Part shown: piece by piece, positions 1 through 64,000 of the stretch
Numbering within the stretch: the stretch's first letter is position 1
Layout of the letters: every line of letters starts with the position of its first letter
Origin: Lytechinus pictus
Lineage: Eukaryota
Direction: 5' to 3'
NCBI RefSeq assembly: GCF_037042905.1
Contig: NC_087250.1
Coordinates: forward strand, 16,618,001-16,682,000
DNA length: 64,000 nucleotides
Position numbers and translations under genes: made by a program
Notes under the pieces: generated by a model
The model's input: the letters and a program-made list of their open reading frames with translations, nothing else
Databases searched by the model: none
Told to the model about the DNA's origin: nothing

Positions 1-811
1 TTGCTTGACAGGAAACACAGGAAGGGATTCATGTCTTTCAATGACAATGGTGTATTGAGTCAATTTTGAAGGAGCTAGATATGGCAGATCGGGTAAAATG
101 TATTAAAAAGTTGTGAGCGAGCGAAGTGAGCACGCAAATATTCCCACTTTTTTAATTACAATATCAAATTTTGTGATAGATTTTGACATAATATTCAGCA
201 AATAATATCATATTTTACTTTCTATCTTTCCTTTTATTTTCTGTCCACTTTTTTTCTTGGTCATGATTTTTTTTAATTGAGGGGGGGGGGGAGCAACCCC
301 AGAGCGCCCACCCATCTGTGTGGCTTTGTTCAAAAGGCACTATAACCTTTGTAGCACATAATGAAAGGATTTGAATAAAAAATCCATGCTCTCCCATAAT
401 TCGGTTGAAAAAAATAATTTAAGCTTGAAGAAGGAATATTCAAAGCTAACAGAGAGCATATTAAAAAGAAATAACAGAATAATTCAATCAAATAAATAGA
501 TCTGAAAATGAATTTTGACCGCATGATTTGAAAATTATGGCAAAGATAATGAAAAGGTCAAGAGGAAGTCTGCTAATTAGCAAGAAGTCCGATCATCATA
601 TTCTGCAATTCTGGCGCAAGCCTCTTTTTGAACCCCCAACAAAAACGTCCCGTGTTCGCTCAAGCATGAACAAAACTAAATTTTTTTAATAGCATTTGAA
701 AGACAAGACCTTAGAGCACCGATTAACACCAAAATATAGACATAATAATTTGAAACTAAAATTTTATAGACTTTTCAAATCTGTCCCGTTTTTTTTTATA
801 CGCACTGTATA

Positions 812-2773
812 ACATTTTCGCTCGCGCTTCGCGCTCGCATTGCCTGTTAGGTGATTTACATATCTTGTTCAATATGGAGTTCGAATATCAAGTTTGGAAG
901 TCAATATACAAAACATATTTCACTTTGGAAATCGAACTTTCATTATTTTGTGTAATTTACAAATAGGTTTTTAAAAAGTGCTCTGTAAAAATGTCAGTGT
1001 TATGGTCTGAATGTTAACATTTGCTGCTTGCGCTGCGCGCTGTCGCAAATTTCGATTTATCAGGTACCTATTATTTTTGTGTATTCCATAAAGTTTTTAA
1101 AATATCCCTTTTCAGGTCTGATTGTCAAGACGTATCAGCTAGCGCGCTGCACGCTCGCATTTTTTGGCGAGTTATATAAATGTTTCAATATTGACTATAC
1201 AACAAACTACTTAAAATCCCCTTTTCATGACAGTTTATCAAAAATTTTAGCTCGCGATTTGCGCTCGCATTAATGGTTAAAAATATATTAACTGATGCAT
1301 CCTATTCATAATCACAAAAAAGAAATTTCAAATTTTTATGCCATGATATCATCAGATTTCGCGCCCTCATAAGGCATTAATAAATATGATATTAATTCAA
1401 TAACTAAATTGTCCCTTTTGTTTCATCTCGCGCTTAGAAAGAGGAATAGGAAGATAGTCATCCTTTTCATATGATGACATGTCGTAAGAATGTCCCTGTC
1501 CTATGTCAAAACTCAAAGTAATAATAATATCAGCTCTTTTTTATAAAGTGCGATACATATCCACCTTACCATTTTTCTACAAAGGGCTTGAAATATAAAG
1601 TTGAAATTTACTCTTTTTTCAGATCGGAATATCAAAGTTTCATGATTTTCATGATTAAAGTTGTATTTTGAATGCCTAGATTCTAGGTCTAAATATGAAA
1701 CACGCTCGCGCATGTTTATTTCAGATATTCAACTTGTTCTCTAATTTAAAACATTATCCAGTTTCAGATCACAATATCAAAAATTTTCTGCTCGCGCTTT
1801 GTGCTCGCATTATTATTGTAGAAAGACCCCATATTACTCATCATTTTGATGATTTACAAAACATGAACAGATTGGCCCATTTTTAGGTCTAAATCTCGAA
1901 AAAAAAAATCTGCTCGCGCTTCGCGCACGCAGCAATCGTTAAATTATATAGCTATCCTGTTCACGATTACAAAAACTGATTAAAATTTTCCAGTCTTTCT
2001 TTAGAAAGTTCAAAATTTTTCAGCTCGCGCTTCGCAATCGCATTTTTTTATTGTTGAAATAAATTATGTAACGCCTTAATGGCTAAATGCAAGCAGTCCT
2101 TAACAGGTACCTTTTCAACAGGTACCAGTTCAAAACGTATATAAAAATTTTCTGCTCGCGGTTTCCGCTCGCATTGTTAATACTCATCTTTTTTAGGATT
2201 TACAAAACATGTATAGAGTGTCTCGTTCAGTAAATATTATAGGACTAAATCTCGAAATTTTCCACTCGCGCATCGCGCTCGCATTAATTGTTTACTTATA
2301 TACCTATTATGTTTGAGTTACAAAAAGTGCTTAGAATTTCGATTCTTTAGGTGGAATGTCAAAAAAAATTCAGCTCACGCTTCGCGCTCGCATAATTTGA
2401 TTGTTAAATGCTACTTTAACAGGTATCTTTTCCATCAGTTCATTTCTGCTCGCGCTTTGCGTTCGTAGTAATTATTAAGTTGCATACACATCTTTTTCAG
2501 GATAACAAACATTGCCCAGAATCAGTTCAAATTTTAGGAAAAAATACATAAAACTTCCAAAAAAATTAGCTCGCGCTTCGCGCTCGCATCATATATGAGG
2601 ATTATGGTATTATATATTAATTTATAAGAATAAAGCTAAGAAGTGACTAATGAGGACTACCCCTTCAAAGAAACAAACAAAAATCATCTTCGAGCTGCCG
2701 ATCGGGGAAAATAATTATGGCTGAAACAAATTTCCGCCCCCTCCCCTATTGGCGAAGGCTGGATCCGCCCCTG
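812..2773. mobile_element. Non-autonomous DNA element (hAT-like MITE family) with many GCTCGCGCTTCGCGCTCGC internal motifs; left end truncated
   Basis: Ends in GGATCCGCCCCTG (to 2773). Recurring GCTCGCGCTTCGCGCTCGCA motif. Colinear in reverse orientation with 28647-30380. Confidence 0.7.
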
Positions 2774-3482
2774 TGTTCCCCCTACCTTTTGGGAGAGATT
2801 TCCGCCCCTGGCCCAGTGTGACATCTTGTCTGCAAAGTGCAGATCAGATTTAGAAAATTAAGCCTAGGCAATTTGATGTGAATCACAGCTCCGTGTAAAG
2901 CAGAAATCATCACGATGGCCTTGGTTGTGAGGAGGGGGAGGCCGGGGACGCAATTGTGTTTAATGACGTGTTTGGGGGCAAGGTTACCAGTTAAAAAGGT
3001 AAAAAGATTTCTTCAAAATCAATTTTCTTCTATACACGCACTGTATATTGCTATGAACGTAAACATGAACATATTGCTATGAACGTGAACTTCATCAGCT
3101 AGCTAGCTGCCTCCCGGACGCAAAATTATTTTTCCCACCGAGTTCTGGACCAACATATGAATATTCATGAGTTGCGTCTTCGGATTGAGAGTACGCATGC
3201 GCGTGGACTTTGCCTCGACCAGTGCCGGTCGTAAGCATTCACGTTGCTCAGAATGAATTAGCATCGTCATATTACCGGTACCCTTACATAGTTACATAGG
3301 CCTTATAGGCTTAGATCTATATATATATAAACTCCTCAAAAAAAAGTTTGGAAATCTGACTTTGATCGATAATCCCTCCTCGGATTAAATAAATAACAAT
3401 GTTTAATTAATATCAACGAATAGAACATTTAATTTTCTTGCAGTCAGATGTCATCAAAGCACTATTATCTTGATCATGACCC

Positions 3483-3990
3483 CTTTTGCCTAATAATTTT
3501 GACAACATTTTTCAAACCAATAGAGATATACATACATATAATACTAGAAACTCAGCTGATACTTGTGCAATATATGGCCATTATTCTTTCTCAAACAACA
3601 TATTTTTATGTAGGGGACCCATTATTTGGAATAAGATCCCTCAAAATATCAAGCAGTGCAAAACCCTTCAAAGCATTAAAAGACATTTAAAAATACATTT
3701 CATGCAGAAAGTCTAATACTAATAGTAATACTGATATAGATAAATTGTATACTTTTGTTATGTTTGTTGTTCTGTATTTCCTGACTGCATTTGTTTTTTA
3801 ATTGTGTTGTTTTGTGTTAATTTCAGGATCACTAACTTATAAGTTCCTTGTAACTTCTCAGTGATCCTTCCACTATTCTTAAATATACTCACTTTTGTTA
3901 TAATGTATTTCATTGAAATATTTATACTTTTTGATTTATATGTTTTTTATGAAGACTGTGGTAAATAAAATTTCAATTTTAATTTCAATT
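3483..3990 (+). mobile_element. 3' fragment of a LINE (CR1/L2-like ORF2 C-terminus plus 3' UTR)
   Basis: ORF 3486-3716 has HTYNTR and GPIIWNKIP motifs shared with the other LINE C-termini here. Ends with AATAAA and a short simple-repeat tail. Confidence 0.7.
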
Positions 3991-5029
3991 AATCATTGTT
4001 AAAAGGGCATCCTTGCGCAATGTTGCCAGCGCGAACCACCAGCTCAAACTTCTTGACATGTCGTGTAATAAGACATGGAAATTAAATATTTTGAGCTGGT
4101 TTTGTAATCATGAAAAAGATGTCTATCTAACTAAAAAATAACTTTACGCTCGCTAATTTTTTTTTATATACTGACCAGTAAAGGAAGCAGTTAATTACTA
4201 CATTTTAAATAGGATACATAACTCACCAATAAAAATAATGCGAGTGCAAAGCGCGAGCTCAAAAATGTGTGATATTCCAACCTGAAAACTGGACATTCTA
4301 AGCATTTTTTTTGTGAACGGGAAGAGAACGAGTACAATAATTGATGCGAGTGCAGGAAGCGAGACAAAAATTTGTGATATTCTAACCATAAAACAACATT
4401 TTATACATTTTTGTAACCATGAGCAGGATTAGTACTGTACTAAACAATAATTGATGCAAGCACGATTCAAAATCTGTGATTTTCGAACCTAAAATGTTTT
4501 ATGTTTTATTATTAAAGAAGGTATATTTCTCTTTTAAAAAGGGCATATTTCATTTGGAAAAAAAAAATCCTACAGGGATTTTTTTTTTTGGGGGGGGGGG
4601 AAGAGAGCACAAAGCGCAAGCTAAAATTTTCACATGCTTAAACTGAAAATGAGTAAATTTTAGGACTCTTGTCAGTTTTCATAATTTTTTCTGCTTACAA
4701 CCACCTTTAAATTTCAATTCACATTTCTTGAATCTTCTACACTTATTTTACCTAAAAAAACAGAATAAAGAATACTAACAAAATAAAGTTATATTCAAAA
4801 GGATATCAAACAAACAGGGCGCACCCCATACCCTTAGTTGGGAGAGGGTAAATCTTAATTATTTCTTTAAACAGTTAATCAATCATTAATTATTAATACT
4901 TATTGACAATATTAATAATTTTTAATTATTCAATTATTATTTTTTTATTATTATTTCTTGAAACCATATTGACACAAAAACAAATACGTTGTTTATTTCC
5001 TTGAAACTGTAGAGAAATGAAATTCACTG

Positions 5030-6392
5030 TTGAACGATATATTTGCAGATGATACCAATATTTTTTATTCTCACCCAAAACTTGAAATTGTAGTATCTAC
5101 TTTAAATGATGAATTATGTAAAGTGTCTACTTGGTTCAAATGCAACAAATTGTCTTTAAACGTAAACAAAACATATTTTATGCACTTTAAACATTATAAT
5201 ACCCATGCAGTTAACGAAGAAATAATGATAAACATTGACAGCGTCACCTTACAACAAAAACAACATTCAAAGTTTTTAGGAGTAACTATTGATGAAAATT
5301 TATCGTGGAATAATCATTTACGCCATATCACCACTTCCGTATCCAGAGGTGTTGGGATAATTTCCAAATTAAAATACTTATTACCCCCGAAAACTCTTTT
5401 TCTTCTTTATAATGTCTTGGTTCTCCCTCACATATCATATTGCAACATAGTTTGGGGTAACTGTGGTAATACAAAAATTAATTCGATTTTCTTGTTACAA
5501 AAAAGAGCAGTTCGTATTTGTGCAGGATCACAATATCTCGCTAGATCCAGTCCTTTATTTTTTAAATTAAGAACTTTAAAAATTTCAGATATAAATACAT
5601 ATCAAGCTGCTAACTTCATGTTCAAATACAAAAAGGGAATTCTTCCCACTTCCTTTCAAAATATGTCCACAATCAACAACACCATTCACTCGTATCCAAC
5701 ACGAAACTCTGACAAATTTCATCTCACAAATCCAAAACTAATAATAGCACACAAATCCATTCGACATTACGGTGCAGATTTATGGAACAATTTATCACCT
5801 GAAATTAAGTTATGCTCTACACTTTATTCATTCAAGGCTGTTTTGAAGAGAAATACACTGTTAAAATATAATACCTAAAATTTCTGTGTGTTACGTACCA
5901 ACCGATATTACAATCCCCCCCCCCCCCCCTCCCCTGCACTTGCACTCTCGCACACTTTAACTTTTATCAACATGATTATAACTTCCTCATTTTACATTTT
6001 CTTTCCCTATCTACTTTTTTGGTAATATTTCTATTATTTTGTGCAATAAAAGATAAGTCTCTTTTATTGCACTATTTGTCTGATTTTCCTTCCCCTTTCC
6101 TTTTGAGGCCTTTATCAATTTCAAGCTCTAAGCTTAAGATGAAGGTCTCCCACATTTCAAAATGTATTAATGTTGATATATGTATATATATATATATATA
6201 TATATTCTGCTATTTTTTTTAACAATAAAAAAAAAAAGAAATTTATCAGGTATAAGTATGTTTCAATTAGATTGTATATTATGCATATGTTATTAATTAT
6301 ATCATTTGCTTATTATGTTATGCTAAGGAAAAAAATGATTACACTTGTATATGCTTTTTTTGGAATGTGGAAATAAATAAATCAAATCAAAT
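5030..6392 (+). mobile_element. 5'-truncated LINE (CR1/L2-like): RT C-terminal ORF 5030-5878 plus 3' UTR
   Basis: FADDTN RT motif, KFLGVTIDENLSW, HSYPTR, GADLWNNL. 3' end AATAAATAAATCAAATCAAAT. Confidence 0.85.
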
Positions 6393-7972
6393 ATATGATT
6401 AAAAAAGAAGTAAACATTTCTTCCCCTTTGTTTTGTCAATCTGACCCAAAACATATATACAATTTAGAAAAGAGATAGAGAGAAGAAGAAGTTCCACCAC
6501 CAAGAATAAACTTAGACAAGGGGGGGGGGGGGAAGGGAAAGGAAAAGATGGAGTAAATGTGATATTATTTTTATTATCTATCGCAAAATTAGCTTTTCCT
6601 ATAGAAAGAGGGGGACAAATTTTGTTCACTCGCTCGCTTCAATCGCTTTTTTCTTTTTTTTTGACAGAAATTTTGCTTTGTATGCCATGTTTGGCCCCTC
6701 AAAGTTTCTGGCTCATCATGCCATTGACATAACCCATTTGGATATGACAAAATTGAAGACTGTGTTCAAGTTTACCAAATCTTTTCAGAATATCATTAAG
6801 ACTTAAAACATTCTTGTTGGCCAAAGAAAATAATACAAGGAAAATCCTAATGGAATAGAAATCAACCTTGTTATCGTTCCTTAGAGTTAGCTATGTTTAA
6901 AGTATGAAAATTGTTGTCAAAATTGCAGTCAGATGTAAAAATTATTCTTGTAATCAAAGCACTATTATCTTGATCATGACCATTATTATTTACTGTCATT
7001 ATCATCATATGATTACAACATATTACCAATACATAATGCTATTTTTCATAACTGATGTATTCTTTGTTTGAATTTCTTGATAATGGTGACAATTACAATT
7101 GATGACACTGCTAGTACACTTACTACTGCTGCTGCTACTGTTACTGGTGATTGGTAGTATTGACCATTAGTGTTATTAAATATATTTAAAAAAAAAACAA
7201 TTGAAACATTTATAATTATGCCTTGAAATTTCAATGCTGAAAATCCTCAAGGCCAAGGCTTTGAAAAAGTAGGCATTACGGCGCCTTAAGGCCAAGGCCG
7301 AGCATCAAGGCACTACAACACTGATTAGTACTAGGCATTAATTAGACAGGTCCAGATTTGAGGTAAAGTTAATGCGCTAGCCTAAGCTAGCCCTACCCTA
7401 GCACATGTCTTGCCATTAATGGCAGCTAGTTTATTAAGTGTTTAAGAATTGGATATATATATAAGCCTATCTAAGCCTATAAGACCTATGTATCTATGTA
7501 AGGGTACCGGTAATTTGACGATGCTAATTCATTCTGAGCAACGTGAATGCATACGATCGGCACTGGTGGAGGCAAAGTCCAAGCGCATGCGTACTCTCAA
7601 GCCGAAGACGCAAGTAATGAATATTCATATGTTGGTCCAGAACTCGGTGGGAAAAATAAGTAACCCCGAGTGCTAACAGCTGACTGTTTTACAACTTGGG
7701 GAGTGATACATTTTTATAATAGGGGTGATCAAACTCACTGGAGGGACTTTAATTCACTTATAACAAAGAAATGTTAACTACAGTACTCATGTTGAATGCT
7801 CTGATGAAAATTATATGAGTTTTACATTCATTTGAACGAGAGGACAAGATTATATACATCCAGTGCATTATGCGTGAATCATACTACCATTGAGACCCCT
7901 GGCCGGCCGCGAATATTTAGGCAGAAATCTTTCATAATGCTTAAGTTAAACCACGGGATAGCATATCCCCTC

Positions 7973-8594
7973 TGTAGCGGCATGAATATAATTGGGTATA
8001 TTTGCCATTATTATGTACTGTTTACATGCATGTATCTTGTATACAGAGTCAGTGGAAAAAGAAAGTAAGAAATGTCAATGCAAGATTGTACACAGCGCAT
8101 TGCTTATTGTGCTCCTTGATTCCAAGAAGTCCAGGAGAAGATGAGTCATGTGGGTGAAGCATCACCCAAAGTATAGAACAAAGAAAGTAAGATTCAGAAG
8201 TTGCAAAGATTCAGAAGAAGATAGTCAAGAAATTATATTTATTCCTATAAATTGTGAAATTCTCCAGGATTGCAAACAGTTGCGAACCGCTCAATTACCG
8301 CTCAATCGCTCAATCGTCGCTCAATTGCCGTGCAATTGTTGAAGTACAGGTTGTTGACAGTTGATGCTGGTTAAAGGTTTCTTCGCTGGTCGTTGGTTAT
8401 GTCGACCTAGAAACTTCATTACAAGGCCGTATTTGATGTCAAGTTGTTGATTTATGTGTCGTCATTATTACGGAAGAAGTTGAAGAAGGAATAAACAGAC
8501 AAGTAACTGTAAAGCCGCTGTTTGAGTCTTCAATTAGCGTGTTCGAACTAAGCAATTAAGAATTTCCACGTGTAGTTTAAGAAAGGCAGCTACA
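7973..8594 (+). repeat. 5' LTR of BEL/Pao element
   Basis: Direct repeat of 14403-15024, with only about 3 substitutions seen by eye. TG...CA ends, TATAAA at 8246, AATAAA at 8490. Confidence 0.97.
8246..8287 (+). promoter_or_regulatory. LTR core promoter: TATA box (8246-8252) and initiator CAGTT (8277-8281)
   Basis: TATAAAT lies 31-32 nt upstream of a CAGTT Inr-like motif, the canonical Pol II spacing. Confidence 0.65.
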
Positions 8595-8599
8595 CGACA

Positions 8600-8610
8600 G
8601 TTCGCAACTG
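8600..8610 (+). other. Putative self-priming primer-binding site
   Basis: GTTCGCAACTG is the exact reverse complement of CAGTTGCGAAC (8277-8287). No TGG-starting tRNA PBS follows the LTR. Confidence 0.65.
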
Positions 8611-8614
8611 CATT

Positions 8615-11600
8615 ATGGATCCCTCAAATAAACCAAATTCAGAAGCCCTTGCTGGAGTTGGACCTGGAGCTGGAGACGACGAGGATGATGTAAAGTCTAC
8701 CACATCTCGGGGGAGCGCCATGTCCAGAGTGTCTTGTGTAAGCGATACATCAAGCCTGAAACTAAGAGCAGCGAGGGTGAAGGAGGAGCTGGTGAATAAG
8801 AAAAGGGAGCAGTTCTTACAGGAACAAAGACTAAGACGAGAACAGTTTAAATTACAACAGGAACAATTTGAACTGAATGAAAGAATAGAACTTCTCAAGA
8901 TCGACCATGACAAGGAAAATGCCAAGGTTGAAGCCACCATGTGGCAAGAACAAGTAAATGAAGAAAGGGCAGAAGCAGGATTCCGCCCTTACCTAACAAG
9001 GACTTGGACAATGTACAAATTACAGAAAGGTGGTTCTCCACCCAGGGAGAATCAAATCATCAGGGTAATGTACCAAATGTTCAAAAGGATAATGTATATG
9101 TTAAAGGTAATGAACATGTAAGTACTGGTGTAGTAGGTGAAGGTACTACAACAATTCATAAGCCGGGTAATGAAGGAGTAGGGTTAAGCAGGGGATACAA
9201 TGGTAATCACCAAGTTAATAGCCAAGCACAAGAACAGAAACCCTTCATACCCAATCCATTTCAGACCCCAGTTAATAACATGTATAATCATAATATGATG
9301 GCAATGGCTCTAAGTTTGCCAAAGCCAGACATGCCAACTTTCTCAGGCAATCCGATTGATTATTGGAATTTTGTGAATAGTTTTGAAGTTAATATTGCTG
9401 ACAGAATTCATGACAGTAGGTTAAAATTGTCTTACTTAATTCAGTTTACCTCAGACAAGGCCAGAGAGGCCATAGAAAATTGTGTATTATTAGATCCCGA
9501 TACAGGTTATTCCCGAGCTAGGATAATACTACAGGACCAGTTCGGACGGAACTACATAGTGGCTAGAGCTCACCTGGAGAAGGTCATCAATAGATCACCA
9601 CTCAGGGCCACGGACAGCCAAGGTCTGTGGGATCTAGCCAGAGACATGAGGAGGTGTCAGATGACAACTTCTCAGATGGGGTACTCGGCTGATATGAGTA
9701 CAACGGATACCCTACTGAAGATTCAACATCTTCTCCCAGTCCACATTCAATCCAAGTGGGCCAGCCGAGCACATTCACTGATGGAGCAATCAGTGATGCC
9801 CAACTTCTCCCATCTGACAGACTTCATCGAAGAGTCTGCTAAGGTGGCGAGTAATGTGTTCGGTAAGAGCGTAGGGCGTCCAGCCGTGCAAGACAAGAAG
9901 GCATCTGCGGGGAAGCCTAGGCCAAAGGTTTCGACCTTTAATACTACAACAAGCAAGTCTGAGAAACCTAAGGAATCGAGCTCATGCCCATGCTGCTCAG
10001 AGAAGCATGAGCTTGATAAGTGCCGCAAATTTAAAGGTCAGTCAGTAGATGAAAGGTTTGCCTTTGTCAAGTCTAAGGGGCTATGTTTCAATTGCCTCAA
10101 AGGGTCGCACATGGCAAAGGGCTGTACAGCTACCCCTAAGTGCAGCAAGGATGGGTGCAAGAAAAGACACCACACCCTTCTTCACATGGAGTGGTCCACC
10201 AAGGGCAAAGATAAAGGGCAAGAAACAGGTAAGCAAACTGGGGCCGGGCAAGGATCTGACTTAGATAACCAGGCCGACACTAATGCTGTTGGTGGTCAGA
10301 AAGAGGTTTGTCTCCGAGTTTTACCTGTCAATGTTAGAGGCAATGGCAGGGAGGTGACAACATGGGCTTTGCTGGACCATGGCAGCGATGTTTCCCTCTG
10401 CGAACAGCGTCTTGCAGATGACCTCGGCATCCAAGGTAAGGAGACAAACTTCCGACTGACCACGGTGAACAACACTAATACCCAAAGGGGAGGACAGGAG
10501 GTTAGTTTCTCCATTCAAGGAATTAAGGACAGGGATGTAATTGATATGCCCAGGGTGTGGACGGTAGAATCACTACCAACAACCCATAGAAGTATACCAA
10601 GGCAACAGGACGTAGATAGATGGTCCCATCTGAAGGGAATAGAGCTTCCAACAGCTGCCAAGAAGGATATCACCTTGCTCATAGGGAGTGACACCCCAGA
10701 GGCCTTCTGGGTCCAGGAAGAAAGGAGGGGAAAGAAGAAAGAACCATATGCTATCCGTTCTCCACTGGGATGGACAGTCATGGGCCCCACCGGACGCAGA
10801 AGGAAAGGAGCATTTGAGGTGAACAACATCTCAATGGATGACCATTTGCAAGAGCAAGTCCAGAGATTCTGGAAACTGGACTATGCTCCTGGTGATGAGA
10901 GTGAAAGATTAGGTGACTCGGTAGAAGACAGGAAGGCTCGTGCCATGATGGAAGACACAATCCGTCTTATGGATGGCCATTATGAGATGGGTTTACCTTG
11001 GCGTCAATTCCCTCCGTCTCTACCAAACAACCACAAGATGGCAGAGTCACGTTTACGATCTCTAAAGAGAAGACTGGAGAAGGATGACAGCCTTCACCAG
11101 AAGTACACAGAAACTATGACAAATTATTTGTCGAAGGGATTTGCAAGGGAGGTGGACGAGGACCCTCAAGAGGAGGGCTCTATCTGGTATCTACCTCACC
11201 ACCCAGTGACTCATCCCTTCAAGCCGGAAAAGGTGCGTGTAGTATTTGACTGTGCTGCCAAATACCAAGGAATCTCCCTTAACAGCCAGTTATTGAGTGG
11301 ACCGGATTACACCAATAAGCTTGTTGGTGTGCTTCTTCGCTTCAGACAAGAGGAAATAGCACTGGTGGCAGATGTGGAGGGTATGTTCCACCAAGTGAGG
11401 GTCACACCCACCCACACTGATGCGCTCAGATTCTTGTGGTGGGAGAACGGTAACACAGACACGACGCCTAAGACGTACAAGATGCAAGTGCATCTGTTTG
11501 GAGCGACTTCGTCTCCAAGCTGTGCAGGCTTTGCACTCCAAAGGACTGAGGAAGACAACAGGCAGGACTTTGATCCAGAAGTTTGTCAGATAGTCAAGGA

Positions 11601-14169
11601 CAATTTCTATGTCGATGACTGCCTGAAGTCTGTTCGCTCTACAGAGGAAGCGATAAGGCTCATTCCTCAGTTATGCAGCCTACTAAGAAAAGGAGGATTC
11701 AGATTAACAAAGTGGGTCAGCAATGACAAGGAAGTGTTGGAAACAGTCCCTCCTACAGAAAGGGCTGCATCGGTAGTTGATCTAGATTTGGATCATCTTC
11801 CAATAGAGAGAACACTTGGAGTCTTATGGAACATGGACTCTGACATGTTTAGCTTCAAGGTTTCTCCCAAGAACGTACCAGCAACAAGAAGGGGTATACT
11901 GTCCGCCACAAGCTCCTTGTATGATCCACTTGGATTTATGGCACCTTTCACAGTAAATGCAAAGCTTCTTTTGCAGGATCTTTGCGCCCAAGGTCTTGGC
12001 TGGGACGAGAAGATCAAGGACCAGGACTTGCAACGCTGGCAAGCCTGGCTGGCTGAGTTACCAGAATTAACCTCAGTACACAACCCCAGATGTTTCAAGC
12101 CATCTGACTTCAAGGACCCTGTCTATATGATCTCCATGTGTTCTGTGATGCGTCAGAAAGAGCATATGCAGCATGTGCCTATCTACGGATAGAGGATTCT
12201 GGTCGCACCCACAGTGCACTTGTGATGGGAAAGACAAAACTTTGTCCTCTGAAGAAGATGACAGTTCCCAGATTGGAGCTATCAGCAGCAGTACTAGCGG
12301 TAAAGCTGGGTCGAACCATCATGGAAGAACTCAGGCTACCAGTGAGGAGCGTCACATACTGGACTGACTCTACCTCAGTGCTGCTGTACATAAGGAATAC
12401 CAGCAGGAGATTCCGTACATTTGTTGCAAACAGAGTAGCTGTCATTCAAGAAAAGAGTGACACTTCACAGTGGCGCCACGTTGATACCAAGAGCAATCCA
12501 GCAGATGATGGTTCAAGAGGATTGCATGCAGGACAACTATCAAGATGGATCCAAGGACCAAACTTCCTTCTAAAGCAAGAAGAAGACTGGCCGGAAGCAT
12601 TCCTAACCCCGACTGACCAGAGAGTATTGCCCGCTCAGGACCTCAAGGATGATCCTGAGATGAAGGGGACTAATGCCATATCAATCAAGCCTGAAGATAG
12701 CATTGGTAATCTGATCAGTCGCTATTCAACCTGGAATAGATTAAAGAGAGGAGTAGCTTGGATCCTTCGCTTCAAGGCACACTTGATAGCCCGCACAAAG
12801 AAAAGTACATCTCAGAAGACTACAGATTTGACACCTTCCGAGTTGTCGGAAGCTGAGCTGGAAATAGTGAAGTACATTCAGAAGGATGCCTTTCCAGCTG
12901 AGTTTGAGAAGAACAAGAAGTCAAGGGTTGAACAGTCCTCCATGAAGAAATTGAACCCTACCCTAGTTGATGATGTCCTGAGGGTAGGAGGGAGACTGGA
13001 CAGATCACCTATTGACTTTGATGCCAAACACCGCATGATATTGCCAAGCAACCATCATGTGACCATACTGCTCATTGAGCACCACCATCATGAAGTTGGT
13101 CACTCTGGTGCAGGCATGACATGGACGGCACTAAGGTCGAAATATTGGATCCTGAAGGGGGTTCCACTGTTCGACGGATCATAGGGAAATGCATTCAATG
13201 TAGGAAGAGGAATGCACCAAGAGGAAGGCAAATGATGGCTGACTTGCCGAAAGAAAGAGTGACACCTGGCAGGCCACCATTTACCTTCACCGGAGTCGAC
13301 TACTTCGGGCCATTCAGTGTTAAGCAAGGACGGAGCCAGCCAAAGAGGTATGGCTGTATATTCACTTTTTGACAACTAGGGCTGTACATCTGGAGATAGC
13401 CAACTCCTTGGATACAGATTCATTCATTAACGCTCTTAGAAGATTTGTAAATCGCAGGGGGCTACCTGAGAAAATCTTTAGCGACAATGGCACAAACTTC
13501 AGAGCAGGACATAAAGAACTAAAGCAGAGCCTAGCAGAGCTCAACTCAACAAAGGTGGGTCGCTTTCTAACTCAGCGAGGGATTGAATGGGCGTTTAATC
13601 CTCCGGGTGCGAGCCACATGGGTGGTGTTTGGGAAAGAGTAATCCGGTCAGTTAGGAAGATATTGGGAAATCTTCTCAAGCTTCAGACTGTAACCGACGA
13701 AACTCTAAGCACACTCATGTCTGAAGTAGAAGCAATCCTAAATGCTAGACCGTTGACACCCTTAAGCGCGGATCCTAAAGACGAGGAACCGCTAACTCCG
13801 AACCATCTTCTTCTCATGAGAAGAAATCAGTCACTTTCACCAGGGGTATTTGATAAGAGTGATTGTTATACTCGAAGAAGATGGAAACAAACTCAATATC
13901 TGGCCGGACAGTTCAGGCGTTGGACAAAGGAATACCTTCCCTTGCTCCAAGAACGCCAAAGGTGGCTTAAACCACAAAGAAACTTCCAGACTGACGACCT
14001 TGTACTCATAGCTGATGACACTGCTCCTCGTGGGCACTGGCCACTAGGAAGAGTGACTATGACCTACCCAGACAGACATGGACTAGTTAGACAAGTTGAA
14101 GTTAGGGTAGGATCTAAATACTATAAACGACCAATTTCTAAATTATGTCTCTTAGAGAGCAACGATTAG
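8615..14169 (+). CDS. BEL/Pao gag-pol polyprotein, split by four -1 frameshifts in this sequence (ORFs 8615-9121, 9004-12192, 12138-13184, 13121-13372, 13369-14169)
   Basis: Gag [13 protein letters not shown]. Knuckles [42 protein letters not shown]. Protease [15 protein letters not shown]. RNase [12 protein letters not shown]. Integrase HHEVGH...CIQC, GVDYFGP, SDNGTNF, GGVWE. Confidence 0.93.
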
Positions 14170-14402
14170 GCTACTTTGACATATGACCGACATAAGACTT
14201 GTAGGGACCACACCCTCTTTATTATTGTTACATTAATGATTGTTGTAAGATTGATTTGATGTATTCTTAATCTCATTGTTATTTTCATTACTATGTTTAT
14301 GTTTATATCGTTAAGTATGGTATATTGGTTAATGATGCCGCTTTACATGTTTACGGTTTAATGAAATGAGTAACTGGTGGTTGCCTCATTTGGGGTCGGG
14401 TA

Positions 14403-15024
14403 TGTAGCGGCATGAATATAATTGGGTATATTTGCCATTATTATGTACTGTTTACATGCATGTATCTTGTATACAGAGTCAGTGGAAAAAGAAAGTAAAA
14501 AATGTCAATGCAAGATTGTACACAGCGCATTGCTTATTGTGCTCCTTGATTCCAAGAAGTCCAGGAGAAGATGAGTCATGTGGGTGAAGCATCACCCAAA
14601 GTATAGAACAAAGAAAGTAAGATTCAGAAGTTGCAAAGATTCAGAAGATGATAGTCAAGAAATTATATTTATTCCTATAAATTGTGAAATTCTCCAGGAT
14701 TGCAAACAGTTGCGAACCGCTCAATTACCGCTCAATCGCTCAATCGTCGCTCAATTGTCGTGCAATTGTTGAAGTACAGGTTGTTGACAGTTGATGCTGG
14801 TTAAAGGTTTCTTCGCTGGTCGTTGGTTATGTCGACCTAGAAACTTCATTACAAGGCCGTATTTGATGTCAAGTTGTTGATTTATGTGTCGTCATTATTA
14901 CGGAAGAAGTTGAAGAAGGAATAAACAGACAAGTAACTGTAAAGCCGCTGTTTGAGTCTTCAATTAGCGTGTTCGAACTAAGCAATTAAGAATTTCCACG
15001 TGTAGTTTAAGAAAGGCAGCTACA
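14403..15024 (+). repeat. 3' LTR of BEL/Pao element
   Basis: Direct repeat of 7973-8594. Preceded by the G-rich tract GGGGTCGGG (PPT-like, 14392-14400) and followed by the TSD CCCTC. Confidence 0.97.
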
Positions 15025-15801
15025 CCCTCCTTCCCCCTTCTCATCACTTAAGTATGAATTTTGTTATGAATTGAATTGACGCGTTTGAGATGTAAATAAT
15101 TATTATCTTTTGTTTTATGTTTGTTTATGTATACATATACTGTATTCAATTTATGTTGCCCTGTATTACGTTCGTTTAGAACTGGTAACCTGGGCCCATT
15201 ATTGTAATTGTTTCCCTTTTTATGAATAAAAGGTGATTTATAAACAAATACATTCTTGCCAATTAAGCAAACTTGTGACCCAATTATTAGCTGTTATTAC
15301 CAATTTGGACATATTTTAACTAGTTTTGTAGACAGTATGTTGCCAAGTGATGATTAAAAATTTTGCCTTTTTTGCCCAACTTTTTCAAGAGTGTACCTTC
15401 TTAGGTCACCCAAAATTTAAACATCACTTTATTAACGTCGACCAAAATGTATAGAGGCCACCATGGACCAATACCAGTATAGGCTTTATAGACTCATCGA
15501 CTGTTACTGATTATTCTAATAATTTTGTTGAGATCTAATTGATGCTCATTTAAAAGTATCACATGAAATGGTCAGAATATTGAGTCTTGTCGAACCACGA
15601 ATAAGTTTGGCAGGGGAGTGCTGTCATTACACATCAAAAATTTCTGATAGATAGGGTCACATTATCTTTCCAAGAGACATTAGAGTTTGATCGACCATAT
15701 GAAGGAATAGTTTGGTGAGAAAGAACTACCAGGAGAACTATTTGCATTCTTTATTTTAATGTGTATTTTCCCTGCACTGATTCCTTTCGGGTGGCTCTGA
15801 C

Positions 15802-17318
15802 CACTGGCGTAAATCCCGGGGGGGGGGATGGGGGGATATATCCCCCCCCCCACTTTTCGAGGAGGGGGGATGGCCTGTACAAACATCCCCCCCCCCCACT
15901 TTTTACGAAAGAAATGAAAAAAAAAATCACAAGAGATAATTGTTTTATTGGTGAAAATTCTTCCTAAAATACCGCTTAACAAATAAAACAATATTATTGA
16001 ATCATAAAATGCAAATAAAGAGCCAGTTCACCATTTCCAAACGAAATACTTATGTCATTATTATGACATTGAAGCGAAACCCCCGTTTCTTCCAATTCAT
16101 CAATGTTGGGATCTTTGGGAAGGGATTAAGATGGAATGTCAAAATTTTTTAATGCAATCTCTAATAAAACCATTAAACCATCATGGGGTAAAAAAGATAA
16201 TAATATTGGAGGGGTATTTGCCATATGGACATACAGTGGCGTAACTACGAGGGGGGCATGGGGGGCACATCCCCCCCCCCCCCCCCATCGGCTGACACAA
16301 AAAAAAACGGGGAAAGGGGAAAAGGAGAAAAGAGGGAGAAAGGAAGAGAAACGTAGTGGGAAAGAAGAAAATATTATCCATTATAATGTTATATTATATT
16401 ATAATTATGTTATGTTACATTACATAAGAAACATATTTATCATAACTTTATGAAACATAATTTGCCCAGGGCCTACGTCTTCATTGTTCCTGGTGCTCGC
16501 ATTGTCTGTTTAACGTGATATATAATCCTGTTTTACTAAAAACATCCCGTTTTCAAGTCAATATAAACCAAATATATTTCCTAGCACTTGAGATATCATT
16601 GTTTTATGTAGTGACATATGCTTCTTTTTCACGACTCAAAAAGTGATTGCCCCATGTTAAGGTCTTCGTATATATGAAACATTTCCTGTCCGTGATTACG
16701 TTCGCATTAGTGGATTGGTGAGATATGTCTGCTTTTCATAAATTCCTAAAATCAGTCCTTTAAATGTCCCTTCTGATCTGAATATCAAAAATGTTCAGCT
16801 CGCGCTTCGCGCTCGCATCATTTGGTTAATGAAATACGTATGGTCCTAGTTAATTCTTACAAAAAAACCTTAGAATACCCCATTTCAGGTCTGAATTATC
16901 TAAATTTTCAGCTCGCGCTTCGCGCTCGCATTGTTTAGCGAGACAGGTACCTATCATGATTACACAAATTTGATTATAATGTCCCTTTTTAGGTGTGAAT
17001 ATAAAACAATTTCAGCTCGCGCTTCGCGCTCGCATTATTTGATCAGTGTGATACATATCAGTTTAATGACATTGTCCTTAAAGTGTCTCTATTAGGTCAG
17101 TATAACTGGCAACTGAGCGCGCTCACTAGCGCACTCACTCAGTGATTCAAAATTTTTGCTGGTGCCCCCCCCCCAATGCCGTGACCCACGGTACGCCACT
17201 GTGGACATATCAATGGCAATTCTTTGCATATCTAAAAACATGATTGCAAAAAAAATGCCAAAATATTTCAGTCATCCCCCCCCCCCCCCCCACCCATCAA
17301 CACGGATTTACGCCAGTG
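15802..17318. mobile_element. hAT-like non-autonomous element (outer member of a nest)
   Basis: TIRs CACTGGCGTAAATCC / GGATTTACGCCAGTG. 8-bp TSD GCTCTGAC / GCTCTGAG (7 of 8 match). Confidence 0.8.
16234..17201. mobile_element. hAT-like non-autonomous element nested in 15802-17318
   Basis: TIRs CAGTGGCGTA / TACGCCACTG. Perfect 8-bp TSD TGGACATA (16226-16233, 17202-17209). Internal GCTCGCGCTTCGCGCTCGC motifs. Confidence 0.85.
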
Positions 17319-18270
17319 GCTCTGAGCTGTCAATCTCGCTGTCTTCTCTAAAAAGTCTCCTTATTCTGAGCTCAATATACATAACGTTTTAGCCTACATA
17401 ATTATCCTCTTAGTCACCCAAAGTCAAACATCTCTTTTCCACGTCGAGCAAACGTACATGCCTGTTTCCCCTCCCTAGATCTCTCGTATCAGAATGCCAA
17501 CGCCTTAAATCCTCTGTGTGCATAAACCTACTTGAGTTCGAGGCCATGCAGCATCCGGGACGCGTTCGGGAGGACAACAGTTTTCTTCTCGATCACTTTG
17601 CTTTGGAATTGTCATTGGTGGTACATGGCCTGTACATGCGGGAGAGCTAGACTGCAGGAAGGAAGCCTCCGTACATTAATCAATAACGTCTTATGAAGTT
17701 GATCGATCCAAAATACTTGGTATTCCCCATCGTATAGCCAATACTCCACTGGACCGTGTCATTGCCCTCCTTGTCCCAGCTAGCTTGTTTCGAGCAACCG
17801 TGGTCTCTGGATCAGCTAACGTAACAGGAACGTGGCTGTGCTCTGCCTTCTGAAGACAATCAATACCATTTGTTTTTTCTGGGCTCCGTACCACAAAGGT
17901 TAGCAATTGATCGCTTATTTGAAAGAGCATTTCTGATTGGTTCCTAGTCAGTCTATTGAGCAAGATGCACGTGCAACGATGATCTCGATAGGCTATTTCA
18001 TTTCAGCGATTAATTGTTAATCTTTGTGTTACGGGGCCCTAATGCTAGCACGTACGGTCTGCATCACTGACGCACTGTATCGATCATCCTCAGAACTTTT
18101 GTGCGGACTTGGACTGTAGTTGATCAGGTCGGAGATCTCACGTGAGAGCAGAATAGCGGCCCACCTAATTCTGCTGTAGGTTTATGGTCTTCAGCTGATG
18201 CGGTTAAGGCTTCAAGCCAACTCGGACAAGTGGCTAGATGGACATTACACCAACTGGAAAACAACCATAA

Positions 18271-20154
18271 ATGGTAAGTCTTTTACCAAAGCTTTTTGTC
18301 ATGCCTATTTCTTTGGCTATTAGCGCGTGAATATTTATGATGTATATATTATTTTAAACAATCAATATACATGATATAGGCCTACAGATATCCCAAAAGG
18401 CCATGTTCGTTATGATGTTGATAATTTATATTATTATATTGAACGTGGACTCAATGCATCTGCTTAAGCACAGTTTCTATATGATTAAGAGTAAAGATTA
18501 ATAAGCTCAATGTACACCAAGAATTTGTGACGCCTCCAATGAAACAAGACCACCTTATTTTTATCAAGAGCTGCATGGATTAGTAATATTGTGTCCGTAT
18601 GGTATTTCACTGCACTCTAAAAAAAATACTGGGTTAAAGCGCTCCATGGGGGTAATGTTGTGTCCAACCAACATTGGGCATTTCTTTTGGGCATTTTTAT
18701 TTATCCAGTGTGATGACAATTTTGGCCATTCTAAAGTAATTGCTGCTTATTGTTTAACCTTACTGGACAATAGGCTTCCTGCATTAGGTAAAATACTGCC
18801 CAAAATTGGTTTGACACGTAATTACCCTCGTGGTGGTAGATTTTTTGCCCAATATTTGTTAAAGTGTGCAGAAATTATATTCATCTGTCATACAAGTCAT
18901 GCAAATTATTTAGCAACCGTCAATTTTGAATTATTCACCCGTATCCAAGAGACTAAAGTAAACCAAAAATATTTAATTTCTGATATTATGTTTGCGTTAA
19001 AACTGATAAACTATAAAATTTTACCTTTGTAAAATATTTATATTTTAAGCCTTGAATTAGAAAATATTTTTTTCTTGATCATATTTAAACCACTGTGTGA
19101 CTGTACCAACCAATCATGCTATTAAATCAATGACTGTCTTACACGATATAGAGTACTGTAGGCAAGCCAATATTTTATTTTTATTAATGTTTTAGCAGTA
19201 AGAACCACGGGTTACCCTGTTGCATAAAAAATAAAATGGAGATCATTAAACGCGACGACTTTCCCTGTTAATACACACTGCATGCTAACTATGCGACACT
19301 AGTGTTTGGCTGTGATGGGATGCACAATTCTGAGAAGAATACAATTGCATAATTACAATGTTAAAGAGGTAACAGGTAAACATTTGAGGCGAAGGGGTAA
19401 ACATTCCGAGCTAGTCGATGTATGTTTACCCATCCCCTTCATACCTGTCTAACAAAACTACCCTTTGTGACATATGGGATGCAAGCTAAGGGGGAATTAG
19501 TGAGTACCATCAAGAACGGCATTTTGAAGCCACCAACGATTGCGGAAATTTTCCGAGTTTACGAAGGGAGCGATTACGTGAATTCTTGGCCAAGAGCAAA
19601 TCATGAAATATTAAAAAAACATACAAAATATTAAGGATTCATATCAGGGCCCATAGGCGGGGGACGGGGGGGGGGGTCCTGCCCCCCCCCCCCTAAATTT
19701 GAGGTGGGGGGGGGGACGGTCCCCCCTAAAGTTTTTGTTGATAACCTTTTTGTTTTTTCTTGTCAAAAACTTTTGGTGGTCTCCCCCTAAAATTTGGTTG
19801 AAACCCTTTTTTTTTTTCTTTCTTTTTTGCTTGTCAAATTTTTTACCTGAGTCCATCCCAAAATTTCAGGTGGACCCCCCCCTAATTTTTTTTGCTTCCG
19901 CCGCCAATGTCAGGGCCCCGTCTTACAAAGAGTTACTATTGATCCCATCAACCACAACTATATATGGATGGCCAGTATTTTTTTGTCAAAATGTTATCTA
20001 TATATGATGAATATTCTCTTGGAGATTCAGTGTGATTCTTTTTGTTTACCAAGGAGATTGCAAAAATGGATGGATTTCCATACAGTTGAGATTGATCGGA
20101 TCTATCGTAACTCTTTGTTAGAAAGGGTGTCCAGATCATGTAAGATATATATAC

Positions 20155-20194
<40 letters not shown>

Positions 20195-23100
20195 GGTAAT
20201 ACTCTTAATGCAAACAAGCTAATCTGGTCCCTAATCATACTCCTCTCAGAGTGAGATGGAGGACCAATCCTGTGGAAATATGATTTCAATATTTCGGGAG
20301 TGATTTTTTAACCTTTTTTGGAGTGAAAGTGTAAGAAAGATGCACACTTTCACTCAAAAAAAGTAAGAATTCACTCTTAAGAGATTGACATCTCATTCCA
20401 TCAGGACTGATCCCTCATCTCACTCTGAAAAGAGATAAGAGACCTTTGCATTTAGAGAGTATATACATGTACATGTATATTATGTAAGATACACAACGAT
20501 ATATTCCTTCATTATCGACTTTCTAATACATTTTGTGTACGTACTACGCGGCCAAACGAAAATATTTGAAAGGAGATTTAGCTGGAAATCCAATGATTGG
20601 ACAGCAAGAATCACTGAAGGGTTCGCGCCGTCAGTGGCATGTATATATTCGGCCATTAGTAGAGGTAAAAGAACTTGAAATGGATAGGGCAAATCTGCAA
20701 TAATCCCAAGAATTCCCATACTTTTTTTGTGCAGATTGAAGGGCACCACACCTGGATTGATATGAGCCATTTTGATGAAGAAACAAGCGGAAATCGACCA
20801 GATATCTCTTCCCACATTGTAGCAGAAAGAAACCCACAACAACTCCCAAATATGACTGTAACATGTCTGAGGCGGAAGGCGTTTAGAAGTCCTTTCCTGG
20901 CGATCTGTACATTGGCAGTCGGCTGCTGCGCCCTCTATATGTTTTATGGTTATCGGACGTTTACAAAAGGTGAATTCACTGAATATTTAGGCTCCTTTCA
21001 TTATGACGTCATGATCTCATAGCGCCCTCCCTCAGAGGATATAGGAATATATATGTCGGAGATGTGCCGGCTGCAGCTGCAGATCACTAGCAATCGCTTC
21101 AGCCTCTGAGATTGCGGTTTGATGAGACAAGGATGCTTTCTCGTGCTATGAAATAAGCAATTATGTATATTAGAAAAGTTCATAAATATATGCTATTGAC
21201 AGAGGTTGCTAAATTCAAGCACGAGAGTACGAGAAATATGCACATAGTCCATGATTTTGTTCCATAGTAGGACCACCTTTGAGAATTTGGGCCAATGTAG
21301 GAACCAGTGCACCATAGCGTCGTGACCGTACCTTCGGGTAGGAAAGGGGTTAAGATTTTATGGGGGCCAAATTTACAATGGAGCAGATAGTTATTAGCAT
21401 ATCGGGTACATACCAGGAAATGATATGCAAGTACACACCATTATCCAAAATCGCAGATTCCTCCAAATTTAATTTACTCGTATATAATTGAACTATGACT
21501 TTTGTGAGCGCGAAGCGCGAGCTTAATTTCTCTTGTTATCATGACCTGACAAGGGACGTTTCAATCACCGTTTAAATTCATTAAGAGGATATAAGTATAT
21601 TACTAAACAAATAATGCAATTGTTATTGTTATAGTAATTTATCAAAAATATATTATTAATCTTTCCTCTATAGCGCCTCGATATGTTCATGTTGACAAGC
21701 TCTCTTCGTCTCCTTTAGAAGGAAACACGAATGCTTACATCTCCAATCAGATACTGCATTCAACTGTTCCAAAGTCAAAGGTGAGCTATGCTTGTTTCGC
21801 TTTTAGCATGCCTAGATGGGCTATTTCTACATATTGCTATTTTAGGTCGTAGTCGTCGTCGTTCTTGCTGTGTGTGTTTTTTTTTCTTAAGGGGCGAGGG
21901 CAATTTAAAAGTTGTCTTAGGTATTAATGATAATGATATCTGATTGGCGTATGACTCTAAGAACAAACAAATTATAAAAAAAACACGCATACACTGAACG
22001 TACAGCGGAAAACATCAACATTTTGCATGTTATTCCAAAGCAAACACAATGCAAATAAAATGTCGGACGAAAGACTACAGACTTTGTTGAAATAACATTC
22101 ATCATCACTAATATAATTTATGTAACGTGCATGTTTGTAAAATTGATCACAATTGGCCTTTGACTGCGATGATATTTTAATAAACCGTTTAATCTATGTA
22201 TCTATCTATCTAAGATCGCTCAATTGGAGAGCCCCTGCCATGTAAAAAGAAAGGTCATGGATTCGATCCTGGGGCCCGTTGCAGAAGGAGTTGCAATCAA
22301 TCGCAACTCTAAAAATCATGCGCAACTTGATTTTCAACCAATCAACAGCGCGCATTTTTGACTTGTGATTGATTTTTTGACTTGCGTTTAAACGCAACTC
22401 TTTCTGCAACGGACCCGTCTGAATCATACCAAGGAATTTTTTTTTTTTTTTTATGTGAGATTCTTCCTTGTCATGCTTACGACGTATTAAAACGGAGAAG
22501 GGTAATACACGATGTTATACATGGTTTTCTGGTAAAAGAGATTTTGAGCTGAAGTGGCTACCCGAATGGGTGAACAAGAAGTATTATTGTTGTAATTATT
22601 GGTATCATTGTCATTATTATTATTTTCATTATTATAATTATTTCTGCTATAATTATTATTGTTGTTTATATCATTATTTTCATTACCATTATTATTATAC
22701 GGAAATCATATATTTAATGTGATTTATTTTTATTCATTTTGTTTCTAGCAGGTGAAAGAACCGCCTTCAGTTGGAAAAGACATCGGAACAAAGGACTTCA
22801 TTTTGAAATTCAATGAAGACAACATCTCAGTTACTAATGCACCAGAGCACATCTCACCTTCTAAAACAATGGACAGTGAGCCTACGAATCACGTGACTGC
22901 ATCTAGGGGACATCAATTTCACAATAGAACTGCGAAATTAACTGAAAGCCCTACACCATCAGTCGAAGAAATACTGAAGCTTCAAGCAAAGCGGAAGCAG
23001 CGAATTGCAGATGTATGCCACGAACACAGATTGAAAATTGGAGGGAACTTTTTATACAAGGATACCTTTAGACATATGTATGTTATTGAAGATCAGAAAC

Positions 23101-23807
23101 TTTTATTTTGCTACATCCCAAAAGTTGGCTGCAGTAATTGGAAGCGTGTTCTTATGGTGCTCGATGGGAAGCGTGACGTCATGGATGATATAACGAGCAG
23201 AGAGGCGCATGCGCATAACGGGATAACGCGTTTCGGTATGATAAGTAAAGAGGAACAGGAATATCGATTGCAGAACTATCGGAAGGTGATGTTCGTGCGT
23301 AATCCGCTCGCGCGCGTGGTCTCTGCGTACAAAAACAAGTTTGCAGATTTGGCTGTCTACCGCACGGCCCCTCCCGTTTTTCACAAATTTGGGAAGAGAA
23401 TCGTGAAAAGATATCGAAATAATCCGTCACCTCTAGCATTGACGACAGGAGAAAATGTCACGTTTGCCGAATTCGTGACTTATCTGACAAACAAGAATGA
23501 AAGGCTGGAGTTCGATAGGCACTGGAAAGAAATGTATAAGCTTTGCTCACCGTGTCAAATCCACTACGATTTCATTGGCAAACTAGAAAATGCATACGAC
23601 GAGGCTGAGTATGTTTTACGGAACATGAACTTCACACGATCCCTAAGTTTCCCGGGCAGAGAGAATAGCCACCCGACGAATGTGAGCAGCAGCGGTACAG
23701 ATGAATATTTTGAGAATTTTTCTACAGAGACTCTAAGAGCACTATGGGATATTTACCATACGGATTTTGAATTGTTTGGATACCCCAAGCCAGATTATAT
23801 CAATTAA
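18271..23807 (+). CDS. Carbohydrate sulfotransferase, CHST11/HNK-1ST (Sulfotransfer_2) family, type II Golgi protein. Proposed coding exons 18271-18273, 20735-20969, 21674-21780, 22749(or 22752)-23807, about 467 aa
   Basis: 5'-PSB CYIPKVGCSNWKR, 3'-PB FVRNPLARVVSAY, HW..CSPCQIHYDFIGKLE, DFELFGY. TM segment FLAICTLAVGCCALYMFYGY. GT-AG boundaries with consistent phases (0, 1, 0). The first exon is less certain than the rest. Confidence 0.85.
19652..19909. mobile_element. hAT-like MITE in CHST intron 1
   Basis: Ends CATAGGCGG / CCGCCAATG with perfect 8-bp TSD TCAGGGCC. Confidence 0.75.
20735..20969 (+). CDS. CHST-like gene exon encoding cytoplasmic tail and transmembrane anchor (alternative in-frame starts at 20762 and 20852)
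   Basis: Acceptor CTTTTTTTGTGCAG| and donor AAAG|GTGAAT. Basic RRK precedes the hydrophobic segment. Confidence 0.8.
21674..21780 (+). CDS. CHST-like gene internal stem exon (107 nt, not in ORF track)
   Basis: Acceptor CTTTCCTCTATAG| and donor AAG|GTGAGC. Open frame (A)PRYVHVDKLSSSPLEG...PKSK bridges the phase-1 donor to the phase-0 acceptor exactly. Confidence 0.8.
22749..23807 (+). CDS. CHST-like gene catalytic exon
   Basis: Open frame of about 350 codons with all Sulfotransfer_2 motifs. Acceptor TTTCTAG|CAG|. Confidence 0.93.
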   Translation, partial: QVKEPPSVGKDIGTKDFILKFNEDNISVTNAPEHISPSKTMDSEPTNHVTASRGHQFHNRTAKLTESPTPSVEEILKLQAKRKQRIADVCHEHRLKIGGNFLYKDTFRHMYVIEDQKLLFCYIPKVGCSNWKRVLMVLDGKRDVMDDITSREAHAHNGITRFGMISKEEQEYRLQNYRKVMFVRNPLARVVSAYKNKFADLAVYRTAPPVFHKFGKRIVKRYRNNPSPLALTTGENVTFAEFVTYLTNKNERLEFDRHWKEMYKLCSPCQIHYDFIGKLENAYDEAEYVLRNMNFTRSLSFPGRENSHPTNVSSSGTDEYFENFSTETLRALWDIYHTDFELFGYPKPDYIN

Positions 23808-25346
23808 TGTTTGGAAGACCTAGCAACTTGATTATTATTACTTCTTTTTTTTTGTTAATGTGGAATATTCGATGGTAAAAGGATAAAATAAGGCCTCCAC
23901 TGTCCACCATTCCACTGAATGATGCTGGGTTGGAGCGTAACCCGACGCTCATTTCGTGAAAAAAAATGATTTCAAACATCGGATATATCTGTCCCCGGCC
24001 TTTCGGGAATAAGGGGGCACTTTTTTTACGAAAGTTCGTGCTATATGACGGGACTACCCTACCCGACGCAATCACTCGGTGAAATGGAACAAGTCATGAA
24101 TATTATATGCCATGTTGGATCCTAACTCATAACAATGTCTATTATTTTGTTCATAATAATATTAGTAATATTACTTCTCAAACTAGCGTGTGTATCAACA
24201 TGGACCTACATGGTGCTTTCTATCGTCCAATAATGACTTTGTATAAAAAAAAGGGGTCGCATATTTACAAAATGGAATAAGTTTGAAATTAGCATGATTA
24301 CGTAGGTCTGGTCTAGTGTGGTTTTACTGTAGGGCTCATGATGGGCCCGTATTCTGGACTCGGATTTAACTTAGACCATGCATGGTCCAGTTATTCTAAG
24401 ATCATGGGAAGCCAATCATGGCAATTTTTTTATCTATATATTTTTTTTATTAATAAATCGTCAACATACAAATCTTTTACATCAAAGTTCACTATAAAGA
24501 CTGTTCATATGGTATGTTTCTTATGGTTATTATGCACGTTCCTAATTCTTTAATGGTGAAAAAAATTATTTAATCTATCCTTTCAAGGTAGAGAGTCAGA
24601 TGCGCTGAAATTATGAACCTCTAATTTTAGAGATTTGTGTCACAAATAATGACCTTTTGTGTCACAAATAATGACCTTTTGTGTCACAATTGGCTAGACA
24701 TAGTTAAACCACAACTTTAGACTAGAGTTTAAATTAAACACGACTTCAGAATACGGATCATGGTGTTGGTCTATGTGCCTCACAGGAATAACCCTGATAG
24801 ACCTTTTCGATATTGTTACCATGGTTACCATGTTCTCTGAAGTTCTGTCTTAACGATTTCAGTGAATGACCAACAACGTGTATAGATCGAGGTCCCGTCT
24901 AATGAAGAGTTGCGAATGATTTGATCAATCTCCGCTATATGGAAATACATCATTGTCATAATTTTTCCTACCGAAAATTTGCACAATTTCACTTGTAAAT
25001 AAAGAGGAAGAACACTGATTGGTCAAGACAACGATGAATGTAAGAGCATACACTATATCTAGAAAACATTCTGACCTAACCACGGAAATTGGATCAATGG
25101 CAATTCTTTGTAAAGAGGTGGCCCATATCACTTCTGCTAAAGTCAATACATGATGTTACTGATTTGCATTGTTCGCACGAACGATATCACATTAAATTTT
25201 GAAACATATGCACGCTTCTGAAAAGATGTGATGGTTTCATAGACACAATAAATAAAAAAAAAAGATTAGGCGACTCATTATGCATATCACTCATACTAAT
25301 GAAACCTCTTAAACGATCCGTGTATGTAATAGGTAATGAGGTAATT

Positions 25347-25877
25347 CAGTGCGTCCCACAAAAAAGGAGTGTTGTTTTTAGCGATAGATTTCACAATTAT
25401 TAATATGATTTTACTATAAAGTTGATGCTCATGGCAAGAGTGGAAACTCATCTTTAGTTTGAAAACAAGAGCTTTGCAAATCGTTCATGCATGGCAGATC
25501 ACAAACAATGAATATTGAGACATATCAGAAACGATTTGCGCAGAAACTCTCGTGTGGATCTGAATCCACTCTCATTTCAGGGGTCAGTAACAGAATACAA
25601 AAGAAATACTAATTAGCAAATCGTCGAATAAGCAAGATCGTCGTTCCACGAACCAATCCTGTCCAATTTTTCTGCGCAACCTGGTTTTGACTTTAAAATT
25701 CCAAACCCGTCTTGCTCAATTAATGCGTGAAATGTTCGTCTCGTATTAATTGTGTTGAATCAAATTAAAGAGGAATGATTGAATTGTATGATTATGTAAA
25801 TAAAATATTATAATTTCTTTGCCATTGACGGAAAAAGACATGGGAATCCCGGTTTCCCTTTTTTCTGGGACGCTCTG
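25347..25877. mobile_element. Tc1/mariner-like MITE (degenerate)
   Basis: Inverted termini CAGTGCGTCCCA / TGGGACGCTCTG. TA TSD not preserved. Confidence 0.5.
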
Positions 25878-27789
25878 TTTATTTTGTCTCGTTCAGTAAG
25901 TCGGTCTCTCTTTTTTAATTTCTTATTTGACCGTGTTCTCCATGACCCTTTAACATGTTGACGGATGACCAGATACTACATACATCTGATTGTGCCTTCA
26001 TGTTATTGATTTGTGGCTAATTTTATTGAGATCGTGTTGACAATTTTATAGTCACTCGTACGTGCTTTATAACGTGTCGTTTGATCTCTATATGTATAGG
26101 CCCTCCCTCTGAAATATTTGAATAAATTATTGGTTTTGTCCAACTCTATATAACGTTATAAGATCACATCATTTGCATTCATGGTTTCTCTTCATGTCAT
26201 GTGCATTATACTTTTAGTGATATTTCATCATCTCAACAACCCGGCAGCTCACCTTGGTGATTAGTTGATGTTAACATGGTTAATAAGCTGAAAAAATAGA
26301 GCAAAATATTAACTCCCTGGATATTTTTTCCGCTTCCCTTCCTTACCTATATTTATTTGATACAAGAGAAGGCAAGGGTTTGGGGTTTTTTATCAGTTTA
26401 TTGAATATTGTTAGAAAATTACATGTACGTTCAATTCCATATCAGGTATGTTTAGTCTAAAAAATCAAGCGTATGGTCTTTTTAACACAAATTTGAATTT
26501 TTGTGCATTTAATCATAGTACTATGTTTGCATGCAATGCAAAGTTACACTTAATTTCGGGTATGGAGGCGTTGCAAGATTATTTGCAATCAGTTGAAAAT
26601 ATTTCGTTGCAACTTTACAATATAAAGCTGTAGCCTTTGTTAGATTTACAAGAGACGGATCAGCAGTCAAACACAATTTTGCGTATAAATACAAGACAAA
26701 TGATTGTTTAGGGACCGAAAATAGACTTGAAAATGACTGCAAGTTTCTCATAACGCCCCATTTGGCTAATTTGCAATTGAACATAGGTTTCTTGCAACAC
26801 CTATTTGATTCACTTTTTTTTTTTTTGAGAGGGGATATTTTTCCCCTTAAAGTCACGCTCCCTCCAATCCGGCCAACTAGCTATGTTATGCTATGTACAT
26901 CGTCACAAGGCCCCATGGTAGACCAACATATTGTTGAATGGGCTTCCATGTTATTAAACAAAAAATAATAATAAAATAAATTATTTCCTACTTTTCTTCC
27001 TCTTTCCCGTATTTATTTTCTCTGTCTCTCTCTCTTTCTCTCTCTTCCTCTCTCACACAGGTTCCTTCTTTTCCTATTTTATTCCATTTACGTATTCGAC
27101 TTTCCTTTTTCGCTCTCTGCATAACGGGGGGGGGGGTAAGACAGCAGCGTTGGAACGCGACCGTTTCGCCAACAAACTCCTTCATTTAATAATGATAATA
27201 ATGATAATGATAATGGTAATAAAATAATAATGATAATAATAATCATGATAATAACAATAATAATTTCATGAGGAGTGCAGGGCCGTTGGGGCACGGTTTC
27301 CTTCATCCCCTCTTCATTTTTGTTTATTCTTTTTTTGGGGTCCCCTTTTTATTTTCCTTTTCAATTCCACTTCTTTTTTCCCCTTTACCCTTTTTTAGGG
27401 GTGGGGGCAAGGCCCCTTGCCCGCTGTATCCGCGCCTGTCGAAGGCAAATTCTTTTCTCATCAGACCTTTACTTTTTTTCTTTTTTTATATCTTTTCCAG
27501 TCATTTGTGGGGAAAATGCTACGCAACAATAAACACCATCCTTTATCTTTAAAAAAAATTATGAGTTCACTTTTCCCCGTTTTTCTCTTCCCCTCTTGGT
27601 TTCGTTTCGTTTGCTCATCTCTCTCTCCCCCTCTCTTCCTCTCTAATTTTCTCTCTAGCTCTCTCTCTCTCTCTCTCTCTGTTCTATATTCACGCATAAA
27701 ACGACAGTTGAACTATGTGGTTCGATCCTGCACCAAAGTAATTTTTTTTACGGCAAGATGGTCAAATCAGATCATCGAGGTACAGAGAC

Positions 27790-30700
27790 TATGGTGGCCC
27801 TGAAGGGACATCGCAAATAGACCAAATCGCGAATATTCACGACGGAATTGGCGACGAAATTCACGACATCGTGAATTTTGTCGCCAATTTCGTCGCGAAT
27901 TATTCACGACGTCGTGAATTTCGTCGCCAATTTCGTCGTGAATTTGTTTTGCTTGCCTGGGCGGTATGCGGGTTGAAACCAATTCGTCTGCTGCTATTCC
28001 TCCACTCACAACAGGGTCTACATTCATTTAGTCTAATGCAATTATATCTATTAAATTTTCGCCTAACAACCATATGGTCCAATAACCATTTGGTCCAGTC
28101 ATCACTTCGTCTAATCACCAGTTGGTTTATGACCATTTCGTCTCATAACTAGTTGGTCTAATATCAATTTTATTTTCCTTAATTTCGCCCAACTAACAAT
28201 TAGTTCAATTAGACCAAATGGTATATGGAATAAATGGCAATTGGACCAACTTGGTTATTTGACGAAATGGCAGTTAGACTAAGTGGATAGTGGACGAACT
28301 GATGGTAGACCAAAATGATAGCAGACGAGTTGGCATTAGACCAATTGAAAATAAACCATTGAAACGACAGAACGATGTCCACTGCTATCCATATGCATAG
28401 GTGGATCCAGGGGGGATGGGGCCGAGGGGCCCGCCCCCCCCCCCCCCCTATTGGCGGAGCAAAAAAAATAAAAAAGGGAAGAAAGAGATTTTAAAAAAGG
28501 AGGGAAAAGAGAGGAGAAAAAAAAAAGAGGAGGAAGACGAGTGAAAAAAATAAGATGAGGGGAAGACATGGAAAAAATAGAATCTTTCATGTCACTATAT
28601 AAAATTTTCGCTCGCGCTTCGCGCTCGCATTGCCTGTTAGGTGTTCCAGGGGCGAATCCAGCCTTCGCCAATAGGGGGGGGCCGGAATTATTTTTTCAGC
28701 CATATTTTCCCCGATCGGCCGCTCGAAGATGATTTTTGGTTTCTGTGAAGGGGTAGTCTTCTTAGCTTTATTATTATAAATCAACATAAATATATAATAT
28801 CATAATCCTTATTTATATAATGTGAGCGCGAAGCGCGAGCTAAATTTTTTTGGAAATCTTATGTATTTTTTTCCTAAAATTTGAACATTCTGGGCAATGT
28901 TTGTTTTCCTAAAAAAGATGTGTATGCAAATAAATAATTACTACGAACGCGAAGCGCGAGCAGAAATGAACTGGTGGAAAAGGTATCTGTTAAAAACTGC
29001 ATGCAGTTAGTAATGAAGACGTTATATATTTTAAAAATCAAATAATGCGAGCCCGATGCGCGAGCTTAATTTTTTGACATTTTTACCTAAAGAATGGAAA
29101 TTCTAAGGACTTTTTGTAACTTAAACAGAATAGGTATGTAATAAACAATTGATGTGAGCGCGAAACGGGAGCTGAAAATTTTTGACATTTCTACATAAAG
29201 AATGAAAATTTTAATCAATTTTTGTAATCGTGAACAGGATAGCTATATAACTAAACAATTGATGCGAGCGCGAAGTGCGAGCGGAAAATCGAGATTTAGA
29301 CCTAAATACGGGTCACTCTATTCATGTTTTGTAAATTTTGAAAAGAATGAGTAAGTCCTACATTAATGATGCCAGCACAAAGCGCGAGCAGAAAATTGTT
29401 TATATTGTGATCTGAAACTGGATAATGATTTGAATAGAGAACAAGTTGAATATCTGAATAAACATGCGCGCACGTGTTTCATATTTAGACCTAGAATCTA
29501 GGCATTCTAAATACATCTTTTATCATGAAAATCAAAGCGAGCGCGAAGCGCGAGCTTAAACTATTTGATATTCCGATCTGAAAAAAAGAGTCAATTTCAG
29601 CTCTATATTTCAAGCACTTTGTAAGAAAATTGTAAGGTGGATATAGATTGAACAGAGCTGATTTTTTCATTATAATTACTTTGAGTTTTGACATAGGACC
29701 GGTACATCCTTAGGACATGAAGGACATGTCATCATATGAAAATGATGACTGTCTTCCTATTTCTCTTGCTAAGCGCGAGATGAAACAAAGGGGACAATTC
29801 AATTATTAAATTAATATCTTATTCATTAATGCCTAATGAAGGCGCGAAGTTTGATGATATTATAGCCTGAAAACTTGAAATTTCAAGCACTTTCAGTTTG
29901 TAATTATAAATGGGATGCATCAGTTAATATATTTTTAACAATTAATGCGAGCGCAAATTGCGAGCCTAAATCTTTGTATACATTTTCATGAAAAGGGATT
30001 GTATAATCAATATTGAGACATACAATCAAAATGCGAGCGTGCAGCGCTAGCTGATGCGTTTTGACAATCAGACCTGAAAAGGTATATTTTGAAAACTTTA
30101 TGGAATACACGAAAATAATAGGTACCTGATAAATCGAAATTTTCGAGCGCACAGCGCGAGCGGAAAATGTTAATATTCAGACCATAAAACTGTCATATTT
30201 ACATAGCACTTTTTAAAAATCAATTTGTAAATCACGCAAAATAATGAAAGTTTGAATTTCGAGATGAATGGAAATATGTTTTGTATATTGACTTCCAAAC
30301 TTGATATTCAAACTTTATATTGAACGAGATATGAAAATCACCTAACAGGCAATGTAAGCGCGAAGCGCGAGCGAAAATTTTATATAGTGACATGAAAGAT
30401 TCTTTTTATTTTCATGTCTTCCCCTCATCTTACCATTCACTCGTCTCCTCCTCTTCTTTTTTTCTACTCTCTTTTCCCTCCTTTTTTAAATTTCTTTCTT
30501 CCCTTTTTTCCTTTTTTTTTGCTCCGCCAATAGGGGGGGGGGGCGGGCCCCTCGGCCCCCTCCCCCCTGGATCCGCCTATGCATATGGATAGCAGTGGAC
30601 ATCGTTCTGTCGTTTCAATGGTTTATTTTCAATTAGTCTAATGCCAACTCGTCTGCTATCATTTTGGTCTACCATTAGTTTGTCCACTATCCACATGGTC

Positions 30701-31254
30701 TAACTGCCATTTCGTCTAATAACCAAGTTGGTCCAATTGCCATTTATTTCATATGCCATTTGGTCTAATTGAACTAAGTGTTAATTGGGCGAAATTAATG
30801 AAAATAAAATTGATATTAGACCAACTAGTTATGAGACGAAATGGTTATAAACGAACTACTGGTGATTATAGACGAAGTGATGACTGGACCAAATGGTTAT
30901 TGGACCATATGGTTGTTAGGCGAAAAGTTAATGGACAGAATTGCATTAGACTAAATGAATGTAGACCCTGTTGTGAGTGGAGGAATTAGCAGCAGACGAA
31001 TTGGTTCAACCTGCATATACTACCCAGGCAAGCAAAACAAATTCACGACGAAATTGGCTACGAAATTCACGACGTCGTGAATTTCGTCGTGAATAATTCG
31101 CGATGAAATTCACGATGTCGTGAATTTCGTCGTGAATATTCAAATTGACGACGAAATTCACGACGATGTTGGCGACGTCGTGAATTTCGTCGCCAATTTC
31201 GTCGTGAATATTCGCGATTTGGTCTATTTGCGATGTCCCTTCAGGGCCACCATA
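27790..31254. mobile_element. Foldback-like composite element with ~860-910-bp inverted arms (27790-28644 / 30340-31254)
   Basis: TA|TGGTGGCCCTGAAGGGACATCGCAAATAGACC at left and the exact reverse complement at right, with a possible TA TSD. Arms contain AAATTCACGACG arrays and nested MITE sequence. Confidence 0.8.
28647..30582. mobile_element. Intact copy of the GCGCGAAGCGCGAGC-motif MITE family
   Basis: Termini CAGGGGCGAATCC / GGATCCGCCTATG. Reverse-colinear with 812-2773. Confidence 0.7.
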
Positions 31255-31843
31255 AGAACCCGGTTCTGTCTTGAGGGGGAGAAAGCATACTAACAGAATT
31301 TCCAAGGGGTACGTGTTGCGAATGTTATATAACGTAAGTCAGCAGTTCCATGAAATTTGCTCCGGCGACAATTGCATCGCTCTAAATTCCACACACTAAT
31401 CGAATGACCAACTTCAAACACCTACTCAGTACCCCCCCCCCTGAAATAAGGGGGGGGGGGGGCTTCAGCAGCCCCACTTCCCACTCCTGCGCAATTATGT
31501 TGTCTGTAAAGTCTGTAAAGACCTGAATTATCTGCCAACTTTACTCGTTTTCAATATAATAAGAAGCCGTACATTTACAATTTTATTCCGTTTTCTATAT
31601 ACTATTATTTAACTCCGTAAAGTTTACTTATTGTCCATAAATGGAAATTCTTCTTCTTTACATGCCGTGCAATATTATAAAGTAAACAAATTATATAAAT
31701 CTACACCGCAATTTATAACGGTGCAACGGTATCTGACGTTTGTTAGTCCCATTGATAAACCATAGTTTTGTCTTCACAACCATGGTCCAGTATCCATTCT
31801 TAAACCAAAGTCATCGTCTACAATCATAATGGTTGTTTAATAA

Positions 31844-32035
31844 GGGGGGTGTTTCATATTAAAAGCTGTTCGTAAGTTACGAATGACTTTACGCACGACT
31901 GACTTTACGCACGACTGGTGACCATTTCTTGTGCTAAATGATATCCCTATGTAACTGATTTAGTGCCTAAGAACAGGTTTCAGTCGTGCGTAAAGTTGTG
32001 CGTAACTTTACGAACAGCTTTATGAAACACCACCC
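31844..32035. mobile_element. Harbinger-like palindromic MITE (other copies at 47490-49842, split, and 50275-50444)
   Basis: GGGGGGTGTTTCAT..AAAGCTGTTCGTAAGTT / AACTTTACGAACAGCTTTATGAAACACCACCC. Confidence 0.7.
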
Positions 32036-32037
32036 AG

Positions 32038-32300
32038 GATAATGGACATAAATCGAAGGTGTTTTTTTTTTACAATGGCGGTGCCTTCCCCAAAAGCTAT
32101 TGCTCTTCAGGAAACCATACAGCTTTATGAACATTGACTGGTGACGTCATCATTTTTAGGGGGAAAGTGAAATACTTTTCCATACACTCTGTTCTCTTCC
32201 TTTTGACATAGGATTTGATCTTCATATCCAGGTTGCCCCGCTTTCTCTGCAGTTGGTATCTGTATAACATGCATCTACCCCGAAGTCACATCTATCGCTC
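32038..32300 (+). promoter_or_regulatory. Copy 1 of a duplicated CRE + IRF-element module
   Basis: Paralogous to 38025-38290. TGACGTCA at 32142, GAAAGTGAAA at 32163. Confidence 0.45.
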
Positions 32301-34174
32301 AATATCGCGCTATAGCACAAACTTTATCATTTGTAAATGTGAAAACATATGCACGCTTATAAAAAGATAGAATTACATAGACCCCAAAAATAAGTAGCAA
32401 ATTCGAAATCTAGAAATCTCTCGACGTTTTGCTTTAATAGCACAGTCATACTTACAGAATGTCTAAAACGACTGTGCAATCGGTAATATTTTTTCTTGTT
32501 TTTTCGTTTTGCTTTGTTCTTTTTTTTTCTCTCTCTCTCCTTATTGTGCAATGTCAGTTTGAATTTAATGGGATTTTAAAGAAAAAAGTCGTCATTCAAC
32601 TTAAGATTTATCTATAGATTATGATGTGTGTTTGTGTTTTATACAGCACCGATTAGTATTAAAACAGCATCGGTTCGATTCCAAACTGGTGTTCTTTCAT
32701 TACTTCTCTGATGTGCACATGTTAAATCAACACCGGAGTTTTTGCAGTGTTCAACGCACTGGTGGATCTAGGGGAGGGGGGCATAGCCGGTCCGTGCCCC
32801 CTCCCCTTTTGAGAGGCACAATTAAAATTTGCAATGTAAAAATGTCGTTAAAACAGGAGCATGTCCACCCGTTTGAAAGTGAAGACCATTTTTATTATTT
32901 GTGTTTTCTTGTCAATTTTTTTCGTGGACGAAATGTCCTTATTCTTTGGTTGAAAATCTTTTTAGTTATTTTCTTCTTTTTTTATCTTTTTTTTCGTTTT
33001 TGCTTGTAAATGTTTTTCGTTGACGAATACATTTTTGCTTGAAAAGCTTTTTCTTTGTTTGTTTTTGTTTTGGTTGTCAATTTTTTCCTCGGGGAAAATT
33101 GCCCCCCCCCCCCCTTCCCTTCAGAAAATCCTGGATCCGCCCCTGCCTCAACGTTATTTTTTACTTCAAGATGGTCTTTCACTCCCATGAAAAGATTCTC
33201 TATTGTAGAATATGTAGAAAGTGTCCTACTGAGTTTATCGATATATTGACAAGTGTATATACATGCATTCATCCACCAAAGTAATTTAACCAATATCTTA
33301 CATGAGCACTTACTGCGAAAAAATAAAAAGTATCCATGTGAACAAAAAGATGTACATACAAAAGATTATTTATTTTTTTGGTTCTAATATGCATTATTTG
33401 TGCTTAAATGGGGGAAAATACAAGTATAACATGAAACAAAATGCACATTAACATATTTTGTCTTTAAATTATAAACATTGTGAAGAACTTGGAGTCAATC
33501 AACTCTGCCAGAAGTCCAGGGGATGCATGGCATCGGGCCTTTTTACACATGAATCTTGAATCATCATTGTAAAGACTGCAATTCGTCTTTAGAATCATCG
33601 GACCTTTCACACGGAAAATTCGTACCGTAATTTGAGTGAAACTTAACTGGAATTCACCTCCGGAGTAGAATTTAATTATGTGATTTTGATTCGCGTTCGT
33701 GAATCTAGTTTGGTTTCACACGTGCTAAAAATTCGTCTTTGGCCTTATTTTTCACTGGAATCATTCAAATTACGATTTTTTTTACCGTGTGAAAGGGCGG
33801 ATAGATGTAGATGAGAGACTTTTTTTCATGTGTGTTATTGAATAAAGATGATAGACTTAGAGTTGCACTTCAAAAATTGAAATTTTCAGATCAAAGTAAA
33901 ATTATATCAAATGTTGACGCTGTAAGGAAAAATGCACGGAAACAATATCTCAATTTAGCTGATTAATCTGTACATTTATTAGTTTTCTATAAAAAGCCGT
34001 ATTAATTAGCGATTTTATTCCGTATTCTATCTTCAGCTTGAAAATGATTTACGGAAATTGTTAGCTATGCATGATAATTGACGTTTGTTCGTCCATGGTT
34101 AAGCAATGTCTTTAAAGTATACATCCAAAGAATCAAAAGTATTTTATAATGACTTTATGTGGTCATCATTGTAA

Positions 34175-35383
34175 AGGGGAAGTATTACTAATCAGATATA
34201 TAACTTCACTTTTCAAAATAGTGATCAGAGATTGCAGAAATCAGCTCTCAAAAATGATTTATTTTCATGCCATATTTCTGCCTTCCACCGGTCCTCTTGC
34301 GAGCTCCAGCTGAGTGACGTCACACAATGAGCAGTGAGCAGCCAGCAGCCCATTGGAGACGATCTTTCCAATCAGCGTTTTTTGCTCTTAGAATTGTTTA
34401 TTCCTCTTAAGATTGGTCTTGTTATGTAGATAAAAGTTTGAATTTACTGAACAGTGAAAAAAAGTGCACATTTAACGTATTTTGGTAACCGATATTTAGC
34501 TTAGAATTTTTTTTTTTTCAAGAAATATATGTGAATAAACAAAGCATATTTTCACGTAGAAATCACACTTGCGTCACATTAATGTTATAGTCAATATAAA
34601 GCATAGACATTCTTCTTTATGACTGAACAAAAATTATGAAATTTCATTAAGTAGCAAAGTCAGGAACCACAAAAAAACACGGCAATATCCATCGCGAAAT
34701 GACTGAAATTGCAGTTGAATTGCCGAAGCATTATTAGGAAACAGCGGCGAGCGGACTTTCTTTCATATATCTTAAATGCCTTCGTGTTAGGGCGATGGTC
34801 TGTGGCCAAATGCGTTGGCCATTGTTTTGTCATGTGCGAGGACCCTGGTTCGAAACTCGGATTTTTTTTACTGGGTATTTTTTTTTATTCCTTCCCCGTC
34901 CCTACCCATCTTTTTTTTTCTCTTTTTATTTTCTTGTGAAATTCTATTCAGACCTGTATTTATCAAATCTTGCTTCTTAATTGCTGCTTTTGATTTTCAA
35001 GTTCTTGATTAGATTATTTCTACTCTTATTTGGGATGGGAGGGGTAGAGTTAAAAGTCAAGTCCACATCAACTAAAAATTATTTGAATAGAGTAATTTCC
35101 CTTGTTGTTTTTACTCAAAACAGTCATATACACAAAACAATGATATGCAAATTAGAGTTGTCACTCACAGCACATTCGTTTCTATTTTTTGTGGCATTTT
35201 GTTTTTTATTCTTTGCAGATTTGACGATAGGAAACTCTTCATCTGATCACAATAGGTTATATTTACGGAACTGTTAAAATAGTAATTATATAAATTTGAA
35301 TCAAAGTTTTTAAGAAATTTCCTGCAATATCTTGTTATTTTTCTTTAAATTCAAATGAATTTTTGATTGCGTGGACTTCTCCT
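34175..35383. mobile_element. Kolobok-like non-autonomous element
   Basis: Inverted ends GTAAAGGGGAAGT / ACTTCTCCTTTAC, with the same end style as 61483-62077. Confidence 0.5.
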
Positions 35384-36358
35384 TTACTCTTAATGTAGGG
35401 AATGCATAGCAAAATTTATCCAGAAACAAAATTGTCTTAGAATATGCAAATCAGTAATTGGACACATGTTTACTTTTCTTTCATCCAGGCCACTTCCTCA
35501 CATCCACCAGGCTTTCAGTCTTATAACAAAAATGATGAACCATCACACAACATTCACAGTGCTTCACAATAAATATTTCACTTCTGTTCATATATGCAAT
35601 AAATATTGTGGAAAACAAATAAAAGGCGTACCCATATTCAAATACCGTTTAAAAGGACAAATATATTATACCTTTCGAGAAAAATCAGCACGTTAAATAT
35701 CTGATAACAAAACATAATTATGGGGCACTGCAAGAAACTTATGTTCAATTGCAAATCAAGCGTAAGTCTTAAATTCAAATTCAAGCGTAATAAGGTCGAG
35801 TTGCAATCGCAATTCAACTACATGTTTAATCAAAGGACTTCCCCTTGATTTGGGACGTGTGATTGAGTATAACATTTCTCGCAAAATGCCCTAGTAACAT
35901 TAAAATTGTTCTTTCGTTTAAATTGTGTGTTATTATTTTTGACAAGCTGTATTCCTGTCCAAGTCAAATTTCTTAGTTCTCTCCAAAACTGTGCTCAAAG
36001 TTGTTTCCAAGATTGATAAGAAAAATTTTCTTTTGTATCATTATCAGTCCACAACTTGCAAACCGTAGGTCCTGGAAAGAGTGAAGAAAAAAATGGCTAT
36101 ACCCAAATCATAGTAAAAGGACATGATGGAATCTCCCAGATTGAGGTAGCAAGCAGAGACCAGAAGTCACCAGAGTCAGCAAGTGTGCAGATCTGTGTGT
36201 AGAAGAGAGAAAAAAAGAAATAGTTTAAATAATCAAATCAAAGTATGAATTTAATTATCGTGATGATTGATGACGTGCGGTGGCATGTAATTCCCGGTCA
36301 ACAACAAATGATAGTAGGTTTAGACACCTGAAAAGTTCCACTCAGAACACTGGTGCTC

Positions 36359-36515
36359 TACCTCAAGTGACGTTTGTGTAGGCCCCACTCCACTTCACTA
36401 CCGCTACACTACCGTACATGTACGCCACACCTACCCGGGTAGGTGTGTAGCGTAGTGTAGGCTGTAGCAGTACTCCAGTAGTGAAGTGGAGACTACACGA
36501 ACATCACTTGAGGTA
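36359..36515. repeat. Hairpin MITE-like palindrome with perfect 22-bp core CACACCTACCCGGGTAGGTGTG (36426-36447)
   Basis: Outer arms TACCTCAAGTGA / TCACTTGAGGTA and inner arms CTCCACTTCACTAC / GTAGTGAAGTGGAG. Confidence 0.7.
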
Positions 36516-36646
36516 CGGTGCTCTCTGAGGTTCTGTGTCATTACAAAGATTGCATTTATCTTCATTGTTGAAGGCATTACGCATACATATATGCAGCAAC
36601 ACTCTAATCAGAAAGAAACACCAGACTCTAATTTTGGCCCACCCAA

Positions 36647-37242
36647 GGGTTCATTACATGCCGCCGCGCACAGAAAATTCAAGCCATAGAAGTGGTGGAC
36701 CCAAGAAGTGAGATCCCAGCACGCGCGACCCACTAGTTAGAAATCCACTGCCAAACGCGGTTCGTGGTTAGTATACTAATACTAACCTCGCAATACGTAC
36801 TAGTAGTATACAAATACTAACCTCGCAATACGTGTGAGTGATTTTGGCCAGGAATCAGGGTAATCACTGCTGAAAATTTGTCTGGCTTCATGACATCGGC
36901 ATCATGGTGATATAATTCTGTGTATAATAAAAACTTAAACATTCCTCTGAAACAGCAGATTTTCAGCCATGGTCCATACCACTCAGTGCTCCTAAATAAT
37001 TTAATCGCCTGCCTGAGTCCTGACCAGTTTTAGAAATCTGAAGAAAAAATCTGCTGGAATTGTGCCACTCACACGTATTAAGTATACTAACCTCGCACCA
37101 CGAACCGCGTTTGGCAGTGGATTTCTAACTAGTGGGTCGCGCGTGCTTAGCCTGGAGGCGTCTGGGATCTCACTTCTTGGGTCCACAACACACGACTTCC
37201 ATGGCTTGATTTTTTATGTGCGTGGCGGCATGTAATGAACCC
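36647..37242. mobile_element. MITE with long imperfect TIRs (Harbinger-like ends)
   Basis: GGGTTCATTACATGCCGCC... / ...GGCGGCATGTAATGAACCC, with about 150 bp of inverted homology. Confidence 0.7.
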
Positions 37243-38024
37243 AAAAACATTATTTCTAAAATAAAAACGTTTTAATTTTAATAGTAGTTATGCCAAAATG
37301 CATGATTCTAAACTTATATCAGATCTGTATCTGTCATCTGACCTGAATGCATCGTCAGAACAAGTACAGTTTCCAAACATGCTTACCTTGACTTTTGACT
37401 GGATCAAACAGCGTAGCCTGCAACATGCATCGGGAGCAAGTGAATGGGACCATGCAGCTTGGAGTTTTTCAATAGTTAGTAGAGCAACACAACGAAGACT
37501 GTCGAGTGGACAAAATCGATCTTTCCAGTTCACAATTCAATAAAAAAACGGGCAAAATAACACAGTTCTGGTTCCCTTATAGTCTGAAGTTGTCGAAAAC
37601 AGAATTCGGATGTCCCATTACATGAAGAAAACGGTAAATTCGGAAGATATTGAAGAGGTCAGTAAGGTGATTCAGTGTATTTCACTATTATGCACAGTAC
37701 AGAGGGATGATGAGCTCGATGATTGTGTGACGTCATTATTCTCGACTGTTTTCACTGCGTGAACTGTCGGTCTGGGGGCGGCTGGGGGGCTTAGAATGGT
37801 CTCTAATAATTTCATTTCTTGCATTTCCACGACATCAATAAGACTTTTTAGTGACATATTTGTGTATAAAAAGACAAGACCTTTCCATTCATATATAATT
37901 TGTCTATAATCATCACTTTCGTGAATTTTTTTGGATGTATACTTTAAACCATGCGTGGTCAATCATCGATCTAATCTAAAAACTAAAATCCTCGTTTGCC
38001 TTGATGTTTATTATGGTTAATCGT

Positions 38025-38333
38025 GATGACGGAAATAAATCGAAAGGGTTTTTTGTTTGTTTTACAATTGTGGTGCCTTGCCCAGAAGCTATTGCTCTGA
38101 AGGAAATCATTACGAACCCTGACTGGTGACGTCATCACTTTTAGGGAAAGTGAAATACAATTTCAGACACTCTAATCACTTCCTTTTGACATAGGATTTG
38201 ATCTTTATATCCCGGTTGCTTCGCTCTCCCTTCAGTTGGTTTCTGTATAAATTCAATGTCTGCATCCACCTTGATCTCACATCTGTCGCCAAGGCTTGGG
38301 CGTCCTGCATCTGCAACACAACCATTGGTAAGT
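38025..38333 (+). promoter_or_regulatory. Putative Pol II promoter and first exon: CRE, IRF element, ETS site, TATA-like box, Inr, splice donor
   Basis: TGACGTCA 38127, GAAAGTGAAA 38146, CACTTCC 38177, TTTATAT 38204, TCAGTT 38232 (+1 about 38234), TTG|GTAAGT 38328. Confidence 0.55.
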
Positions 38334-40595
38334 GAGCGATATCTTCTGTTACAGAATTTAGATTTAGATTTTATTTCCGTTCAACAATTTTTTTCAAAAT
38401 ATAATCAAAGTAATACATATTCAATATAATCGATAATACAGACAAATCAATGAAATTTCGTAACAAATGTTGAATATAAATTAAACAAAACTACAATTTG
38501 TTTCAGTAATATTATCAATGAAAAGAAACAAGAAATGAACGGAGGGACTTGCCAAGAAAAGCAAAAGCTTGTAGAGAAGGCAAGCCCCTAAACTTAGTTT
38601 CAATACTAATTATAAACAAACTATATATACAACTCTATACAAAAATCGAGACGGACACAGAAGACAAACTTAAAACAAGTAATCCACAAATATCAAAATA
38701 AAGCGAATAAGCGACAACAAAAATAAGAGAAAGTAATTCAAATAATAATAATTACAGTGGTAACACACACAAAAAAAGTACTTACAAAATCATAATAGGG
38801 AGGGAAAAGTGGCAAAGGAAAGAAAGAGGGAGATAAGGGAGGTGCAAATAAAAAGTGCAAATGAAAGGAGGAACATGGCAGGTGCACAGGTCGTAATGTA
38901 TTGTATCATGTTGTAGTGTTGTTGTTTTTTTTTTATAAGTAAAGTTTGACAAATTTATTGGCAGTTAAAGGTTAAGTTATTATGTAGTTTTAGTTTAGGT
39001 TATGTGTTAGCTTGACTTGTTGGTGTGGAGTATTGACAAATGAGCATCTTTTTAAGTTTGCGTTTAAAAATATTAAGGTTTGTAGATTCTTTAAAGTCGT
39101 TGGGCAGGGAATTCCAATACACAGGTCCAAAAAAGATAAAAGAGTTTTTCGCTAATATAGTACGGGTAGGGGGTAGGTGATAACAATTACGTTGTCTCGT
39201 TGGGTAATCGTGTATAGAGGAGTTTTTACAGAACATATTTGAAAAAATTGTTGGGAGATCATCTTTGTTTAGTTTATACATAAATTGGGCGAGTTGGAAA
39301 CGATATAAATCACTCACTTTAAGAATATTATTTTGGAAGAATAGTATATCTGTGTGTGATCTGAATTGGGTTTGAAAAATTATTCTAAGAGCCTTCTTCT
39401 GCAGCAACAGTATTCTTTGTAATTGTGTTTGGATCGCACAACCCCATGCCAAAATGCCATAATTAATGTATGGTAATATTAATGTATGATACAGTGTAAG
39501 TAAAGTGTGAGATGGGAGAAAATATTTGAGTTTGTTGATAATTCCGATGTTTCTTGAAATTGTTTTGCATGTATTATTGATGTGTGGTTTCCATGATAGC
39601 TTATTATCAATAGTAACCCCCAAAAATCTTGTCTCTGAAACATTTTCAAGAACAGTATTATGTCAGGTATTGTATTTATTCTGTTACTAAAAAGCATAAA
39701 ATTCGTCTTTTGTAAGTTAAGTGATAGTTTATTCGCCTTAATCCAGTCAGTGACATGTATAAGTTCTGAGTTTACAATTCTTACAAGTTGGTTTACGTTA
39801 TCATGAGAAAAGAAAATTTTCGAATCGTCAGCAAACAATACAAATGTTAGTAAATTTGAACTTTTTTTAATGTCATTAATATATGTAATAAAAATAAGAG
39901 GACCAAGTAAACTACCCTGTGGTACTCCACATGTAATAGGAAGAGTAGAAGAAACAACGTTGTTGACTGACACAAATTGAGACCTGTCTGTTAGGTATCT
40001 CTTGAACCACTCCAAGGCCTTCCCCCTGATACCATAAAAAGAAAGTTTATGAAGAAGTATATCGTGGTTAATGGTATCGAAGGCCTTGGAGAAGTCCAGG
40101 AAAATACCAACAGTATGACAACCTATATCTATGGAAGAAGTAATTTTATTAATAAAAGTCAAAATTGCATGCGAGGTGCTATGATTTTCGCGGAAACCAA
40201 ATTGCGAGTTCGAAAAAGTATTGAATTTATTAAAGAACGTAATTGTACGAGTATGTATAAGTTTTTCGAGAATTTTAGATAACGAAGTGAGCAATGAAAT
40301 AGGAAGGTAATTAGAAACAAGTTGATTATCACCTTTTTTGTAAAGGGGGATGACTTTGGCTATTTTCATTAGGTTAGGTACCTTCCCTGTGTTCATAGAA
40401 ACATTAAATATGTGGACCAGAGGATCGACGATAGTTAAAATAATTTTCTTAAGTAGGAAGTTAGGAATACCATCGAAACCTGGGCTCTTCTTGGTCTGTA
40501 GATTATTAACAATATTAATAATTTCTCTTGTGTTCGTAGGATTAAAAAATATAGAGTTTGGATTTGGGTTGTCAAGAAAACTGTTGAAAGATTTA

Positions 40596-43500
40596 TAGTC
40601 CAGGCAAAATAACTGATTTTGGGGGTCAACCGCAAACAAATTGCAATAGAATTTTTTTTACCACAATGCATTTCCCTGAAGTCCCCAAAATGACATACTA
40701 AAAGTCCAGAAAAATCCCAGTAGTGGAAAGACGTCTAATTTGCATAAATCCAAAATGGCCGCCAAATTTTCAGAAAATTTGAATTTTCATACATAGATTT
40801 TGGTATGAACATTTAATTGCCACAAAATCAGTGTCATATGAAAGAGAAATAAATTTCCTATAATTTGGTACTATTTATAGGGGATAAATAGATAATTTGG
40901 CTGAGATTTTTTAGTAGAAAACTGCATTTTTGTCATTTTTTCCCAAAAGTTTAAAATTGTGAAAATACATGATTTTACATAAATCCAAGAAAAATTGAAC
41001 AATTACCTTGAAATGTTCCAGAAAACTTTGTTGATATACTATTAATATGTGGATGCAATTTTAAATTTGTGTCATTCTTTTTAACAAATTTAGAAGGTAT
41101 CAAAGTTGACAACTCAAATTTCACAAATGTCGCGTTTTGTATGCATTTTCGTAGACTAATATGTATAACGTATCTACTGTATACCGTACAGTAGTTAAAA
41201 ATTGTATGCATTTATCTACGCTTTTTAAACACCTAGTTAAAATTAGGCTTTTCTCTATCAGCTACATAAAAAGGGCTGGCACATTGACGCCTACCCCTCT
41301 CAGGGGGCTGTCAAAGTCACGCCCTCTGGCTATATCATGTTGTATGGTGTGTATCAAAATTAACGCAACCACATTTCATTTCCAATTTGTGAAAAATTTG
41401 TTGGCTTTATAGTCCAGGAAAAATTACTGATTTAGGGGGTCAACCAAAAACAAATTAAAACAAAATTTTTACCACAATCCATTTCTTTGAAGTCCCCAAA
41501 ATTTCATACTAAAAGTGTTTCTGAAATCCATGTAGTGGAAAGACGTCCTATTTGCATAAATCCAAAATGGCGGCCATCGTAAGAATTTTTAGTAATAATT
41601 TCTTATAATAGTACAAACTCTTGTCTGATCATCGCACTTAAAAAATATGATTAAAGCATTTACCTTTCACCAGTGTTATATCTTACCATAGGCTTCGTAT
41701 CAAAATTAGTATGCAAGTCAGATTTGGCCTCTGCTGACCTCTAGAGGTCAATGACCTTAAGGTCAACGACCTCAAATATCAGAAAATTGATGTTTTGCAT
41801 CATTAGCTCATGATAAATGTAGTAATAATGCAAACAAAATTATTATTAAATATTGACTTTCAAGGTAACCTGATATTCTAGAAAGAATTTGTGTATCATA
41901 AATGTTGACCTTTGACCCTGGAGCACTGGCTAAGGTCAGTAAACTTAACATATCACAATAATGATACTTAGAATACTTATGATAAACAGGTCTCTAGTGA
42001 AAAAATGCAATACAATTTATTTCAGCACAATGCATTTCCATGAAGTCTCCAAAATTACATACTAAAAGTCCAAAAAAATCCATGTAGTGGAAAGATATCA
42101 AGTTTGCATAAATCAAAAATGGAGGCCATTGTGAGAATTTTCAATTTTTACAAATAATAGTAAAAACACTGGTCTGATCATAGCACTTAAAAAAAATAAC
42201 GATAACAGCATTTAACTTTCACAAGTGTTATATCTTACCGTAGGCTTCATTTAAAAATTCCAATGCAATTTAGATTTGACCTCTCCTGACCTCTTGAGGA
42301 CAATGACCTTATAAGGGCAATGACTTAAAAATATTGATGTTTTGCATCCAGAGTTCTTGATTAGCATAATTATGTTATATCAAATTATGTTTGAAATTTG
42401 AGGATCTCTAAACAAATTTGACCTTAAAATGTAAAAGTATTGGTACTCTGCATCACTGGTTGATATGATAAATTGATGTTTTAAGGTAATTGACCTGTCA
42501 CTTTCCTCAGCAGTCAAATGTTGAGATCTGCAATCTTTACCCAAATGATCTGTTAAAAATAACAAAACTATATCATCTGTATAGCTGTAACTCTAGGGAC
42601 ACGTTTCATAAAGAGTAACTTTGCCATTATGGCAACTACCATAGCATTAGGATTCAGCAGCCAATCAAAATCAAGGTTACCATGGTAGTTGCCATAATGG
42701 CAACGTTACAACACTTGTAACTCTTTATGAAACGGGCTCCAGGTCTTTTTTGGCTAGTACATTCTGACTGAGGTTAGAGCATTGGGAGGTTTTGAAATGA
42801 TATGTGAAATGCCTCAATTAATTTTTTTGCAATTATCATTTATGTATACATCCCGAGAGACTTGAAAGTTTTCCTATTTGGCTAGATAGTAACCTGGCGT
42901 ATTTGCTCTTTAGAAGGGAGATGCAACTTACCACGATGCTGGTTGGTACTGCACTTCTCTTCCCATAACTTGCACTTAGTCATAATGGTGACTGTCAGAG
43001 GTAGGACAGAATTAAAAATGTTTCCTAGATTTTAGCCTTTTTCAACTAGTTTGGCATCATAGATTTGATGGACGCTATATCTTCGCTGAGAGCTCTGTGG
43101 TATATAGCTACTGATCTGCGTATATCAGATGGGCAATACCTGACAGGACATACAGACTCTTCACATTTTCGGGCTTCAGATAGTTTGTGATAGTCCCACA
43201 AGGTTAGTGCTGTCTAAAAAGGAAGAAGTGTCCAAGACAGCACATGCATACTCTTGTAGCAGAGTATTGGTGGAGGGGTTTGTCAGTTCCGGAGAATGTT
43301 ATTATTATGGATCCTCACTTTCCCCCTTCACTCTTAATGTGACTGATCAAGGGTGACACCAAGATATATTGCATGGTCGCAGTGCTGGAATGGAATTCAA
43401 ACCATAGGTTGTTTTGAGTTTCCTCAAAGCCTGAGGATTATGGGGATGAAACAAGCTAACCTTGGTCTTTGGGTTTGAAGACTGGACTCAAGAAAGAACA

Positions 43501-46500
43501 CGACCCTGAGAGAGTCAATTCTTTTGAATTTACCTGCTGGTCTTCCTGTTGAGATCCATAAAGAGATGTCTGTTTTCTAGTACAAGTTTAATGAGTTTGG
43601 TCAAATGAATATTATCAATGATTTGTATAGTTGTACGAGTAGACCACAGTATCAGATGCAGCTGCTAATTCAACAAAATTTTCTTTACCCGTTAGTTAGT
43701 TACCGTATTAAGTCGGAAGTCCTCAGTGAACTGAGTCTGGTTGAGAACCTAGCCTGTATATTATTTCCAAAGTTAAAAACCAGCCTGGTTATGAATATGA
43801 TATGTTGTTCTATAATGGGAACATCTTTTTGTTTAGGATGAGAATTATGAGATGCTCAAGTAGCTTGTAGAGATATCAGAATAGGGCGATTGGCCTGTAG
43901 TTTTTAGGCATGCACATTTGGATCTTTCCCAGGTTTGAGGAATTACTTTAGCCTTCCTCAAAATTTCTGGGAGATGGGACTGTGTAGCACATTGTTAAAC
44001 AGACTGACAAGCCATTCTTAAGTTTGCAAGCTTAAGGTGTTCATATAATCATCTCGTCCTGTCTACATATCTTAAGGAAAAAGATAAGATGACGAAATCT
44101 CGGATCTCGTTATGTCTACATCCTGTGGGAGAGATGATCAGATGACAAGATCTGTGATCTCGTCATGTGTACATCTTTTAGAAGAGATGATCAGATGGCA
44201 AGATCTCAGATCTCGTCATATCTTCACCCTGTAAGAGAAATGATCAGATGGCAAGATCTGGGATCTCGTCATGTCTACATCTCTGAGGGAAAAGGATAAG
44301 ATGACAATTTCTAAGATCTGATCATCTCTCCCACACAATGTAAAAATGGGAAGATCCAAGGTCTTGCCATCTGATCATCTCTCACACAGGATGTAGACAT
44401 GACAAGATCTAAGATATTGTCATCTGATCCTTTTCCATAAGAGATGTAGACATGACGAGATGATGAAATGAACATCTGGCGGCAGATCAAAATGTTTCAT
44501 TTACTCAGAGGGGTGTCACCGAAGCGTGCTGTCTTTTCCTTCTTTGTTCCTTCAATTTCAATATCCAGGTGAAATCTCCATTGGACTGGTCACTTGGAAG
44601 ATATCCACTTTAGTGTAGCTTGTACTGGGTTGTTCTATTCAGCAGACGCTGGATAGTAAACTAGTTATGTTTAATATTCTAAGTACAATGACGATTGAAA
44701 GTTTTAGGGTTAAAGGTCACAACTTTTAATACTCGCCAATTTTTTCATGTATCAAGGGACCTTATAAGCTAAAATTACTAGTAACTTTTCTCACAATCTA
44801 ACAATGTGCAAAACGAATTATCATAATGCAAAACATAAATTTTTATGATATTCCGACGTCAATAATCCTTTAGGTCATTTCCTCTAGAGTTCAGCACAGG
44901 TCAAATCTGAATTGCATCCGATTTTTAAAATGAAACCTGTGATAGAATATAACAGTGATGAAAGTTTAATGCTTTAATCATATTCTTAGTGTTATGATCA
45001 GACCAGTGTTTGTACTACTACGATTAATCATTTTGGATCATTTTTATGCAAATTAGACGCTTTTCCACCACTTTGATTTTTTTGGACTTTTGGTATGTCA
45101 TTTTTGGAGACTTCATGGAGATGCCCTGTGTTGAAATAAATAGTATAACAATTTTTACACCTTGACGCCTGTTTATCATAAAACAGTGATGCTTAGCGTC
45201 AATATTCCAAAATGTTAAGGTCATTGACACTTTTTAGCTCTCCAGTGTTCAAAGTTCCGAAAGTTTATAACCCACCAAATTCTTTCTAAAATATCAGGAC
45301 ACCTCGGAAGTCAATATCAAATAATTTTGTTTTCATTATTACTATTTTTATCATTAGCTAATGATGCAAAACATCAATTTTTTAAAAAATATTTTGAGGT
45401 CATTGACCTTAATGTATTTGACCTCTACAGATCAGCGGAGGTCTAATCAGACTTGCATCCTATCTAATTTTGAAATGAAGCATAATATTATGGTAAGATA
45501 TAACAATGATGAAAGTTCAATGCTTCAATAATATTTTTTTAAAGTGCTTTGATCAGACCAGTGATTGTACTAATAATCATGAAAAGTTTTCATGATGGTC
45601 GCCATTTTGGATTTATACAAATAAGACGTCTTTCCACTACATGGATTTTTCTGGACTTTTAGTATGTCATTTTGGTGACTTCATCAGCGTTCATGGAAAT
45701 GCATCGTGCTCAAATTAATGGTAGTGCAATTTTTACACTAGACAACTTTTCATATATCAGAGATGCTACGTGTCAATATTATACATGTTAAGGTCATTGA
45801 CCTTTTCCAGCTCTCCAGGGTCAAAGGTCAAGATTTATAACCCACCAAATTCTTTCTAAAATATCAAGATACCTTGAAAGTCAATATTGAATCATTTTGT
45901 TTTCATTATAACCATATTTATTATGTACTAATGATGCAAAACATCAATTTTCTGATATTTAGAGGTCATTGACCATAATGTCATTGACCTCTAGAGGTCA
46001 GCGGAAATCAAATTTGACTTGCATCCTGATTTCAAAATGAAGCCTATGGTAAGATATAACACTGGTGAAAGTTTCATGCTTTTATAATATTTTTTGAAAG
46101 TGCTATGATCAGAACAATGTTTGTATTACTATCAATAAACATCAAAAATTCTCACGATAGCAGCCATTTTGGATTTATGCAAATTAGACACCTTTCCACT
46201 AAATTGAGTTTTCTGGACTTTTAGTATGTCATTTTGGTGACTTCATAGAAATGCATCGTGCTCAAATTAATTGTATTGCAATTTTTACACTCGAAGCCTG
46301 TTCATAAATCAGATATGCTATGTGTCAACATTCTAAAATGTTAAGGTCATTGACCTTTTCCAGCTCTCCAGGGTCAAAGGTCAAGACTTATAACCCACCA
46401 AATTCTTTCTAAGATATCAAGATACCTTGAAAGTCAATATTTAATCATTTTGTTTTCATTATAACCATATCTTTTATGTACTAAGGATGCAAAACATCAA

Positions 46501-46869
46501 TTTTCTGATATTTAGAGGTCATTGACCTTAAGTTCATTGACCTCTAGAGGTCAGCGGAGGTCAAATTCGACTTGCATCCTGATTTTAGAATGAAGCCTAA
46601 GGTAAGATATAACACTGGTGAAAGTTTCATGCTTTTATCATAATTTTTGAAAGTGCTATGATCAGAACAATGTTTGTATTACTATCAATGATCATCAAAA
46701 ATTCTTACGGTAGCCGCCATTTTGGATTTATGCAAATTAGACACCTTTCCACTAAATGGATTTTTCTGGACTTTTAGTATGTCATTTTGGGGACTTCATG
46801 GAAATGCATTGCGTTGAAAAAAATTATATTGCAATTTGTTTGCGGTCAAACCTTATTTTTCCTGGACTA
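40596..46869. mobile_element. Academ-like non-autonomous DNA transposon with long, tandemly repeated TIR units
   Basis: TTA|TAGTCCAGG ... CCTGGACTA|TTA, giving a 3-bp TSD and TAG..CTA termini. About 550-570-bp subterminal units, roughly 2 on the left and 4 inverted on the right. Superfamily call rests on termini and TSD only. Confidence 0.75.
44035..44477. repeat. Palindromic array/MITE of ~58-bp units (ATCTCGTCATGTCTACATC...GATCAGATGGCAAGATCT)
   Basis: About 5 direct units followed by about 3 inverted units. Ends AGGTGTTCAT / ATGAACATCT. Confidence 0.7.
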
Positions 46870-47564
46870 TTATGAGTTTGAGGGACTTTGCTTGCCAGAT
46901 TGTTGCCAATGTTTGAAAAATATGAATTAAATTCTTGTGCTATTGAGATGTTGTCGTCGGTAGTTGTATTGTTTACTTTTATTTTTGTTATAGAAGTACT
47001 TTTTTTGTTTTTGTTTAATGCTCCATTAATGATTTTCCATGTGTTCCTCATATCGTTTTTGAACAAATTGAGTTGGGAGGTATAATATTCTCTTTTTGCA
47101 ATGCGTAATAAAGTAGTGAGTGTGTTTTTGTATGAAGTATATTTAAGGACGTGCATGGATCAAGGATTTACTCATCTATAGTTATAATATAGCCATATTG
47201 TTTTTTTCGTTATCAGATTATGCTAAATTATGATGGTAATGTTATAAACTGCAGGCCTACAAGCCTATAGATATTGATTTGTCTCTGAGTGATCGTAAGC
47301 CTGCCTTCGATTTCTGTTAAGTTTTAAAAATAATGATAATAGTAATAATAGTCACGTCTTGTAGAGCGCATAACACATTATGAATAACGTCTCTATGCGC
47401 TTCCAAAGGACTTGGATATCATTACCCCGCGGCTGTAGCTCAAGCAGCCTTTCCAGCGCTCGGCATTTCAAGGAATAAATTCCTACCAGGTGGGTGTTTC
47501 TTAAAGCTGTAAAGTTAAGAGCGACTTTAAAAACGACTGGTGATCCTTTCTTGTGGTAAATGAT

Positions 47565-47565
<1 letters not shown>

Positions 47566-47619
<54 letters not shown>
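47566..47619. repeat. (TAGA)n microsatellite, the LINE tail
   Basis: About 13 perfect units adjacent to a minus-strand AATAAA. Confidence 0.9.
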
Positions 47620-47620
<1 letters not shown>

Positions 47621-47633
47621 AATGGTTTATTAA

Positions 47634-48570
47634 GGACGTTCCACAGTTATGTTTGTGCGCATTATGATCTGCGCATAGTTTACACTCTGCGCGCTGACGT
47701 CACAATGGATGAACAGGTGATTAATTAGCTGCGGGTATGAGCTAATTTTTCTCATCTCCTGCACTTTAACTGCAGATCCTATGCGTTATTTCATGAAGCT
47801 AAAAAATGGTATTATTCCATGGACCATTCCAAAAAATATTCTCTACAATTTCAAAATACTTTACTCTGCAGTGCTGCCAAGAATCACGAATATTACCCCG
47901 AGTTTGAATAAATGGTAGAGTGGTGTTGATTTTTTTCTTCACATAGATACTAAGCATTCGGCGCATTTTTTGTGTTTTAAAAAGCACATTTGCTCTAATA
48001 AAAATGCTGATAATTTAAAAACAAGCACATGAACCCCTATTTTTTAATGTTTGTACCTCTTAGATATACCTTCCTCTACAACTCTGCAAATTTTGGTGAA
48101 AATGACATGGATTTTGAATAAGGTGCAGCATTTACTGTACGTTTGTAATTTGTTACTGAAATTTTACATTTTTCAGATTGGGATTTTGTTATCTTTTACG
48201 CCATTTTTAAGAACTGACAGTGCTGTTTAACTTAAAATTGCAAATAAATAGCACTATAAATAGATTCTCCATTCTAACGATACAATTATTAACACTCTTG
48301 CGAAATCTGATGACTTTTTCATGTATTTTGACTGAGTAGTAGAGGTTAAAACTCAGTGTAGTAATCTTGGGCGGTCTAAAAATGCCAAATATTTTTGAAT
48401 GCGCAATTTTTAAGAACATCAATTTGGGTGAACTTTGAAGCTCTATAGCAAAAAATCAAGCACATGGACCTATGTTAATTTTTGCATATTTCGAATATTA
48501 AGGTTCTAAAGTATCTATGTGCAAAGTTTGGTGAAAATGACATGGATTTCACTTTAACTGTGGAACGTCC
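47634..48570. mobile_element. Kolobok-like non-autonomous element
   Basis: 16-bp perfect TIR GGACGTTCCACAGTTA / TAACTGTGGAACGTCC with TTAA TSD (47630-47633, 48571-48574). Confidence 0.85.
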
Positions 48571-50873
48571 TTAAAAGATCATCGCAGCCAAAGGCCGAAT
48601 TGTGATCAATTTTACAAACATGCAAGTTATATATAAAGTTCTCATACAAAGTATCGTAACAGTTTCTTAAAATGATACACGAACCTATTATGTATGTGAT
48701 CTTAGAAAAAGAGTCAGGGGAAAAAAAGAAGGATTCCAGTGATAGGTGAGCGAAAATAAAGAAGAAAACTAGAAAAATGTAAAGGGAAGTTGTGAAGGTG
48801 TAAGGGAATGAATGGAAAGAATGGAAAAGAGAGGAGAGAAAGGGAGGAAAAGAGGAGAAAAGAACAGATCACGTTCATCACATCTTGACATGTACACACC
48901 ATATCCTATCACAGATGGTAGCAAGAAAATTGCAGTGAGATTAAAAAAAAAAACAATAAAAACGTTCAATATATTAACATAGTAAAAAGGTAAAATGATG
49001 ATAAACAAACGATGTAATTAAAATGTGGAAACGTCAACAAACAAAATTAGATTGATTACATGTTATTTAAAAGATTAACAAAGTATGGAAGAGAGCTACA
49101 TTGGAAACGTTTAGTTTTGCATTTATATTGTTGATATTTCAATTGTGATCTTAAAACATAATTACATTATTGCAAGCATCGTTAATCATGACGACAAAAA
49201 GGATCGGGCCAAGTCTGGTCCCTTGAGGGACCCCTGCATTGACAACTTTAGTGTTTGAGATTTGGCCAAAATATTTAACCTTTTGCTGACGACACTCAAG
49301 GAAACTCACAATCCACGATATAACACAGGGTCTCACATGAATGTTAATCAATTTATTAATAACAATGTTGTGGTCGATGCGATCAAACGCTTTTGAAAAA
49401 TCGGTGAGTATAACAGTGGATAGAGTCCTGGGTTCATCAGCATTGGCAAATATCTGATGAAGAAATTGTATCAAATAGTGATCCGTACTTAATCCAGGTC
49501 GATTTCCGTACTGGTTTGGATCAATACCCTCTACAATATCTTGTAGTAGCCATTTACATATAAAATATTCAGCAAGTTTGGCAAAGTAGGAAGTTAACGA
49601 AATTGGACGCAAGTTCTGCAATGTATTTGGTTTAGATTTTGGAATAGGTACTATTTCGGCTGTTTTCCAAATTGAGGGTACAACAGAGTTCTGAAATGAA
49701 ACATTTAAAATATGGGCTAAAGGAAAACACAACTCATATGTTCATTCATATATTCATTGGCAATGGTTTATCGCGAAAGAAAGGTTCACCGGTCGTTCTA
49801 AAAGTCGCTCTTAACTTACGAACAGCTTTATAAAACGGCCCTCAGGTACCCATTCACCTCACCTCGGTTGAGTGCAGCACAATGTGGATAAATTTCTTGC
49901 TGAAGGAACTAAGCCATGGCTGGGATTTGAACCCAAGATCCTCTGTTTCAAGGTCCGAAGACTAATTCACTGGGCCACAACGCTCCACATTATTATTGTT
50001 ATTATCATCAAAATTATTATCATTATTATTAATATTATTGTTATCATTATCATTATTATTTTTGTTGTTATTATTATTATCATTGTTTAGGTTCACTATT
50101 CTATTTTGAAAGCCAACCAGAGCTCATATACATTCTTAAGAATTACCAGGTGGACAGGGACCTATCCACAGAGGATTAGTTTATTGTTACTGGGGGTGCT
50201 GAACATTGTCACAGCACCCCCAGTAACAATAGATAATCCTCCGTAGCCAGGTCCATGCAGGTGCATGGCAGCATGGGTGTTTCATAAAGCTGCTCATAAA
50301 GCTGAGCGACTTTAAGAACGACTGGTGATCTTTTCTTGTGGTAAATGGTATATTAACTTGGCGATGGTTTAGCGCGTAAGAAAGGTTCGCCAGTCGTTCT
50401 TAAAGTCGCTCTTAACTTACGAACAGCTTTATGAAACGGCCCCCTAGAATCTGCATGGATTACGTCCCATATGGCGGGGGGGGGGGCAAGATTAATAATG
50501 CCCCAACACAAATCTGGGGAGTGATTCATCAAAATTTTCATCCGACAAGTTATCAGATCTGACAACTTTCTTTGATTTTGATTGGCTGAGAAGCACGATT
50601 ACTATTGTTACTGTCGGGAAAATGAGACTTGTCAGATTTTAAAGGAGTCCGACAGGTCCTTTCATGAAAAGCTCCCCCGCCTGACCTTGAATTCAGATAA
50701 TGTAATGTTTCTTGTAACATTAATCAAACTAAAGCTAAATACATACTCCAAAATACATTTAATTTATTTGATTTATGAACTCGTTATATCTGGAACTTTA
50801 CGTTGTAGATCCCTTGGTCATTTATTATTATGTATTTCTTCTCATTGCAGCGTTGTTACATGCATCCGTCATC

Positions 50874-52589
50874 ATGGCATCGAAATCCAAAGCGGATAGA
50901 GATGAAACGGACAGGCTCCCCAAAAGAAAATGCCGAGGGATAACATGGTCATGTGATGTACATGGTGAGCCAGTCAGATTTTACTGCACAGAATCCGAAA
51001 TCGCTCTCTGCAATTCGTGCGCTAGTACCGAAATGTTCAACAATCAGAATGAAGATCAGCTCAGAAGCATCGAGGATATCATCATAGATCGGAGGAAACG
51101 GTTGGATGACAAACTGCGAAAGACAGAGGAGATGGATAGGGAACTAATGGTGGTCGAGACTGAAATCGAGTCCACTGAAATTTCTGCAAAGAATCATCTT
51201 CAGACAGTCGGCGACCGTCTAATCGCATCGTTCGCAGGGTCGAGGAGCGTGCTTGAGAAAGTAAAGGATGATGAGATAAAACGAATAAAAGAAAGGATGA
51301 AATGGTTGAAGGAGACCGACGAGAAGGCGGGAGAAGAAATCAAGACCTGGAATGCTCAGATGGAACAGGAGCTTAGAGTCAGCGAGCAGAGAGAAGCAAA
51401 CCTTCTGTCTGAGCTGAAGAATATCGGCGAGATCGTTTGTAAAAATATCAAAGATCTTACTAACAAGACTCAATATGCACGGCACACTGCGAAGAACATG
51501 GCGTCAACCATCACACGTATAATTCATCATGATAAATCATCGGTGAATGAAGCTCCTCATGTAATTGCATCCATTGATGGAAATCTATGTGTGGAAGACC
51601 ATCGTGATATTAGGGAACGTCTAGGTCGGTTACAACGTGAGGTTGAGAAGGTGGATTTCTTTGTTGGAACAGCAGGCGGGAGAGAGTATTCAAGAATCGA
51701 TGGCTATGTAGGCGAATGGGAACTTGTTAAGACTATCACGATCCCATCTGTTCTTAATTATCAATTTTTGCGTAGAGTCGATGATGATAAGATATGCGTA
51801 AAAGAGCGTTACAATGGGGAAGATAATATCACCACGTATGTTACAAACATCAACACCGGACAAATAGAGGAAATTATCGAAGACAACTGTAAGGAAATTG
51901 TATCATGCACTGCCTTAGGCAACGATCTCATAGTATGTGGTAATTACAGATGGGCCGATGAAATCATGCATAAACAGCACATGATTTGGATGCTAGGTGG
52001 GCTCATAACAATCTATGACAAGCAATGGAATAAGATAAGAGATATCAGCATCCCCGCCTGTGACAATGACTACCCTGGGGACCCTTGGAACAAAGTGGTT
52101 CTGGATGTTGACCGGAATGACATGATCATCGCTGCTCAGTATAATCAGCCAAATGTCTACGTCATCAACCCCCACGACGGAGGCATCGAAAATACTTTTA
52201 CATTTGAGAGTAAACGTGTTTTAGGTATAGACGCCTTGTCATCAGGTAACATCGCTGTGCGCACCGGCCCAGATGAAGTAACTATCATCTCAGAAGAGGG
52301 ACAAGAGATGTCTGCCGTTCGCTGGGATCATCACGGATGGTTCATGACATTTTGCGCCTTTGACAAGATTACAGAAATAGCTTACTTCGGGCCCGACGAA
52401 CCTTCGGAACCGTCTGCCGAGGTCAGTGATGTTCAGGAAGTCATCATCCAGGCTAAGATGCTCGATAAATCCGGAAAATCTAGTGACACCCAGCTCCCGA
52501 GGGGATGTCGACTTGTGACTCCTTCTGGCAACCTAGTAGGCTGTGATGGAGACAAACTCGTGGTGTACAAAAAGAAATTTAGCGTCTAG
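50874..52589 (+). CDS. TRIM-like protein lacking RING: degenerate B-box, coiled coil, C-terminal beta-propeller (NHL-like); 571 aa in one coding exon
   Basis: CDVHGEPVRFYCTESEIALCNSC B-box-like motif, long E/K/R-rich helical region, propeller-like repeats (VLDVDRNDMIIAA, GIDALSSGNIAV). Acceptor TCTTCTCATTGCAG| at 50850 and good Kozak context ATCATGG. Confidence 0.8.
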   Translation: MASKSKADRDETDRLPKRKCRGITWSCDVHGEPVRFYCTESEIALCNSCASTEMFNNQNEDQLRSIEDIIIDRRKRLDDKLRKTEEMDRELMVVETEIESTEISAKNHLQTVGDRLIASFAGSRSVLEKVKDDEIKRIKERMKWLKETDEKAGEEIKTWNAQMEQELRVSEQREANLLSELKNIGEIVCKNIKDLTNKTQYARHTAKNMASTITRIIHHDKSSVNEAPHVIASIDGNLCVEDHRDIRERLGRLQREVEKVDFFVGTAGGREYSRIDGYVGEWELVKTITIPSVLNYQFLRRVDDDKICVKERYNGEDNITTYVTNINTGQIEEIIEDNCKEIVSCTALGNDLIVCGNYRWADEIMHKQHMIWMLGGLITIYDKQWNKIRDISIPACDNDYPGDPWNKVVLDVDRNDMIIAAQYNQPNVYVINPHDGGIENTFTFESKRVLGIDALSSGNIAVRTGPDEVTIISEEGQEMSAVRWDHHGWFMTFCAFDKITEIAYFGPDEPSEPSAEVSDVQEVIIQAKMLDKSGKSSDTQLPRGCRLVTPSGNLVGCDGDKLVVYKKKFSV

Positions 52590-54776
52590 ATCATTTCAAC
52601 AGAATTAACTTTTACTGGTGATGAACTTAAAGTGCATTTCGGCTGGTTGATATGTTTAATGTTGAAAAAACGACATAGTAATTATTCATTTAGATACCGA
52701 TAGTTTTATCATTTAATTTTTCGTCGTAGATTTAAATTTGAAGAAAAAAAAATGGGTGGCGATACATTTTGGGTGATACCCTCCTCCTTAGGATTTAAGT
52801 AGTCAAATGAAATGAATGAGGGGAAGAAAATGAGGGTAATTTATAGAAAAGGAAGAAAATGTAAAAGGGGGAGATCTATAGCTGTCAACATTACCCAACA
52901 TGATGAACAGACGTACACATGCATGAAAACGGGTGTCGCGTGAAAGAATTTCGCACACGAAAAGCACATCTATAGGGCCTGTATCACAAAGCTTAGCAAT
53001 GAATGTAGAACAGTTTTCTATGATTGATTCCATTGATTATAATCTACAATTACTCGTGAAAATCGAATGTACGATTAATCGTAAATTTTTGTGTTAGGGG
53101 ACCCTAATCTTATCGTCCCTGAGGTTTGCAAAAGGTGGCTAATATATTATTTTGGAGCCTCTCCTGATTTTTAAACGATATTTATATGGCTTCATTTGAT
53201 TTTTATTTAAGTATGATACATAATATTCAAATCAATGATTTACATACCTTATGATATGGTGTTTACTGATTTTTGTACTTTGCTTCGCAATCATTGGTAA
53301 TATGGCACAATGATCAAATATGTCAAGCACAGGAGAATTGTGGTGCATAATAGTATTTTAGCCCTGGTTGGTATAGTCACGAATTGTTATTATGTTGCGT
53401 TTTCCGTCACGAGATGGAAAAATTTATTTTCGATATTTAAATGTACTTGATAAGGCAATAATGGATCTATCTTTGGATTAGAGAAAGGATTGCACAACAT
53501 CTCAGCCCCTCCCACCTCCCCCCCAAAAAAAAAAAAAATTATGATAAAAAGATAAAATTTTTAAAATCCCGCAAAGTAAAACATGACCCAGACCGTTCTA
53601 TGTGTCCCTGTTCTATCTTTATTTTATTTTTCATCTTTTATACTCTTGAAACATCAATGTGATGATCACTTATTTAGCCTCTCCCCCCACTGTTAGAAAA
53701 AGAATGCGAATTTGAAAAAATTTTCCCCTTAGTTTGAACCCTCAAGAAAAAAGGGTTCCCAAAGTTAAAGAGGGTGGTACTTGTTTTGCTCCTATATTTT
53801 ATATAATAAATGTGCTATGAATGTATTGAGTATATAAATTGGCGTGTTATCATTCAAGAAAGCCTCTACAGTATAAAAGACTCCACTGCTTAGAATGCTG
53901 AATTAGGCTGGAATGATGTGAGGAGTTGAGTACTTGAGATGGCGCTATTAAGACAATATTTGGTTCGTTTCTTCTTTAAAGGCTCCAAATACGGGTCAAG
54001 CATATAGAACCCAGTTAAAATTGTACAAGACTCATTTAAAGGAAATTCATAACTTCGTTTTTGCATTTTCCATTTCACTTTTATCTTTGGCTAGCATATA
54101 CCGTTACGTTTGCGAACTTAACTTACAATAATATAAAGCAATACGTGTATTGTGGGTTTTAATCCAGAAATCGTTTCAAGCGTGTTGAGTGAAATTATTT
54201 GCATTGTATCCTTTTATTATTGTTGTTTACAGTTTTAATGAATATATGAACTATCATTGGCTATCTAATAAATGAATGATAAAAAAAATAAATGAATAAT
54301 TCATCATCATTCAAAGAGGATTTTTAAAACAGAATTTTTTTATTGAAATCGAGGGAGAACGAGTGATGGGTAAGGGAGGGGGTAATGAAGAAGAGAGAAG
54401 GAAAAAAAAAAAAAAAAGGGCGGGAGAGAGGAGGATGGTAATGAGCAAAAAAGATACGATGTTGCAGTCGTTTGGATTTGAGGTCAAAGGGAATGCAAAA
54501 CTGTGCATAGTGTGTCAAACTGGGCACTGTCTTTCATGTAAAGAGTTGCAATTGATCCAATTAACCACAACTAGGGGAATTAGCCCCCTACGGTGACATT
54601 TAAAATACGAGTCATATTTGTTCAAAATGTAACATTCAACGTTGTCTCAACAATTCAGTCTGAAGCCTCTTTGTTATATCCAATTTTATATTCACATGAT
54701 AGAGTAGTACATCCTGACAATTTAGTTTCGCATAAGAATATTGCAATATGGGAAAATAAAAAACATGATTTTTCTC

Positions 54777-56108
54777 CCCAGAAGGAAAAACCAGTTCCAC
54801 TGGACCAGTTAGACAAGTATAATTTTAACTGGTAACTCTGGAAATTGGAACATCGGTTTACTGGTCTAACTGGTCATACTGGTCCAGTTAAAATTTTACT
54901 GGTCCAGTTAAAAATTAAACTGGTCTTGAATTACTGGAATTTTATACTGGTCTTGTTTCTGGTGGTTGTTACTGGTCTCACTGGTCTTCATACTGGTATC
55001 CAATTCAAGCTGGTTTTTACTGGTATTTTCTACTGGTCCTCAAACTGGTCGAACTGGTCCTCGTACTGGTCTTACTGGATCAATTTATTACATGCATTTG
55101 GTTTGTTATATACCATTGTCAGTGAAATGTGATGGAAAAGATGGTTAGTAAATTAATTTTTCTGCTGTTATTTTAAATGTGATATATGAAATTACACATT
55201 TTCATTGTGAATTAGTTCACACACTTATTTGGAAAGTTTTTAAACAACAATGAGTGCCATTGCAAGGATATGCCATTCTAAATCCTGATTTTTCTTTTTA
55301 AAATAGGAAATATGCAAATGAGGTTAACCACGTGATCAGCATCATCAGAATTACTGGTAGTACTGGTCTTGACCAGTTTAATTTCAAACAATGAATTACT
55401 TTAGACCAGTTGACTATATTAGAGGAATATATCTTGCTTTGATCTTAATCATAATTAAAGGAAATAATTATTTTAATGATAATGTTAATACTTGATAATT
55501 ATGATAATATTAATAATTATTATTACAATATCGATAACAATGATAACAGTAATAAGAATGATGACAACAATTTTGATCATAATAATCATAATAATAATAA
55601 TTATGATAATTATAAGAAGAATGATGATAACAATGATAACGATAATAACTTTCTCTGAATTGCAAAATTCATTTTCCATAATTCGTCAAATGATCTGACT
55701 TGAAATAAAGTCATTATTTATTGGACCAGTAACACCAGTTTGATGAAAAACAATTTAATTGGTATTACTACTTTGCTTCAACTGGAATGCAATTGTTTGA
55801 ACTGGTCTCCAGTTGATTTTTACTGGTCCAGTTAAAAATCAACTGGTCCAGTAAACATAATACTGGAAACCAGTAAAAATCTACTGGAAACCATTTATTG
55901 GACCAGAAACACCAGTTTGATGAAAAACAATTTAACTGGTATTACTAATTGCTTCAACTGGAATGCAATTGTTGGAACTGGTCTCCAGTTTATTTTTACT
56001 GGTCCAGTTAAAAATCAACTGGCCCAGTAAAAATATACTGGAAACCAGTAAAATTCTACTGGAAACCAGTAAAAATTCTTACTGGTCTTACTGGTTTTTC
56101 CTTCTGGG
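54777..56108. mobile_element. EnSpm/CMC-like non-autonomous element with ACTGG subterminal repeats
   Basis: TIR CCCAGAAGGAAAAACCAGT / ACTGGTTTTTCCTTCTGGG with 2-bp TSD TC. Dozens of ACTGG/CCAGT motifs. Confidence 0.8.
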
Positions 56109-58026
56109 TCGGACCCCTTTTGCAACCAAACTCTATGTAGACCTGTACGTCCTGTTAAGTTGTGTACAATTGTATGTTATAACAGTTCAGAATGATTCAG
56201 TCTATTTTTCTTCAATATGTTCGGGTTTTTTTAACCAGTGTACCTGGTGAATCAAATCAATCAATAATTTGCATCGCATACATCCTTCCTTCACCTTATG
56301 CCACTTATGCGAAGACAGTTAAAAAAGAATCGATGGGGTCTTTTTATTTGTCTTTCTTCACTCACAAAAGCTGGTTTTACCAATCAATACTACGTATAGA
56401 CGCACCTATAACACCTATAAGTATAACCTATAATAGCAACTATAGCATCAGTCACACATGTGCAACGTCTTTCTGTAGCCTACCCCACATCTATACTCTT
56501 CTGGTTGAACATTAACAATGTTATCGCTAACATGAACTGCTTGAAGTTCAACCAACGCACCGCCAAGCTTCATCCAATATCGATCTGCCACAAGCTTCGA
56601 TGAGAACCAACGCACTTTACGTAGTAGCTAGTAGGGTAAGTAGAGCCTATACATATGTTTGTTTGAATTTAGTTCCTTACCCTATTCCTCTACAAGCTTC
56701 TATGGGTCATTTTCTAACAAGTGTTATTCTGAGGAACGAGTATGATGGACTGAGCGGGCGGAAGGGTGTGGTGGGCCTGCGTGAAGACTTATCGAGCATA
56801 GAATTCAATAATGAGGAGTATAAGCCTATATGCCTATATAAAAAGTGTAATTATTATTATTGTCATGATTATTCTTGTTATTATTATTATTCTTATTGTT
56901 ATTGGTATTATTTCCCTTGTCCACAACTTGGTGTTCTGTTGGTATATCAAACAGCAACCGGACTTCTTCCAGAAATCTAGGGTTATTGTTCTATAATTAT
57001 AATATCAAATGGGTCCTCTTCTCATTGTTATTATTATTGTTGTTATTATCATTTTTGGTTTTATTATTATTATTGTAATAGTTATTATTATCATAATTAT
57101 TAATATTATTATTATCATCATCATCATCATAATCATCATTTGTAGAAGAAACAATTTTGATTTGTTTGGGTGTGGGTGCTTATTTGAGTATTCTATCAGC
57201 CAATCTATTCGAATGACATGGGCCTGGTGTGAAAAAAAAGAGAAAAAAAGCTTTACAAAATGAAGGTGATTTTTGTCTGAAAAAATGTATGACAAAAAGC
57301 AAAAGAATAAAGGATTCAATCTGCTGCAAAATGAAGGCGATTTTAGTCAAATTTCCACATTTTAGCACCCCCCCAAAAAAAAAACAGGGGGTGCTGCCTA
57401 TGGTGTATGACGTACGCATGCAGCCCCCCCCCCCCCCCCCGAATAAGTTAGGGGGTACTTCATCTCCCGCTTCCCAGGAATATGTTGAAAATGTTGAATG
57501 AATATATTGATTTCAGGATCTTAAAACTGTTAATTGCAAAACTTATTATAACAAGTGTTATGAAACGGATCCGTGATGAAGGGATTCAATATGTTAAGCG
57601 CCCACCTCTCTCATTATAAACAGTAATACATGATAGAATGCACGATAATTTAGTCATGTTCCCTTTGGTCTATTTTTCAGATGGAGATGTTTATTTACCA
57701 GGCATGGTAGCAGCTCATTACCGAGCATCGTGCGAAATATACTGTAGCACTGGAACTGGATCAATTTGACTAGTTTTTGATCGACTGATGCTCTTTTGGA
57801 CGACAGCACAGATTGAAAGAGATTGTAGCCATTGGATTCCGAAGCATTGCTATAACTTTCAACAAGGAAATATTCCCCGCGAAAAAATAGCCAAAACTGT
57901 AAGGACGCTTGAATAATTCAAATATACATTCTCTAATAACATATAGTCAGTCGCAGATGCGAATGACAAGAGAACCATCCAAGTAGGGTACTTAAAGGCA
58001 GGTACCAAGATTGTCAATTATACACC

Positions 58027-59118
58027 ATGAGAAGACAAAGAAGAAAGATCCTCCTGACGATTGGCTGTTTTGTTGGTGCGATTCTTCTTCTCATGACTCT
58101 TGACTACCTTGGAGAGGGAGATTTGGGAGAGGACGAAGGCGGCGAATCTCTTTCTTCCATCAGGTTTTTATCGCTTTTCTTTAGCAGAAGGAATCATCCA
58201 GGAGTGTCCAAAGACAGCGACATCACATGTTACTTCTTTCAGAGATGGCGACCCGAAGAACCCCTGTCTCAGCCAGAACTTGACGCCAGGCAATGTCAGA
58301 AGCGAATGCCACATGGACTTGTTGTAGGAGTCAAGAAGGGTGGAACAACCGCCATGGCAAGGTATCTGGGCTTACACCCAAAGGTATCTTTCTCCCGTTC
58401 CGTCCAACCTGGTCCGGACATCACTGACGCAACAATGGCCAAGTGGAAGGAGACCTTCCGACTGACGTCCGCATATCAGATGCCAGTCACAGGATATCCG
58501 GGTCTCTTCAGCGGCATGCAACCGCAACTGCTGCAGATGTTGAGGAAACATCTTCCTGCGGATATCAAGTTGATCCTGATGCTCCGGGACCCAGTGGAGC
58601 GGTTGGTGTCTGACTTCGTGCATACGGCGACCATTGCCGACCGCTACCAAGGAGAGGAGAGGAAGAATTTTGAAGAACTCGAGGGGTTCAAAGGAACCCT
58701 TCACGCTACTGTGTTGGATGATCTCGGTCACGTGAATCCCTTCGCTTCAATAGTCCGCCTAGGAATGTACGCCATGGACTTGAGGGCGCTTTACCAACAG
58801 ATACCTGAGGAAAGAGTTCTAATAGTCGACGGTAACGAATTTAAGAAAGACCCATTTCCGATCTTGATTCAAGTGGAACGTTTTTTAGAACTGCCCCCAT
58901 TTTTCAAGCGTGATCACTTCCAGTACAACACAAACAAACATTTTTATTGCGCGAATATTGAAAGCAGGCCCGACGTGAAATGTCTGAACTCGCAGAAGGG
59001 CCGAAAGCACCCGAAGATTTCCGATGCAGTCATCGACAAGTTGTACGATTTCTACCGTCCCCGCAATCAGGAACTTAAAAGTGATTTCGGTTTGAACTTT
59101 TCCTGGATAGACCTCTGA
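58027..59118 (+). CDS. Heparan sulfate glucosamine 3-O-sulfotransferase-like protein (HS3ST family, divergent), 363 aa in one coding exon
   Basis: N-terminal RRQRRK plus TM segment, 5'-PSB GVKKGGT, 3'-PB LRDPVERLVSDF, C-terminal FYC...CL.SQKGRKHP. Possible 5' UTR intron 56636-57680 (GTAAGT...TTTTTCAG). Confidence 0.9.
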   Translation: MRRQRRKILLTIGCFVGAILLLMTLDYLGEGDLGEDEGGESLSSIRFLSLFFSRRNHPGVSKDSDITCYFFQRWRPEEPLSQPELDARQCQKRMPHGLVVGVKKGGTTAMARYLGLHPKVSFSRSVQPGPDITDATMAKWKETFRLTSAYQMPVTGYPGLFSGMQPQLLQMLRKHLPADIKLILMLRDPVERLVSDFVHTATIADRYQGEERKNFEELEGFKGTLHATVLDDLGHVNPFASIVRLGMYAMDLRALYQQIPEERVLIVDGNEFKKDPFPILIQVERFLELPPFFKRDHFQYNTNKHFYCANIESRPDVKCLNSQKGRKHPKISDAVIDKLYDFYRPRNQELKSDFGLNFSWIDL

Positions 59119-61482
59119 TGCCAATCTCGTTTTTAGTGTTCGAGTCACGCTATAGTGCACCATCTGCTCATTAACCCGTTGGACACTAACACGTGCTTTC
59201 CATAGACTCAATCTCCAACGGTTTAATACACAGTGCAGAAATTGAGCCAATATTTGCCAAAGGGTAATGCCAGCTTTTTAACCCCTCTCCAAAAAAGAGA
59301 GATGAATATGAATAAATAAATAGATGAATAAACAAATAATTTTATCTCGAATTTCAAAAAGACAAGTAAAACAAATGATAATAACCATTCTCATTGATCG
59401 AGTTATTCCGTAATGAAAATGACAAACAATAATAATAATTAAAAAAGGAATAATAATTATTACTTCTCTCATCATCTTACTCTCTTTTTCCTCCCCTCCC
59501 TTCTCGGGGGGGGGGGTCGTTTCATAAAAGTTGTTACAATAATAACTTTGCAATAACAGTGAAAAGCTTCTAAAATCCTTATATCTGATTGGCTGATAGT
59601 AATTCAGTTATAGAAATTGTGTATTTGTAATTATAGCAAGTCTTTTTATGAAACGGGACCCTATACGTTACACTCTTGACAAATTTATTCAAATCATTTG
59701 AGTAGGTAGTCTCTAGATTCCAATGATCGAAAATAAATCCAGATCGGCTGTGAATAGTGATCAGTCGAATATTAGATTTAGATATAAACCTTGTGGATAT
59801 AAATCTTTTCCTTGTTTGAATATAGATCTTTTCAGATTTAAAAGCCAATCCTTTAGATCGAAAATAAATCCAATATTCGGCTGGTCATTATTTACGGCTG
59901 ATTTGGATGTATTTTAAATACTTGAAATTTAGAGTGTATTTTGAAAGTAGTGCACTCATTTCTAATTTCTACTTTTAAATCGAGCATTATTTGAAAAATA
60001 TCATTTATTCGTTCAAATGAAAAGACATGTGAATCTTTATGCCAAGAAACCTCTATTGATTTTTTATATACGTAAATGACTCAGTTTAATATTCAAAGCT
60101 GCATCTATTTGATTTTTTTAATTGCATAAAGAGCGTACGTTGCTTTTATTTTGTTATTTGCTTATGTGAGGATATTAAACGTTATTAAAATCATTATGGA
60201 TTTTAAGCTTACACTTATGTCATTTTTTATATTACAGAATGGGTTCCATGACATTTACTCCAAAGACAATTGCTCCGGTCAGTTTTGGAGGTATAGAAAT
60301 TTAACCCCCAAAACTAAATATCTTGACCTCATTCTAAACCCAAAACTCTATACAATCATAACTCTACCGTTTGCCCTCTGATATTTTAAGACTGGAGTAA
60401 ATGCCGCAGGAGCAAATGTCGTGTCGCCTACAGATGATTTAAGACATCGAGTCAGATGAAGGAAGTGTGGCAGAAGGGATGAAATTAAAGGGGGGTGGTT
60501 CTCCCTAACGATGAATTGGTCCCGGGAGGGGGGGGGGAGCGAGACAAATTGCTGGAATACGGGACTGTCCCTTGAAAGCTGGTCACCCTGGACACGGAGG
60601 ATTCTGAGAGAGAGTGAGGGAGAGAGAGAAAGAGAAAAAAGAAGGACGGCGATTTACAAAGGGAGATATAAGAGAGGAAGAGAGGGGAGAGACAGATGAG
60701 CAAACGAAGCGAAACCAAGAGGGGAATTAAGAGTTATTGTAAAAAAATTAAAAAAAAATAGCGGTCAGGTCATCACGGTTTTTTAACAGTGAATATAAAT
60801 AAGATTACAAATTTTTAGAATTATTACAAATGAAGTTAACTGCCCAATTTCTCTTACATAACAATGTGAAAACAGGAAAAAATATATCGGTCGACAAATA
60901 AAACAGATTTGGTAAAATATGGCTTTTTCCCTGAACAGAACAAAAATAATATCTTTCGCACATAACTGTGCAAGAAAAAATGGATAAAAGGTTATTTTAA
61001 AGGAAAGTTATTTTCCCTAAATTGTCCCTACAAACTCAATTTACGTACCCCCATACCCCCTCATCTCTCTCCCCAGACACTCACACATTCTCACTTTAAA
61101 ACCCACCACCACCAAAAACTACCCCCCCCCCTTTTCTGTTACAAGACTCACACATCCCTCTACTCACGTACACTATCCCGGTCCTTGTAACACAAAGGTT
61201 AGCGATTGATCATACGCTTGATCTTTACGATTGATCGTACATTGTATAGTCTATGGAATCAATCGTAGAAAAATGTTCTAAGCGATGATTGCTAAGTTTT
61301 GTGTAATACGGGCCCCTGCTCTGGTAGAGCCGTCTGTATTGATCAAATAAACAAAGCAAAACAAAAACAAAATTGAATCAACCAATACATTCATAGTATT
61401 AAGACAGGTATGTATTGATCTGTTCACCTCAGCATCCCCTTTTTAAACGCTATTTAAAATTCCGTATCTCTATATTCTGTAA

Positions 61483-62077
61483 AGGACAAGTCCACTCCAA
61501 CAAAAAGTTGATTTGAATAAAAAGAGAAAAATCCAACAAGCATAACACTAAAATTTCATCAAAATCGGATGTAAAATAAGAAAGTTATGACAATTTAAAG
61601 TTTCGCTTAATTTCACAAAACTGTTATATGCACATCCTGGCTGGTATGCAAATGAGGAGACCATGACGTCATCCACTCACTATTTGTTTTGTATTTTATT
61701 ATATGAAATATGAAATATTCTAATTTTCTTCTCATTTGCAAGTGATGCAGCGATTAATTCCTCCCTGAACATGTGCAATTAGCATTGTTTAATACTATAT
61801 GGTTTAGTCAAGTTGGTCCGTATTGTCAAATCTATAAAAAATGAAATATTGTATAATTCAAACGATAAAAAACAAAAGAAATAGTCACGGTGAGTGATTG
61901 ACATCATCGACTGACTCATCTAGTTGTGCATATCACTGTTTTGTGGAAAATAAGCGAAACTTTAACATGACATAATTTTCTTATTTTACATCTGATTTTG
62001 ATGAAATTTTCAGCACATGCTAAATTGATTTTTCTCTATTTATTCAAGTCAGCATTTGTCTGGGGTGGACTTGACCT
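61483..62077. mobile_element. Kolobok-like MITE
   Basis: Inverted ends TAAAGGACAAGTCCAC / GTGGACTTGACCTTTA with further internal inverted homology. Confidence 0.7.
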
Positions 62078-62970
62078 TTAACCAAATTTGTCACTTTCTG
62101 TACGGTTGGCAATATTCCCTTCTTTCTTGAACTGAAAGTAATATACTTAACTAAAAACATAATTCAATTTATCAAAGATACTCTTGTAGTATTTTTTGGT
62201 TAGATATCCCATAAAATTGTTTTCCAACTGTCACTGCCAAGTTGATTCAGTTGATATATTTTACTAATTTCTTCCCATAATCGCTTGACCATGTTAACTT
62301 CGATTAGGACAATACAAAATAAATGTTGGTAAGATTCAACTTCATTTTACTAAAGTAAAAAAAAAATGATCCGTCTCAAAACCAAATTTCAAAAGTTCCC
62401 TTTTCGTGTATACAGCCCCTAATTCTTTGCGTTTATTGCATAGCATTGCACATTTCAGTCTCCGTCAGAAATACTTCTTTTAATTCTCCTGGCCATTCCC
62501 AGATCATACTCGGATTGCCCATCTGTAACATGAAATACTAAATCATTTTGAAATTTGTCAATGAAGCGATCATATATTCGTCTAAATTTTATATCACATA
62601 GCTTCTGAACACGCCCAAATATCATAAACTCAATTTCAAAGTTGTCTATATCCATTTCCATAATTCACCTTGAAGGCCTATCAACTCTTCTGTTATTACT
62701 GAAAATATATTTTTTTCTGAGCAAGTTTTCAGATGAAAATTTCAAATTATACCAGTATGAAACTGGTCTTGATTGACCTTCAACATTATATCTGAGACCT
62801 TAAGTATACCTTTCTGAAATAATTCAATAAAAAAGGGTCTTATTATTGAGACATATACGCTTATTAAAATAATGGGATTACAAAAAAGGGAGTTCGTAGT
62901 AAAAAAACATATTTACTACTCTTGGAGTTTTGACATAGCGCCATCTATCGTTCATATTTAGTAATTCATC

Positions 62971-63054
62971 ATGGCAGATACAACGAAGCCAGCCGAACAG
63001 AAACCGGAGCCGAAAAATGACAAGAAAACAGAGGATGAAAAGGAGCAAGATTTG
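62971..63054 (+). CDS. PSMD2: Probable first coding exon, resembling the N-terminus of 26S proteasome non-ATPase subunit 2 (Rpn1); gene continues beyond the window
   Basis: ATCATGG Kozak context, then MADTTKPAEQKPEPKNDKKTEDEKEQDL and |GTAAAA donor. KEQDL resembles the PSMD2 KEQEL that precedes SEED. Only 28 codons are visible. Confidence 0.45.
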
Positions 63055-64000
63055 GTAAAACTACTTACATCTTAACGAATAATAATTTTAATTGTAATTG
63101 GCTTGATTAAGTACGTTTTCTGATGATATTTTTCGAATTGGGGTTCAATTTTGTGTACAGGTCATGATGACAAAGCAATTTTCTTGAAACACAGCATGAA
63201 ATCGTTTGGGTGGGACTGAAATTTAGACAGAGTCGCCGGCTTCGGTGCTCTTCCATAGGCATAGCCGCGCCGACTGGTCTGGGGACGGGTTTTCAAGCTC
63301 AGCATCGGGTGATGGTTCATTGCCGCATTAACGTTAATGCACGATCCATCAGTTTGAGTTAGTGCACCAGTTTGAGTCCTTTGAAATTTGACGATTTTAG
63401 ATCAGGGCCATGCCCAGTGGTGTCAAAACTTCAATTTCATGCACATTCATCAGTTCATCATTCATGCATTTTCATAAATTTAAAAAATATTCGTCAAGCA
63501 AAAATTACTGATTCACAAAATGCAAAACCAATTCAATTGATGGCGGCAAGATCTAGTCTTGAGGACGCAATGATGATGACTTAAAATAATGAAATATACT
63601 TCTTCATCATTGACGTCTTGACACTCTTCCCATAGTGATAGTCGCAGAAAAAGCCAGAAGAGAAGAACCAAAACAAAGTCAAAGATGGATTTCCTAGGGA
63701 AATCCATCTTTTAAAACCAAATTACCAAAATCATGTGAAGTTTATGAATTTTATTGAGTTTATGAATTTTATTGATTTTTACACCTTCCTACGCCTAATG
63801 CGTAACAATTATGATATAAAAATGTAGAAAATAAAGGTTTCTTACCTAACCTAACTGATGCCGCGTAGACCCCTCGATCCACATGTAAACAACGGAAATA
63901 CAATAGCTTCGACCCTTGAACCATTTATGTATGACGTACTTCCGGCTAGCAATGCCGTTCTGACGAATAGAAAAAAATTAGTATTTCACAAATACTAAAA

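Follow-up and report, generated by a model that had tools for sequence, protein, structure and literature searches.

How does a BEL/Pao retrotransposon start reverse transcription when no tRNA-binding site follows its 5' LTR? This question is raised by an element in the window, the 64,000-nt stretch of Lytechinus pictus DNA analyzed in this study, in which all features described below lie on the forward strand. The element is bounded by two LTRs of 622 bp (TGTAGC...GCTACA; positions 7973–8594 and 14403–15024), which differ from each other at 3/622 bases, and the 5-bp target-site duplication CCCTC occurs on the left (7968–7972) and the right (15025–15029). A 5-bp target duplication was also found at seven other insertions of this family, one of which agrees at 4/5 bases. 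The gag-pol internal region (8615–14169), recognized from open reading frames and Pfam matches, is split in this copy into several frames (8576–9121, 8962–12192, 12108–13184, 13094–13372 and 13324–14169), and the frames of 8962–14166 matched Peptidase_A17 (2e-17 and 1e-26), RVT_1, DUF5641 and rve. The polypurine-rich tract GGGGTCGGGTA (14392–14402) abuts the 3' LTR, and other copies of the family carry a near-identical GGGGCCGGGTA at this place.

With its Pao peptidase, reverse transcriptase (RT) and integrase, TG...CA LTR ends and short target duplication, the element is a young BEL/Pao LTR retrotransposon that carries frameshifts. Its Pao-type domains, in place of a Ty3/gypsy chromovirus pol, put it outside the Tf1/sushi clade, so that it can be Tf1-like in its working only. 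According to the available text of the ICTV account of Belpaoviridae, these elements have an 18-nt primer-binding site (PBS) for tRNA-Arg or tRNA-Gly and replicate by host-tRNA priming (PMC8742986). The gene content, LTR structure and 5-bp duplication of the present element agree with that account, whereas a tRNA PBS is absent from all five families that we analyzed; this absence bears on the mode of priming and not on the gene-based BEL/Pao classification.

The first-pass annotation of the locus had noted the lack of a TGG-type tRNA site after the 5' LTR. This was correct: no TGG starts at 8595 to 8600, and the first one downstream of the LTR (8616–8618) lies within the gag start codon context. 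A TGG-type site after the LTR was likewise missing from all five families. As judged from the sequences, a tRNA 3' end is excluded as the primer. ARAGORN detected no tRNAs in the window. An Rfam tRNA search of the genome, in which 63 of ~73,000 candidates were scored, returned a Lys gene array; the 46 distinct sequences of this incomplete tRNA set (all Lys but one Thr) had no more than 6 nt in common with the complement of 8590–8625. A genome-wide search for the complement of 8600–8614 with up to two mismatches gave 1608 matches, compared with 542 for the control. This excess corresponds to a high-copy repeat containing 13 nt of the complement. The repeat was rejected as a primer source: it is not a tRNA by ARAGORN and it runs on past GAAC, and we set the match aside as chance because ~24 chance 13-mers are expected genome-wide by our own arithmetic.

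The bases that follow the 5' LTR are instead complementary to the LTR itself. They read CGACA (8595–8599), GTTCGCAACTG (8600–8610), CATT and then ATG at 8615, and on re-reading the coordinates we confirmed that 8600–8610, the putative PBS, is the exact reverse complement of 8277–8287 (CAGTTGCGAAC). The distance to the putative TATA box, TATAAAT (8246–8252), was also given correctly, 8277 coming 31 nt after its first T. The chance expectation for an exact 11-nt inverted match, from ~15 post-LTR starts and 612 LTR positions, is ~0.002 by our own arithmetic. In the minimum-energy fold, all 11 of 11 pairs of the duplex were formed, with a mean pair probability of 0.99. Two reservations had been attached to this match. 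The 5-nt gap between the LTR and the duplex, which had been considered a weakness, does not appear to be one: a spacer of 3–7 nt was found in every family, and we read it as a segment trimmed at integration, CGACA being the putative untrimmed end of the linear cDNA. The possibility of a small local hairpin is real for the window family, in which a CAGTT-CGC-AACTG stem could form; however, the stem is not conserved, because families A and C, among the four relatives, cannot form it.

Comparison of the copies of this family revealed a further feature of the complementary 11-mer. In 12 of the 17 readable LTRs, a ~975-nt intron, GTAAGT...TTTATTCAG, lies between the bases equivalent to 8282 and 8283; it is missing from the remaining five, at three loci, and the two LTRs of each complete element have the same intron status (5/5). 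Because the intron sits at this position in most copies, the 11-mer is an exon–exon junction, CAGTTG/CGAAC. Its 5' half (8277–8282, with the Inr-like CAGTT inside) is the end of LTR exon 1, pairs with 8605–8610 and is followed by GTAAGT in intron-containing copies; its 3' half (8283–8287) is the first 5 nt of exon 2, pairs with 8600–8604 and is preceded by ...TTTATTCAG in those copies. Exon 2 continues with variable tandem CGCTCAAT-type repeats (8288–8330), whose number differs from copy to copy and accounts for the differences in LTR length. If the putative polyadenylation signal AATAAA (8490–8495) is used, the intron falls within R. Most copies of the family thus carry the 11-mer in interrupted form at the DNA level; it is contiguous in the window only because this copy has lost the intron from its LTRs, and the comparison identifies the window copy as an intron-less derivative.

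The intron sequence gave 27 matches in the genome, solely in LTRs of the window family, and an introner-type mobile intron was therefore dropped from consideration. Intron loss was precise at the C6 and C143 loci of the window family, and an intron-less LTR of a family similar to A and C reads CAATTG/CGAAC, exactly the predicted junction. Two further intron-less lineages have imprecise junctions, with a loss of 7 nt (C7:7886181–7893172) or ~4 nt (C12:28636597–28637383), so that some losses may stem from template jumps and not from splicing. The intron-less LTRs are 98.2–98.5% identical to one another and 97.6–98.4% identical to the intron-containing copies on C8 and C3. These thin data give no grouping, and a single lineage of intron loss is not supported by them.

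We found four further BEL/Pao families in the same genome, with RT identities of 66, 62, 61 and 58% to the window element. Each carries an intron at the homologous LTR site AAACARTTG/GTRAGT, and in each, a stretch of 10–13 nt, located 3–7 nt past the 5' LTR, is exactly complementary to the family's own ligated junction. The junctions and their sites are CAGTTG/CGAAC with GTTCGCAACTG in the window family and AGTTG/TAAAC with GTTTACAACT, CAATTG/CAAAC with GTTTGCAATTG, ACAGTTG/TTAAAC with GTTTAACAACTGT and CAATTG/CGAAC with GTTCGCAATTG in the relatives. When the post-LTR sequences were compared with the respective leaders, as the first-pass annotation had proposed, five differing sequences were obtained and every one of them matched its own leader. 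From positions –5 to +5 of the junction–PBS duplex, 55/55 cells are paired across the five families, with compensatory two-sided changes at –4, +1 and +2. The site was unchanged at 6/6 independent 5' LTR–leader junctions of the window family. The introns are 244–975 nt long, with GTRAGT donors in 5/5 families, and among 18–68 AG sites, the acceptor needed for the match ranks first as a polypyrimidine acceptor in four families and second in one. The pairing ends one base beyond the exon-2 part in 5/5 families; it ends after the fifth exon-2 base in four of them and one nucleotide later in family B. In the C17 family, the pairing reaches further upstream (14/15 positions).

Could this pairing be a chance inverted repeat devoid of function? 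Short inverted matches arise easily when many positions are compared; a scan of any GT...AG junction against anything downstream yielded an 11-mer in 31–68 of 100 shuffles and had no power. We replaced it with a test in which the donor and the search window were fixed. When the LTR interior and the 25-nt post-LTR window were shuffled, the 11 nt of the window family were reached in 4 of 5000 shuffles, and in the five families the observed match lengths were reached 4, 16, 14, 0 and 6 times per 5000. Families B and C were first detected by a scan for junction complementarity itself, and the weight that they carry comes from a donor motif that is fixed, from the rank of the acceptor and from LTR ends that were later confirmed by coordinates. 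All five families come from one genome, and the relatives have at least 58% RT identity to the window element. When the spliced leaders were folded, the duplex appeared in the minimum-energy structure in 5/5 families (mean pair probability, 0.95–0.99). Against coincidence, all five families have the match at the same two fixed positions, together with compensatory changes, and we consider this explanation extremely improbable.

The same covariation bears on a host primer of another type. The primer of copia is the 5' half of a host tRNA, ending in the anticodon stem, and such priming resembles the present case in that the PBS begins with a sequence other than TGG and the primer has a 3' end other than CCA. 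An internal tRNA fragment could prime here in the same way, with the LTR match being incidental: CAGTTGCGAAC could be taken for an anticodon arm with the loop TTGCGAA, and the tRNAs were only partly recovered (Lys and one Thr). To our knowledge, however, a tRNA with anticodon GCG is not expected in animals. Half-tRNA priming is described for copia-type elements in the available text of PMC6317226. The site described here, in contrast, follows the junction formed by the element's own exons. The sites differ among all five families and each tracks the junction of its own family, and the 46 recovered tRNA sequences offer no longer match than the 6 nt given above. These results make a tRNA fragment a very improbable primer.

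We therefore turn to the element's own RNA. The first-pass annotation had proposed that this BEL lineage primes itself in the manner of Tf1. The match of each of the five families to its own leader supports self-priming; however, the mechanism would depart from that of plain Tf1, because the complementary 11-mer is an exon–exon junction. We consider it probable, on the strength of these sequence comparisons, that these BEL/Pao elements use Tf1-like self-priming with a primer that is assembled by splicing. Transcription would start close to the Inr-like CAGTT of the LTR. The intron of 244–975 nt in the master copies would open just 5–7 nt, or slightly more, downstream of the start, and splicing would join exon 1 (...CAGTTG) to exon 2 (CGAAC...). 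Only the ligated junction would complement the 10–13-nt site located 3–7 nt past the 5' LTR. After the junction has annealed to this site, the RNase H of the element would cut past the fifth base of exon 2, after 8287 in the window copy, or past the sixth base in family B, and the freed 3' end would be extended.

Minus-strand DNA would then begin at 8599, and the predicted end of the linear DNA is ...GCTACACGACA. Candidate traces of such an end are present in the genome: exact CGACA is kept after 3 of the 11 free LTR right ends of the window family. None of these three ends has a perfect target duplication (0/3), the one on C8 agreeing with its left flank at 4/5 bases. Ends that retain CGACA are what is expected of an untrimmed cDNA end starting at 8599, and they point, indirectly, to a minus-strand start right beside the duplex. 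Because the primer segment would have been cut off, the junction would never be copied into strong-stop DNA, which, once transferred to the 3' R, would copy whatever that R holds: an unspliced 3' R would give progeny with the intron back in both LTRs, and a spliced one would give intron-less progeny like the window copy, in which the primer sequence is ready-made. We infer this mode of intron inheritance, together with the use of the primer in cis or in trans, from the same comparisons.

The position of the DNA start also helps in judging whether the pairing is real but serves something other than priming. As an RNA splint or switch, it might keep the two exon ends in place or sense the ligated product and thereby control splicing, gag translation or packaging, with reverse transcription starting from another primer. 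In unspliced RNA, each half of the site could pair with one of the exon ends, over 6 and 5 bp; the site adjoins the gag ATG in the window family, the ATG following 4 nt later; and the reads on the LTR are too few to show priming directly. However, the site occupies the place required of a PBS, 3–7 nt past the LTR, in 5/5 families, none of which contains an alternative PBS candidate, and the CGACA ends put the first DNA base right by the duplex. The distance from the site to the gag ATG varies among families and is thus not conserved. We regard a role of the pairing outside priming as unlikely.

Whether the priming RNA carries the capped 5' end is a separate issue. Self-priming might instead use an RNA that starts upstream, the junction of the 3' R or a spliced RNA acting in trans on an unspliced genome. 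If transcription begins at CAGTT, the first exon is 5–6 nt, which is extremely short and difficult to splice. In family A, the TATA-like box lies 45 nt and not 36 nt before the donor; together with the 14/15 pairing in the C17 family, this spacing suggests longer first exons, and in these cases the duplex may begin at a position other than nucleotide 1. An unspliced template would also explain simply why most genomic copies keep the intron. On the other side, in both the window family and family B the paired stretch begins ~31–32 nt downstream of a TATA-like box, and the pairing stops no more than 1–2 nt upstream of an Inr-like CA in the window family and families A, B and C, as if the RNA began there. 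A primer without the capped end thus appears similarly unlikely, if anything slightly more so than a splint, and self-priming from a spliced leader remains the reading that we prefer.

We examined three RNA runs on an intron-containing LTR (L013:1401–3310), with ~6 in 100 of each run read. They gave 17, 18 and 26 reads, which contained no splice joints or clustered starts and are too few to map the start or to judge splicing. A contig set compared with the same LTR behaves like DNA, and one of its contigs carries the intron-less junction.

A stricter version of self-priming from a spliced leader is that the spliceosome acts as a gate for reverse transcription in this clade: the primer would exist only after a cap-proximal LTR intron, behind an exon of ~5–7 nt, has been removed, and the intron of the 3' R would be kept. 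This version, which we hold tentatively and rate at somewhat less than an even chance, would need opposite splicing states at the two ends of the RNA, because splicing at the 5' end primes and an unspliced 3' R passes on the intron. If it is correct, the primer is present in neither the DNA nor the primary transcript, and intron-less copies such as that in the window are escapees that prime without splicing.

Among known systems, Tf1 and Tf2 of Schizosaccharomyces pombe (Tf1/sushi) are the closest in working. In the available text of PMC7175516, the Tf1 primer is produced by an RNase H cut between bases 11 and 12; as in the present families, a tRNA site is lacking and 11 nt of the element's own leader complement the post-LTR PBS, a duplex length comparable to the 10–13 nt found here. 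Unlike Tf1, the present families belong to another superfamily, marked by a Pao peptidase, have a 3–7-nt spacer between the LTR and the PBS, and contain in their master copies an intron of 244–975 nt that splits the complementary stretch; the start and the cut sites given above are predictions. Self-priming here may plausibly have originated independently of Tf1, given that the Pfam matches assign the element to Pao and not to Ty3/gypsy. Self-priming has also been predicted from LTR–PBS complementarity for plant Tcn1 chromoviruses and for TAR (Ty1/copia), and its presence outside the Tf1 clade suggests that it arose or spread more than once (PMC6317226, available text). Those elements are plant or fungal Ty3/gypsy or Ty1/copia elements, and the available text of that paper mentions no primer intron.

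LTR introns themselves have a recent counterpart. Canonical spliced introns that lie wholly within LTRs, with long-read RNA support, were described in maize LTR retrotransposons, and in the available text the authors state that, as far as they know, LTR introns had not previously been shown to matter to the biology of an element (bioRxiv 10.64898/2026.05.08.723830). These are plant elements, and that text draws no link to priming. In the literature that we searched, we found no published precedent for a self-primed BEL/Pao element or for a primer built by splicing. If the BEL/Pao clade described here is self-primed, self-priming arose again, in animals; if its primer spans an exon junction, the start of reverse transcription is tied to host splicing. 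The arrangement would also provide a concrete route by which an LTR intron could survive RNA-based replication. Annotation tools that seek only tRNA sites or contiguous LTR–PBS matches would miss the PBS of the intron-containing members.

Finally, we looked at more distant relatives in metagenomes. Twelve loci were obtained, none of which extends far enough upstream to include both splice sites, and four of them were read. One distant relative (L108) carries a TGG-starting site after its LTR, which suggests that the tRNA-free state is specific to the clade described here.

The window contains a complete LTR retrotransposon (7973–15024), whose LTRs (5΄, 7973–8594; 3΄, 14403–15024) begin with TGTAGC, end with GCTACA and differ at 3 of 622 bases; the element is bordered by the 5-bp duplication CCCTC. 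Because its internal region contains Pao peptidase, RT, DUF5641 and integrase domains, we assigned the element by domain content to BEL/Pao; in this copy the region is broken into several frames. Directly after the 5΄ LTR lie the spacer CGACA (8595–8599), the site GTTCGCAACTG (8600–8610), and then CATT and the gag ATG (8615). As the first-pass annotation had reported, with all coordinates correct, the 5΄ LTR is followed by no TGG-type tRNA site, and GTTCGCAACTG is the exact reverse complement of an LTR 11-mer, CAGTTGCGAAC (8277–8287), which starts 31 nt downstream of the initial T in TATAAAT (8246–8252). That annotation proposed that the element primes reverse transcription at this site (hereafter PBS) with its own RNA.

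A search of the 812-Mb genome with the window LTR gave 40 matches, most of which were interrupted precisely at the point corresponding to window 8282/8283. The insert is ~975 nt long, starts with GTAAGT and ends with a pyrimidine run and CAG. Among the retrieved loci of the window family (W), the donor region was read and the insert was present in 12 LTRs at 9 loci, either paired (contig positions C8:9136609 and 9144057; C3:13377182 and 13369797; C34:320827 and 328240) or otherwise (C18:2385123; C7:6632856; C2:5125375; C3:74862629; C5:43840909, the sequence of which was also found on C223; C8:32127447). It was absent from 5 LTRs at 3 loci, namely the window element, C7:7886181-7893172 and a solo LTR on C143. 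Intron status was identical between the two LTRs in all five elements with both readable. A separate mobile element was ruled out as the identity of the insert, since its 27 genome matches all lie within W LTRs. The insert is built like a spliceosomal intron and is precisely what is missing from the window copy; the W master copies thus encode CAGTTG/GTAAGT...CAG/CGAAC (slashes mark splice or ligation points). CAGTTGCGAAC is accordingly read as an exon–exon junction, which would exist only after ligation or in copies descended from ligated RNA.

We then compared W with its four nearest families with the 5΄ side read, from among 90 matches to the RT region representing many BEL/Pao families of this single genome. 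These were C17 (C17:31231321; RT identity 66%; LTR 1741 bp, pair 99.9% identical), A (C7:8589342; 62%; ~1541 bp, 99.9%), B (C5:35264392; 61%; 627 bp) and C (C3:15609822; 58%; 1444 bp), the 3΄ LTRs of B and C being confirmed via coordinates. In all four, a conserved AAACARTTG-like motif (which reads CCAAAAGTTG in C17) is immediately followed by a GTRAGT donor, and the acceptor is rich in pyrimidines; the introns are 934 (C17), 806 (A), 244 (B) and 770 nt (C) long. Reverse-complementing the ligated junction of each family gives exactly the sequence that lies 3–7 nt past its own 5΄ LTR: CAGTTG/CGAAC with GTTCGCAACTG after CGACA in W, AGTTG/TAAAC with GTTTACAACT after TCTCAAA in C17, CAATTG/CAAAC with GTTTGCAATTG after TAA in A, ACAGTTG/TTAAAC with GTTTAACAACTGT after TTAA in B, and CAATTG/CGAAC with GTTCGCAATTG after TAA in C. 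Junction positions –5 to +5 were paired in 55 of 55 cells across the five families, with G-C in three and A-T in two at –4, C-G in three and T-A in two at +1, and G-C, A-T or T-A at +2. In C17, pairing extended upstream (14/15 match). Downstream, it stopped past exon-2 base 5 (base 6 in B) in every family, each time with an unpaired C facing A. All five sites start with GTT and are preceded by A. Related elements retaining the PBS yet losing the match would have spoken against self-priming; the opposite was found, each of the five families matching its own leader.

An unconstrained scan, pairing any GT...AG junction with anything downstream, is worthless as a test, as it gave an 11-mer in 31–68 of 100 shuffled loci. 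Families B and C were initially spotted in this way, and their weight therefore rests on independent constraints. We accordingly kept the donor constant at the conserved motif and allowed matches only to the 25 nt past the LTR; with that stretch and the LTR interior shuffled, a match as long as the observed one arose in 4 (W), 16 (C17), 14 (A), 0 (B) and 6 (C) of 5000 shuffles. When acceptors were scored independently of the match, the one completing it ranked as the top polypyrimidine acceptor in four families and second in one (18–68 AG sites), and the W intron was defined independently of the PBS, by comparing copies with and without the insert. When the spliced leaders were folded with ViennaRNA, the minimum-energy structure contained the entire duplex in 5/5 families, with mean pair probabilities of 0.95–0.99.

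A tRNA 3΄ end was excluded as primer by sequence. Copia-like priming by half a tRNA is very unlikely, because the sites differ among the five families and each follows the junction of its own family; the direct comparison with host tRNAs sampled Lys genes and one Thr gene. In this genome, tRNA-Lys genes (TTT and CTT) form a dense tandem array at C4:9700711-9735957 (spacing ~470–1400 nt, span ~36 kb). A high-copy repeat containing CTGCAGTTGCGAAC (many loci, e.g. C1:11888024 and C2:11097650) has 13 nt complementary to 8600–8612, but was rejected as a primer source: it has no 3΄ end there, is not a tRNA (ARAGORN) and falls within chance expectation.

The ends of integrated copies bear on where minus-strand DNA starts. 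CGACA plus GTTCGCAACTG was found at 6/6 independent 5΄ LTR–leader junctions of W, and CGACA exactly follows 3 of 11 independent W LTR right ends abutting host DNA (the 3΄ LTR of the C3:13369797 element, the C2:5125375 LTR and the C8:32138565 end). At all three, a perfect target duplication is lacking; with 4/5 bases matching its left flank, the C8 end is ambiguous. The remaining eight have a 5-bp duplication, one at 4/5 bases. The element at C3:13369797-13378831, with 100% identical LTRs, no target-site duplication and CGACA kept 3΄ of the 3΄ LTR, resembles the product of inserting a cDNA end that had escaped trimming. Most simply, linear cDNA would end in ...GCTACACGACA and usually be trimmed by integrase to the inner CA, and the CGACA-keeping copies would have been joined untrimmed. 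The first minus-strand base would then be 8599, with the primer 3΄ end paired with 8600, and 8600 is the exact end of the junction complement. The main alternative still in play is a role of the pairing in regulating splicing, translation or packaging instead of in priming; this is opposed by the position of the post-LTR site, the lack of an alternative PBS and the spacer retained at LTR right ends.

These results suggest that Tf1-like self-priming probably operates in these BEL/Pao elements, with the primer written across an LTR intron. The self-priming proposed in the first-pass annotation is thus supported, each family's PBS tracking its own junction, but not in its plain form, as the primer spans an intron. 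RNA synthesis would start within the LTR, the intron would be removed, and the ligated junction, lying at the RNA 5΄ terminus or close to it, would fold onto the PBS; RNase H would cleave past the fifth exon-2 base, and the freed 10–13-nt RNA would prime the minus strand. This is the Tf1 scheme, in which the first 11 bases serve and the cut falls between 11 and 12 (PMC7175516), plus one extra requirement, splicing. With the primer segment cut off, strong-stop DNA would stop at exon-2 base 6, and the junction would never be copied. After transfer to the 3΄ R, the first exon-2 bases would be copied, followed by whatever is upstream: the intron of an unspliced R, making both progeny LTRs intron-bearing, or exon 1 of a spliced R, making both intron-less, like the window copy. 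The products would be identical if priming occurred in trans, with a spliced RNA acting on a partner left unspliced, and intron-less copies would hold the primer ready-made. The scheme, if true, accounts for persistence of the intron through replication.

If RNA started at the Inr-like CA, the first exon would be 5–6 nt in W and 6–7 nt in B, which is extreme. Short 5΄ splice-site RNAs are able to participate in splicing in vitro. Because the TATA-like box of family A lies 45 nt upstream of the donor and the C17 pairing extends upstream, RNA may begin upstream of the duplex in some families. Three rRNA-depleted RNA runs from this species, with ~6/100 of each run read, gave 17–26 LTR reads and no joints or start clusters.

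Belpaoviridae are described in their ICTV profile as replicating by tRNA priming, with an 18-nt PBS for tRNA-Arg or tRNA-Gly (PMC8742986). In a distant metagenome BEL/Pao relative (L108, 30% RT identity; bases 1–400), a TATA box is present and the LTR ends ...ACAACA; unlike in the five Lytechinus pictus families, a TGG-starting site follows 2 nt on, which we read as an ordinary tRNA-type arrangement. Tf1/sushi elements have been described as self-priming, and two plant lineages, Tcn1 and TAR, are predicted to prime in this way (PMC6317226); what would be new here is its occurrence in BEL/Pao and its dependence on splicing. Spliced introns within LTRs were reported in maize in 2026, to the authors' knowledge as the first such evidence; the passages found in that preprint draw no link to priming (bioRxiv 10.64898/2026.05.08.723830). 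Our literature search, with most subscription journals outside its scope and a precedent therefore possible, found no proposal of BEL/Pao self-priming or of a splicing-built primer.

Intron-less W copies were no closer to one another than to intron-containing copies, a hint of recurrent intron loss. In an intron-less A/C-like LTR (C2:22202262-22202663), the junction was CAATTG/CGAAC, as predicted. In the second intron-less W element (C7:7886181-7893172), both LTRs read CAAACAGT/CGCTCAAT with the junction CAGT/CGCTC, a 7-nt loss (TGCGAAC) from the primer segment relative to the window copy; the sequence picks up again exactly with the first base past the predicted RNase H cut, and the leader mismatches its own PBS, which stays intact. 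An intron-less C17-family LTR (C12:28636597-28637383) has CCAAAG/TAAACC, ~4 nt short of the predicted CCAAAAGTTG/TAAACC, and may reflect a template jump instead of splicing. Both imprecise losses abolish complementarity. Because two intron-less lineages have imprecise junctions, part of the intron loss may arise from template jumps.

The C7:7886181-7893172 element also has a broken pol. Tandem repeats of CGCTCAAT type at the start of exon 2 (window 8288–8330) vary in number among copies, and C17 has a similar duplicated unit where exon 2 begins. Two W LTRs carry large nested insertions inside the intron (C8:32127447-32138565, ~9.5 kb; C5:43840909-43844145, ~1.6 kb); C223 duplicates the latter locus with identical flanks and may be an alternative haplotype contig. 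A stretch of ~60 nt in the family C intron (L096:985-1047) matches dozens of genome places at 85–98% identity and probably represents part of a small high-copy element. Elsewhere in the window, we observed a tandem or dispersed repeat (44823–46837 and 41448–42348; ~540 nt period, 76–82% identical) and the inverted repeat pairs 27852–28643/30339–31132 and 803–2035/29160–30389 (92% and 82% identical).
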